The notes: generated by a model not told the origin, from the sequence alone. A DNA stretch of 63,905 nucleotides, filler included, from Octopus bimaculoides (GCF_001194135.2; 6 parts of 6 records of this genome joined end to end with filler, not necessarily neighbours in it), one strand, 5' to 3'. Positions 1 to 63,905 are shown, numbered from the whole stretch's first letter. Made by a program: numbers and translations.

Positions 1-35
<35 letters not shown>

Positions 36-212
36 CAGGTGACCACGTAAGTTCAAAACAAGGTGGAATAATGGTACTCGAATACCAGATGTAGAGTAAT
101 ATGCTTTTATAAATGCTGCAAAATTATCGCAAAAAATGTTACCCACAGTTACACGTTCCCGTTCGTCGGTCAGTTGTGCTGGAAACTCTCTCTCCCTCTC
201 TTTCTCTCCCCC

Positions 213-245
<33 letters not shown>

Positions 246-2460
246 CACACTCACACGCAATATGATACATTAATTTGTGCGTTATTATTGTTTTGCTATG
301 ATCATGTATGCACTATAGAACAATTCTGTAAATTTCTTAACTGAGATGTTGCATGTAGACGGACGTAGACAGTGGTGCTTTATATAATAACTGAATGAGT
401 CAGACCAGTTTTATTCCTTCCTTCAAGATCCTCTTATCAACCACATATCCTCTTTATTTGTCCAAGGAGTTATTGTTTATAAGACCAGTAAGATGTTTCA
501 ATAAATCAGATAAACGAACTGCATAAATGAATATATTCTTTGCAGCTAGTTTCTTTGATTATCACCGATGTGTAAGTATCATTTTGTCGAATTATGATGC
601 CCTGCAAAACCGTCTAAATGCATATGTACTGTTAGCTAACACTATATGGAAATAAATTTAAATAGCTTGTCTTCTGTACTTTTCGATAGTACATCGTGCA
701 TCATATGATAAACAAGACACACACAGACACACACACAAACACGCACACACAAACACACATACACACACACACAGGCAGTAAGATACACACATACTTATGC
801 ATGCATCTGTCTGTTTATATATATGTGCATGGTTTAGAAAAACACTTAATATATGCAATTTGCTACTATTGCCTATTATACAAAATATTCCCTGTGATTA
901 TTGTGTTTTTCTCTGTATCAATTTCATTATACAGGAAGATTTCATTTCGATCATATCGTTTCAAAGATTTCTGTACAACGAAAATGTTTGGAAATTTACG
1001 TTGATGAAACACAATATGGCAACAAATTATACGTGAATAAGTATGCTGTCATATATTTTTTGACCAACAGTATCTCTTTTATTGTTTTTTTTTAATCATG
1101 AGATTATGAGTTTAAGAGAGATAAAATTACGTATATAACTAAACGGGAGAAACCAGCCCATAAACGGGACGTATTGCGGAGGAAGAGTTATCATTACTTG
1201 ACGTGAAACGACTCCAAGCACAACTCACTATTTTTGAGATAACATGTAAGTACTAGTGAATCATAAATAGAAATAATGTTTGTTTAACCATGTTAATTGC
1301 TGATATATCTACTGAAGACTGATGGAGACATATATTGCTTGAATCACTTGTAGAAAATGAAATCTGAATTATTCTGGAGACACAAATGAATAAATCTCGC
1401 TGCAATAATGCTTATGGAGAATGTATATTTCCATTTTACAAAGTGTTGTCTCCTAAATATCTAATATTTATTCAGGGAAGTATGACAGCTGGATCAGCAA
1501 TAAATTATCAAAATATTTTTACTAAATAGAAACCAGTAATAGGCAAAATTTATGATCTGAGCCAGATTTATCTAGCTCACATATACATCATCGCGACATA
1601 ATGTCGCCTTAGATTTTTATACACCATGTTTGTCGTATATGTTCCTGTGGTTTACTTTGTCATATTAATGTAAATAAAATCAGAGGAATTTCATCAGCCT
1701 GTCGGAGAATTGATCTGTGTTTTAGATGGGTGGTTTGTTGGTGGTTACAACGCTCCTTAGTTTGTATCTCTCTCTCTCTTTCTCTCTCTCTGTGTCTCTC
1801 GCACGCTCTCCCACGCGACACACGCTGAGTCTCTCCTGCTCTTTGCGTATTTTCCCCGTGATCGATGAAATCGGTGAATGTCTACATACATAAAAATATC
1901 GAAAATAAAAGATACAACACAGTAATCTAGGTCTCGAAACAGAATGATGCTGAAAGAGTAATACATAGAATTCATCCTAATACAATTCTCTTCTATTTGC
2001 CATCTGTAGATAAGTTATCGAAGGCAGCTTCAATTGATTCGAACGACCTTGTGTAGTAGTAAGTACTTCAATTGATAAAGCATGCCTCTTCACTGCTTCT
2101 GCTAATGACATCTGCTGACTGATGCATATTTTGAAGTATTTCATTTTTAATACATACACCAAGAAAATACAAACTGTTTTGTATGTTATGTTATGTATGC
2201 AGAGCAGGAATCATAGGGGTGCGAATGGGGCAATTGTCCCGGGCATTTGGGATGTTGGCGGGGGGGTGGATGGTACGCATGTGTGCGTATATGTACGTAC
2301 GTATGTATGTATCTGTGTGTGTGTATGTGTGTGTGTGTGAACGTATATAAAGATAAAATGTTTGAGAGAAAGTCATTGTCTCTGGGTCAGATTCTTTCAT
2401 TCAATGCATCACTGAGCAATGACCTTGGCTTGACCGATCACAGTTAAAGGCACACGCACG

Positions 2461-2507
<47 letters not shown>

Positions 2508-5500
2508 ACACACACACACACTCACATTTCATGAAAACTGGTTTTTATTTTATGAAACAAAGAAATGTTCCGAAATTTGAATTTTGAATTTACTTTTATT
2601 TATAAAATTCCATCTCTAATAGCTAAAAGCATTTTTTCTTTCGGTTTTAGAATTATTGCTTATATATTCAAATGTTCTTCATTAAATCAAACGATTCTAC
2701 TTTCTTATTTTTTCCTATCTTTTTCGTCATTCTGTCGGCAAAATTAGTAATCGGGTCAAAATGAATAATTTCTGATTTCTTGTTATTTTCTCCCTACCTG
2801 TTTGAAACCATTACATTACAATTATTGCATCCCAATTTTGTACCATTGCATCATCTTTGGGGGTAAAAATTGGTCAGTATAGTTTACGTCGTTGCTGTTG
2901 AAGGTGAAAGTTTGAAACATAGGTGACAGGTACTTTTTTTCAAGAAACTTTTCTTCAAATATCTGGATAATTTTTGGTGTTTAACCATCAACAATCTTTT
3001 CTCTGTTTGATTCCACATCAATTTTTTTCCAAACTATTATCTAATTTGATAATCTTCAAGTTTAAAAAAAAATGTCTAAATTGGAGCAAAATGATTCATT
3101 TTAGTAATAACTTCTTTTTAACTGCAGAATACATAAATATATATGGAAGAAAGCTACTCCAGGAGATTGTGAGGAAGCTATAGGGAATATTATATGTTGA
3201 GTCTTTATATTTCGTTGGGTTTCCTTAATTTCATATGTGCTATTTTTCCATGAATGACTTTCATTTAACCACGGTATTTGAAAAATTTGTTACATTTCTG
3301 ACCTTTCTAATATCTAAGGATGGATGTTTATGTGAATGAATCTTTTTCCAAATCTAATTCTGGAGAACAAGCAAAGCAAAGTTAATTTATCTGGTCTTAC
3401 TCATTTTGCCCCGCCTTAGGTTGTCTTTTACCTGCTCAAAGAGAATAGTGATAATATTCTGAAATAGTGTTCTGAATATGTTATAGGTTTTGCTGCATTT
3501 AGAGGTCTTTACTTAGCTGATATACTTTTGGCGAGGTAGTGAACATTTGTAAAAGGATATTTTTTTCCCCAGAGTCAAAACTGCAGTGAATATTACTCAT
3601 TGTGCCCCATCTACCCTACTGCAAAATGGAAAAGCAGACTTTCGGAAATAGCTGCATGAATTTTCCCCTTTTTGCAAAACAATGAAGGGAAGCCGTTTTA
3701 AAATCCATGTCTTTTAAATGTTGGTCTCACCCTCCATCACACACGCACACTCATCATGTCTTTGGAACAGCAACAACCACAAAAATGATTTTATTTCTTT
3801 TTCGTAATTATCTGTCATTTCATTTTATATTTTATTGAATGTTATGAAACATTTGTAACTCACATTAAAAGAAAAAAATTCTTCCCCCTTCTTCTCCGCT
3901 TCTTTGTACTTTTTACGATGAAGGAAAAGTCAAGCACCACAAGTGGATGTGTGAAAAACGAAATTTGAATTTTGAAGTGTATCTATAAAGCGACATTTTC
4001 AGTCATTTATTTAAACTTTCTCTACCAAATCATCAAATTCAGTTACATGAAATAGAATGGGATTTGCGATTTAGATTTGGTAATTTTGCAAGATTTTAAT
4101 TCTTGCGTATAAGGGGCCTACCGAACTTGAAACAGCGGGTCTATCCATGCTTTATGGCTGAAACTGTGTAGAGAGAAACTGTATAGAAGTCGGTCAGATG
4201 CTTGTATCAGCAATTCTAAAAGAAAAATCCTTGTCACACACAACACATTTCTGCCAGAAAATTGCATAAAACGTACGTGTCTTTCACTTTCTCTCCTTTT
4301 CCCTCTCTCTCCTCTCTCACTTGAATGCTCAGCTACTCACATGTTCCTTCAGGGGCGGATAAATCAGTTGACCAAACAATAGAATCCTCATCGTCGAACG
4401 ACGAAGATTCCCACCTTACTATATATCGCAAGACATAATCAAAGAGACCTCAGATCAAAAATATTATTTTATATATGAGTCATTCCACAACTTTTAAAGA
4501 ACTTGGCCAATGCTTATCACCCAGATACATGCAAATATACGCATTGAAAACCTGAAATATTAAAGACAAACTCGAATAAAACAAATGCACTACACCGGAC
4601 CGCTGCAAATATTCTAGGGATATGAGATATAAACTCGTTATTTAGATACAATAAGGTAAATGACCACAGTTTGGTAGTGTTATGAGCGAAATCTATAGCT
4701 AGAGTAGCAAGACTCACATTTATACTCTGTTCAAAAATCAATATTTTTGGTTTCGGATTCATCTAACAATTAGAGAAGAATACATCAAACGTAAATAGAA
4801 CCGTAGTATCAAGAGATGTTATGATTATTATTAGGTAGATGTAAGCTAGGGTGTCGGACATTTCCAACCTCTTGTATAGAACACGACAGATGACCAACAT
4901 GTGTCCTACCTTTAGCAAATTCGATAGCTAGAACGGCACAAACACGTCAATGACAATTATGTATTAATAAAGACATTATCAATAAAAACAAGAGGATAAT
5001 TATCATCATGCGTAATTAAATGCGCAACCGGAAAATATCACTGAATATTTGCAATTAATTACGTGCTTTTCAAACCACAGCCCAAGATATCTCGTATAGA
5101 ACGTCGTTATATGCGAACTTGAACCTCTCCTCTTTCTCTCTCTCTCTCCCTCCTCCTTTCTCTGTGTATGTGAGTGTTGGATAAACACACACACACACAC
5201 GCGCACATGTATCAGTGCAGAGTATACGTGTTTGTGCGTGTATGCATAATTGTAAAGTCGAATATAGTTATAAATATGCTGATGGATGTTCGACATTTCT
5301 GTAGATAATATACTTCATTGTATTTGTCACAGTTTGCTTGTATTATGCGAAAATATGGATTACTCCATTCCGAAAATTGCCAGTAATAGACCAACCAATA
5401 TATCGATAGACAAATATAAAAGTGTATCTATGTTCAAAACTGATGACTCTTTCATCGATTTATTACTGCAATCTAGTGGAATTATACAAACACACACGCA

Positions 5501-5822
5501 CACATGTGCACACACACACACACACATGTGCACACACACACACATATGTATACGCATGCACTTAAAGGCAATCGTTAAACTCTAAGATATTATTAAAAAC
5601 CACTATGGTTATGGCTAATTATGCATATGATATTTGCATTTATTAATGGGTCTGTGTTTATATACATGTGCACTTGGTTTGTATGAGTAAGCAATAGGTT
5701 TTAATTTTTATGTCCTGCGAAACGCATGAATGCCGTAAGGAAAAGCAAAACTGTTTCATCATTCATTATTTTACTTTATGTTTATCGACCCTTGTCATGG
5801 TAAATATTCGTTTATCATTCGT

Positions 5823-6215
5823 CTTTTACTTGCGGCTATGCTGAGACCATGCTGGGGTACCGCGCTGGTGAGTTTAGTCGAACAAATCGACTTTTTAATC
5901 TGGTACTTGTTCTATCGTTCTCTTTTACCGAACGGCTAAGTACGAGGACATAAACAAACCAACGTTAGTTTTCAAGCGCTGTGCGGACAACCATAAAAAT
6001 GAACACACACTCCCGCACACACACACACACACATTATCATACACGCACTCACAAATATGACAGATTACTACATAGTTTCTATCCAGCAAATTCATTCAAA
6101 AGGCATTGGCCGACCCGGTGCTGCATTAAAAGACACTTGCTGTAGGTGCCGTGCAGTGAAACTGAACCCAAAACCCACATGCTTGCAATACGTGCTTATT
6201 CACCTCATAGCCATA
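5823..6215 (-). mobile_element. tRNA-derived SINE (family B), decayed
   Basis: Colinear with 44993-45367, including the central (CA)n tract. Confidence 0.6.
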
Positions 6216-6444
6216 CCGGCACTTCTAAGAATACAATCCAAACATAAAATCAAATGAATCCACCCTAATACTTTCTTGTTATGTATTTTAACAATGCCTG
6301 ATCGATCTTGGTAATATTCGATGAAGATGTGCAAATATCCGCCTCTGTACTGGAAGGCGTTTATCTCCATCTTCTAAAATGTATACCACACTGCTATGCT
6401 TTCTTTAAAATATAAGTTAAGCTAATATCTACTAAAAAAAAAAT

Positions 6445-6657
6445 AGGTCGTCGAAGTAGCTGAACCGTTAGGACACCGAGAAAATGCTGTTGCAGCATTT
6501 CGTACGTCTTGACTTCAAATTCTACCGAAGTCGATTTTGCCTTTCGTCTCTTTTGGAATCCTTAAAATAAGTACCAGTTGAGCATTGGGGTCGATGTTAT
6601 AGATTTACCCCCTACACCTGAAATTGCTGGCCTCGTACCAAAATATGAAGCCAATAT
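6445..6657 (+). mobile_element. tRNA-derived SINE (family A), decayed
   Basis: Homologous to 8386-8520 (ccgttag..aaatgct..ttcaaattc..gtcga..ttgcc..ataagtacca). The same body occurs reversed at about 23395-23600. Confidence 0.6.
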
Positions 6658-8385
6658 TTAATTCAAAAGCATTTTCAGTGCTGGAATTCTTCAATATAAT
6701 ATGCAATGCTTCAATGTATGTTTGAAAGGAAAGGTCTAGGCTAGAAGTCGGCTGGGGAGGAAGAAAATATTTTTTTTATGTGCAAGCAACCAATACATCG
6801 GCATAAATATAAAGCAATTAGTGATTTCCCCATATAAATACAATCTTGCTTTGTGAGAATTATGCTAAGAATTAAAACGCCCATTTATTTATTGGCTGTG
6901 CACATATCAATCAATCGATTGGTCGATAGATAAACCAGCTAAATATTCAACTCGTGATCTCTGTACGCTCAGCACGTGCAGAGAATTGGAAAACAAAGAG
7001 TTTAACTAGCATTTAAGGAAAAGCCTGTGTTTCTATTTATACCCCTATTTATATCCCGACATAATGGATTTTCATTCAATGTAACTGTTACTCAAGGCTA
7101 ACCTCTCTGACGGACTTTTAAATGTCGATTAATTACATAGCAAACTAGTATGCTGACTATTGATTTAAAGTTCTTTTTTTTTTATCAGCTTCATTTAACC
7201 GAATAAGTCTTTTTGAAAGACTATTAGAAAGATTAAAGAAGGCAATATCATATCATTCAGAGTTGTACTTTCTAAAGAAATCTTTGAATATCCTTAGAGC
7301 TTAACTCCAACCTCCAAATCCAATAATGTAATATCAGTTAATGTTTTTCTTTTTCTGTATCTGTGTGTGATATGAGGTTCGCGTTAAGATGTAGGCTGCA
7401 ATATATTTCTCGTGCTTGATCACTGGACCGGCTTGAAAGGACACCCACATATCCCTCAAATTACAAGTTACTATTTTAATAAAGAAGAAAACATTGAATA
7501 AAATTGTCCTAAATACAGTGTTTCAAGAAAGAAAAGAAAGAAAATGCTAGATTATCATCATTGGAATTTTATCATTCATAGATGAACTGGATTATGACCG
7601 AGCTGGAACTAAACAAAAGAAAAAGATAAACTGATCTAGAAACTGGAGGATGAAAAGCGAATTAAATACTGCTCAGGCGATCATCAGTATTATAATGGCA
7701 CACGATTAAGAATATGTAAGAAACCTTGGATGATATCTAATCAACAGACATTTGGAATAACATTTTTGAAAGTGTAGTGTTAGCACTAGATATTCGAAGA
7801 TATGGTAAACCATAGGAATCCAAGAAAATCAATAAATTAGAAAATTGGTTTTAAAATATTTTCGAAGACAGAGTCATAAATAATAGTAATAAAATTTGTT
7901 AGTAACTGCATTTTTTGTTGTAAATCTATATAAAGTAACAATAATTCTCTCATGCCAATTTGAAATTTTCTATAGCTTATCATTTCTATTCTTCCTCCCA
8001 ATAAACATATCTAACTGTATTCTACTAAATACTAGGAAATACAGTATATTTATCAATGATTACTAAATAAATGTTTTCTGTGATTTTTGAGGTTTTGACT
8101 TTTACCGTAAGTTATTCACGTATGAAGTTTGCAGTAAGAAAAAGGAAAGGTTGAGTTTAATATTCGCTTTAAATAGTTCCAACAATATTATTTAGTGTTA
8201 TGGTAAACTAAATGAAATTACATCTACTATAAACGTCGAGATTTAATCTAATTCACTTTGATTTTCGTACAATCCGTGCATCACGTATCAATTAGTTGTA
8301 ATGTTGTAATTACAACTTTTGACTTGTAATATATAAATCAGGTTTTGATTCAAATTTCACATTACTAATAATTACACTAACCGTT

Positions 8386-8520
8386 AAGGCGGCGAGCTGG
8401 TAGAATCGTTAGCACGCCGGCTAAATGCTTTACGGCATCTCGTCCGTCTTAATGTTCTGAGTTCAACATCTGCCGCGGTCGGCTTTTCCTTTCGGAGTCG
8501 ATAAAATAAGTACTAGCTGA
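8386..8520 (+). mobile_element. tRNA-derived SINE (family A)
   Basis: Head ggcggcgagctggtagaatcgttagcacgccgg with a B-box-like gagttcaa, followed by a body shared with other copies. Confidence 0.65.
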
Positions 8521-9172
8521 GAAAACATGAATATTTGAAAATACATGCCGAAAAATGAATAAATAGCATAAAAGGAAACTATCAAAACCTTTAGCTATTA
8601 CTATGCATTTTTCTTTTTGTTTTTCCCATGAAGTCAGGAATTTTTTCATTCACTGGACTAATTCAGTTAAACACTGCAAAATAACAAGACGACAGTCATA
8701 TAGATATATACATACTTGTATGTAAGTATGAGTGTGTGTTGGTGTACATATGCCTGTATGTATACATGATTGTATGTACGGGTTTTGTTGGAGTTCTGTT
8801 CTTGAGAATGTTCAAGCCGGTCGCTAATAAAGCGAGAACACTTTTTGATTTGAGAGAGTTCCTAGTGCTTTAGTTGGTGTGTTGTTTGAATTATCGATGC
8901 ATACATTAAAGTTTGTGCATTTATTCACATAAGAATCTCAAATAGAGAATTTTTGGCATGTCATACAAGTATGCACTATGCCACTAATAGATAGTCAGTT
9001 TCTTTTGCTCTTTCTCAGTGAAATCGAGTTTTTCTAGATTTTTGTACAAGTGTATGTATGTCATTATTCAGTTTAATTTCAAGATTTCTTCCCAATAGAG
9101 AAAGAGCCGCTTTCTCACCTAGATCCAATGCTCTTTCATTGGAATTTCAACATCAAGAACAGGGCATTTTTG

Positions 9173-9174
<2 letters not shown>

Positions 9175-9206
<32 letters not shown>

Positions 9207-9228
9207 TGTATGTATGTATGTATGTATG
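9175..9228. repeat. (TATG)n microsatellite
   Basis: Direct reading; a similar array lies at 30525-30585. Confidence 0.95.
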
Positions 9229-9597
9229 CATATTAGCCTCTGCCGAAGAATTTCGCTCAGTATTTACAGCAACATGGCTGCAAAACGTTTTAACATACAA
9301 CTGATATAAAGATACAACTAGTTGATTAGATTGACTAGAAGGGAGGTATTCAACTGTTTCTTATTCTTTCTTACATAAAATACCCGAATTTGAATATATC
9401 TCTTACACTAATTTCATCGACGCAGATAATACTGAAAAAAAAGAGAAATATTCAGAAAGAATACATTCCGATAACACAAGAAATCCTCTGGCATATTCAT
9501 ACCTAGTTACATTAAAATATCAATTCCTAACCTCTAGAGTCTGAAATATACAGTACTATAGCCACAATGACAATAGAGTCATTCTTAGCAATCACAA

Positions 9598-9599
9598 TC

Positions 9600-9633
<34 letters not shown>

Positions 9634-9690
9634 TAATAATAATAATAATAATAATAGTAATAATAATAATAATAATAATAACAATAATAA
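9598..9690. repeat. (AAT)n microsatellite
   Basis: Direct reading. Confidence 0.95.
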
Positions 9691-12522
9691 CAGAGAAATA
9701 CTAGGAAAATTATAATAGTGGAAATACTAGATGTAATAGCACGATAGCTACGATGTCATTTCTTCCTTTCTTTATTATATTTCTTCTTTGTATCTCTAAG
9801 TCATGAGGAAAGCTATACAGAAAAATATTGAATGTGCTGAAATGCCAAGCACACTCTGTAAATGAATGTTAAAGAGAGAAGGAAAAGCAACAATGCAAAT
9901 CAGCCTCGAGTAGCTAAAGACCTGAATCAATTCCCTTCGAAGCCTCAATGCAAAATAACTCTTTTCTCTCATCGTCATCATTAATGTTTTCCTTAAAACG
10001 TACTTTCTTTTTATAGCAAACCTACACATAACCATATTGAATGTGATCATTCAGCAAATGTATAAGGTTTTTCATTCAATCTCAGTTATTCTAAATCTAA
10101 ACACTGAATACAGAATATATATGCGACATTTTTCAATCATATAATGTCAAGTTGCTATGCATGTATGTATTCGTATGTTGTTCTTAATTGTTTTGAATTC
10201 TATCAACATTCACACGTCCATGCAATGCTCTCTATATCTAAATATTATTATTAACAAAACCATTATATCTGTTATTAGCTCCTATTAGTAACATCTCAAT
10301 TACAAAGCATCACTCCACTCTCATTTCCGCTATCACTCCCGTCTCCATTATCACAGCAATTTTCTTTACCATTAATTTCGTCGTCTGCTCGATCGACTGC
10401 AACACTATCATTTCTGTCCTCATTACTATCTCTAGTCTCATCATTACCAAAAAAACGCCAGTGTTACCATATTAATTATTCTAGCCAGCAGTATAATCTA
10501 CTACTGCTATAATTTCTACACTTACAACTATTGCTATCATCCTTCCTCAAAAACTAACGCCACTGATTTTTATTACGCGATATTGGTTTCAACGTCTATT
10601 CGATCAATACAAACATTAAAAAAAAAAAAAGACGGGCAAAATAAAATTAAAAAGAAGCAGCAACAACTAAACATAGCAACGCCGCCAACAACTTTACGAT
10701 CGTTTTACAACGTCCAATACACATTTTATTTATTACAGGAGTTTACGTTTTCTATCACCGGCACAGAACAGTAATTTGTTGATTACATTTTTTGCTGTAT
10801 CATAAACTTCATCTACCTCAGGACTTCACAAAAAAACTTTACGCATTTATTCCGAAAGGATAACTAGTATATTCAGATATGTTGAGATTTGAACACAGGA
10901 CGTAAAGGAAATAAAATATAAACGGCATTAAAATTTAGTCGAAACCCTACGATTTCTGTTAATCCAATGCTCTTTCATTATATCATAATTACATAGTCAG
11001 AATGTCAGAATTTAACAATACGCCCCTTTATTGTGAATTAGCACTAGTGCTTATGGTTTAGGAATCTAAGAAGATGACAATATACATTTCTTATTCCTAT
11101 AATAGAGTAATAATTTCCGCAGCGACATTAACTCAATCACTACAACATGTCTGAATGAATTTCATCAGAAAGTGTTTAACCTTATTTGATGCAAATCCTT
11201 ATGTTTTAATGTGATTAGCATCAGATGTAGTGAGACTTATACCATTCAAAAGACCGACAAATGAGTATGTGTCATAATTTCACTGAATTAACAATTGATT
11301 CAAGGTGCAGAATATTTTTCATTCTGTACATTAAAAAACAACCTTATTGTTATGAATATGTACAATGCAAAACTTTATTTTTATTAGAGGTTATTTAACT
11401 TAATCAACCGTAGTATATCAATGATACTAATTTGCTCCAAATAAGACTGATCAAACGTAGAGTTAATTTTGTTGGATTGCTGTATACTTTGTAACTAGGT
11501 TCAAAGGCTACGGATTTTAGGAGAGGATGGTATGGAAAACTTGATGTTCATGACTTTCCAACAGCATTATGTCCTAATTGAAGTAATGTGGTTTCGAACA
11601 GTAATAGAGAGTATGTATGACTATGCCTTTTGAACTAACTGAAATTCCATTTGTTGTGCCACATCACTTATCGCCTTTCGATGGGAATAGTGAATTGTTA
11701 ATTGGGTGCAAATCAGTAGCCATGTAGGAGAAGATAATACATTTTGCAAAGGGGTAAGTGGCATAAGTGATGTGAAATAACTACAGTTATGTATCTAAAG
11801 TTCAGTTTTATATGTACGTATATTACATTAGAGTTAGAACAAATCGGTTATTAAATATTGCATTGGAATAAGGGGAAATTGAACGCTTACAATTTTCGTT
11901 AGTTTCTATTTCCTATTGGGGCTAGTTAACTTCAATTACGTCACAAATGCCTTTCGCAAAATCATCAAAGATCATAACTTCCAATTTTCCCATTTCTCGC
12001 AGCCAATAATATTAAGAACGCATTTGTTAGATATTGCTGATTACATATAATAAAGCAAGCAATCATATATCACACCTGAGTGTAATAGAGAAAATAGCAT
12101 GTTCATTGACAGATATTACATACTCAAACGATTCCTTAACAACATTAATATTCACAAACGCTTTTTAAAATTTTTATAAAAGATGCTGCCACAGTTTATA
12201 TCCAAATTAAGAATCTTCACAATGTATATTTTCACATCGCCATTGCTACTTTTAAAACCGACTACGTTTTTGTTGTCAATATCATGCCTTCAAAAAGATT
12301 TCATTCATAAAGTAGAATGTGTAAAACTGGCCCAGTTGAAGGCTGGTTTAAAGGTCTGTTGCTTATAGAACTGCTAGATCAACCCAAACTGGGGTAGCGG
12401 GTACAAGAGTACTTGCAAAGTAATCGAAATATGTTGGACCCTTACTTTACTACTATCAAAGATCACTATGAGAATACTATTTTCCTATTTACGTTATCTT
12501 ACCTATGCGCTACATACATATA

Positions 12523-12553
<31 letters not shown>

Positions 12554-13479
12554 NNNNNNNNNNNNNNNNNNNNNNNNNNNNNNNNNNNNNNNNNNNNNNN
12601 NNNNNNNNNNNNNNNNNNNNNNNNNNNNNNNNNNNNNNNNNNNNNNNNNNNNNNNNNNNNNNNNNNNNNNNNNNNNNNNNNNNNNNNNNNNNNNNAGGCG
12701 TTAAGAAATGGAGCAATAATTAACAACAATAAGTGGATCATTGGTGTTTTAAAGCCATTGTTTAAAACACCAATGAGCCACTTCTCGTTGTTAGGAAAAT
12801 ATAGGGTACAAGGTGAGCCATTTTCATCAGGGATTCATATTGATAGATAGAGTCGAATGCTTTGCTGATGTGGCAGGTGGCAACATTCATTTCACTAAAT
12901 ATCTCGAAAGCGTGATCTGTATGCCTTGGCCACAAGTTGATCTGATTCTGCAGGTTTTTAGGGAATAGTTAATAGATGTTTCCTTTAACTTAAAGATACT
13001 ATAAGAGAGTGTGAATAAGGTGACAGAAATGTGTGCGTGCGTGCGTGCATGTGAGTGGGGGGGGCGGGTGTTTATCGAATTTAGGATGAATAAACAATCA
13101 GCGCATCAATCATGTCGTATTTCGTGGATGATAGCTTAAGTTTACGCCATTGGCTTTGCTTTTCATCCTTTTATTTTCTCGAGGTTGATAACATGTACAG
13201 CGAATTCCTGGAGTCGATACAATCAGCAAAAACCGCTGAAAGTGATGCTTCAGCATGTCCGTGTTTAGTAAATTACACGAGTACAAGAGTAAGAGAATAC
13301 AAATGGTACCCGTAAATACTTTGGGATAACTTTGAAAACTAGACGACTGTAGATATCTTATGCTAGATAAGAAATGCATTTCTTTCTAAACCCTGCTTCT
13401 CTGAAATATGAAGTTAAAACTTACTTGCAAATGGACGCGTGGCGTTCGATAATATAATAATGCAAATGATATGTGAGCA

Positions 13480-13632
13480 TATATACACACACACACACGC
13501 ACACACACACACATACACACACACACATACACACACACACACACACACATATATACATATACATATGCGTGTGTGTGTGTGTGTGTGTGCGTGAGTGTGT
13601 GTGCGCGCGCGTGTGTGCGTGCGTATGTGTGT
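13480..13632. repeat. Compound (CA)n/(TA)n/(TG)n microsatellite
   Basis: Direct reading; representative of dozens of dinucleotide arrays in the window, many of which flank N gaps. Confidence 0.95.
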
Positions 13633-13855
13633 GTCTTTGGGAATATGTTTGTCCCCCACCTCCGCTTGACGACCGCTTTTGATGTGTTTATGCCCCTTGC
13701 ATCTAGCAGTTCGGCAAAGAAACCGATAGAATAACTATCAGGCTTAAATAAATAAATAAATAATTCTTGGGGTGAAGCATTCGACCGAACATTCAAAGTG
13801 GTGCTCCAGCATGACCGCAGTCTAATGACTGAAATAGGTAAAAAAGATAAAAGAG
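13622..13855 (+). mobile_element. SINE family B 3' half
   Basis: gtttgtcccccacc..gcttgac..ttcggcaaaga..ccgatagaata..gtgctccagcatgaccgcagtc..gactgaaa. Confidence 0.6.
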
Positions 13856-14454
13856 AAAAACGTGTAGTAGGACATTTCATATAACCTTCTCATATTCTTA
13901 GACCAGTAGCTGGTTTAATGCGACGTATGTGATCGAAAAAGTGCTCAACAGATACTTGTTATCAACTGAGAATATGAGTGCAATAATAATCTACACGATA
14001 AGCAAAATTTGTTAACATGTATATATGTATGCGTATATAACCATGTTTGTGTGCTTACAATAAATATATAGATACTAATGTATATGTAAGAAAAAGTGGG
14101 TGTTTGCCTTCTCTACATCTTTCAGTTTATGGGAATATACTTTAATGTATGAAATATGGTTACATACACTATCATATATATATATATANNNNNNNNNNNN
14201 NNNNNNNNNNNNNNNNNNNNNNNNNNNNNNNNNNNNNNNNNNNNNNNNNNNNNNNNNNNNNNNNNNNNNNNNNNNNNNNNNNNNNNNNNNNNNNNNNNNN
14301 NNNNNNNNNNNNNNNNNNNNNNNNNNNNNNNNNNNNNNNNNNNNNNNNNNNNNNNNNNNNNNNNNNNNNNNNNNNNNNNNNNNNNNNNNNNNNNNNNNNN
14401 NNNNNNNNNNNNNNNNNNNNNNNNNNNNNNNNNNNNNNNNNNNNNNNNNNNNNN

Positions 14455-14552
<98 letters not shown>

Positions 14553-15002
14553 CACACACCCTCACTTACACACGCACACTCACCCACACACATAGTTAAG
14601 TATGTCTGTGTGTACATTTCCATAAATAACTATGTATATATATAACAGCTTGAATTGTCGATATTGCTGTATAAGCATCCATAGGTGCGGATATGTGAAA
14701 CATTTCTTTTCTTGTTCTGATGAAAACCAACGCCGCCGTTCTCATTATCAGTTCAGTATATATTTAGTAAAAGAATCAAATCACAAAGAATCCTTAGATA
14801 AACTTCTTCAGATGATTTATGATTTCTCAGAGAAACAATTATCCGCCTACCGGAGTCTTTAAATCACAGATCTTTAATCTTCGTTGAAGCGCATGATTGT
14901 ATTCATTGTGTTCACAAACAGAGATTTCATGTTTGAGAGAACAATTATGTGGTCATTCAGCTTACTGAAAGTAGCAGCTAAATTTCCTAAAATCTCAACT
15001 GT

Positions 15003-15400
15003 AGGAAGAAGTTTGTTTCTCAACCACACGGCTCTGGGTTCAGTCCCACTGTGTGACATCTTTGAGTAAGTGCTGTCTTCTGCTATAGCCTCAGGCAGAC
15101 CAAAGCCTTGTCAGTGGATTTGGTAGACGGAAATTGAGTGAAGTCCGTCGTATGTATGTTTATGTAGCTATGTATTTGTATCTTCGTGTCTGTGTTTGTC
15201 CCACCCACCACCACTTGACAACCGGTATTGGTTTCTTTACGTCCCCGTAACTTAGTGGTGTCGGCAAGAGCGATAGAATAAATAACAGGCTTAAACAAAT
15301 AGTACTGAGGTCGATGCATTCGACGAAAAATTCTTCAAGGTGGTGCCTCAACATAGCCGCAGTCTACATACTGAAACAAGTAAAACATAAACGATAAAAG
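15003..15400 (+). mobile_element. SINE family B, near complete
   Basis: ctgggttcagtcccactgtgtg head through gaaacaagtaaaa tail. Confidence 0.7.
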
Positions 15401-16432
15401 ATGAATATGAACTGAACTATAGGATAATTTTACACTAGTACTAAAACGGGCATAATAATGAAAGGGTCGCTTAATCGCTTGACCTAGCGATTTATCAACA
15501 AATTTATCAACAACTTTGGTTAAAACCTTCCGAAAATACATTCTTCGCTTTAGAACTCATTCATTAGATACACATGAGTTTTAATCTTAAAAACTTTATT
15601 CTAAAAGTAATTGGTGGACAAAGATCGAACAATTTCATGGGGGTTCCAGTGAGTAGTCTGTAATGTTTCTGCATAATTTCTTGATTAAAATAATCATATC
15701 ATAGGGCATGAAACAGCTGCAAAAGCTAATTAGGAAATTGTTATTTATAATGAGATTTGTGACAGATTAGCGAGACTGTTGTCGTCATTACAGCTTTCCC
15801 GCCTTTCGTTACAATCACATACAGCTTTCTTTATTTCTCTCTTATCTATTCTCTTTCTTTCACGCTTATTTACTTTATCGCTCGCACTGTCTTCTTCTCT
15901 CTCTGAAATATAAAATTTCCAATTCCAGAAAACTCTAGGCAGACAATAAATTTATAAAGTTTACTTAATATATATCAAAACTGAAAACAATATTTAATTT
16001 CCATATTTCTAATACTTTTCTATATTGTTGACACTATGAATGCAAATTACGGACATGTTATTCTAAGATTTAACCACACAAATATACACATCTACACATA
16101 TATGCACGAGTCTCTACGCATTATCCAATTTATCCTTCCTTGTTAATACATTACGTTGTCATTCCAGGCGACTAAGTTGTCATTCCAGGCGACTAAGTTT
16201 GTATTTCTAGTCGCCTAGACATTATGCGGACGTTGCTTCGGTAGTTTCTCCTCATTGGTTGTCTGAGTGTGTGTCTGAGTATGTGTCTGAGTATGTGTCT
16301 GAGTAGGTGTCGCCATCACCGTAAAAATTTGTAGACCACGTAGTCATATTTGGATCTCGTATGAAGTTGAAGACACTGAACCATAAAAAGCATAGATTAG
16401 AAGAATATTTATGACACTTCTATATATGCCAG

Positions 16433-16720
16433 GTGAAGGCGCGTGGCGTAGAGGTTATGATATTCGGCTTACGATCGTGAGTTCAATTCCTAGCCATGTG
16501 TTGTTCTGTCCTTGAGCAAGATACTATTTCATGTTGCTGCAGTCCATTCAGTTGGCAAAAATGAGTACGTTGAATCCCCCTGAGGACTCCGTTAAGGGTA
16601 TACGTGCTTGTGGAATGCTCAGGCGCTTGTACGTTAATTTCACAAGCGAGTTGTTACGTTGATCGGATCAACTGGAACCCGGGCCGTCGTAACAGATGGC
16701 GTGCCAGTAGTATATATGCC
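16433..16720 (+). mobile_element. tRNA-derived SINE (family C) with conserved central domain
   Basis: A box tggcgtagagg, B box gagttcaattcc, motif tgtccttgagcaagatact; second copy at about 60218-60520. Confidence 0.6.
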
Positions 16721-16964
16721 TGGTAACGTTGAAATTCCTCAATATAAGGATGGTTTTGATGTAATTGGTCATGACAGAAAAATATCTGATGGCATGGTTC
16801 GAAAATGGATGTCGACATTTTATGTTAGATTTCCATATACCGCTATACCGGGCATTTGCTAAACTCGACGTATCAATAACATCTAATTATCAGAGTAGTG
16901 TTTTCTAGATGGCAACTCTTAATTGCAGCATCTCAATGGTAGTTGGATACATAATTCTTTTATT

Positions 16965-17180
16965 CTTTTATTCTTTTACTTGTTTCAGTCATTTGACTGC
17001 AGCCATGCTGGAGCACCGTCTTAAAGTGTTCTTTAGTCGAAGAAATCGACCCTAGAACTTATTCTTTGTAAGCCTAGTACTTATTCTTTCGGTTTCTTTT
17101 GCCGAACCCTTAAGTTACGGAGTCGTAAACACACCAACATTGGTTGTCAAGTGATGCTGGGAAGACAAACACAAAGTCAT
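16965..17180 (-). mobile_element. SINE family B 3' half
   Basis: cttttacttgtttcagtcatttgactgcagccatgctggagcacc...ttggttgtcaagtgatg. Confidence 0.65.
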
Positions 17181-17254
17181 TCTTCTATCTCTCTTTCTTT
17201 CTCTTTCTTTCTTTCTCTTTCTTTCTTTCTCTTTCTTTCATTCTTTCTTTCTTT

Positions 17255-17354
17255 NNNNNNNNNNNNNNNNNNNNNNNNNNNNNNNNNNNNNNNNNNNNTT
17301 AATTAATTAANNNNNNNNNNNNNNNNNNNNNNNNNNNNNNNNNNNNNNNNNNNN
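17255..17354. other. Assembly join spacer (44 N + TTAATTAATTAA + 44 N)
   Basis: Identical 100-nt construct at five positions; the 12-mer gives stop codons in all six frames. Confidence 0.9.
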
Positions 17355-18110
17355 AAGTTGCCAAGTCGACTGAAGAAGGGAATAATATGCCCGATCCATA
17401 AAAGTGGAAGCGTAGCAGATGCCAAAAGTTATAGGCCTATTTCTCTGACTTTACACAAGCAAATCATGGGACAAATCGTCAGAGGGAAACTAATCATATT
17501 CCTCGAAGAAACGATTATCTGAATGATACCCAGCATGGTTTTCGACCAGTTAGGAGTCGCCTGATACAGACACTAAAGCACTACAACTGGATGCTGAAGC
17601 AGTTACTCAACAACTGAAATGTGGATGTAATATACCCTGACCTACAAAAGCTTTTGCTAAAGTATATCATAGTATGATATGCCACAAACTGGGCGATTTT
17701 GGAATAGCTGGAAACGTTGGAGAGTGGTTACATGACTTTCTGAACGATAGAACTCAGACAGTAGTGACCAATAGAACTACCTCAATGCAAACAGAGGTGG
17801 GAGAGATATTCAGGAATATACTGTCATTGAAAGCTGTACAAATGCCAGTATGGGTCACCACTGTACTTGTGCCAAATATCCCAACAGTACCGTTACGCTT
17901 CAGGACCATTTACTGCAACGGCCTGGGTTTCAAGGGCCCACACTTTTTAATATTCTCCCAAAGGACCTACACAAAGAGGATGTAGGTGTTTTTAAAATAA
18001 GATTGGATGTCTTCCTGTCGAGAGTCCTAGATGAACCTACATAGCAGTAGGAAGCGCAAATGAGAGAGAGCGACATCAAGATCCTTTATTCACCAAATGT
18101 CGCATATCAG
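17355..18110 (+). mobile_element. Decayed, internally deleted CR1/L2-type LINE (RT fragment plus 3' end)
   Basis: Frames read ICPIHKSG..SYRPISLT, QHGFR, DLQKAFAKVYHSMICHKL, WLHDFLNDRTQTVV, then jump to C-terminal FKGP..LFNILPKDL..FKIRLDVFLSRVLDEP; stops and frameshifts. Confidence 0.8.
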
Positions 18111-18981
18111 AAGACGTTCTCACTAATAATAGTGTAGCAAAATATGAGTGCCCCAGCATGGCCTCAGCTATGAGTTGCAACCGATAAAAAGAAAAGTGTT
18201 ATGTCAATCCGATAAAATTTTCACCCTTTGACCTTTCATTTATTTATTGTTAATTTGGAAGTGGCATATAAGGATAATATCCCGTGGAACCCCATAGGCG
18301 GTGGGAGGGAATGACAAAATGCCCATTTGCTTTGTCTATAAGATTAACAACATTCATTATGTAGTAAAGCTGATAAATCAAAAATAATTAATAAAGAGTC
18401 ATCATCTTCTGAATGGTTTTATATTTTATCAGTATATAAAAATTGACACTTTAAAGGATATCCTTTCTCTCTCTCTCTTTCTCTCTCTCTCTTTCTCTCT
18501 CTCTCTGTCTCTCTCTCTCTTTCTCTCTCTCTCTTTTTTCTCTCTCTCTCTCTCCCTCTTTCTCNNNNNNNNNNNNNNNNNNNNNNNNNNNNNNNNNNNN
18601 NNNNNNNNNNNNNNNNNNNNNNNNNNNNNNNNNNNNNNNNNNNNNNNNNNNNNNNNNNNNNNNNNNNNNNNNNNNNNNNNNNNNNNNNNNNNNNNNNNNN
18701 NNNNNNNNNNNNNNNNNNNNNNNNNNNNNNNNNNNNNNNNNNNNNNNNNNNNNNNNNNNNNNNNNNNNNNNNNNNNNNNNNNNNNNNNNNNNNNNNNNNN
18801 NNNNNNNNNNNNNNNNNNNNNNNNNNNNNNNNNNNNNNNNNNNNNNNNNNNNNNNNNNNNNNNNNNNNNNNNNNNNNNNNNNNNNNNNNNNNNNNNNNNN
18901 NNNNNNNNNNNNNNNNNNNNNNNNNNNNNNNNNNNNNNNNNNNNNNNNNNNNNNNNNNNNNNNNNNNNNNNNNNNNNNNNN

Positions 18982-19012
<31 letters not shown>

Positions 19013-19597
19013 AACACATATGCATATTTGTATATCATTCTATATTACAGAAATGCACCTGAACACGCCCACCTGCACACATATATACTTACATAGATAT
19101 GTACATACACAAACATGCAAGCGCGTGTACACACACAAACATAATATTCTAATGGGAAATCTAAAATTAATATCTATAACACAATACATGTTCTTTGCAA
19201 GCAAAACTAAACATTATGAAATAAAGTTTATTGTATCAATAACAAATATTGACTTATCGTAGTTCTGTAATATATCAAGTAGTTCTGGCTTCAAATAACC
19301 TATGAATCATATAGACACATAAATAGGTACTCAAAGGATAATGAAAAAGAATGCAAAACACAAAGAGACAGAAGGAGAATAGAATAGTGCAGCATATTTA
19401 AAAGCGTAAGATCTTAGTATAAATACCATCGATATCATCACTTATTACTACGTTACGACTTTGAACTGGAGATAGGTCGTTCACTAACGACACTCACATT
19501 ATACTCTATTGTAGTTGTGAACAAGATTTTATTTGATTATCTTCCACAAGAAAAACATAAGGTATTTGAGACGGTTCATATTTAAATGCCATTCCAT

Positions 19598-19635
19598 ATA
19601 TTTTCTTTCTCAAAATTTACACAGACATAAATAAA
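19598..19635 (+). promoter_or_regulatory. Possible 3' splice acceptor of a 5'-UTR intron just upstream of the receptor start
   Basis: Pyrimidine tract ttttctttct, then ...tttacacAG (ends 19624), then A-rich acataaataaa leading into the gap that probably hides the ATG. Motif only. Confidence 0.3.
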
Positions 19636-19646
19636 NNNNNNNNNNA

Positions 19647-21084
19647 ATCTTTGGTTTAACTTTAATGCTCATCGGAGTAAGGACAGAAAAAAAGACCTTA
19701 CTGGAAAAGTTATTTAAAGACTATCAGAAGTCTCAGAGACCCGTTTCAAGTGATGACGATATTTTATACGTAGATGTATCACTCGAAGTAAAGAACATTA
19801 TTGAATTTGATGTTGTAAAAGGTTTACTGACAAGTAATCTGATACTTGGATTATCGTGGAATGATGTTAATCTTCATTGGAATGAAGCAAGAGAAAACGT
19901 AAGTTATATTAAAACTGAATTAAAGCATGTGTGGTACCCTAACGTACAAATATGTAATAGCGCTTCAGGAAAATTCACATTTGATGAAGATACAGGAGTC
20001 ACGCTAACAAGTAATGGAAATACTTCTCTCTATATAGACAGAATTGTCAATACTTACTGCAAGGTTAACATTAATAAATATCCTTTTGATGAGCACGAAT
20101 GTGATATATCTGTTTGTTTTCGACACCAGATTAACACGGAAGAAACTTTAAATAATTTCGTGTACAACGTGACATATAATCCAACATATAATCAATGGGA
20201 GTATACATTTAAAGAAAAAGATATTTTAAAAGAGGGCATCATAACAGCCGGTGTTATAGTCCACAGCAAAAGAAAAATTTCTAGTGCGACAATAACCAGC
20301 ATTATACCCCCAATTATGTTAACATTATTAATCATATCTGTCTATCTATTACCAGCTGAATCTGGAGAGAAAGTTTCTGTTGCAATTACTGTTTTTCTCG
20401 CAAATATTGTTTTTCTTTCTGAAACTGAGAAAAAACTGGGAAACAATTCTCGTGAACCTTCTATATATTTAATATATCTTTTANNNNNNNNNNNNNNNNN
20501 NNNNNNNNNNNNNNNNNNNNNNNNNNNNNNNNNNNNNNNNNNNNNNNNNNNNNNNNNNNNNNNNNNNNNNNNNNNNNNNNNNNNNNNNNNNNNNNNNNNN
20601 NNNNNNNNNNNNNNNNNNNNNNNNNNNNNNNNNNNNNNNNNNNNNNNNNNNNNNNNNNNNNNNNNNNNNNNNNNNNNNNNNNNNNNNNNNNNNNNNNNNN
20701 NNNNNNNNNNNNNNNNNNNNNNNNNNNNNNNNNNNNNNNNNNNNNNNNNNNNNNNNNNNNNNNNNNNNNNNNNNNNNNNNNNNNNNNNNNNNNNNNNNNN
20801 NNNNNNNNNNNNNNNNNNNNNNNNNNNNNNNNNNNNNNNNNNNNNNNNNNNNNNNNNNNNNNNNNNNNNNNNNNNNNNNNNNNNNNNNNNNNNNNNNNNN
20901 NNNNNNNNNNNNNNNNNNNNNNNNNNNAATAGGAAACACAGATGAACCAAATATTGAGTCGAAAGATAAAATTCCTTCTAAGAAACGTCGAATAACATAT
21001 ATACAGCTAGACAAAATATTTTTGTTAGCAACTGTTTTGTTCCTTCTACTCTATATCGTTATTGCGTCATCAACCTCTGTTTAG
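19647..21084 (+). CDS. Atypical nicotinic acetylcholine receptor-like Cys-loop channel subunit (cephalopod chemotactile receptor family); no intron in the visible CDS; interrupted by two N gaps
   Basis: ORF 19665-20483 has RPV, SWND..LHWN, VWYP, Cys-loop C-x13-C (CKVNINKYPFDEHEC, 20058-20102), pre-M1 Arg, M1 (IIPPIMLTLLIISVYLLP), M2 (SGEKVSVAITVFLANIVFL) and the start of M3. After the 444-N gap a frame from 20929 reads IGNTDEPNIESKDKIPSKKRRITYIQLDKIFLLATVLFLLLYIVIASSTSV* (M4 with DK motif; TAG at 21082-21084, then TAA TGA). In-frame IFGLTL upstream of Met19665 looks like a signal peptide, so the true ATG is probably in the 10-N gap at 19636-19645. Confidence 0.9.
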
Positions 21085-21252
21085 TAATGAGAAATGAGAG
21101 GTAAATTTGGAATATATTTCATTACATTTATTCTGCACGAGATGAACTGAAAGACTACCTCACATTTAAAATATAAAAATAATCACCAAATATCGTTTAA
21201 TGCAGTACTATTGTACGAATATTTGAGTATTCTGTCATCATCTAATATATTT

Positions 21253-21258
21253 AATAAA
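21253..21258 (+). terminator. Candidate polyadenylation signal of the receptor gene
   Basis: First AATAAA about 170 nt after the stop codon; weak evidence in AT-rich DNA. Confidence 0.3.
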
Positions 21259-21847
21259 CACATGAAATTGCAGTTTCCATTGTTTTAATTGAACAGGAGT
21301 TTTAATTGAACAGGAGTTAACTGAAACAATAAATAAGCCATACAAATATGCAAACCATTGAACACATCAATTTACCATTTTATTGCACTTGAACTTGTTT
21401 ATTTCTCGAACATTCAGAAAATTTGATTGTATGGAGAATGCACTAAAAATGTCACTTATTTGGTGATAATAAGAATTCAACGTTGGACATCACCCGTTAA
21501 ATATAGAATTTATTTCAATAACTATCAGTTCACAGTGTTAAAGATGTTGTGTAAATTGTTCACTTTCTTTTCTTCCCTTTGGATTTGGAGGAAATCTTTT
21601 GTTGTAGTATGAGAATATTTGCGATTAATGTGGCATTAAATGTTGAGATAATTTATGAGAAACACATGAATATCTACTCTCTTTTCGCAAGTTGGATTAT
21701 TTCGGAATTCCTTAGATATATTTGTAGCCCACGTTCTTGGAATGTACTTGACAATAAACACACACATACACACACACATACACACAGACACACACGCACG
21801 CACACACGCNNNNNNNNNNNNNNNNNNNNNNNNNNNNNNNNNNNNNN

Positions 21848-21899
<52 letters not shown>

Positions 21900-22804
21900 T
21901 AAAATTCAATGTGAAAATGATATTATAAACTGAGGTAAACTGGACATGAAAGAATTTCTTTGCGAACTTTCCCACTAATATATTCGAATTGCACTAGATA
22001 TAATAATTTCGTTCTTTAAAGACATTACTCACTGTCAGTTATAACTCACGATTTTAACTTGAATTGAAGCTTATAATTTGTCTTATCTATTTTTCATACT
22101 GGTTTTTTACAGCCTTTATTGATGAATTCAATTCTTTCTCTTCAGTCGAAACGATTACTTTGCAAATGAAAGGCTGGAATTATATTGTGGATGAGATATA
22201 TTTTCCAATGGAATAAATTACGAAGGGTACATTTTACATATAAATTGACTAACACGTTATGACATTTCTTCGATTCCTAATCTTGAGAGTGTTTGAAGAT
22301 ATACGCAATTTCTAAACTTAGCCGCATACTTACAATTTAATTCTTCACGAATGTTACTCCTTTCCATGACCCGTAAATGTCATTCATATTTTACACCAAA
22401 TTACTGCTTTTACCATCAAAATCTACTTCATGTATCACAAGATCTACACAAGTATTGTGGCATAAAGTTTAACTCTTTGAATCACATTTTTTTACGTTAT
22501 GTCATGTATACCAAATATCATAAGAAACACTTGAGATGTTGGATGTCCTGCTAGTAAAAATTCGAATACCACCTTATGTGAAATTGTAAATGAGTAGAAC
22601 AAATGCATTCTGAATATAACAGAGGAGTTGCAATATCACCACCAAGCTAACATTCAAATGATTGTGGAATGAACTGCTACCAATACAATTCATAATTTTA
22701 CAATATTGCGTCTATCTCTCTTCATACGGAAAAAGGTATAACCATCCGGAATTATGTACACAATTATGATATACTATTAAAAAAGACGAATTTCCCACAA
22801 CTTG

Positions 22805-22904
22805 NNNNNNNNNNNNNNNNNNNNNNNNNNNNNNNNNNNNNNNNNNNNTTAATTAATTAANNNNNNNNNNNNNNNNNNNNNNNNNNNNNNNNNNNNNNNN
22901 NNNN
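22805..22904. other. Assembly join spacer
   Basis: Same construct, linker at 22849-22860. Confidence 0.9.
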
Positions 22905-23145
22905 GGGTGGCACATAAAAGACACCATTTCGAGCGTGGCCGTTTTCGTGCAGGTGACACGTAAAAGCACCTACTACACTCTCTGAGTGGTTGGCATTAGG
23001 AAGGGCATCCAGCTGTAGAAACTCTGCCAAATTTAGATTGGAGCCTGGTGTTGCCATCCGGTTTCACCAGTCCTCAGTCAAATCGTCCAACCCATGCCAG
23101 CATGGAAAGCGGACGTTAAACGATGATGATGATGATGATGATGAT
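22905..23145 (+). mobile_element. RTE LINE 3' UTR with (GAT)n tail, young copy
   Basis: About 96% identical by eye to the reverse complement of 42729-42951, which is attached to RTE ORF2; ends ggacgttaaac(gat)n. Confidence 0.8.
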
Positions 23146-23154
23146 GTATGTACA

Positions 23155-23360
23155 TATATCTGTGTTTGTCTCCCACCACAACTGTTGTTTGTGTATTTAC
23201 GCCCCTGTAACTTAGCAATGTGTCAAAAGTGACCAACAGAATGAGTACTAGGCTTTAAAGAAATAAGTCCTGGGGTCAGTTTGTTAAAGTAAAAGCATTC
23301 TAGGTGGTGCCCCAGCATGACCACAGTCAAATGGCTGAAAGAAGTAAAAGATAAAAGGTA
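23155..23360 (+). mobile_element. SINE family B 3' half, CpG-decayed
   Basis: Same tail as other copies, with CG changed to TG/CA. Confidence 0.6.
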
Positions 23361-24763
23361 GAAAAGTAGATCATGACTTTAGATATATTCTGTTCTACTC
23401 TAGGCAGAAGGCCTAACATTTTGGGGGCAAGGGGACAGTTGATTAGATCGATTCCAGTATGCAACTAGTACTTAATTTATTGACCCTGAAAGGATGAAAG
23501 GCAAAATCAACCACAGCATAATTTTAACTCAGAACAAAGACAGACAAAATACCACTAAGCATTTTGCTTGACATGCTAACTCTTCTGCCAGCATGCCACC
23601 TTCATGACTTCAGATATATTAACTTGCTTTAATGGGTATAGAACTTATTAACAGGTATCAGAACTTAGAACATCCATAAATATTTAGATAACATGTGTAA
23701 AACTCAGTTTGAAAAATCTTTGAACCAGTGTGAAATGCTTAAGATTTATGAGAGAGGAAAATAAGTCTGTTCACGCTTTTCTTTTTCTATTTTTATTCTG
23801 AAAGGGTACTATCAAATGAAATGAAGTGACAGGGCTACTTGTCAAAATTAACTCTGGTTCAAAGACTCAACTTGCCAGGAAATTACCTGTACTCCATGAT
23901 GCACAATACCCTAAGGGACAGTTATTAATGTTTGGCAGTGTTGAAAATGACATACAGATCTAGCAAATAATAAATTTAAATTAGGTGGCAGGATAAGTGT
24001 TAACGACGGTTGTAACAAAAATATATGCCACAAAGAAATATCAGGGTACTATTAAAACTTCTGAAAAAAAAACCTTATTCTTATTTCTGTGTGCAGCAAG
24101 CACCCTATATGAAGCATTTGTGAAAAGTATGAGCTTTTGTTAAAAGTGTAAGGACTGGGCACTAAATATAGGTCAGTAAATGTTGGAAACAAATAATGTG
24201 AATATGATCTGTTAGTTGAATGACATTGACATGCATGAAAATGTTTCTAATCCATGCAAACTTTAAGAAACAGATGTTAAAAAAACAATGATGCAGGAGA
24301 GAAAGGAATGATAGTGGATTAATACTCTGTATTCAATGCATTAGCATTCATCAATAAATAGTAAGTGTTCAATGTATTGGCATCTGTCAAAGTGTATTAC
24401 ACTAGATATCACATTAAGTACTGCTCCTGCCAAAACCAAATGATGAAGTGTCATGGGGTGGGGGGAAATGATTTGGAGGACTGACTGCAACCCATGCAGC
24501 AGATTACTTTTCTTTAAGGTTGAAATGTAAGCCCTAAGAAGAGTTAATATTACTATGTATTCTTAGTTATGATATTACAATAATTGTCAGAACAATATAA
24601 GCATACATCAGCCTGACTTCAGAGTGTAGGGCTTCAAATCTGATTATCTGTGACCTTGTAAGTAAGGATTACATCGAAGAAGAAATGGTCTATTATAAGT
24701 CATATGGACTGTGGAGGCAAATAGGTTTATCTATCTATCTGTTTGTCTGTCTATCTATATGTA

Positions 24764-25397
24764 TATATTAAAAGTCAGGATACAATGTGCACCTGTTTAC
24801 TAGAAAGAAGAGTTAAAACTCATGCATCTCTCACTATATGTAAACACACACAGAGAATGAAGCAAATATACTAAAAAAAAAAATTTTTTAACAATTGTCC
24901 CCATTTGTAAAACTACAAAGAGGAGAGTAGATATCCCAGTATCAGTTGATTTCACTTTCTGTGCTGAATTGACACTTAAAGCTCATCAGCTAGGCTTACT
25001 ATGCAAATTATTTTTTTAAATATACTCACAATTGCGTGTGCATCTGTTCAGCTGAAGGCCCAGCGACTTCCAAATGGACATTAGTGAGTAAGTATAAATT
25101 CAAAATTCAAATGAGTTATCATTATCTTTAAAAAATATTAATAGAATGGCCAGCAAATATAACCAAAATAGGCAAAATATATATTAAAAGTCAGGGTACA
25201 ATATGCATAGAAAATGAAATCAATTGATACTGAGATATCTAGCCTCCTCTTTGTGATTTTACAAATGGGGGCAGCTGTTTATTTTAGTATTTTGGCTACA
25301 TTCTCCGTGCATGTTTACATATTGTGAGAGATGCATGGCTTTGGAGAGTTTTAACTCTTCCTTCTAGTAAACAGGTACCTCGACTTTTGATATATAT
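24764..25397. repeat. Long imperfect inverted repeat (about 190-bp arms)
   Basis: 24764-24958 matches the reverse complement of 25210-25397 at roughly 80% by eye. Confidence 0.75.
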
Positions 25398-25742
25398 CTT
25401 ACTTATTTGGTTATGTTTGCTGGCCACTTTATCATTGTTTTTTCGAAGATAATAATAACACATTTGAATTTTGTGTGTGTATATATATATATAAATATAT
25501 GCGTATACACATACATACATACATGATAGATAGATAGATCGCTGACCACTACACATATTTTTTTCTCTCCTTTTTTTGTCTCCTTGGTTCTCCCCTTATT
25601 TCTTTCTGTGTTCCTTTCTGTTGAAGAGCGTAGGCTCGAAACATTAAAGACTTTCTCTATTCCCGAGCATTATACTAATACATCCATTTGTTGTGTACAC
25701 CACATGTCTTCGTCTGTTGTTTTTTTGTGAATTCTCCCATAC

Positions 25743-25783
<41 letters not shown>

Positions 25784-28700
25784 NNNNNNNNNNNNNNNNN
25801 NNNNNNNNNNNNNNNNNNNNNNNNNNNNNNNNNNNNNNNNNNNNNNNNNNNNNNNNNNNNNNNNNNNNNNNNNNNNNNNNNNNNNNNNNNNNNNNNNNNN
25901 NNNNNNNNNNNNNNNNNNNNNNNNNNNNNNNNNNNNNNNNNNNNNNNNNNNNNNNNNNNNNNNNNNNNNNNNNNNNNNNNNNNNNNNNNNNNNNNNNNNN
26001 NNNNNNNNNNNNNNNNNNNNNNNNNNNNNNNNNNNNNNNNNNNNNNNNNNNNNNNNNNNNNNNNNNNNNNNNNNNNNNNNNNNNNNNNNNNNNNNNNNNN
26101 NNNNNNNNNNNNNNNNNNNNNNNNNNNNNNNNNNNNNNNNNNNNNNNNNNNNNNNNNNNNNNNNNNNNNNNNNNNNNNNNNNNNNNNNNNNNNNNNNNNN
26201 NNNNNNNNNNNNNNNNNNNNNNNNNNNNNNNNNNNNNNNNNNNNNNNNNNNNNNNNNNNNNNNNNNNNNNNNNNNNNNNNNNNNNNNNNNNNNNNNNNNN
26301 NNNNNNNNNNNNNNNNNNNNNNNNNNNNNNNNNNNNNNNNNNNNNNNNNNNNNNNNNNNNNNNNNNNNNNNNNNNNNNNNNNNNNNNNNNNNNNNNNNNN
26401 NNNNNNNNNNNNNNNNNNNNNNNNNNNNNNNNNNNNNNNNNNNNNNNNNNNNNNNNNNNNNNNNNNNNNNNNNNNNNNNNNNNNNNNNNNNNNNNNNNNN
26501 NNNNNNNNNNNNNNNNNNNNNNNNNNNNNNNNNNNNNNNNNNNNNNNNNNNNNNNNNNNNNNNNNNNNNNNNNNNNNNNNNNNNNNNNNNNNNNNNNNNN
26601 NNNNNNNNNNNNNNNNNNNNNNNNNNNNNNNNNNNNCAACAGATGCCAACACTGCTTGAGAAGAAAATATAATTGATAGAAAAATTGGCTTTAACATAGT
26701 GCATTGGCAGAATTAGGTATTGGACAAAATGCCTTGTGGTATCTGCTGCAGCATTCCAAGCTCAAATCTTACAGAGGTCAACTTTGCCTTTCATCCTTCT
26801 AGCAGTTGATAAAATAAAATAAAAGTCAAGCACTTGGATCAATTGAATCAACTAATCCCTTCCATCAAATTTGTAGACTTGTGCTTATATCAAAAGCAAT
26901 TGTTATTTAACTATCCATTATAATTTGCTCACTTCACTTTCCTAATCTACTAATGATAGTTGTGGAAGACTACATCCTAAAATCGAAAAAAACTTGTGAC
27001 TGATATATCTTATAAATAAGAGTAAAGATGAATGATATAGGTTGTGGCAGTCCATTACATGATGAGTCCCTTTTCACATATGAAATGTTTTTAGTTTTAT
27101 TTCTAACTGTACTTATGCTGTCAAGCTAATTTGATACCAACCAAGTGCTGTTGTAGTTTTGATACTCATTTTTGCCTGCAGAGCAAACTGGAACAACATG
27201 AAGTAAAATGCCTCAAACAAAGATGCAACATGTCTCCTGTATTAGGAATCAATCTTACAACCTTATGATCAAGAGCTTTGTTGTCTAACCACTGGGCCAC
27301 ACACCTTCTCTAAAGGATAATGTTAGGAGATAGTGATTCATTGTTGGACCCATCAAACTCCATACCTGCAGGTTTTGGATTATGTTACTGTCTTGTTAGT
27401 GATGCTGCACTAACTCAACATCAACTACACATTTTGTCAGTTTCAATGTTCATCTGTTTGAGAGGTTTGAAATAATGTGAAGTAAAATGCCTTGCTCAAG
27501 AACTCACTCAGACTAGAAGTAGAATGCCCTGTTTTCTAACCACAAAGTAACATACTTTCTCATAGCTTACTGACATTCCATCAATAATTACTGGAATACC
27601 AGTGGAATATGAATACATAAATATATGGGGTCGCATCTACATGTTTTTATTATTCCTGTGAAACTAGGCTGCCAACTTTGTATCACTAAGCACATGAGTT
27701 ATGTCAGTCCTGAGGTTTGTTTATATTTTAATAAATAGCCCATTGCTACTGTCATTGATAGTTTGGGAAGAAGTGAAAGACTCCTAATGGTTTATTTATT
27801 GACAATGGAATTGATTGGTTAGATATATGTCCCAAGCTGCCAGAATGCTCACATGTACATAAGTTCACAGTCAGACTACATACATATAGACATGCCTTGG
27901 AATTTTTATATATTCCTAATCCACACTTAATTGTTTACTATAGTAATTTATATGTATTTAATATTTTATGTTTGTTAAAAGATGTGAGCTCACGATCATA
28001 TCATCAGAATTTCTATATCTTAACCTGACAGTCCCTCCTGTTGTTATCAAGCCAGGAACATGGTTATTCAAAGTTCATAAAATTGTTTATTTCAGCTGAT
28101 GATGCACACCACTTTATCATTACAGTCACATGGTTGACATTAAGGCAGTTTCAGATATACATTTATCAAGCATTTACTCTAACTATAATAGATAAATATG
28201 ATAATTTGAAAACAATCCAACCCAATATAGTATAGATAAACTTTGAAAGCATCTAAGATTAACATAATGCATAATGTAAAATTTATATGCCTCCAGTAGA
28301 AACTGTGAATGACTTCTGGTATGGTTCCAATATTTAAGCAGCATTATTGTATGCTTTCACATGTTTCTAGTGCCAGAATGGTTTTAATAGTTCCAGAGAT
28401 TTAGTTATTTTCCTGAATTGTTGGAGCAAGTTTTGTAATGGTTGGATATCTATCATAACTTTCTCTATTTATTAAAAGTTGATAAGCTAAAGTAAATGCA
28501 GTGATCTATCTGTCTAAAAATTCAAAAGAATATGAGTGATAAGGTTTGAAAAATAATTTTGGTTCATTAATTGAATGCTTCAAATTTACAAATATATGTC
28601 TTGAAGTAAATTTGGAATGGAACCTGATTCCACAGCTTCAACAAAGATAACAAATTTGCTTCATTTAATTTGAAATTAACCTGCTGAATTTCTTGGACAC

Positions 28701-31694
28701 TGCCATCAAAGAATTAGCAATGATTTCCCATTAAATGGAAATTAGAATATTGTATAAACATTTGTAAAAGATAATTAGTTAATGTTTGTCGGAAATTAAA
28801 AAAAAAAATAGTAACTATTAAATCTGCTGATTATCTAAATTAGGCGTATTTCTAAGAAATAAGATTAATTTGATTTTGAAAATTTCCTGCTAAATCAAAA
28901 TAAAACTATTTGTACACTACAAAATCATTAAGTGTTCAATTAGAAATAACAGGGTTACTACTGTAGATGCATGTATTAAATAACTCTGCTAAGTAACTAG
29001 CTGCTTGTGTGTTGAGGCCAACAAAAAGACAATCTTATATTTAAAATTAACTCTGTGGCAGATTAATTAGTCAAACATACCTCAAGGAATAACAATGTTG
29101 AATAAGACATTAGCTAGCTGTGAAAATGAAAAGCAAATAAAATCCCATCACATAGACAGCTTATCCCAAGAATTGTTACATTAGAATGCTTACTGTGGTC
29201 TTTCTTATTTTGTTGTTGTCATGCTGTGTTAACACATGTTACTTTCATTTTAAAGATTGCAGAGAATTTCTGGGAGATCTGGGCTACCATACAATATGAA
29301 CAGATCAGGTGGCCACAGTAAAGTTTCCTCTTTTAAAGTTGATAACTAAGATGTGTTTATTCTAGCTGTAAACAAGATATAGGAATAAATAGTGTGGAGA
29401 TGGAAAATTAACTACCATTACCACTTCTTATATTCGTAATAAAGAACTGAAATACAAAGATCACCATGAATAATGTCATTAACATATCTTCAACATATAA
29501 CAGGAAGAAGTGATTATATTTTAATTTCCCAACTTAGCTACAGAGGGTGTTACTGCACTTATTTTAAACACTGTCCTCAGAATCAAGTTATTACTACTAC
29601 TGCTTGAAACCTTTCAATAACAAAAATGTAAACATATCTGAAAACTCAAAGGTCACCTAATCTTTGGTTATCTTTGATGTCTTACTTAACAATAAGTGGA
29701 TTGCCATTGGTTAGAATGCCACTGCGAGTAAGGTAAGATTCCCTGATAATCTGCTACATATCTGAAATATGTCGAATTCAGTGTAAAACTTTAAATAGAT
29801 ATAATGAAACATCTAAAGTGAGTTTGAACTCAAGTTATATATCTCATACCTCAATACTTTATCTATTTGACCATTTCACTTTTGCTACATCTAAACCAGC
29901 TAAACATTTTAACCAAGCATTAGGTGAGCTTATTATTTGACCTGTACAATGTAATCTTATAAATCATACACAAGTTAACTTCCATTAAATGTCCTTATAA
30001 TGATAAATGAAGGATAGTAATCAGCATTGATTCAACACACAGTGAGAATAAATACAGATTTACCTTGATACTTGCCTATAGTTTGAATTAATGTCAATAG
30101 ATATGGATTCTGTATATTAGAAAATGTTCATTTATAATATATAATAACTATGTGTATGAGGTATAATAATTTATCTGTATTTGAATGTGCATAAGTGTAA
30201 ATTGCAGAGTAAAGACTAGTTCATATTGAAACATAAAATATGAACATACACCTACTCAAAACAAAAATATTATGCAGTAAATTTGACTAAATTTAGCTCT
30301 AACCAATGTATGCTTATTCTTATAAATGCAATATATTGCCATTATCTAAATTCTCTTTCCTCCTACTGTGACAATATAAAATGAATGGCACTTGAAAATT
30401 GCATTTCACTATGTGCCTTGTTCTTGTATATCATATCACATTATATCATTCATAATGTATGTGTATGTGTGTGTATGTGTGTGTGCATGTGTGCATGTAT
30501 GTATGTTTGTATGCATGCCTGCATGTATTCATGTATGTATGTATGTATGTATGTATGTATGTATGTATGTATGTATGTATGTATGAATATATGTATATAG
30601 CCAGTGGGGTGATATCATTCAAAAGCTACAATATGAAGAAGTACTTTGTGACCAGTGATGAATAACAATATCTGATGGTCTGGTTGAAATATGTATGTAT
30701 GTATATATGCATGTATGTATATATGTATGTATGTATTATGTATGTATGTGTTAGACTTCACCAAAAATAGTATTGACTGTCAATACTATACTTGTTAAAG
30801 TATAATAAATTTGTAATCTACACATAGCACACATATAATCATCATTAAATGCCTGCCTTTCATGCTCACATATGCAGGACAGTTTGAATGAATCCAACTG
30901 GAGGACTATGTTGAACTCTAGTATTTGCTCTGGATGCTATTCATAACGTTAACTTTCTTATAGTTGCTTTTATGTCACATTTACACTAGTGAGGTCACTT
31001 AGTAACTAGCAAGGCAAGAACAAAACTCTTAACTGAGTTGGTTTTTAGCAGAAACAGGGATGGCTCTATGACAAATGTGGAAAGGCTAATGTATGAAGAG
31101 AGATATGCATGAGTGTCTTTGCTACAGAGGGGATAGATGGCTACCCTGTATTCAGGGCCGGCCTCAAGCCAATTGGACCGATTGCTCCCAATCGGGCCCC
31201 TTGCTCAAGGAGGCCACATCCTATACTACAACATCTCATGAAAGTGGTCTCCTTGAAGTTTAAAAAAATCTACATTAAAATGCTCCTTAAAAAAAAACAT
31301 ACTTTCTACACTTTAGAGACACAAGGCACCAAATGATAAACCCATTCATCTAAGACTGCTTGAGTCAGCCTTGCTTGTATTTTTATGTAAGGGTCAATTG
31401 TATGTATGCATGTGTGTATGTGAATGCTTGGGAGTGTTTATGGGCATGTTTGGGTAAAATATTTGTGTGTGTGGGAGAGTATGTATGTGGTTGTTTAAGT
31501 GTATGGTGAATTGTATGTATAAACGAGTGTGTATGTTTGTGTGTGGGAGTTGCCTTAAATATACTTTGTATATGTTTAATATTGGGGAAACTTTATTTCA
31601 ATCAAAGTATATTCTATATATATGTGTGTGTGTGTGTGTGTATGTGTGTGTGTGTGTGTGCAAGAGAGATGACTGCACTGGTATGGTCATGGGA

Positions 31695-32164
31695 TGTGTT
31701 TGGAGGAGGACAGCTGTGTAAAGAAGTGCTGATGTCTAACTGTGGAGAGAACCTTTGTAAGAGGTAGACCTTGGAAGACATGGGACAAGATAGTGAAGCA
31801 TGATCTTTGAGCATTGAGCCTCACAGAGGCGATGACAAGTGACCCAGACCTTTGAGAAGACTGGTCAAGCCAAGTGAAATGATAGTTGTGGCCGATGCTA
31901 GTGTCGTGTAACTGACACCTATGCTGGTGTTACATAAAAGCACCCATGCTAGTGGCACATAACAGCACCTGCACTGGTGGCACATAAAAAGCACCCATTA
32001 CACTCTTAGAGTGGTTGGCGTTAGGAAGGGCCTCTAGCTGTAGAAGCCGTGCCAGATCAAACTTGGCAATTGGTGCTGCTCCCTGGATTACCACTTGCTG
32101 TGAAACCAACTAACCCATGCCAGCATAGAAGGCAGATGCTAACTGATGATGATGATGACGACGA

Positions 32165-32197
<33 letters not shown>

Positions 32198-32217
32198 TGA
32201 TGATGATGATGATGATG
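31695..32217 (+). mobile_element. 5'-truncated RTE LINE 3' end with long (GAT/GAC)n tail
   Basis: Remnant of the ORF2 end (GRPWKTWDKIVKHDL), same 3' UTR as other copies, trinucleotide tail at 32144-32217. Confidence 0.7.
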
Positions 32218-32347
32218 AATCCAGAGCACTACATTAGTGGAACTCTTAGAGGATCAAGAAAGATGTCTTGTGGCATCCATTACCAGCCTTTTTTACTGTA
32301 ACAATACCTGCAATGCTACCAGTGCCAAGCTGTATCAACCCAAATAG

Positions 32348-32349
<2 letters not shown>

Positions 32350-32401
<52 letters not shown>
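32350..32401. repeat. (CT)n microsatellite
   Basis: Direct reading. Confidence 0.95.
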
Positions 32402-32407
<6 letters not shown>

Positions 32408-32504
32408 AAGCACTGGTAACATTGAAAAAGGAGAGACATGCATACATGGATAACTGCTAGTCTTCCTCGAAAAATCTTGCCTAAGTGCAAGCATGGCTGT
32501 GTGG

Positions 32505-32935
32505 TAAGAAGCTTATATATTGTCGAGGGTACCTGTGGAAGATGTAGACCCAGGAAGACGTGGGACAAACTAGTGAGAAAGGATCTTTTGATACTGGGCC
32601 TCACTGATGAATTGACAAGGGAGATGTGAAAATTTGCTGTACTTGATGAGACATGTCAAGTTAAGTAAAATCCCTGTCTTCTGCACACACTGGCTTGTCC
32701 TTTCAGGTGCGGGTGCCACTTAAAAAGCACTCATGATGGTGCTGCATTAACACATTCATGCACATAAATAGCACCCACCACACTCTGCTAAGTGGTTGGC
32801 ATTAGGAAGGGCATTCAGTCATTGAAACCATGCCACAACAGACAGTTGGAGTTTGGACAGCTCCCTACTAACCAGATTCCTGTTAAACAGTCCAACCTAT
32901 GTCAGCATGGAGAGCAGATGTTAAATGGTGATGAT
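32505..32935 (+). mobile_element. Second decayed RTE LINE 3' end
   Basis: VEGTCGRCRPRKTWDKLVRKDL remnant followed by the RTE 3' UTR and a degenerate gat tail. Confidence 0.65.
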
Positions 32936-33082
32936 ATATATTGTATGATGTAGATAATTATGTTCAGCTAGACTCTTAGGCTTTATGTATCCATGAGTGG
33001 TCAACTGAAATCTTATCTCACATCATTCATCAATCATAGACTTTTAATCTGCACCCAACATGATTGTTATTCAGATATTATA

Positions 33083-34364
33083 TAGGGTTGGCAACTAAGT
33101 TCCCGCCGTTATTTAATTAAACATTTTTAAAAGGTTTAATAAAAAACAACAACTAATTAATCAATAATGTATTCACCTTTGTTGTTTACAACTTCTTCCC
33201 AACGTTCAACAAGATTTTCAATACCTCATTGGTAGAAATCACCTGATTTCAACTCAAAAAATGGATCCAACCAAGCTCTGAATTCTGCATCAGTACTAAG
33301 CATAGCATTTGAAAAAGATCGAAAGAGGTGGAAGTCCACTGATGCCAAATCAGGTGAGTATGGCAGGTATGGCAGCACTTCCCAGCCATGCATTTGAATG
33401 GCTTCTTTGGTCATATTGGTGATATGAGGGTGGCTGTTGTCATGCAGCAGAAGAGCTCCATGCTGCCGATTAGGTCTTTTCTCTTGAATAGCCATGTTGA
33501 GTCTTTCCATCTGTTGAGCATAGAGTTCCACGCTGATCGTTTGATTCCGTTCAAGCAATTCGTAATGGATAATCCCTTCCCAGTCCCACCATACACATAA
33601 CATCGTTTTACATGGATGAAGATTTTGTTTCATGCACGGTGTCGTTTATTTACCAGGGCTAAGCCATTCCTTACGCTGCTTCATATTGATGTACAGGCAC
33701 CATTTTTTATCACCAGTAATGATTTAGTAAAGAAATCGTTGCTTGTGTCCAGGAGTTGAGCAGTGATGAGCAAGCAAACCAGCGGAGATTGTGGCTCGTT
33801 GATTTTGTTGTTGTCACTTAAAGCATGTGGAACCCATGCTCCATACTTCTAAAACTTTCCCATCAGGTGAAGATGCTTCTCTATAGCAGTGTGGGAGCAT
33901 TCCATTTTCTTTGCCATTTCCCTTGTCGTTTGATGAGAATTTCCGTGCAAAAGTTGGTTTAATCGCTCTTCATTGAACTCAACTGAATGGCCAGAATGAG
34001 GTGTGTCTTTGAGTTCAAAATTTCCATTTATTAACTTGGCATATGAATCACGAGCGGTTCTTTCAGCTTTGGTACCCTCTCCATACACAGCACAAAAATT
34101 GCGAGCAGCTTTTGCAACCTTAGAACCTTAATTAAAAGCAAAAAGAAGGAGGTGTCGAAAATGCTCGTTTTTCTTAACTTGACATTACATTTGAATGATC
34201 TGAAAATACACAAAAAATAACTAAAATTTACTAGGAAAAAAAAACAAAATAGATTCCAAAATGATTCAAAAATAGAATTCTCAAAAAAATAGATTCCAAA
34301 ATTTAAAAACACAATAAATTCCAAAATTTAAAAAAAAACAGCAGGAACTTAGTTGCCAAACCAA
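33083..34364 (-). mobile_element. Full-length but decayed mariner (DD34D) DNA transposon
   Basis: Inverted ends TAGGGTTGGCAACTAAGTTCCCGCCG and CAGCAGGAACTTAGTTGCCAAACCAA, flanked by TA (33081-82, 34365-66). Transposase fragments: WWDWEGIIHYELL, LLHDNSHPH, YSPDLASVDFHLFRS and an N-terminal HTH. Confidence 0.9.
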
Positions 34365-35280
34365 TAATATATGCTTAAAATCAAAATATTTTTCCCATGT
34401 TAATTAACAGTCAATGTTTTCTCCTTGTCATTTTTATAAATATACATTGAATACCTTATTTTAAATTGTGACCTGAGTAGAAAATAGCCAACATCACATC
34501 CATATAACATACACCATTTATCATTCAAAATTTCTTTACATTTCCATACAAACCATGTCAGCATAGAAAAATGGACATAAAATGAATGACAAATGATATG
34601 TGTCTGTGTTTTTGTGATTATGTATGCTTGTATGTACAAATGTACATATGTATGTATGTATGTTTCCAAATCTTTTGTCATAGCTCAAGTTACATGTCAC
34701 AATGATTCTTAGACAAGAATCACTGTTATTTGGTATTATTTGGTGCACCCAGCTTTTTTTTTATCCACCAGTGTAGACTTGTTCTTTTGTTCATACCTCT
34801 TGATTTTATCCAAAATCTACTGGTAATGTTTCTATTAGGAATTTACCTGTGAGTGTTTATTCCATTGGTTTGTTACAAATTTGATTTTATGACATTTTAT
34901 TTTTGCTTATTTGGGGATAGTTTCTTTTGGAAGATTTTCACCATTTTATTGGTTTCTTGATTTTGTTTTTTATTTTTGTTTCTGCATTGCTTTTTATAGA
35001 CATACTTGTCAAGCATCATTAATTGTTGTATTTGAAATTTTTATTTGATCTGTTGAGTGTATTTCTTATTTATGAAATTTACCTGATTTTATGGAAATTA
35101 TTATTTTGTTTTCTTGAGTGCATTTTCTGTTTTTTCAAATAACTGTGCTTTAGCAGTTGACTGACTTTGTATGAAATGATGTATTTTGTAGAAAGGAATT
35201 CAGTTTAAATAATAAAATATATATACTCCATAAAATGTTTTGAGTAGACTGTTCCCCATTCTTTAGCAAAAAGTAATTTT

Positions 35281-36950
35281 GGTGGGTGTGTGGTAAGAAG
35301 CTTGCTTTCCAACCACATGGTTCTGGGTTCAGTCCCATTGTGTGGCACCTTGGGCAAGCGTCTTCTTTTATTGCCTCTGGCCAACTCAAACTTTGTGAGT
35401 GGATTTGGTAGATGGAAACTGAAAGAAGCCTGCCACACATATATATATATATACATACAGGCATTGGACAAAATAATGGAAACACCTAGCATCATAGCAT
35501 CATAATATTGAAATATTTATAAAACCATCAAAATCTTGTTTATTTTTATGTTTTTTGATTTATTATTTGTGTTGCTTAATATGTTTTGCTAAAATTGCTA
35601 TTTCTTTTCAGTTATCATCAGAAAAAGGTAATTCATTAAAATGACAGATTTTTCGGACTTTCAAATTGTTGGTGCTGGTATGGCAGGTGCTTTCGTAATG
35701 AAAACAGCCAAAATGTTTTGTGTATCAAGAAGTACTGTCTTGAAAGTAATGACAGCCTTTGAGACAGAGAGAAAAACCTCATCGAAAGAAAACTCCGGAA
35801 GAAAACCCAAACTTTCAGGTAGGGTCCGTCAGATTCTTATGCGAAGTGTTAGAAAGGATCACAAAAGTACAGCTCCCAAATTACTGCAGAGCTTAATGAC
35901 CACCCCAAGAATCCAGTTTCAAAAAAACTGTTCGCTGGGAGTTGCACAAGCCAGATTTCACAGGAGGGCTGCAATCAGAAAATTACTCCTTTCAAAAACA
36001 AATGTTGCAAAGCGTTTAGAGTGGAGTAAAAACCAACAGAATTGGTCCCTAGAGCAGTAGAAGAAAGTTATTTTTTTGGACGAGTCATCCTTTACCTCAT
36101 TTCCGACTACCAGCTGAGTGTACGTGTGGAGACAGCCAGAAGAAGCATTTGACCCAGACTGCCTTCTTCAAACTGCTAAACATGGAGATGGATCTGTGAT
36201 GATCTGGGGGCTATATCCGCTGGCCAGATGGTTTCCCTTCATGGCAGAATTAATAGTCAAGACTATTTAATCATTTTATCTGATCAAATTCATCCTATGG
36301 TTGCAGAACTGTTTCTGGAGGGAAATGCAATCTTTCAGGATGTTAATGCACCAATTCACACAGCTAAAGTTGTTACTGAATGGCACAAGGAACATTCTAG
36401 TGAAGTTGAACATCTTATCTGGCCACCACAGTCACAAGATCTCAATATTATTGAACATTTATGGTGCATTTTAGAAAAAACAAGTAAGGAGTCGATATCT
36501 TCCATCATCATTACTACAAGATATAGAGACTGTTTTAGCTGAAGAATGGACCAAAATTCCTTTGGAAACAATTCAAATTTTGTACGAGTCCATACCTCAT
36601 AGAATTCAAGCTGTAATTACTGCCAAAGGTGGTCGTACCCCATGTTAAAATAAATTTGTTTGAAATTTTAAGGTGTTTCCGTTATTTTTCCAACCCCCAG
36701 TATGTGGGGGGGGGGTGTATGCATGTGTGTGTGTGTGTGCATGTGTGTGTGTGTGTATGTCTGTCTTGGAGTCTGTGTTTGTCATCTCCATCACCACTTG
36801 ACAACTGGTGTTGGTGTGTTTATGTCCCCATAACTTAGTGGTTCAGCGAAAATGAATGATAGAATAAGTACTTGTCTTAGAGTCAATTTGTTCGAGTAAA
36901 ACCCTTCAAGGTAATGCTCCAGCAGAAGACTAAAACAAGTAAAAGAATAA
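35281..36950 (+). mobile_element. tRNA-derived SINE (family B) split by the Tc1 insertion
   Basis: Head at 35281-35455 (tgtgtggtaag...ggttcagtccc) and tail at 36701-36950 join into the same consensus as the intact copy at 44993-45367. Confidence 0.75.
35458..36700 (+). mobile_element. Decayed Tc1-family (DD34E) transposon inserted into a SINE
   Basis: Inverted ends CAGGCATTGGACAAAATAATGGAAACACC and GGTGTTTCCGTTATTTTTCCAACCCCCAG with TA flanks. Transposase fragments: SGRKPKLS, FLDESSF, FQDVNAPIH, WPPQSQDLNIIEHLW. Confidence 0.88.
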
Positions 36951-37097
36951 AAGAATTTATTTAAATATAGTTGCAAGTCTGGCTGTGTAATTAAAAGTTT
37001 GCTAATCAGCCACAGGATTCTGGATTCAGTCCAACTGTGTGGTACCTTGATCAAATGTCTTCTACACCCTTGGTCAATCAAATTTTGAGTTAATACC

Positions 37098-37280
37098 TCA
37101 TCATCGTCATCATCATTTAACGTCCGTTGTCCATGCTGGCATGGGTTGGATAGTTTGACCAGACTAGCACGCTGGAAGGCTGCACCAGACTCCAGTCTGA
37201 TTTGGCATGGTTTCCTATGGCTAGATGCCCTTCCTAATGCCAACCACTCTGATATTGTGAAATCCATTTCTGTTGTCATT
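37098..37280 (-). mobile_element. RTE 3' UTR fragment
   Basis: (cat)n ttaacgtcc...ccatgctggcatgggttgga...gatgcccttcctaatgccaaccac, same as other RTE tails. Confidence 0.65.
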
Positions 37281-40270
37281 CATTAAAAAAAGGCTTAAGT
37301 GCATTGGTGAGCTAATATCTTTCGGGGGAAAAGTCATTTGATGCAAAAGCTATTTCTTCTGACACAGTACCAACTTAATCACAGAATAAAACTTGGATGA
37401 TATGAGATAATAATCATAGCTTATCTTGGCAGTTTTCAAAATATTGACAGATGAAGGGAATGCCTTGAGGATGAGGACTTAATCAGACCATTCTTACTAC
37501 TTCACTACAATAGAAAGCACCTTTCATTGTTGTAGCAATACCCTTCTGCTGTGGGACTAAGCTATCAGAAGTGAATCGGATGAAGATCTGATCAACACAA
37601 TCACTCACTAACTAAAATAAAATTCATGCAGTGCCTTCCATCCTTTTTTTTCTTTTTTACATTATAAAAAATCCCAGAGTTTTCACTCTTTCAATATTGA
37701 ATTTTGGTGCAATAATGTGCAAATTTCCGGAATGTGAGCCAATCTCACTCACTCAAGTCTATTTAAAACAATGTCAAAAAGCACTATATGGGTCACATTC
37801 CACAATGCATATTCTGTTATTGCTAAATGAATCCAAATTCAAATTATGAACACTAAATCTCATTATGTAAAAATATGCTAACAGTTTTATCAACAATGCA
37901 TCAGAATGTGGCAAGCAAACAGATACTGATTACAAAGAAGAATACATTAGGACTGTTTATGCCAATAAGATTGTGTCTTTTATAATAGTGTCAGAAAATC
38001 ACAACAGGCACTAAGTGCTTTAAAACAAAAAGCATTCAGTCCTGTAGCTTTCTGATAAAGAAGGAAATGATAATAATAAAAGTGATATTTCTATAAACAA
38101 CACACCTATTATCATGAACAGCTTTGTTGACAGTGACAATCAGGATACTGCCAAAAAACTGCAAGCTTCTATAAAGCCCAACGGTTTCTGAATCTGTAAA
38201 TATTTCAAGTGATATATATGTTGATAAAATCAAAATGCCCCATAAATCTCCACCGGTTCCATTACAATACCTGCACCATATTACATAGACTGGACTAAAT
38301 CAGCCAAATTTAACATTATAATAAACTGAGGAAATTTATTAAGGAAATGGAGGGACTACAATGGGTTTACCTATGACATTCACAAGTTTCATGTTCATCT
38401 TGTAGAACAGTCATTAGTAAACTGTGGCTTGTGGGATTTTCTGAATGGCATACCTAATGAAAAATTATGATGATTTTTTTTAGTTGTGTGGTCAGAAAAG
38501 ATTCCACATACCTGTCATAAAGTGTTCATGAATAGAAACACTTTTTACTTTTGAAAACCAGCAAAACCCAATCACAAAGAATACACAGCTTCTGTCATTA
38601 GCAGACTGGAGGGAAATGAATTTTAATTAGAAAATATCTATGTTAAATCACCTTAACACTGTAACACCGTACACAGACAGTATGTAACAGGGAACTGAGA
38701 GTACTTGGAAGAGTATTATGAAAACTCTATTGAGTTATTACCAAATAAAACATAATTCAATGTGCACTTGCAGAGGTTTGTAGTTATTTATGTGTGGTTG
38801 CTTTATCAATCACGTCATCATGTTGGAACTTTAATCCAAGAATATCTTTAGCTAAGAGAAAAATTTAGTTAAATACACATATGTTCTGACAAGGTGTGGC
38901 ATATAGAAAACTTATGTCTGGTGACATACGCTCCTAAAAGCAAAACAGTTGGCATCTCTCTTCAGTTATACTTGATTTGAGGACATCATTTCTTCAATTC
39001 CAACAATTGTTCCAGGATTACCTATTTTTACTGAGCAGCAAAGTAGGCCCTCCTCCCATATTTCATGACTATAGTTGTTATAATCAACAGTTGTGCCAGG
39101 TTCATGTTAAATTCTTTCCCAAGAAAGTGTTTAGTAGTCAGTTCATTGACCTAAAAATAGAGGAACAGACAACTGCTGTTGTGAAAGATTCATTTGAAAC
39201 AGGAATATCATTACAAGTGCAACTTCTGGCAAGTCAATAACAGAGGTGTCTGAGAGGGTAAAATTAGCCAAAATATCAAATTTTAAAGGTTTCAAATTTC
39301 TTTATTATCAAATTGTTTTTTAAAAACTAACATGATTTTGATAATTAGCATGCAAGACAAAATCAGTGAAGATAATTTAAAACAAATCAGACCCTGCAAA
39401 CAAAATGGATGCAATCAATTTTCTACAACATTTTTTGCAATTCCAAATAACATAGAAACTTAGGAATGCTTGGGTTCTCCAAAAAACTAGAAACACGCCA
39501 GGCTGATGTGAACTTTTAGAGACAAACAAACTGGGAAATAGATAAAATTTGTGAAACATTTCAGGGATTCTCAATATGAGGTGCCTGGCTGTCACAGATA
39601 CATAATACATTTATATATGCACACAATACACACACACACTTACACACTACCACATACTCACACACAAACAGTAATAAAGCATACATAATTGGGTTTTGTT
39701 GTGATATATACAATCATGAGTGCAGGTTTATCCACATGCACACAAAATTACTCAATATGCATGCAAACATACATGCATATATGTGCAAATTCAGGTAACC
39801 ACAAGCCCTAAGTGCGATTTTGATTTAATAAATGAGCCAAGCCTTGCTCTTTTGTAAACGACTGGTTTAAACTTCTGCAAGGAAACAATTTTGAATAACA
39901 CCAAAAATTACATACATATTTTGTGTGTGTGTGTGTGTGTGTGTGTGCCTGTGGGTGTGTGTGTGTGTACAAACACACATGCACATATACACTTATACAT
40001 ATACACAGACACACACTCTCTTGAATCTGTTTTATCATATATGCATACATACTCACACAGACAGGCACACACATACACACAGACACACAAAAAAAATTAC
40101 ATACACACATATCTATATGAGGGATAAAAAAGAAAATCCAAGTAGACTGGTGGAAATCTGCATCTGCATCAGCAAGATTAAAGAGGTATATACTATATAT
40201 GCCTGTATATGTATATATAAATACATGTATGTGCATATATGTATATGTATGTGCGTGTGTATATATATGC

Positions 40271-40301
<31 letters not shown>

Positions 40302-40738
40302 AAAATACATGTATGTTTATATATATATATATTTATATATATGTATATGCATATATATATGTGTATGTGTGTGTGTGTGTGTATATATATATGTATATAT
40401 ATATATGCAACACAGATTTTAAAGATGATTGCAGTACGCACGTTTCATGCTACTCCATTTATTTAAGTAATGCGAGCATTACATTAAATGCAATATGTAG
40501 AGCAATCTTCAGCTGCACGAAAATGCAGAAAATTACAGTAGAATAGACATATTATAATTGTGGCAACATTTCAAATCCAAGTGGGAGGAAAAATACATAA
40601 AAATCCATCTTGACAGCCAAGGCTATCAGGCTAGTAATTGGTTCTAGGCAGAAATTCTAACTGTCTCTGATTTTATTGTCTCTTATCTAGTAGTTATAGT
40701 ATAAGGGACAATCACTTCTAAGGAAATGGAAGGTGTAA

Positions 40739-40838
40739 NNNNNNNNNNNNNNNNNNNNNNNNNNNNNNNNNNNNNNNNNNNNTTAATTAATTAANNNNNN
40801 NNNNNNNNNNNNNNNNNNNNNNNNNNNNNNNNNNNNNN
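40739..40838. other. Assembly join spacer
   Basis: Same construct, linker at 40783-40794. Confidence 0.9.
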
Positions 40839-41251
40839 GTTTCAAATATAGGATGTTTTTGAAAGACACTATATTTTATAATGAGATTATATATACTTTC
40901 TCACAACAATTAAAATATATTTAGTTTAGATCATTTATTTATTTTAAATCGTTCATCTTTCTCCCCCCTCTCACTCTCTCTCTCACACACACACACACAT
41001 ACTACTTTGGGAGCGAAAGAGTTTTGTTTATATTTCACACTGAAGAAAAAAGTTTATTGACAATCCATTTATTTAACAACAATGAAACAAAGGTATGTAA
41101 CAATTTGTCAGTGAATTACACAATATAAATGGGTAAAATTTCTGAGGCTTCCATCACACCCCCAACCCGTTTTTCTGACCAGAAAAAGGGTTTTGTAGCA
41201 TATTAGCAGGCCAGGATAGTTGATTCCACACAAAAAATTCGATTTATTTTT

Positions 41252-41400
41252 GGTAAATTTTCAAATTAACACCTGCACGATTTTCACTAGGGTGTTAGGG
41301 CTAGGGTTAGGGTTAGGGTTTTAGCGTGTGAGTGTTAATCTGAAAATTTACCTTATTGTTTTCTTAGTGAAAATCGTGTAAGTGTTATCTAAAAATTTAG
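41252..41400. repeat. Inverted repeat enclosing short telomere-like (TTAGGG) repeats
   Basis: Arm ggtaaattttcaaattaacacctgcacgattttcactag versus ttagtgaaaatcgtgtaagtgttatctaaaaatttag; centre gggtgttagggctagggttagggttagggtt. Confidence 0.6.
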
Positions 41401-41544
41401 CTGGAGTTTTTCATGGTAAATTTGAGATTTAAAAAATTTTTTTATCCATATTCTTAATCTCCATATTTTTCCAGGACATTGAAAAATAGATGGTGAAAAG
41501 ATCAATGTGTGGGGGGAGTGAAATTCCGAGGATTTCAGCACACC

Positions 41545-41688
41545 ATGGCAGGCATCCATGTGGGGGAGCCATGCTTGTCACATGGGCAACTTTATGTGGC
41601 CTGCTCCCGTGTGGGTAGTAGAAACGCTCTTTTTGTGTATGCTCCTCAGGGCAGAACACGCAATGTTGTCTATAGCAAAGTTTTATAG
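41545..41688 (+). mobile_element. Helitron Rep/PIF1-helicase C-terminal remnant
   Basis: Short frame absent from the ORF track: MAGIHVGEPCLSHGQLYVACSRVGSRNALFVYAPQGRTRNVVYSKVL*. It contains helicase motif VI (HGQLYVAxSR) and the typical Helitron ending (T.NVVY..VL). Confidence 0.8.
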
Positions 41689-42728
41689 ACAAGTTGTCAT
41701 TGCAGCCGATGTGGTTATAAACAGTGATCCGGAAGCATTGGCCGGACATATTCTCAAACCATAGCAACATGACTTATGGACTCTTCCTCTTTTTTATTGG
41801 ACAATGCTAACTTCTTCAACAACAATGCTCCCTCGGCTGATATCAATGATTGGCTAAGTTGCTCACAGAGCTAACCTAGAAGGGACAGGCCCCTTATTTT
41901 TTGGTTAAGGCTTTTGGTAAGTTTTCCTAAGTTACTCCAATCCAGATCCCCAATGCAAACCTTCAGATAAACCTTCTCCTATGCAGATCTCTAAAGACTT
42001 TCATGCTGAAATGTTCCACATAAATTTTTCTTTTCAGATTTATGAACTTTACTTCTTGTTTGTTCTTGCACCATTTTGTGTTTGTGAACTCTAATTATGA
42101 ACAACAATGCCCTCACTTTCTTTCTTGTATTCATGTTTGGACATTTTTCTTTAACACCTACTGTAGCTTTTGCTACTATTTTTATGAGTTTGTATTTCGT
42201 GTTTTTCTCTTGTGAGAATCACACTGGTCCCAAGATGATGTAGTAAGACCAAATTATGGCATATTGAAGTCATTTAGCCTTTTATAGGCTCAGCACATTA
42301 ATCTGTAATGACTGGTCATTTTACCAATCATATGAGTTTTGAACATTGGTTGAGTATCGTATGGGATTTGGATCAAAGGTCCAGTCACATTGTGTGTAAT
42401 ACATTCTCAAACAACTAATTGGTATGTACTCTGGAGCCTACTTCTTTCTCAGAAACTGGTGCAACAAATTATCTAAGACCAAAGGGGTGAGTGTTTTTCA
42501 TCAAGGCGAGTTGCGCTGATATCCTACCATTTTCACCAAAGAAAAATTAATATAACAGAGCACATCTAACCAACGATGACCCAGACTGGATTATCCAAAC
42601 AATGGATGACTACAACCATCAGAAGTTGTAATGTTTCTTACTTGATCCTCTGTACCACTTTATGAAGAGATAAAGTCAACTGCCTGAAACAAGTGAAAGA
42701 ATAATACACACACACACACACACACATA

Positions 42729-44003
42729 TCATCATCATCATTTAACGTCCACTTTCCATGCTAGCATGGGTTGGACGATTTGACTGAGGACTGGTGAAAC
42801 CGGATGGCAACACCAGGCTCCAGTCTAATTTGGCAGAGTTTCTACAGCTGGATGCCCTTCCTAACGCCAACCACTCAGAGAGTGTAGTGGGTGCTTTTAC
42901 GTGTCACCTGCACGAAAACGGCCACGCTCGAAATGGTGTTTTTTATGTGCCNNNNNNNNNNNNNNNNNNNNNNNNNNNNNNNNNNNNNNNNNNNNNNNNN
43001 NNNNNNNNNNNNNNNNNNNNNNNNNNNNNNNNNNNNNNNNNNNNNNNNNNNNNNNNNNNNNNNNNNNNNNNNNNNNNNNNNNNNNNNNNNNNNNNNNNNN
43101 NNNNNNNNNNNNNNNNNNNNNNNNNNNNNNNNNNNNNNNNNNNNNNNNNNNNNNNNNNNNNNNNNNNNNNNNNNNNNNNNNNNNNNNNNNNNNNNNNNNN
43201 NNNNNNNNNNNNNNNNNNNNNNNNNNNNNNNNNNNNNNNNNNNNNNNNNNNNNNNNNNNNNNNNNNNNNNNNNNNNNNNNNNNNNNNNNNNNNNNNNNNN
43301 NNNNNNNNNNNNNNNNNNNNNNNNNNNNNNNNNNNNNNNNNNNNNNNNNNNNNNNNNNNNNNNNNNNNNNNNNNNNNNNNNNNNNNNNNNNNNNNNNNNN
43401 NNNNNNNNNNNNNNNNNNNNNNNNNNNNNNNNNNNNNNNNNNNNNNNNNNNNNNNNNNNNNNNNNNNNNNNNNNNNNNNNNNNNNNNNNNNNNNNNNNNN
43501 NNNNNNNNNNNNNNNNNNNNNNNNNNNNNNNNNNNNNNNNNNNNNNNNNNNNNNNNNNNNNNNNNNNNNNNNNNNNNNNNNNNNNNNNNNNNNNNNNNNN
43601 NNNNNNNNNNNNNNNNNNNNNNNNNNNNNNNNNNNNNNNNNNNNNNNNNNNNNNNNNNNNNNNNNNNNNNNACGCATGCGTCATACAGTCTGCCATTTAC
43701 TCTGAGTGAGAGTCCCTTTGTCGCCAGCAGAGGTAAGAGCTCTCTAAACTTTGCCCAGGCTATTCTTATTCTAGCAGCTACACTTTCAGCGCACCCACCC
43801 CCACTACTAACTTGGTTGCCCAGATAGCGGAAGCTATCGACTACCTCTAGTTTTTCACCCTGGAATGAGATAGAAGTTGTTTCCTGTTTGTTTACAGTCT
43901 TTATTGCACCTGAACATCTGCCACAAACAAAAACTAACTTGCTAGTTAACCTGCCTTTGATGTTGCTGCACCTCTTATGTGTCCATAGCTTGCACCTGGT
44001 ACA
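42729..44003 (-). mobile_element. Young 5'-truncated RTE LINE (ORF2 C-terminal part, gap, 3' UTR, (GAT)n tail)
   Basis: Open frame CTRCKLWTHKRCS...CGRC...LEVVDSFRYLG...RIRIAWAKFRELLPLL...GRLYDAC; 3' UTR beyond the 720-N gap. Confidence 0.88.
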
Positions 44004-44992
44004 TATATATATATATATCATTATCATTTAACACCCATGTTCTATACTGGCAGGAATTAGATGGTTTGACAAGAACCGATGTGTCCAAGGATTGGATCAA
44101 GCTCCAGTGTCTATTGTAGCATTGTTTTTATGGTTTTCTAACATCAACCACTTGAGAGTTTGGACTAAGTGAAGTTGCTTTTCAAGCCACCTGCACTATT
44201 GAGGTTACCATACAGATTGCAGGACTATGAGCTCTGGGGTAGGTAGGGTTGGGGCTGGAGCTCAGTTCCTTGCCAAAGGATGAGGGGATTACTATGAGAG
44301 ATGGGATCTGAGCAAGTTCCTGCAGAGGTATCTCCATGGCTTCTCACATCTAGTATGGAAATAAATAAACACAGAGTGGAAGAGAAAATGATTAGTAAGA
44401 ACTGCAAAACATTGATAATGGTAGTAAGGTGCCCAGGTAGCCCCACAAGGCACAAGCTGATTAGAAGCTGATCTGGGAACAGGTGGGTTACGTCTCTGAC
44501 ATGTGTGCTCAATTTTGATTTCAAAGTATTTAAAAAGTTATTTGGAAATGATAAAGAGAAATGAACAACAGAATTGGGCTGTCCACATTTTAAAACTAAA
44601 AATAAAAAAAAAAATTCCCAAAACCTTTTCCCCTTGTCGCCCACACCACTTTCAAACTTTCACTTTTAGTGTAGCAGTCAACACATGCGCAATGGTGAAA
44701 AGGGTTTCAAAACTTCGTGTTTATGCTGTAGACTGCGAGGGTAGGGTAGGGGTAATCTTTTTCCTTTTTAAATTGAAATTTTACAAAAAGTTTTGGAAAT
44801 TTTTTTCAGAATTACAATCTCCATATTTTTCCACATATNNNNNNNNNNATGAAAAATAAAAAATAAAGGTGAGTTTTGGTGGGGTACAAAAGGAAGTCTT
44901 GCCACTGATCTTGGCGGCAGGGCCGGATTAAGACCCATTGAGGCCCTAAGCATTTATAAGATTTTGGTACCCCCATAAAAGATTACTATTTA

Positions 44993-45367
44993 CTCTTTTA
45001 CTTGTTTCAGTCATTTGACTGCCGCCATGCTGGAGCACCGCCTTTAGTCAAGAAAATCGACCCTAGTACTTATTCTATCGGTTTCTTTTTGCCGAACCGC
45101 TACGTTACGAGGACGTAAACACACCAGCATCGGTTGTCAAACGATGGTGGGGGGACAAACACAGACACACATACCTATACATATATATATATATACATAT
45201 ATACTACGGGCTTCTTTCAGTTTCCGTCTACCAAATCCACTCACATGGTTTTGGTCAGCCCGAGGCTATAGTCGAAGACACTTGCCCAAGGTGCCACGCA
45301 GTGGGACTGAACTCAGAATCATGTGGTTGGTAAGCAAGCTACTTACCACACAGCCACTCCTGCGCCT
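44993..45367 (-). mobile_element. SINE family B, complete young copy
   Basis: Minus-strand head aggcgcaggagtggctgtgtggtaag (A-box-like) ...gagttcagtccc (B-box-like), central (TA/TG)n tract, tail ending gaaacaagtaaaag. Confidence 0.8.
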
Positions 45368-45991
45368 ATGTAATTCAAAATATAAACAATAACAAACCAT
45401 AAAATAAATTTTTATTTAGCGGACATAAAGTATGTGGACCGCACCCTTTTGTTTTTTTGTTTTGTTTTTTTTTTGTTTTTTTTTTGTTTTTTTACAGAAT
45501 TCCCCATTTTCGCGTACGGAGATTCTGATTCTGCAGAGAAAAAATAAATACTTCAATTTTCACTTTTTTCAGAATTTTTTTTTTTTTTTTTTTTTGCGAA
45601 ATATGTAGAAAAATACGTGGGGGAATGAAAATTTTAAAAGTAGAATCAATAGCGTTTATTTTTGTATACTTTCACTTTAGCAAAGTCTTTGATCAGATCC
45701 TAATCTTAGGTAACACCTCTGCATCTATACTTAGTAGGGATAAAGGCTTCCTAAATATTATTTTAGCAAGTTTAAAGTGGTTTCTTCTGTAGTGCCCTGT
45801 CCTTCCCTCGATGTTCTAAGCACATGCTTATTCTGATTAATCCAACGCTGCTTGGCGGGGTTTGAACTCAGACAAAATCAGATCGAACTAATTACGCTAT
45901 CCTCAATGAGCTGATAGATATACAATTTTACAATTAACAGCCAAATTTCCTTCAAATTAACCCATCATCTGAAAAACGGACACATTCGATA

Positions 45992-46144
45992 ATGTACATT
46001 ATTTGTCCTCATCTTGTTTGTTGTTAGCACAACGTTTCGGCTGATACACCCTCCAGGTTCTCATTCCTCATGTTATTATTATTCAGGAATCGAACTCGGA
46101 ATGCTTGCTCTTAGCCACTACGCCATATGTCCATGGGCAATTAT
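45992..46144 (-). mobile_element. Second, internally deleted copy of the same SINE in inverted (head-to-head) orientation
   Basis: Minus strand: ataattgcccatggacatatggcgtagtgg..gagttcgattcc..ggagggtgtatcagccGAAACGTTGTG..aaacaagatgaggacaaat. Confidence 0.6.
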
Positions 46145-46186
46145 AGAGTGAATTTTAGGGCTTATAGATTTATTAAAGCTCACATC

Positions 46187-46398
46187 ATAATTGCCCATGG
46201 GTATATGGCGTTGTGGTTAAGAGCGCAGGCTACTAACCCCAAGATTCCGAGTTCAATTCCAGGCAGTGAACTGAATAATAATAGTAAGAACAACATCGAA
46301 AAATACCTTAGGAAATTTCCCCAAGATACCTGATAAAGGCTGGAAGGTATATAAGCCGAAACAAACAAGATGAGGGCAAATATCCGTCAAATGTACAT
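46187..46398 (+). mobile_element. tRNA-headed SINE with a hammerhead-ribozyme-like (Penelope-type) tail
   Basis: A box tggcgttgtgg, B box gagttcaattcc, then CTGATAA-AGGCTggaaggtatataAGCC-GAAAC (46330-46362) and tail aaacaagatgagggcaaatatccgtcaaatgtac. Confidence 0.6.
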
Positions 46399-46519
46399 AT
46401 TTCCTCATCTCTTAAATATGTATTCGATAATGTAGTCCTACACATACCGTCTAATTAAAAGGGTAGTATTATCACAAATGGCGATCTAAAACAAAAAGTA
46501 AATAGGAAAAATAACTTAC

Positions 46520-46880
46520 AAGACTCGTCTGATTGGAGTGAAGGGTACATTCCACCATTACATGATTGACGAACGTTCACATTCAAGTTGTTGAGAACTT
46601 CAACCTGACTAGTTTGGAATTGGAAAGATTTTTTCAAACGGGGTTCTAAACTGATAAAAGTTCTCTTCCACCATCTCTTGAAGCTGGAATCTAAAACATC
46701 GCAAGATACGGATGTTGCAGTGAATGTAAAACTGTACGGATGAATTTGCATCACATTCGAGGAGCTGTTTATTTTTTGTGGTAAAGGCCAAACACGAACA
46801 TTGCTATTAAGTGCAACACAGAAAGTCGACAGTAGTAATAGGAAGAACGTACGAGAAAGAGAAACGTAACCGCTCGCCAT
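46520..46880 (-). CDS. HEXB: Beta-hexosaminidase (GH20, HEXA/HEXB-like) coding exon 1
   Basis: MASGYVSLSRTFFLLLLSTFCVAL (signal peptide), then VWPLPQ, CDVLDSSFKRW and CNGGMYPSLQSDES, matching the N-terminal domain of lysosomal hexosaminidases. The exon ends TCT T|GTAAGT (donor at 46519, phase 1, inside the expected Tyr codon), the same position as intron 1 of vertebrate HEXA/HEXB. A versus B orthology cannot be resolved. Confidence 0.87.
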
Positions 46881-47100
46881 TGTTGACACTGAGAAAATAA
46901 ATGGAAAGGAAGACAAAATCACTGATTTTAGTTAACAACTTCTTGCCGTTCACTCTGTCAAACCGGCAGTGCGTCTACGACTGATAATTGAGCGACAACT
47001 GACTGCATATGAATATATATAGATATATATAGGTGATGGTGGTGGGAGTACAATGAGTAATGTTTACTGAATTTTCGTTGACTAAGAGAAAAACAAAAAT
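46881..47100 (-). promoter_or_regulatory. Probable 5' UTR/promoter of the hexosaminidase gene, in a locally CpG-retaining island
   Basis: Unique, CpG-containing sequence immediately upstream of the ATG, with CpG-poor DNA further out on both sides. No TSS data. Confidence 0.4.
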
Positions 47101-47115
47101 TTACAAACTCTCTTT

Positions 47116-47582
47116 AACCTTTTACTTGTTTCAGTCTTTTGACTGTGGCCATGCTGGAGCACCGCATTTTTTTTAGTCGAGCAAATCGACCCCCAGGACT
47201 TATTCTTCGGAAGCCTAGTACTTATTCTATCGGTCTCTTTTGCCGAACCGCTAGGTTACGGGTACGTAAACACACCAGCATCAGTTGTCAAGCGATGTTG
47301 GGGGGACAAACCCATTGCCGAACCGCTAAGTTACGGGGACGTAAACACACCAGCATCAGTTGTCAAGCGATGTTGGAGGGACAAACCCAGNNNNNNNNNN
47401 TATATACACACCACACTTATACGACGGGCTTCTTTCAGTTTCTGTCTACCAAATCCACTCACAAGGCTTTGGTCGGCCCGAGGCTATAGTAGAAGACACT
47501 TGCCCAAGATGCCACGCAGTGGGACTGAACCCGGGACCATGTGGTTGGTAAGCAAGCTACTTACCACACAGCCACTCCTGCC
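47116..47582 (-). mobile_element. SINE family B, complete, with an internal 75-bp tandem duplication
   Basis: Colinear with 44993-45367; segment starting gccgaaccg occurs at 47242 and again at 47317. Confidence 0.8.
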
Positions 47583-47703
47583 TTCACTTACCTTACAAAA
47601 ACTGTATCAGCTAAGCAACCTTCTCTTAATGCATTGAAAAATCTATAACATATTCGGAACAAATATTTCAGAAAATTATCTCCATTCACTTTGAGCATAT
47701 AAA

Positions 47704-48050
47704 TTTAGATGGGGCAAAATGAGTAAGACACGATAAGGTAAGTTTGTTTCTTCAGTCCTCCAGAACTGCATTTGAAAGAAAAACTCGTATACATCGATAT
47801 CTATCTTTAGACATCAGAAACAAAAGTGATAATAAAATGTTTTGGTCAAATGAAAGAGAATCATGAAAAAATAGCATATGATATGAAATTAACGAAACTC
47901 GACAAAATCTAAGAACTCAAAATATTATCGATAGCTCCATGCTCTGCCTAGAGTGGCTCACCTTGTGATATATTTACATATCATGCAGTTAAAAAGAAGA
48001 AATTCAATAGTTTCTTCTCTTAGTCATTACTCATTTTGCCCCGCTTTAGA
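47704..48050. mobile_element. MITE-like element with terminal inverted repeats
   Basis: ggggcaaaatgagtaa (about 47711) versus ttactcattttgcccc (about 48027). The same end motif occurs at about 3398 and 3592. Confidence 0.45.
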
Positions 48051-48106
48051 CATCATCTATGAAAATTGAAAATGATCAAATTAGACATTAATTCTCCTCC
48101 TCCTCC

Positions 48107-51100
48107 TCATCATCATCATTTAACGTCCGTTTTCCATGCTGTCATGGGTTGGACGGTTTGACCGAAGCTGGTAAGGCCAGGGGCCACACCAGGCTCCACT
48201 GTTCTGGGATGGTTTCTATGGCTGGATGCCCTAATGCCACCCACTCTACAGAGTATACTGGGTGCTCTCTATGTGATATCAGCACTAGTGCTTTTAACAT
48301 GATACAACCACCAGTGTTTTTTATGTGGCACCGACACCATTGTCAATTCTGGTGTGGCAGATAGTTCTTCTTGAGTGCAGCAATGCACCAGATATCTTGG
48401 TCCTTAATCATCCCCTACATAAGGTTCAATACTTTGTCCCATGTCTTCCTAGATCTCCCTTTTTCACAAGTTCCATCCACTTTAAGTGATCAACACTTCT
48501 GTATGCAACTGTCTACATCCATACGCATCACATGACCATATCAACACAGTCTTCTCTCTTGCACACTGCATCTAATTCCTCTTATACCCAACTTTTCTCT
48601 TAATACCCTAGCACTCTGTTGCACATGTACACTGACATTGCACATTTAGCAGAGCATATTAGCTTCATTCCTCTCTAGCCTTCATATGTCTTCTGCATTC
48701 AGGACCCACATCTCACTACCATGTAGCATCATTGTTCATATATATGCATCATAATCTTCCTTTCACTCAGACTGCCAACAGAAGTGACACTCTCTGAATT
48801 TTCTCCATCCTATTCTTTTAGCAATTAAACTTTCTATGCATCCTCCCTCACCAATAATTAGGTCCCCTAGGTAGCTGAAATTGTCCACTACCTCTAAAGA
48901 GCCTCTGGGGCATTTGAGAAAATCGATTTCCCGAGTATCTGTAGTTTTTATGGCTCCTGTGCATCTTCCACATACAAACACTACCCTCTCTGATAAGCTT
49001 TCTTATTATTCTACAGCACCTCTTATGTGTCCATAGCTTGCACTGGGTACTCAATATGGAATTCCTGCCTACACTTTTTCTATATAGCAAGCAGGGTCAT
49101 TTACCTGATAAGGGAAGGGTCCTGTCCATTTTCTTGCTTAATAGAACCTTTGTCTTTGCTAAGTTAATCTTAAGGCCCTTTGATTCCAGGTTTTACTTCT
49201 ACACCTGGAATTTCTTTTTTAGCTCTGTTACGGAATCTGCTATAAAAGTAAGATCATCAGCATATAACAGTTCTCAAGGGCAGTCAGTTTTGAATTCCTC
49301 TGTTATGACCTGGAGGATGATGATGAATAGGAGGGGACTGAGAACCAAACCCTGATGAATGCCTACCTCTACGCTAAATTCATAATTATACTCATGGTTA
49401 ACCTTACCGACAGAACCTCTGTACATGGCTTTCACAAGCCACTCATCTACCCCTAGCTTCCCCAGAGCCTATCATATCTCACAGCAGGGTACACTGTCCA
49501 AGTCAACAAACACGAAATACAATGTTTTATTCTTGGCCAAATACTTCTCCTGAAGTTGTTTGACTATAAAGATAGCATCAGTAGTGCTTCTCCCCTGCAC
49601 AAAGCCAATCTGTATTTTATCTACTCTGATTCTGCTCCTAATTAATTGGGTTATAACTCTTTCCATAACTTTCAAGACCTGATCCAGCAACTCGATGCCT
49701 CTGTAATCTCTTCTATCTGGAGCATCTCCCTTAACCTTGCAGCAGCTGACTAAAATGTTGCTGACCAGTCATTAGAGATGACACCATCCTGAATAACCTG
49801 ATTAATTATTCAGGTGACTAGACTGTATCCTACTCTGCTAAATATTTTAAGCATCTCAGTGGTGACTCCTGATGGGTGAGGGCTTTCTCTATCTTTACAT
49901 CCTTAATTGCCCTATGCATCTTACTGCCATCAACTTAAATAACTGGTCCCTGTGTTGAGTTTACATGGAGTAGGCTCCCTTTCACCCATTCATTCTCCAC
50001 ATTTAGCCTTTCATTGTAGTCTTTCCATGCCTCTTTCTTTTCTGAGTCACTAAGTGCAAGCATACCATTATCTATACATACACACTTCTCTCTCATAACA
50101 TCTTGCTTCTCTCTGACACACTGTGTAGTAATTCCTGAACACCTCACAGCTGTGAGACATTGGCAAACCTCTTCCTTTCTGCTTTTGCCCTGGCTAGGAT
50201 AAACCTGTCACCTAGCTTCCCTCTTGGCTACCTGATATAGCTTTTTGCTGCCTCCTTTTCTCCAGTCTTTCCAAGCCTGTCTCTTTGTTTTTATGACCCT
50301 ATCTACCTCAGGTAGATGGAGCCATAAAAGCAAAGAGACAGGTCACTCTCTATCTGGCAGAGATTTTGCCACCAGCCACAGATTTGGTCTGCAGTCTTCA
50401 GAAGGTTGTCTCATAGGAACTACCAGTTGTCTTCAATGTTATTCATCACAACCTCCTCCTCTTTCTCATCAAATGCTTTAATCAGAATGTCTCTATATAT
50501 CTGACTGTTTGGTGGATCTTTGAGCTTTCATAACTTCCTTTTCCAGACTGGTTTGCATCTCTGTGTCCATCTCACCCTAAGTCTGAAGTCACTCACTACT
50601 AACTTATGTTGAGTTGTACATTCCTGACTGGGAAAGGACTTTGCATTTATAAGTGTCTGTCTATATCTATTTCTGGTGAGGATGTAGTCAATTTTGCTTG
50701 TGTGCCCACCAGACTGATAAGTGATAAGATGTTTGACTGTTTTCTTGAAGTTAGTGCTGTAGACCAGCAAGTCATTTACATCACAGAACTTGAGGAGCCT
50801 TGTCCCCTCCTCATTTCTAGTGCCAAAGCCAAAACCTCCATGCACACCATAAAATCCACTGGTGTATTGCCCAACATGATCATTGAAATCACCAGCTATG
50901 ATAAGACCATTTTCCTTTGTTGTTGAGGTAGTCTACAGAAGAGGCCCATACAAACAGTCCTTGTGTTCATCAATTAATCCAGTATGTGGAGTATATGCAG
51001 AGATAAATGTCACTGTTACATTATACAAGAATATTCTTAACTTGATAATCCTATCACATACTCTGACAACATCCATCACCTTATCTACCCACTTCTCTGC

Positions 51101-51430
51101 CATGAGTATACCTACCTGCTTATACCTACACTTTTCCCTATCCAGAAGAATTTATATCTATGCTTCTGGCCTGCAAGCAATCTCACTGAGGTCCCTCACT
51201 ATCATACTTCTTGCATGCAGCAGACATCCACATTTCTTCACTCAAGCATTTTAACAATCTCACCAAACCTACCTTTCATAGTGTTGACATTGATCTAAGT
51301 TTGTGGACTTCAACAGAGTGTGATGGCATGCAGGGTATTGTGAAAAAGAAGAAGAGTACTTTTTCTAGCACATGACCAGGCATAGCATGTCCTTGCACAT
51401 GTCATTGAAAGCAGGTATAGGTAAATATGC
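48107..51430 (-). mobile_element. Near full-length decayed RTE LINE (AP endonuclease plus reverse transcriptase)
   Basis: Fragments INVNTMKG..DVCCMQE (endonuclease start), HGGFGFGTRNEEG..IDYILTR, GFVQGRSTTDAIF..FVDL, GIHQG.VLSPLLF..LLYADDL and FSYLG, followed by the RTE 3' UTR and tail; many stops and frameshifts. Confidence 0.92.
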
Positions 51431-53374
51431 ATAGAGTACTCAATGTTCACAATCTCGATTGACTTGGAATCCAACAGAGAAAAGAATACTGATTGTTAAA
51501 CACCAAAAATTATCAAAATATTTTATTAACTAGCTCAATTACAATAGGGTACAAGTCAGCACTGAATTAGCCATTAAGCAAAATAAGCATGCACTTAGGG
51601 CATCAAAGGAGTGGGGGCATCAGAGAAATGGTAAATTGGTTATAGTACAAAAGAAATCACTTCAAAATTGTAACAATAATATTCGAAGTGATTTATATGA
51701 TCAGAAGTATAATTCCAAATGTTCATGATGCCATAGTGAGGATCTGATCAATGACTTTGCAATTAAAAAAAGTAAGAGAAAACTTTTCAAATATAAATAA
51801 AGTAGAAGTATACAAAAATAAACATTATTAAGGCTTTCTCAATCTTTACATCCTTAATTGCCTTATGCATCTTACTGCCATCAACTCAGATAACTGGTCC
51901 CTGTGTTGAGTTTACATAGGGTAGGCTCCTTTTCACCCATTCATTCTCCACATTTAGCCTTTCACTGTAGTCTTTCCATCTTACTGTTAGTTTTGTTTCA
52001 TTTTGAAAAATAAAATTTACTTTATGGTTTATTATTGTTTATATTTTCAATTGTATATATGTGGGGCACCAAAATCTTTTAAGTGCTTAGGGCCTCTGTG
52101 GGTCTTAATCTGGCCCTGGTCAAAGTTGAGGAAAAATTTATTGAAAAGGAAGTACTTGGCCCTGACTATGTTTCAAACTCTTTCAACTACAACAATGCTG
52201 TCTAACTTTTACTTCTAAAGATAATGCAACAGTACAAAATGAGGATGCATTACTTGCAATATAATGATTTCAAACAAGTAAAGAGAAAATAATAAGCAAT
52301 CAGAAATTACTCATTTATATATATATACATATACCTAGTATATTTAATGCTTGTTGACATGAGGTTCTCACGGCGGAGACATTAAGTGAAGAAGAACTGA
52401 AGAACAAAATATTATTTACATGTTTATTCACCCAGCATGTAGTAAGTAAGACAGTAGTAACTGAACATAGTTGAATGTGGCAGCTTTGCTCGCTGATTGG
52501 AAGTTGTTTGGAAGTGAAGTGAAGGAAGAAAATCTGACCGTTACTCTCGAGCTATCTGGAACTACTGAACCAGAGTCTAAGAAAAAGGTTCTATTTTATA
52601 TTCTCCAGAGCGACTATTCCTTATCTAGTTTTCAACTCCAGGCGACCTACAGAACTGCTTAAACTAAGGAAGTGAGATAGAAAAATGACAGCTGACATCA
52701 TAAATTCTGACGTGTATACATTAAACAAAGAAAAAATGTTGGAGTGAAATCTAAATTATGGTTTCTATTCTTAAGCAAGGCAGCCAACTTTTATGAATTT
52801 GTGTTGCAAGATCCCTGCTATGAAACTGTGTTGAAACTGATATTGTTGTATTTTGGATGACCATTTTTTTTTTTTTTTGACAAATAAACACATGCACTAT
52901 ATATTTGTTCTTCACTCATTTATTACTGTTCTTATTTTAACTCATGTCCATTTTCTGGAAATCTTTCTTCACACATCTGTGCCCTCTTCAGCAACATTTT
53001 CTGTCCTTGTGTGTACTCTTGCTCCCCTTAATCCACTTTATTCTTCTATGATGTGAATCTTTATATATGCATGTGTATTTGTGAGTGTTTGCTTGTGTAT
53101 GGTTCTTAGCAGAACTATTACCCTCCTCTCACTCCTATCCCCTCCCCTGTTGCTGCCCTTGACACCAACTCTTGGTATTGTTCTTGTATCTCTCTGTGTT
53201 TGTGCGTTTGCCCAAGCTGCTGCCATCATGGTAGTTGTTGTTGTTGCCATCGTTGTTCTCATTGTTGGTCATGTTGTTGATGATGTTGTAGCTGTTTGTG
53301 AAGTTACTCTATGTGTGTTTGTGTGTGTATATGGTTTCACTTACTATGTTATTTGTACCCATGCCCTATATATT

Positions 53375-53590
53375 CTTTTACTTTTATTCTTTTATTTGCT
53401 TTAGTTATTTGACTGCAGCCATGCTGGAGCACTACCTTAAAGGGTTTTAATGGAAAAAACCAGCCTCAGGACTTATCCTTTGTAAGCCTAGTACTTATTC
53501 TGTCAGTCTCTTTTGCTGAACTTCTAAGTTACAGAGACTTAAACACACCAGCATTGGTTGTAAAGTGATGGTGGGGGGAAACAGACAGAC
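53375..53590 (-). mobile_element. SINE family B 3' half, CpG-decayed
   Basis: gactgcagccatgctggagcac...gctgaacttctaagttacagag. Confidence 0.6.
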
Positions 53591-53971
53591 AGACACACAC
53601 AAATATATACATATACATATATATATATATATATATATAGTTTTAGGGAAAATAACCAAGTTTCAAGAACTCATCGATGAAAATCCACTATCACATAGAG
53701 TTTGAATTACGGAAAAATTTGGATAAGTACTGTTTTTTACTTTGCTAAAGATTTTCTACTATTTGAAAATAATATGTATTCTTGTTTTTTATATTATTCA
53801 TTTGGTTCTTTATAGATTATTTTTAATAGATAACTTATTTAACACTAAATTATTTAGAAGTTATAGTTTCATTTCAACATAATATTAGAACTTCGATTTG
53901 AATAGTGTTGATATATTTTCGATTATTTTTGATTAATAATATTTGATTAATAATTAATCTTTATAGTTTAT

Positions 53972-54071
53972 NNNNNNNNNNNNNNNNNNNNNNNNNNNNN
54001 NNNNNNNNNNNNNNNTTAATTAATTAANNNNNNNNNNNNNNNNNNNNNNNNNNNNNNNNNNNNNNNNNNNN
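53972..54071. other. Assembly join spacer
   Basis: Same construct, linker at 54016-54027. Confidence 0.9.
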
Positions 54072-55094
54072 ATATATACATATGTTTGCATATATTTACA
54101 ATTAGTGTAGATTAAAAGAAATAAGATGTTTGTGTTTCTTTACAAACATATACATATATACACACATGTATATACATGTATGTGTGTATACCCACACATA
54201 CATATTATATATATGTATAGTTATATATATATATATACATTGATGTCACCCAATCAAGCATGCTCCACATCCCATTCTCTTAACATCTAGCCCTCTGTCA
54301 CTCTTCCATCTATGGCACTACTTACTATTTGGTGTTTGTAATGACTTAAGAGCAGAATCAGCACCTATTACCTCATTACTTTCTTTCCACTAATTGTAAT
54401 GTTTCCTCCCTTGCGTCAGCCCCTTCCCCAGGAACCACTCTTCATTTTCATTTTCATTATCCTCCTTTCACTTCCCACATTAATTTAATGGAGCACCTCC
54501 TTTCTGGCCTTCAGTTACTTCTCTCTTCTGCCATACTCCATCTTAACACCTTACATATTCTGCTACCATTCTCAACACCTCTCAACTGTCATCATGCCCC
54601 ACTTGTTGTAACGACCCTTATGTACCCCTATACTTCCAATTCCACTGCTCCTATGCCTTGCACCTCATCCTCTCACCTTCTGATCTATTCTCCTTCTTGG
54701 GCTACTTCTACCTTTCTCTCATTACTGACCATACTGATATTTCCCTTCAACTGCACCACCCTTGTTCATCACTTACCACATTCACTTCTCCCCAACCCCA
54801 ATCTCTAACCATCTGTTACTCTTCCCTCACACTCTCATAAAATCATCTACCTTCCCCACCAGCTGATCCACTGTCTCTATTCTTTCTTATGCTTACTTTC
54901 TTGTACTTTGAAAGTTTGCTCTGGTACCCCTCACTTTATCTTCTCCCCAACTACTACTTCTTACCCTTATATAATGTGGAGTAGCCATGTATATATCCTC
55001 TATAACAAGATATCTGTGCTTGTCTTTCTCAACATCTGGTATAACGCCATCTCCCACACTCTCAGTTAGCCTTGTTCATTTTCTTTCTTGCAAG

Positions 55095-55250
55095 TAACTT
55101 GCAATGAAAATCAGAAAATGTGCAGGTCATCCAGCCATAGAAACCATGCCAAATCAGAATTGAAACTGGTGCAGCTCTCTGGCTCACCAGTTTCAGTCAA
55201 ACCATCTAATCCATGCCAACATGGGAAGTGGATGTTTGATGATGATGATG
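55095..55250 (+). mobile_element. RTE 3' UTR fragment with gat tail
   Basis: ccatagaaaccatgccaaatcag...ccatgccaacatgggaagtggatgtttgatgatgatgatg. Confidence 0.6.
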
Positions 55251-56060
55251 TTGTATATACAGGTGTGTGTGTGTACATAAATTTACACACACACAGACAC
55301 ACACTTACATGTATATACACATATACACATGTATATATCTTCTGTTGATCTTAAAACTGAGTTTCTTTTTTTCTGCAACCTAATTTTCTGCATGAAGATG
55401 TGTGTGTCTATGTATATGTGTATGTCTGTGTGTGCATATATATATATATATATANNNNNNNNNNNNNNNNNNNNNNNNNNNNNNNNNNNNNNNNNNNNNN
55501 NNNNNNNNNNNNNNNNNNNNNNNNNNNNNNNNNNNNNNNNNNNNNNNNNNNNNNNNNNNNNNNNNNNNNNNNNNNNNNNNNNNNNNNNNNNNNNNNNNNN
55601 NNNNNNNNNNNNNNNNNNNNNNNNNNNNNNNNNNNNNNNNNNNNNNNNNNNNNNNNNNNNNNNNNNNNNNNNNNNNTATATATATATATATATATCAGTC
55701 AGTAGTTTGTGTATCCGAAAAATAAGCACACTCTAAAGCGTTAGATCAGTAATGTATTTTATTTAGGAAGTTAAGGTTGGTCATTGAGTGACCATTGGTT
55801 TTGCTAAGTGCATTATAGGTGTGAAACCAATGGTCACTCTATGACTGGTCATAACATTTAACTTCCTAAAACACACACACACACGCATAAAGTGAAAACA
55901 TTGCAAAGAACAATAACTTACCAGATAGTTACAGTAAGAACATATCAAACTGTCAGTCTGTCATTGAAATATATAGACACATACATATGTACACACACCG
56001 TACATACATACGTGTATATATACATATATGTGTGTGTGTATGTATGTGTGTGTGTGTGTG

Positions 56061-56096
<36 letters not shown>

Positions 56097-56746
56097 TTAA
56101 CATGAAGACTAGAATTTATGGTATTATTCTTAATTTTGTAGTTATAATTGTTTCTTTACAATATGGTGAATGCATTTTATGAACATAGATATTAATATTA
56201 ATTATAATATAAATATAATGAATTCATAAAATATTTACACATATATTGTTTTAATACATAATTACTCTGCAACTAATATACATGATCAGGAAATTCAATT
56301 TGTAAGCAAGATGTTTTTCATTTAAAATAAAACATCTACATACAACTGATAGTTGGAATATGCAGATGTGCTTCATGATGACATAGCCTGGATTATAATC
56401 CATTCTGGATACTATATATATATATATATATATATATNNNNNNNNNNNNNNNNNNNNNNNNNNNNNNNNNNNNNNNNNNNNNNNNNNNNNNNNNNNNNNN
56501 NNNNNNNNNNNNNNNNNNNNNNNNNNNNNNNNNNNNNNNNNNNNNNNNNNNNNNNNNNNNNNNNNNNNNNNNNNNNNNNNNNNNNNNNNNNNNNNNNNNN
56601 NNNNNNNNNNNNNNNNNNNNNNNNNNNNNNNNNNNNNNNNNNNNNNNNNNNNNNNNNNNNNNNNNNNNNNNNNNNNNNNNNNNNNNNNNNNNNNNNNNNN
56701 NNNNNNNNNNNNNNNNNNNNNNNNNNNNNNNNNNNNNNNNNNNNNN

Positions 56747-56793
<47 letters not shown>

Positions 56794-57409
56794 CGTGTGC
56801 GTGTGTGTGTGAGTGTGTGTGCGTGTGCATGCATGTATATAGTTGTGTCTTTTTTTTGCCAGTTTGTACTTAGAAAAAGTGACAAGAAATAGAAGGATTG
56901 AGATTTTATATATAAAAAAAATCATTTGGCCTATGAAGGAGTGTTGCACTCCATGGTCTTCCCAGGCCAACCATTTAAGGTTGAAGAGAACAACACAGGT
57001 GCGAGATGATGGCTGCAGGAAATAAAGAAGAAAAGGAGGAGATTTCTAAAGGACTGACCGACTGTTGTCTTACAAAGAAAAGACTGAAAGAAAATGGTTC
57101 ATGCAAAGCGAGAGGTATGAAGGTGGATATAGCATTGGTAACAATAGGTTGAGAAAGAAATGTTGTATAATAAATAACACCCTAAACCTCAACATACATC
57201 AAACTATTAAATCATTCCTTCACTCAGTCTAATCAACGAATGAGTAAGCTTATATATGGTTGTTTAAAATGCTGTAAATATCAGCTAAATCTTCCTCGAC
57301 TCAAATTACATCATACTGGCTTGGAGAATATAAAATACTTATTCAAAACCTAAATCAATTAAAAACAGGTTATTCTTCTTCTTCTTCTTCTTCTTATTAT
57401 TATTATTAA

Positions 57410-57710
57410 GGCAGTGGGCTGGCATATTGGGCGGATTTGGTAGAAAGAAAGCAAAAGAAGCTGAAGTGTGTGTGCATGTGTGGCTGGTGTCTCCTTGTCT
57501 TTGCATTATGTGATAGTTGTAAAGTAGTGTCACTGTCCTTCATTTTCAATCTTCCATGGAAATATGTCTGTCCATAGGGACATATCACCTTACTTGGAAA
57601 CAAGTGAGGGCTGGTGACAGGAAGGGAATCTGGTTGTAGAAAATCTGCCTCAACAAATCTTATTGAATACATGGGAACATGGAAAAGTGGACATTAAAAC
57701 AATTATTATT
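57410..57710 (+). mobile_element. SINE-like element carrying an RTE-type 3' tail
   Basis: SINE-family motif ggatttggtaga..aaagaagc near the 5' end; 3' end gtagaaaatctgcc...catggaaaagtggacattaaa resembles the RTE 3' UTR. Confidence 0.5.
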
Positions 57711-58240
57711 ATTGAGAGTGCAACACATGCCATCTGAGTGACACTGTGGTACAAATAAATGAAGCCCAATATATTTATCACAACTACTTGTCTGTTAAGG
57801 GTACACCAGGCACATGCATCACAATCATATGTGCATAGCATGTGACTTCATATTAAGATAAACAGTACATGACCTTGCAGGTAGGACTGAGAATTTTCTT
57901 CAGATTGAGTAGACCATCCCACTGAAAAGGTCCTCAAATAAGGGTTGTTTAAGGATGATGAATGGAACACCCATGTTACCAGCAGTGAGTTATTCAAATC
58001 CCAAAGAATCTCTCTCAACACATGACTATGATACTCCCCAACTATTCCTGCTCATGATCAGAGATGCACATATTGTCGGCCACTAAGGGACATGCTCAAC
58101 TGGTTATGGTCTAGCAACTGACAAGCAAATCTGTGACATTGAGCAGAATATTTGCTGTAGCCCATCTTTTACACCAAGACAAAACACTTCCAATCAGTTA
58201 AGATCAGAAGTCACTATAGCCACTGTTTGGTATCAGGGCA

Positions 58241-58273
<33 letters not shown>

Positions 58274-59216
58274 GTCATTATTATTATTATTCAGTAAGCA
58301 ACAGAAGAAAATATAAGCTTATGATGGACCTACTACAAGATGACTTGCTTTTCAAAAAATAGCAACTGAATTTCTCTCATACATTTGGTAAAAGCATAGA
58401 GTGCATCAGACAATGAAGTTCTAGAAACAGAGACCAGCAACAGGTGAGGTGTGACTCACAAATGGAAGACTGGAATGTTCTTTGTGGATCTTGGATCTTT
58501 TCTAAAAATCATTTTTCAATTTTAACATTTGTGCATCGTGGAAAAAGTTGATGGCTTTTGGATATTAATTTTGTGCCATGATTCGTTTAATTATTTTTTA
58601 CATAAACATTATAAATGATGGAAATGTGAGGGAGATACTTCGTTAGCAGTGATGTCATCATCATCATCATCATCATCTTAGTGTCCACTTTTCCATGCTT
58701 CCAGGGGTTAGATGGGGATGTGATGGAACATTTTTATTTGTAAGATATGATATATACATATGGGGCTATGGTAAATGTGAAAATAAAAAACTTAAAACTG
58801 GGCCATGGGCAAATGTGTATATGTGGAGTGGTGGAGTAAAGACAAAAAATAGACAAAGAAACACAAATAGAAGTTGTCAATTATGAAAAAAAAAACAAAG
58901 GAATTAAGCTGCCAATTTATGCCTTAAAATGATGGAATGGTCATGTTTGAAATGCTTTTGATCATGAGTCTGATTGATCGAGGTTGACTTGGGCCTAAAC
59001 AACAACATACAAACTAAGGGACCACAAGTGAAGGATGAGAAAAAGAAACATTTTAGTGAGTTTTATTTTGAAATATTTCAATTTATAAAACTGTTTTCAT
59101 ACAGAATTTGAGAAAATAATTGAAAAGAAAAAAAAATAAGTGGAAAGTTATAAACAAGTCTTGAAATGAATTTCAAAATCAATATCAATAAAATATCATT
59201 TATTGATAAAAAAGAA

Positions 59217-59260
<44 letters not shown>

Positions 59261-60026
59261 TACACACACACCACAAACACACATATATGTATATGTGTAT
59301 AAACATACATGTATATTTACACACATTTATTTTATACCCTACCAAAAGAATCTGAAATTAAATTAGATTGAAGACTGAAGTAGTGAAAGGGATTTGGATT
59401 GGAATATATTGGAAAATTACAAACTTTAATTGAAATCTACTTTTCTGCTATGAAGCGAACCATTTCAAAGACAGAAACACAATAAATATCATAATACTCA
59501 GCTTATTACTGGATATTAAAATTCCTTTCAAATAAGTATATAGCATCCTCTACGTGGCATATGTGTATTAAAAGGATGATATTATGAATAAACTCCTATC
59601 TGTGCCTATCCTCTTTCAACCATTTAAGTAGAAAGCCTTCCCTACCCTCATCTCATAAAACGTTATTTGATTGCCTAAGGATAAGTTTGCTTTGAGTGAT
59701 TTACTTCAATCTGAGAGCTTCGTGACTTTTTAAATTGAAAAAGCAGCAGAATCGGAGGTAACTGGTGATGAGCTGCAGTTGGCATGTTATAGTATATAAA
59801 ATCATAGCCAGCCATCACCCACAAAGAAGTATGGCATAGTAACATGACCCATGCTTTTGCTAACTGTTTTTATGTAGTCATGAGCAGACATAGAAGCCCT
59901 TTTGACTCAAAGATCCAGTGGCACGTCCAAGATGTAATAGTTAGAAGGAGAGAGAATTCCACAATAACTTGGCTTGTACTTATTTTCAGTTGAGTAAACA
60001 AGAGCAATGTAACTTTATTTAAATTA

Positions 60027-60110
60027 TTTACAATTGACAGATATTTGTCCTCATCTTGTTTGTTGTTAACACATTTCAGCTGATATACCCTCCAGCCTTC
60101 ATCAGGTGTT
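60027..60110 (-). ncRNA. Degenerate minimal hammerhead ribozyme motif (isolated tail of the same family)
   Basis: Minus strand AACAC-CTGATGA-AGGCTGgagggtatatCAGCT-GAAA-TGTGTT; lacks the CGT seen in the 46.0-kb copy. Confidence 0.45.
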
Positions 60111-60217
60111 ATTATAATTATTATACAATGTCTAATCACAAATAACAAAATTCAACCAATAATATTTTTGTTACACAATATAATCATGTATTCTTATCAA
60201 ATATATTTTACTAGTGT

Positions 60218-60520
60218 AGGCGCATGGCTTACTGGATAGGGTATTCTGCTGATGATCACAAGGTCATGAATTTGATTCGCAGCAACATGTTGTGTCCTTC
60301 AGCAAGACACTTTATTTCACATTCTAGTTCACTCAGTTGGCAAAAATGAGGAGTACCTGTAATACAAATGGGCCAGCCATGTCATACTTTGTGTCACACT
60401 GAATATCTCTGAGAACTAGGTTAAGGTATCTGGGGAGTGCTCAGCCACTTGCATGTCAACTTCATGAGCACTGTTCTGTTGATTGGATCAACTGGAACAG
60501 TCATCGTTGTAACTGACAGC
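60218..60520 (+). mobile_element. SINE family C copy
   Basis: Aligns with 16433-16720 (tgtccttcagcaagacact, cagttggcaaaaatgag, gatcaactggaac). Confidence 0.6.
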
Positions 60521-61414
60521 AGAAACACACATTTAACTCTGTTCAAGATGACACTTTGAAAATGTCAACATACTTCAAATTCTTCTAAAAAGATATAAAT
60601 ATATACAAAGGGAAAGCAAAACCAGTTTGATATTAAATCAATATCATATAAAACCAGACTTAATATTTTTGCTTTCCCTTCAACGTTTCAGTAGAGATAT
60701 GATATACACTTACAAAACAACAATATGATGTTGAAATCTCAACAAACATGGAATTTTACAAGCTCATAAAATATCATCACCATAAGGTAATCACATAAAT
60801 ATAAAAGCAATCAAACAAGCTTTGAAAGCACTAAATCTTCTACAATAGGGCACTACAAACTGTGGGAAACTTCACACAGTTGCTCAACTTGCTAGAAATG
60901 GTAGCAAAATTTCTTTCAAATCACATCTTACTACAATGGACAAAATAGATGTAAATAAGCCATGTATAAAAAATTGGTATGGCCATGGTTGCAACATCAT
61001 TGATCATAGATCTCTTTGATCAAGTTTATTCAGCAGGGTTAAACAACAACACAGCATGGATGGATCCATTTTCATTTGTTTCAAACTTTTTTGAAAAGCG
61101 TTGCAATTCAAAATACAGAAGTGCTAACTGTTGATTTATCTGTTATTCACACTTTCAGGGTATTATAAGAATGTTTCAAATTCAAAATGTTCAATATTGT
61201 ATCAAGCCACAAACCTTGCTGAGGTCACTGTTCATCCAAATAAAATAAGAGCTAGTGGAGCACTGGGGCCAATCTAATCAGCAATACTCAACACCAACAT
61301 TTGAGGACCTGTGCTAATGTAAGAGATCCTCCTCCTCCTCCTCCTCATCATCATCACCATCACCATTTAACATCCACTTTTTCATGAACAACATTGCTTG
61401 ATGTCAAGATAAGG

Positions 61415-61590
61415 GCATATATTAGACACACATGTGGGGCTTCTTTCAGCTTCTATCTACCAAATCTGCTCACATGGTTTTGGCTTAACCAAGGCTATAA
61501 TAGATGACACTGACCCAAGGTACCATACAATGGGGCTGAACCTGAGAATATATGGTTGGGAAGCAAGCTTCATAACCACACAGCCCAATG
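61415..61590 (-). mobile_element. SINE family B 5' half, decayed
   Basis: gggcttctttcagc..ctaccaaatc..aggctataatagatgacac..ccacacagcc. Confidence 0.55.
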
Positions 61591-61940
61591 TATGCCTCAT
61601 TCCAAATTCTGCCAAGGTTTATAAAATATAATACCAGTCAAAGTTCACTGAATTAGCGTTACCCACCCACCATACTTGAAGGCTTGTGTCTATGTAGGAT
61701 ATATTATCAAGTCCTTTCAAAAATACTGTTAACCAAACAAGGTTTCACAGAAGCTCAAGAGGAGGAAAAAATGTGATGGAACAATTATGGGCTTTGAGCT
61801 GCTGCTGCTGTTATTGTTGTTTTTGTTAGCTCTAAGTTTGCTTTGATCAGGTAGACTTGTAACGAAAGGCATTCCAGCTTTGACCATCTCAACTTTAATA
61901 TTTTCAGATAAAAAGGTGTTTGTGTGAATGTTTATAAAAC

Positions 61941-62174
61941 TATGCTGAGCAATAGCTATGAAGTTTGATATCATTCTTGGTATGCTGAGCAATAGCTATG
62001 AAGTTTGATATCATTCTTGGTATGCTGAGCAATAGCTATGAAGTTTGATATCATTCTTGGTATGGTGAGCAATAGCTATGAAGTTTGATATCATTCTTGG
62101 TATGCTGAGCAATAGCTATGAAGTTTGATACCATTCTTGGTATGCTGAGCAATAGCTATGAAGTTTGATATCAT
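61941..62174. repeat. 40-bp tandem repeat, 5.8 near-identical units, running into a gap
   Basis: Unit tatgctgagcaatagctatgaagtttgatatcattcttgg at 61941, 61981, 62021, 62061, 62101 and 62141; only two substitutions seen. Confidence 0.95.
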
Positions 62175-62274
62175 NNNNNNNNNNNNNNNNNNNNNNNNNN
62201 NNNNNNNNNNNNNNNNNNTTAATTAATTAANNNNNNNNNNNNNNNNNNNNNNNNNNNNNNNNNNNNNNNNNNNN
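62175..62274. other. Assembly join spacer
   Basis: Same construct, linker at 62219-62230. Confidence 0.9.
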
Positions 62275-62567
62275 ATCCCGAACGGGTAGTGCTTCTCGAT
62301 AGCACTGCCAGGCCAGGGATCTCTGGAAGTTGTCCATAGGTCCCGGCCCGAAGGTCGTCTTAAACAGGCGGGTCAGGTATTCCTCGTCGACGCCCAGGTT
62401 CGCCCCGAGATCGTCGTCGTACCTTCCCTCCACTAATCCACTATAGAATGCGTTAGTTGTGATGCAGTCGCTCAAGGTTGACCCGGGTTGTTGGAGTTGC
62501 CGAAGAGCAGCGCGACACTCGCGGTGCCATTCGCCCTTCCTCGGCGAATGGCACCGCGAGTGTCGCG
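62275..62567 (-). mobile_element. GC-rich Tx1/L1-clade LINE ORF2 fragment ending in a perfect hairpin
   Basis: Minus frame ...LTRLFKTTFGPGPMDNFQRSLAWQCYREALPVRD resembles the zf-RVT region (..W+..h.aLP.) downstream of RT in Tx1-type LINEs. It sits against (TAGA)n, and a putative 3' end with AATAAA lies on the minus strand at about 62640-62690. Confidence 0.55.
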
Positions 62568-62691
62568 TAGATAGATAGATAGATAGATAGATAACCACAG
62601 AGAAAAAGAGAGAGACAAATAGACAGACAAATAGATACATTTCTTTTATTAGCCACACAGGGCTCAACGAAGATGGGACAAATACAATGTA

Positions 62692-62753
<62 letters not shown>
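62568..62753. repeat. Interrupted (GATA)n microsatellite
   Basis: Direct reading. Confidence 0.9.
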
Positions 62754-63189
62754 TAGTGACTTTAGTGAAGCTACCTAGTTTTCAGGTTAATTATTTCTCT
62801 TAGATTGTATCAGGGACGTTCGGAACCTAGTGGTGGAGTGAAATGAAAGAAACGAAAAGGGTGTCACTTTTTTCTTTTAACAAAAACATTTAGAAAACGC
62901 TAGGGAGGTGAAATATCTTCGCCCAAGAATCGTAACTGAGATTATTCGCTCACCTGACAGCGTTAATTTGATTCTCTCCTGTATGTCTATATCGCTTACA
63001 AAATACAATTACTTATCTCATTCAACATAGTTCGTTTGAACAAAACGTTGTATTGCTAATATGTAATTAATATATCAGATGAGATATTGTCAATCTAATA
63101 TCATGTTACTAGCAATAGGTTAGCCGTAGATTGTTTCTCTTTTCTAAACAATATCTTCATTTCTCTATCTCATTTAAACAATACACCAT

Positions 63190-63770
63190 GTTGCTTTTGG
63201 CGAGAAACTCACGGGCGAGAAGGGCTACGTAACAGGGTGCATTACCATCGTGAAGATTCCAATTCTTCGCGCTCCACAGATTCGGTCACTCGCACCAAAT
63301 ATCCTCCCTCTAACGTTTCAAAACGTTGTTGGTTGTCCTTAACAAGATGATCAATTTTCTCCCCATTCCTGGGGGCTACGTTTGTGAAACATCTTCGGGA
63401 TTGCCCATCGTCTTCCAAGGACAGTCCTCCGCTTTTCAAGTATCAGTGCCACTCGAAACATTGCGTAAGACCTATTGCCTCGTTTCCGAAAACTTTCCGA
63501 AGCATCAACAATGTCTCTGTCGTAGACTTCCAAAGTTTAACGCAAAATTTCACTTTGGCTCTTTGTTGCAATTTTTTGTCCATATCAAAAATCGCAGACT
63601 GCAACATACACGTCGTCACAAAAACACAAATTTCACAACTTGCGAAGTTCACAGCAATGTCACTCGGCACATTGTCTCATGAGACTCACTGCTAGTTTTC
63701 TCTGTTCACGCAACCAGGTGTCTCCATCTGTTAGCATGCTACAGAACTAGTCTAGGAACATTTTGATACT
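63190..63770 (-). mobile_element. Mariner transposase 5' half (HTH domains), decayed
   Basis: QRAKVKFCVKLWKSTTETLLMLRKVFGNEAIGLTQCFEWH, continuing in another frame as KSGGLSLEDDGQS. This matches the mariner N-terminus (QR..IKFC.KLGK.A.ET...WHKRF..G..SLEDD.RSGRP). Confidence 0.8.
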
Positions 63771-63795
63771 ATATGATATATGTGTGTGTGTGTGG

Positions 63796-63834
<39 letters not shown>

Positions 63835-63855
63835 TAGTGTGTGTGTATATATATG

Positions 63856-63905
<50 letters not shown>

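What the first reader, a model, noticed from the sequence alone, without database searches (positions are those of the whole stretch)
19647..21084. Intronless acetylcholine-receptor-like channel lacking the ACh site: candidate octopus chemotactile (taste-by-touch) receptor
Seen: a complete Cys-loop architecture (signal peptide, Cys-loop, M1-M4) with no intron in the visible CDS. The canonical agonist residues are missing: no loop C vicinal Cys-Cys or its two Tyr, loop B Trp149 replaced by Arg, loop A Tyr93 replaced by Cys, and loop D Trp55 replaced by Ile (nAChR numbering, aligned by eye). Established: true nAChR genes are multi-exon and alpha subunits keep these residues. Octopuses have an expanded family of single-exon, ACh-insensitive nAChR derivatives expressed in sucker epithelium that act as contact chemoreceptors for poorly soluble compounds. 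Inference: this is such a neurotransmitter receptor repurposed as a sensory receptor. The family is described; which member this is and what it detects cannot be read from the sequence.
Basis: partly seen in the sequence, partly recalled or inferred. Interest (0 to 1): 0.92.

Follow-up and report, generated by a model that had tools for sequence, protein, structure and literature searches.

The report
Octopus chemotactile receptor gene, gap-broken
This is a gene of the already described octopus "taste-by-touch" receptor family (acetylcholine-receptor relatives that no longer bind acetylcholine), sitting in a tandem cluster in the Octopus bimaculoides reference genome and broken by two assembly gaps, so it is a correct but ordinary rediscovery.

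Summary
The piece is identical to Octopus bimaculoides chromosome CM046615.1. It carries one nAChR-like gene in two visible parts: 19647-20483 (279 codons: part of the signal peptide, the extracellular domain, M1, M2 and the start of M3) and 20929-21084 (51 codons: M4 and the stop).

As written, with 444 N, the two parts are out of frame by one base. Both align collinearly to a single-exon O. sinensis orthologue. There the gap corresponds to 134 nt, and with that length the frames join. The start codon lies hidden in a second, 10-N gap.

The Cys-loop and the cation-pore residues are kept.

In two bootstrapped trees the protein falls inside the clade bounded by octopus CRT1 and squid CRB1 (90% and 99% support). 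Within it, the protein sits in an all-octopus subclade (100%), about 32% identical to CRT1.

Three same-strand, single-exon paralogues lie within 235 kb. RefSeq XP_014778579.1 mis-splices around the gap and loses M3-M4.

Expression, ligand and the gap content were not tested. The family is known, so interest is low.

The parts
19636..19645 (.). 10-N assembly gap that hides the start codon, the first residues (MKL in orthologues) and about 180 nt of 5' flank
   Evidence: The aligned blocks on either side are 12 nt apart in the window but 188 nt apart in O. sinensis, and the orthologue's ATG falls in that interval.
19647..20483 (+). CDS part 1, 279 codons: visible end of the signal peptide (19647-19685), extracellular ligand-binding domain, M1, M2 and the first 10 residues of M3
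   Evidence: Translation; Pfam LBD and TM domains; CRT1 at E 1.5e-41; 100% identical to XP_014778579.1.
20058..20102 (+). Cys-loop, CKVNINKYPFDEHEC (C-x13-C)
   Evidence: Both Cys columns are invariant in the 38-member CR clade, and outside it in 161 and 162 of 162 sequences.
19953..19955 (+). Cys at the loop A Tyr93 position (CRT1 Cys96), probable partner of the Cys at 20115-20117
   Evidence: The two Cys are present together in 34 of 38 CR-clade sequences and absent together in the other 4. The disulfide itself is inferred.
20115..20117 (+). Cys five residues after the Cys-loop (alpha7 Gly147 position, CRT1 Cys150)
   Evidence: Same covariation as above.
20277..20354 (+). M1 (ISSATITSIIPPIMLTLLIISVYLLP)
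   Evidence: Alignment to CRT1 and alpha7.
20367..20429 (+). M2 pore helix with the GEK -1' Glu and the 9' Leu
   Evidence: -1' Glu is present in 37 of 38 and 9' Leu in 38 of 38 CR-clade sequences, as in cationic nAChRs.
20484..20927 (.). Assembly gap (444 N, length estimated) that replaces the rest of M3 and the M3-M4 linker. The expected content is about 134 nt, or 45 codons.
   Evidence: The orthologue has 134 nt here, and that length restores the frame. A nearby partial paralogue has the same 45-residue link with no interruption.
20929..21084 (+). CDS part 2, 51 codons plus TAG: end of the M3-M4 linker and M4 (21007-21066)
   Evidence: Translation; 87% identical to the C-terminus of P0002.
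21253..21258 (+). AATAAA 169 nt after the stop, a possible polyadenylation signal
   Evidence: Pattern match only; not tested.
22113..22216 (+). Spurious terminal exon of RefSeq model XP_014778579.1. The model joins 19665-20451 to this stretch and so bypasses the gap.
   Evidence: The two exons total 891 nt, which gives 296 aa plus a stop and the tail PFIDEFNSF...FPME. That tail has no homology to any CR, and the real M4 at 20929-21084 is left out.

Best explanation
This is a single-exon gene for one subunit of a pentameric, cation-selective Cys-loop channel of the cephalopod chemotactile receptor (CR) family. It belongs to an octopus-only subclade that is a paralogue of CRT1.

Shown here:
- It has the nAChR-like fold domains, the Cys-loop and the M2 cation-pore residues (-1' Glu, 9' Leu).
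- It has lost the acetylcholine aromatic box and the loop C vicinal cysteines.
- It nests between the characterised receptors CRT1 and CRB1.
- It lies in a same-strand tandem array of single-exon paralogues.
- It has an intact positional orthologue in O. sinensis.
- Its transmembrane part is more constrained than its ligand-binding domain.

Inferred:
- Five such subunits, alone or mixed with other CRs, sit in the membrane of sucker sensory cells.
- A contact ligand other than ACh binds at the subunit interface under the short loop C.
- Binding opens the M2 pore and cation entry depolarises the cell.

The pocket is not CRT1's. It has Ile, Tyr and Asp where CRT1 has Tyr58, Trp122 and Phe124, and Arg in loop B. 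The ligand is therefore probably different, and it cannot be read from the sequence.
For: - Identity of the DNA: all 5450 bases match CM046615.1 of GCA_001194135.2.
- PDB search: CRT1 scores 145.7 bits, against 90.6 for Torpedo gamma, 89 for CRB1 and 88 for alpha7. By BLASTP the protein is 32% identical to CRT1 and 27% to alpha7.
- Trees: the CR clade of 38 sequences has 90/100 support and 198/200. The all-octopus subclade of 24 has 100% support in both.
- Residues: Trp55 to Ile, Tyr93 to Cys, Trp149 to Arg, and no loop C Cys-Cys. The Cys-loop, -1' Glu and 9' Leu are kept.
- Single exon: the genes for P0002, P0004, P0009 and P0010 each translate from one contiguous range.
- Tandem array: the genes start at 38,153,401, 38,171,304, 38,362,058 and 38,387,352, all on the + strand.
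- Selection: dN/dS against the orthologue is 0.57 overall, 0.64 in the extracellular domain and 0.33 in the TM part. There is no stop or frameshift in the 330 visible codons.
- Family properties come from the literature: not gated by ACh, gated by poorly soluble molecules, 26 members in O. bimaculoides, homo- and heteropentamers, intronless.
Against: - Forty-five codons and the start codon are unread. The nominal gap (444 nt) is about 310 nt longer than the 134 nt expected, so an insertion, an intron or a lesion cannot be excluded.
- There is no expression or functional evidence for this gene. No read-derived protein in the databases covers it.
- The array contains dead copies nearby.
- dN/dS of 0.57 is only moderately below 1.
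- The pocket carries charged or polar residues (Asp131 and Arg159, fragment numbering) where CRT1 is hydrophobic. The 'poorly soluble ligand' part may therefore not transfer to this gene.
- Loss of ACh residues is not specific to CRs. Only 17 of the 162 non-CR relatives in the set have the Cys-Cys pair.
Confidence: 0.78

Rival explanations
1. It is a dead or dying copy: a unitary pseudogene or a truncated duplicate in a birth-and-death tandem array, whose lesion is hidden in the gap.
For: - The same array holds a 3' partial paralogue (L001 19626-19946) and a frameshifted copy (L001 21333-22265) within 11 kb.
- The gap estimate of 444 nt does not fit the 134 nt expected.
- dN/dS is 0.57.
- No transcript-derived protein was found.
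Against: - The 330 visible codons have no stop or frameshift, despite about 11% nucleotide divergence from an orthologue that is itself intact.
- The TM part has dN/dS 0.33.
- All structurally essential residues are kept: the four Cys, the YPFD motif, GEK and 9' Leu.
- Both gap flanks are frame-compatible with the orthologue's length.
Confidence: 0.12
2. It is a CR-clade subunit whose role is not that of a stand-alone chemotactile receptor. For example, it could be an obligate accessory subunit in heteromers, or a receptor used in another tissue or for another class of stimulus (polar, charged, metal or pH).
For: - CRs form heteromers, and only some work as homomers.
- CR transcripts are also enriched in the hectocotylus.
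- Asp, Asn or Glu at the CRT1-Phe124 position occurs in 24 of 24 subclade members, and His or Tyr at position 122 in 21 of 24.
- CRT1's Ca2+-permeation residue Glu104 is Thr here.
Against: Nothing in the sequence shows this. Pocket residues are known to diversify among CRs. The loop B alignment is ambiguous by one residue.
Confidence: 0.08
3. It is a canonical nAChR non-alpha (structural) subunit of a neuronal or muscle acetylcholine receptor, as the RefSeq name 'acetylcholine receptor subunit alpha' suggests.
For: - The automated names of this protein and its relatives are all nAChR subunit names.
- Non-alpha subunits also lack the loop C Cys-Cys pair.
Against: - It lies inside the CRT1 + CRB1 clade with 90-99% support.
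- It has lost Trp55 as well as Trp149. From what is established about nAChRs, complementary non-alpha subunits normally keep Trp55 (loss shown).
- Its orthologue is a single-exon gene of 375 residues with a short M3-M4 linker. From established knowledge, nAChR genes are multi-exon and have long linkers.
Confidence: 0.02

Closest known systems
Octopus bimaculoides CRT1 (chemotactile receptor for terpenes 1; PDB 8EIS, 9E6B)
   Same: - Same family clade and same domain order.
- Cys-loop, the extra Cys pair (CRT1 Cys96 and Cys150), a short loop C without Cys-Cys, the GEK / 9' Leu pore, and a small protein size.
- It is the best PDB hit, at E 1.5e-41.
   Different: - Only 32% identical, and in a different subclade.
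- The CRT1 ligand-contact residues Tyr58, Trp122, Phe124, Ser169 and Phe192 read Ile, Tyr, Asp, Thr and Ile-or-gap here.
- Loop B Ala152-Leu153 is replaced by Arg plus either His or a deletion.
- The Ca2+-ring residue Glu104 is Thr.
Squid CRB1 (PDB 8EIZ)
   Same: It is a member of the same 38-sequence CR clade, it lacks the ACh residues, and it has the same pore motif.
   Different: It scores 89 bits, no better than nAChRs. CRB1 lacks the extra Cys pair, with Tyr at both positions. It belongs to the decapodiform branch.
O. sinensis 'acetylcholine receptor subunit delta-like' (P0002, 375 aa) and O. bimaculoides XP_014778580.1 (P0004)
   Same: - P0002 is the positional orthologue: 81% amino-acid identity, with flanks 88-89% identical.
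- P0004 is the next intact gene in the array, 67% identical.
- Both are single exon and full length.
   Different: They are intact in their assemblies, whereas the window copy is interrupted by two gaps. P0002 has one extra codon in the N-terminal region and ends 4 residues earlier.
Canonical nicotinic acetylcholine receptor subunits (e.g. human alpha7, Torpedo gamma)
   Same: Same superfamily fold, Cys-loop, M1-M4 topology and cation-selective M2.
   Different: It is 27% identical to alpha7. The aromatic box and the vicinal Cys are absent, loop C is shorter, the linker is much shorter and the gene has one exon.

Membership tests
Cephalopod chemotactile receptors (CRs) | nAChR-like Cys-loop channel subunit (ligand-binding domain plus 4-TM channel domain) | tested here: met
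   Pfam PF02931 at E 3e-31 and PF02932 at E 4e-7. The Cys-loop, M1, M2 and M4 are visible; M3 is partly in the gap.
Cephalopod chemotactile receptors (CRs) | Falls inside the clade defined by experimentally characterised CRs (octopus CRT1, squid CRB1), apart from canonical nAChRs | tested here: met
   Two neighbour-joining analyses were run, using different alignments and distances. The 38-member clade has 90/100 and 198/200 support, and alpha7 and Torpedo gamma lie outside it. No maximum-likelihood tree could be run.
Cephalopod chemotactile receptors (CRs) | Loss of the acetylcholine-coordinating residues (loop A Tyr, loop B Trp, loop C Tyr-Cys-Cys-Tyr, loop D Trp) | tested here: met
   The residues are Cys, Arg, a gap and Ile respectively. 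This is not specific on its own, because many non-CR molluscan relatives also lack them.
Cephalopod chemotactile receptors (CRs) | Intronless coding region | tested here: met
   - The 279 + 51 visible codons are uninterrupted.
- The O. sinensis orthologue and three paralogues each translate from a single contiguous range.
- The only 'intron' is the one the RefSeq model uses to skip the gap.
- Caveat: see the next row.
Cephalopod chemotactile receptors (CRs) | Continuous, intact ORF across the unread 444-N and 10-N gaps | not testable with these tools
   Both flanks are frame-compatible with the orthologue's 134 nt, and a neighbouring partial paralogue has an unbroken 45-residue link. The bases themselves are not in any source searched.
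Cephalopod chemotactile receptors (CRs) | Lies in a tandem array of CR paralogues | tested here: met
   Four same-strand, single-exon genes lie within 235 kb of CM046615.1, along with two decayed copies.
Cephalopod chemotactile receptors (CRs) | Cation-permeable pore | tested here: met
   The M2 -1' Glu (GEK) and 9' Leu are conserved. Conduction itself was not tested.
Cephalopod chemotactile receptors (CRs) | Expressed in sucker (or hectocotylus) chemosensory cells | not testable with these tools
   No expression data are accessible. The literature gives this for the family only.
Cephalopod chemotactile receptors (CRs) | Not gated by ACh; gated by poorly soluble contact ligands | not testable with these tools
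   This is a family property from the literature. It needs electrophysiology.
CRT1-type receptor (terpenoid / beta-carboline / progesterone pocket) | Hydrophobic inner pocket Tyr58, Phe124, Ala152, Leu153, plus Trp122 and Phe192 | tested here: not met
   - The window has Ile, Asp, Arg and His-or-deletion at the first four positions.
- It has Tyr and Ile-or-gap at Trp122 and Phe192.
- It is 32% identical to CRT1 and lies in a separate subclade.
- It is therefore not a CRT1 orthologue.
Canonical nAChR subunit | Agonist-site aromatic box (principal or complementary face) and placement among canonical subunits | tested here: not met
   Trp55, Tyr93, Trp149 and loop C Cys-Cys are all absent. The protein is placed in the CR clade.

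The most novel reading that the evidence does not exclude
The window gene's all-octopus subclade (24 sequences in my set) may be a functionally distinct class of CR. An acidic or amide residue (Asp, Asn or Glu) sits at the CRT1-Phe124 position in 24 of 24 members. His or Tyr sits at the Trp122 position in 21 of 24. A charged or small residue sits at the loop B Trp149/Ala152 position. Such a pocket would suit polar, cationic, metal or pH-dependent stimuli rather than the greasy ligands of CRT1. If true, octopus taste-by-touch would cover a second chemical space through a separate receptor lineage.
Probability: 0.2. Interest if true: 0.55.

Novelty: already known. Interest (0 to 1): 0.22.

Why it matters
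The finding shows that the scan can recognise a repurposed neurotransmitter receptor from raw sequence. However, the CR family was described from this very genome (26 members), two members have solved structures, and this gene is already a RefSeq entry.

Three things are practically useful:
- RefSeq model XP_014778579.1, named 'acetylcholine receptor subunit alpha', is an artefact. It splices round an assembly gap and loses M3-M4. Catalogues built on it will miscount or mis-align this CR.
- The gap and start-codon problem is now defined precisely enough for a single PCR to settle it.
- The subclade signature (a loop E Asp and a loop A-loop B Cys pair) gives testable mutagenesis targets for anyone de-orphanising this large, uncharacterised branch of octopus CRs.

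Tried and rejected
- AlphaFold2 on the 279-residue fragment with the 16-sequence alignment gave mean pLDDT 42 and pTM 0.27. That is too poor to use, so I ran no fold search. The proposed Cys-Cys disulfide could not be checked in three dimensions.
- A protein search with a composite query spanning the gap found no read-derived protein that closes it. It returned only P0018, P0001 and P0020.
- The primary CR papers (van Giesen 2020, Allard 2023, Kang 2023) and the Current Biology primer are not held. The supplement that lists reference CR accessions is not held either. No paper mentions XP_014778579. I therefore could not say which numbered CR this is, nor confirm that it is counted among the 26.
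- Pfam on the single upstream ORFs gave nothing useful. Only a frame-stitched version gave a sub-threshold RVT_1 hit.
- Rfam found nothing in the piece.
- I rejected the idea that the CR-like 3' fragment 8 kb downstream is the misplaced content of the gap. It is only 88% identical to the overlapping window sequence, so it is a paralogue.
- I rejected the use of 'lacks ACh residues' as sufficient evidence for a CR, because most non-CR relatives in the set lack them too.

Full report
**Where the piece comes from.** The finding's piece (17355-22804) matches Octopus bimaculoides chromosome CM046615.1 (assembly GCA_001194135.2) at all 5450 positions, N runs included. It contains four N runs: 18565-18981, 19636-19645, 20484-20927 and 21810-21847.

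**What is in the sequence.**
- One frame is open from 19647 to 20483, 279 codons running from IFGLTLMLIGVRT to EPSIYLIYLL.
- After the large gap, a frame starting at 20929 reads IGNTDEPNIESKDK...LDKIFLLATVLFLLLYIVIASSTSV* and stops at 21084.
- Pfam finds the neurotransmitter-gated channel ligand-binding domain (E 3e-31) and the start of the transmembrane domain.
- Visible features are the end of a signal peptide, the Cys-loop CKVNINKYPFDEHEC, M1, M2, ten residues of M3, and M4.
- The rest of M3 and the M3-M4 linker are not visible.

**The gap test.**
- Taken literally, 444 N is 148 codons. The upstream frame then runs into NRKHR* just after the gap, and M4 lies in the +1 frame.
- The length of the gap is only an estimate, so I used the positional orthologue. 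O. sinensis P0002 (375 aa, 81% identical) is encoded by one uninterrupted 1128-nt ORF (L002 10001-11128).
- blastn gives three collinear blocks at 88-89% identity: window 19316-19633 with L002 9501-9820, 19646-20483 with 10009-10849, and 20928-21286 with 10984-11340.
- The large gap therefore corresponds to 134 nt in the orthologue. With 134 nt the two window frames join exactly, with 45 codons missing.
- A 3' partial paralogue 8 kb downstream (L001 19626-19946) has the same 45-residue M3-M4 link with no interruption.
- The small 10-N gap corresponds to 188 nt in the orthologue and contains its ATG. Orthologues and paralogues start MKLIFGLTLMLIG. The ATG at 19665 that RefSeq uses is therefore internal to the signal peptide.
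- I found no sequence from reads that covers either gap. Continuity is well supported but not shown. The excess of about 310 nt in the gap estimate leaves room for an insertion.

**The annotated model is an artefact.** RefSeq XP_014778579.1 (P0001, 296 aa, 'acetylcholine receptor subunit alpha') joins 19665-20451 to 22113-22216. This adds a tail, PFIDEFNSF...FPME, with no homology to any relative, and it omits the real M4 at 20929-21084.

**The residue claims.** I checked them in a MAFFT alignment of 201 sequences, in a smaller L-INS-i alignment and in HMMER/BLAST pairwise alignments to human alpha7.
- Loop D Trp55 is Ile, loop A Tyr93 is Cys and loop B Trp149 is Arg. Loop C is shorter and has no Cys-Cys and none of its Tyr residues.
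- The two Cys-loop cysteines, the M2 -1' Glu (GEK) and the 9' Leu are kept. The pore therefore looks like that of a cationic nAChR.
- Loss of the ACh residues is not diagnostic by itself. Among the 162 non-CR relatives in the set, only 17 have the Cys-Cys pair and 73 have the loop B Trp.

**Family placement.**
- Against solved structures, the best match is octopus CRT1 (146 bits, E 1.5e-41). It is well ahead of Torpedo gamma (91 bits), squid CRB1 (89) and human alpha7 (88). Identity is 32% to CRT1 and 27% to alpha7.
- I collected the 150 best representatives from an exhaustive HMMER search. To these I added the close octopus hits, further members of their clusters, and the CRT1, CRB1, alpha7 and Torpedo gamma sequences as printed.
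- I built two neighbour-joining trees with bootstrapping. The first used Kimura distances on 200 sequences and 259 columns. The second used BLOSUM-score distances on an L-INS-i alignment of 147 sequences and 274 columns.
- Both trees recover the same 38-sequence clade containing CRT1, CRB1 and the window protein (90/100 and 198/200). Alpha7, Torpedo gamma and all other relatives fall outside it.
- Inside that clade the window protein sits in a 24-sequence subclade (100% support in both trees). Every named member of the subclade is from O. bimaculoides, O. sinensis or O. vulgaris. The subclade is sister to the CRT1 group with weak to moderate support (17% and 66%).
- A recent phylum-wide survey likewise resolves a cephalopod CR clade inside the nAChR superfamily and calls the intronless structure characteristic of CRs.

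**Genomic organisation.** The window gene starts at 38,153,401. P0004 (XP_014778580.1) starts at 38,171,304, P0009 at 38,362,058 and P0010 at 38,387,352. All are on the + strand of the same chromosome, and the last three each translate from a single contiguous range. Between the window gene and P0004 lie a 3' partial copy and a frameshifted copy. This is a birth-and-death tandem array of single-exon genes, as described for CRs.

**Constraint.** Against the orthologue, dN/dS is 0.57 over 326 codons, 0.64 in the extracellular domain and 0.33 in the transmembrane part. There is no stop or frameshift in the 330 visible codons at about 11% nucleotide divergence. That fits a working channel with a fast-evolving ligand-binding domain, which is the pattern reported for CRs. 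It is not strong proof of function.

**How it most likely works.**
- Shown: the sequence has the parts of a cation-selective pentameric channel subunit without an ACh site.
- Inferred from the family: subunits assemble as homo- or heteropentamers in sucker sensory cells, a contact ligand binds at the orthosteric interface, and cation influx follows.
- The CRT1 numbering in my alignment is validated by the published contact residues Tyr58, Glu104, Trp122, Phe124, Ser169 and Phe192. At those positions the window protein has Ile, Thr, Tyr, Asp, Thr and Ile or a gap.
- The Asp (Asp, Asn or Glu in 24 of 24 subclade members) and the Ile are robust to the choice of alignment.
- Loop B is ambiguous by one residue. 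MAFFT pairs the window's His with CRT1 Leu153. HMMER and BLAST delete Leu153 and pair the His with His154.
- Either way, CRT1's hydrophobic Ala152-Leu153 is replaced, and the pocket is more polar than CRT1's. So the ligand is probably different. Loss of the Glu104 ring suggests lower Ca2+ permeability than CRT1 (inference).

The Cys that replaces Tyr93 co-occurs with a second Cys five residues after the Cys-loop, at the alpha7 Gly147 position (CRT1 Cys96 and Cys150). Both are present in 34 of 38 CR-clade sequences and both are absent in the other four, including CRB1. This covariation suggests a loop A-loop B disulfide. I could not check it in three dimensions, because the AlphaFold model was unusable (pLDDT 42).

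**Verdict.**
- The interpretation as a candidate chemotactile receptor is supported by every sequence-level test available.
- Expression, ligand and the unread 45 codons remain open.
- The family is well described, and it was described from this genome. The gene is already annotated, though wrongly. I therefore rate it as already known and of low interest.
- One modestly novel possibility is that this large octopus-only subclade has a chemically different pocket.

Noticed in passing
window 17355-17810 (+), continuing to about 18050: A decayed reverse-transcriptase fragment of a retrotransposon. The motifs YRPISL, QHGFRPVRS and NVDVIY..KAF are spread over three frames with several stops. A frame-stitched translation hits Pfam RVT_1 at E 5.7e-6 (26.6 bits, below the 29.6 cut-off). 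It runs off the piece's left edge.
   Followed up: partly
window 18463-18564, 18982-19010, 21758-21807, 21848-21896: Microsatellites (TC)n, (AT)n and (CA)n directly abut the N runs at 18565-18981 and 21810-21847, which probably explains those gaps. The gap inside the CDS (20484-20927) is not flanked by simple repeats.
   Followed up: partly
window 19665-20451 joined to 22113-22216: RefSeq XP_014778579.1 is a gap-bypassing model with a GT..AG 'intron' of about 1.66 kb. It lacks M3-M4 and carries an unrelated 34-residue tail.
   Followed up: yes
L001 19626-19946 (CM046615.1, about 8 kb downstream of the gene, outside the piece): A 3' partial CR paralogue running from M3 to the stop, 88% nucleotide identity to the window's 3' part. 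Homology begins abruptly at ...REASIYLIYLL, and the upstream sequence is unrelated. It is a truncated duplicate, not the missing gap content.
   Followed up: partly
L001 21333-22265 (about 10 kb downstream, outside the piece): Another CR-like copy, 66-71% identical to P0002. Its homology is split over three reading frames, so it is probably a pseudogene in the array.
   Followed up: no
L002 18622-19035 and 20186-21126 (O. sinensis): The gene next to the orthologue is modelled as a spliced 379-aa product (probably P0003). It appears to join an N-terminal partial duplicate (residues 1-138) to a second, nearly full copy 1.1 kb further on. This 'intron' may be another annotation artefact.
   Followed up: no
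window 19953-19955 and 20115-20117: A covarying extra cysteine pair (alpha7 positions 93 and 147). Both are present in 34 of 38 CR-clade sequences and both absent in 4, including squid CRB1. It suggests a CR-specific loop A-loop B disulfide.
   Followed up: partly
search result: Many of the best database representatives are 600-1470 residues long with 2-5 matched stretches. These are probably gene models that fuse neighbouring single-exon receptor genes in tandem arrays.
   Followed up: no
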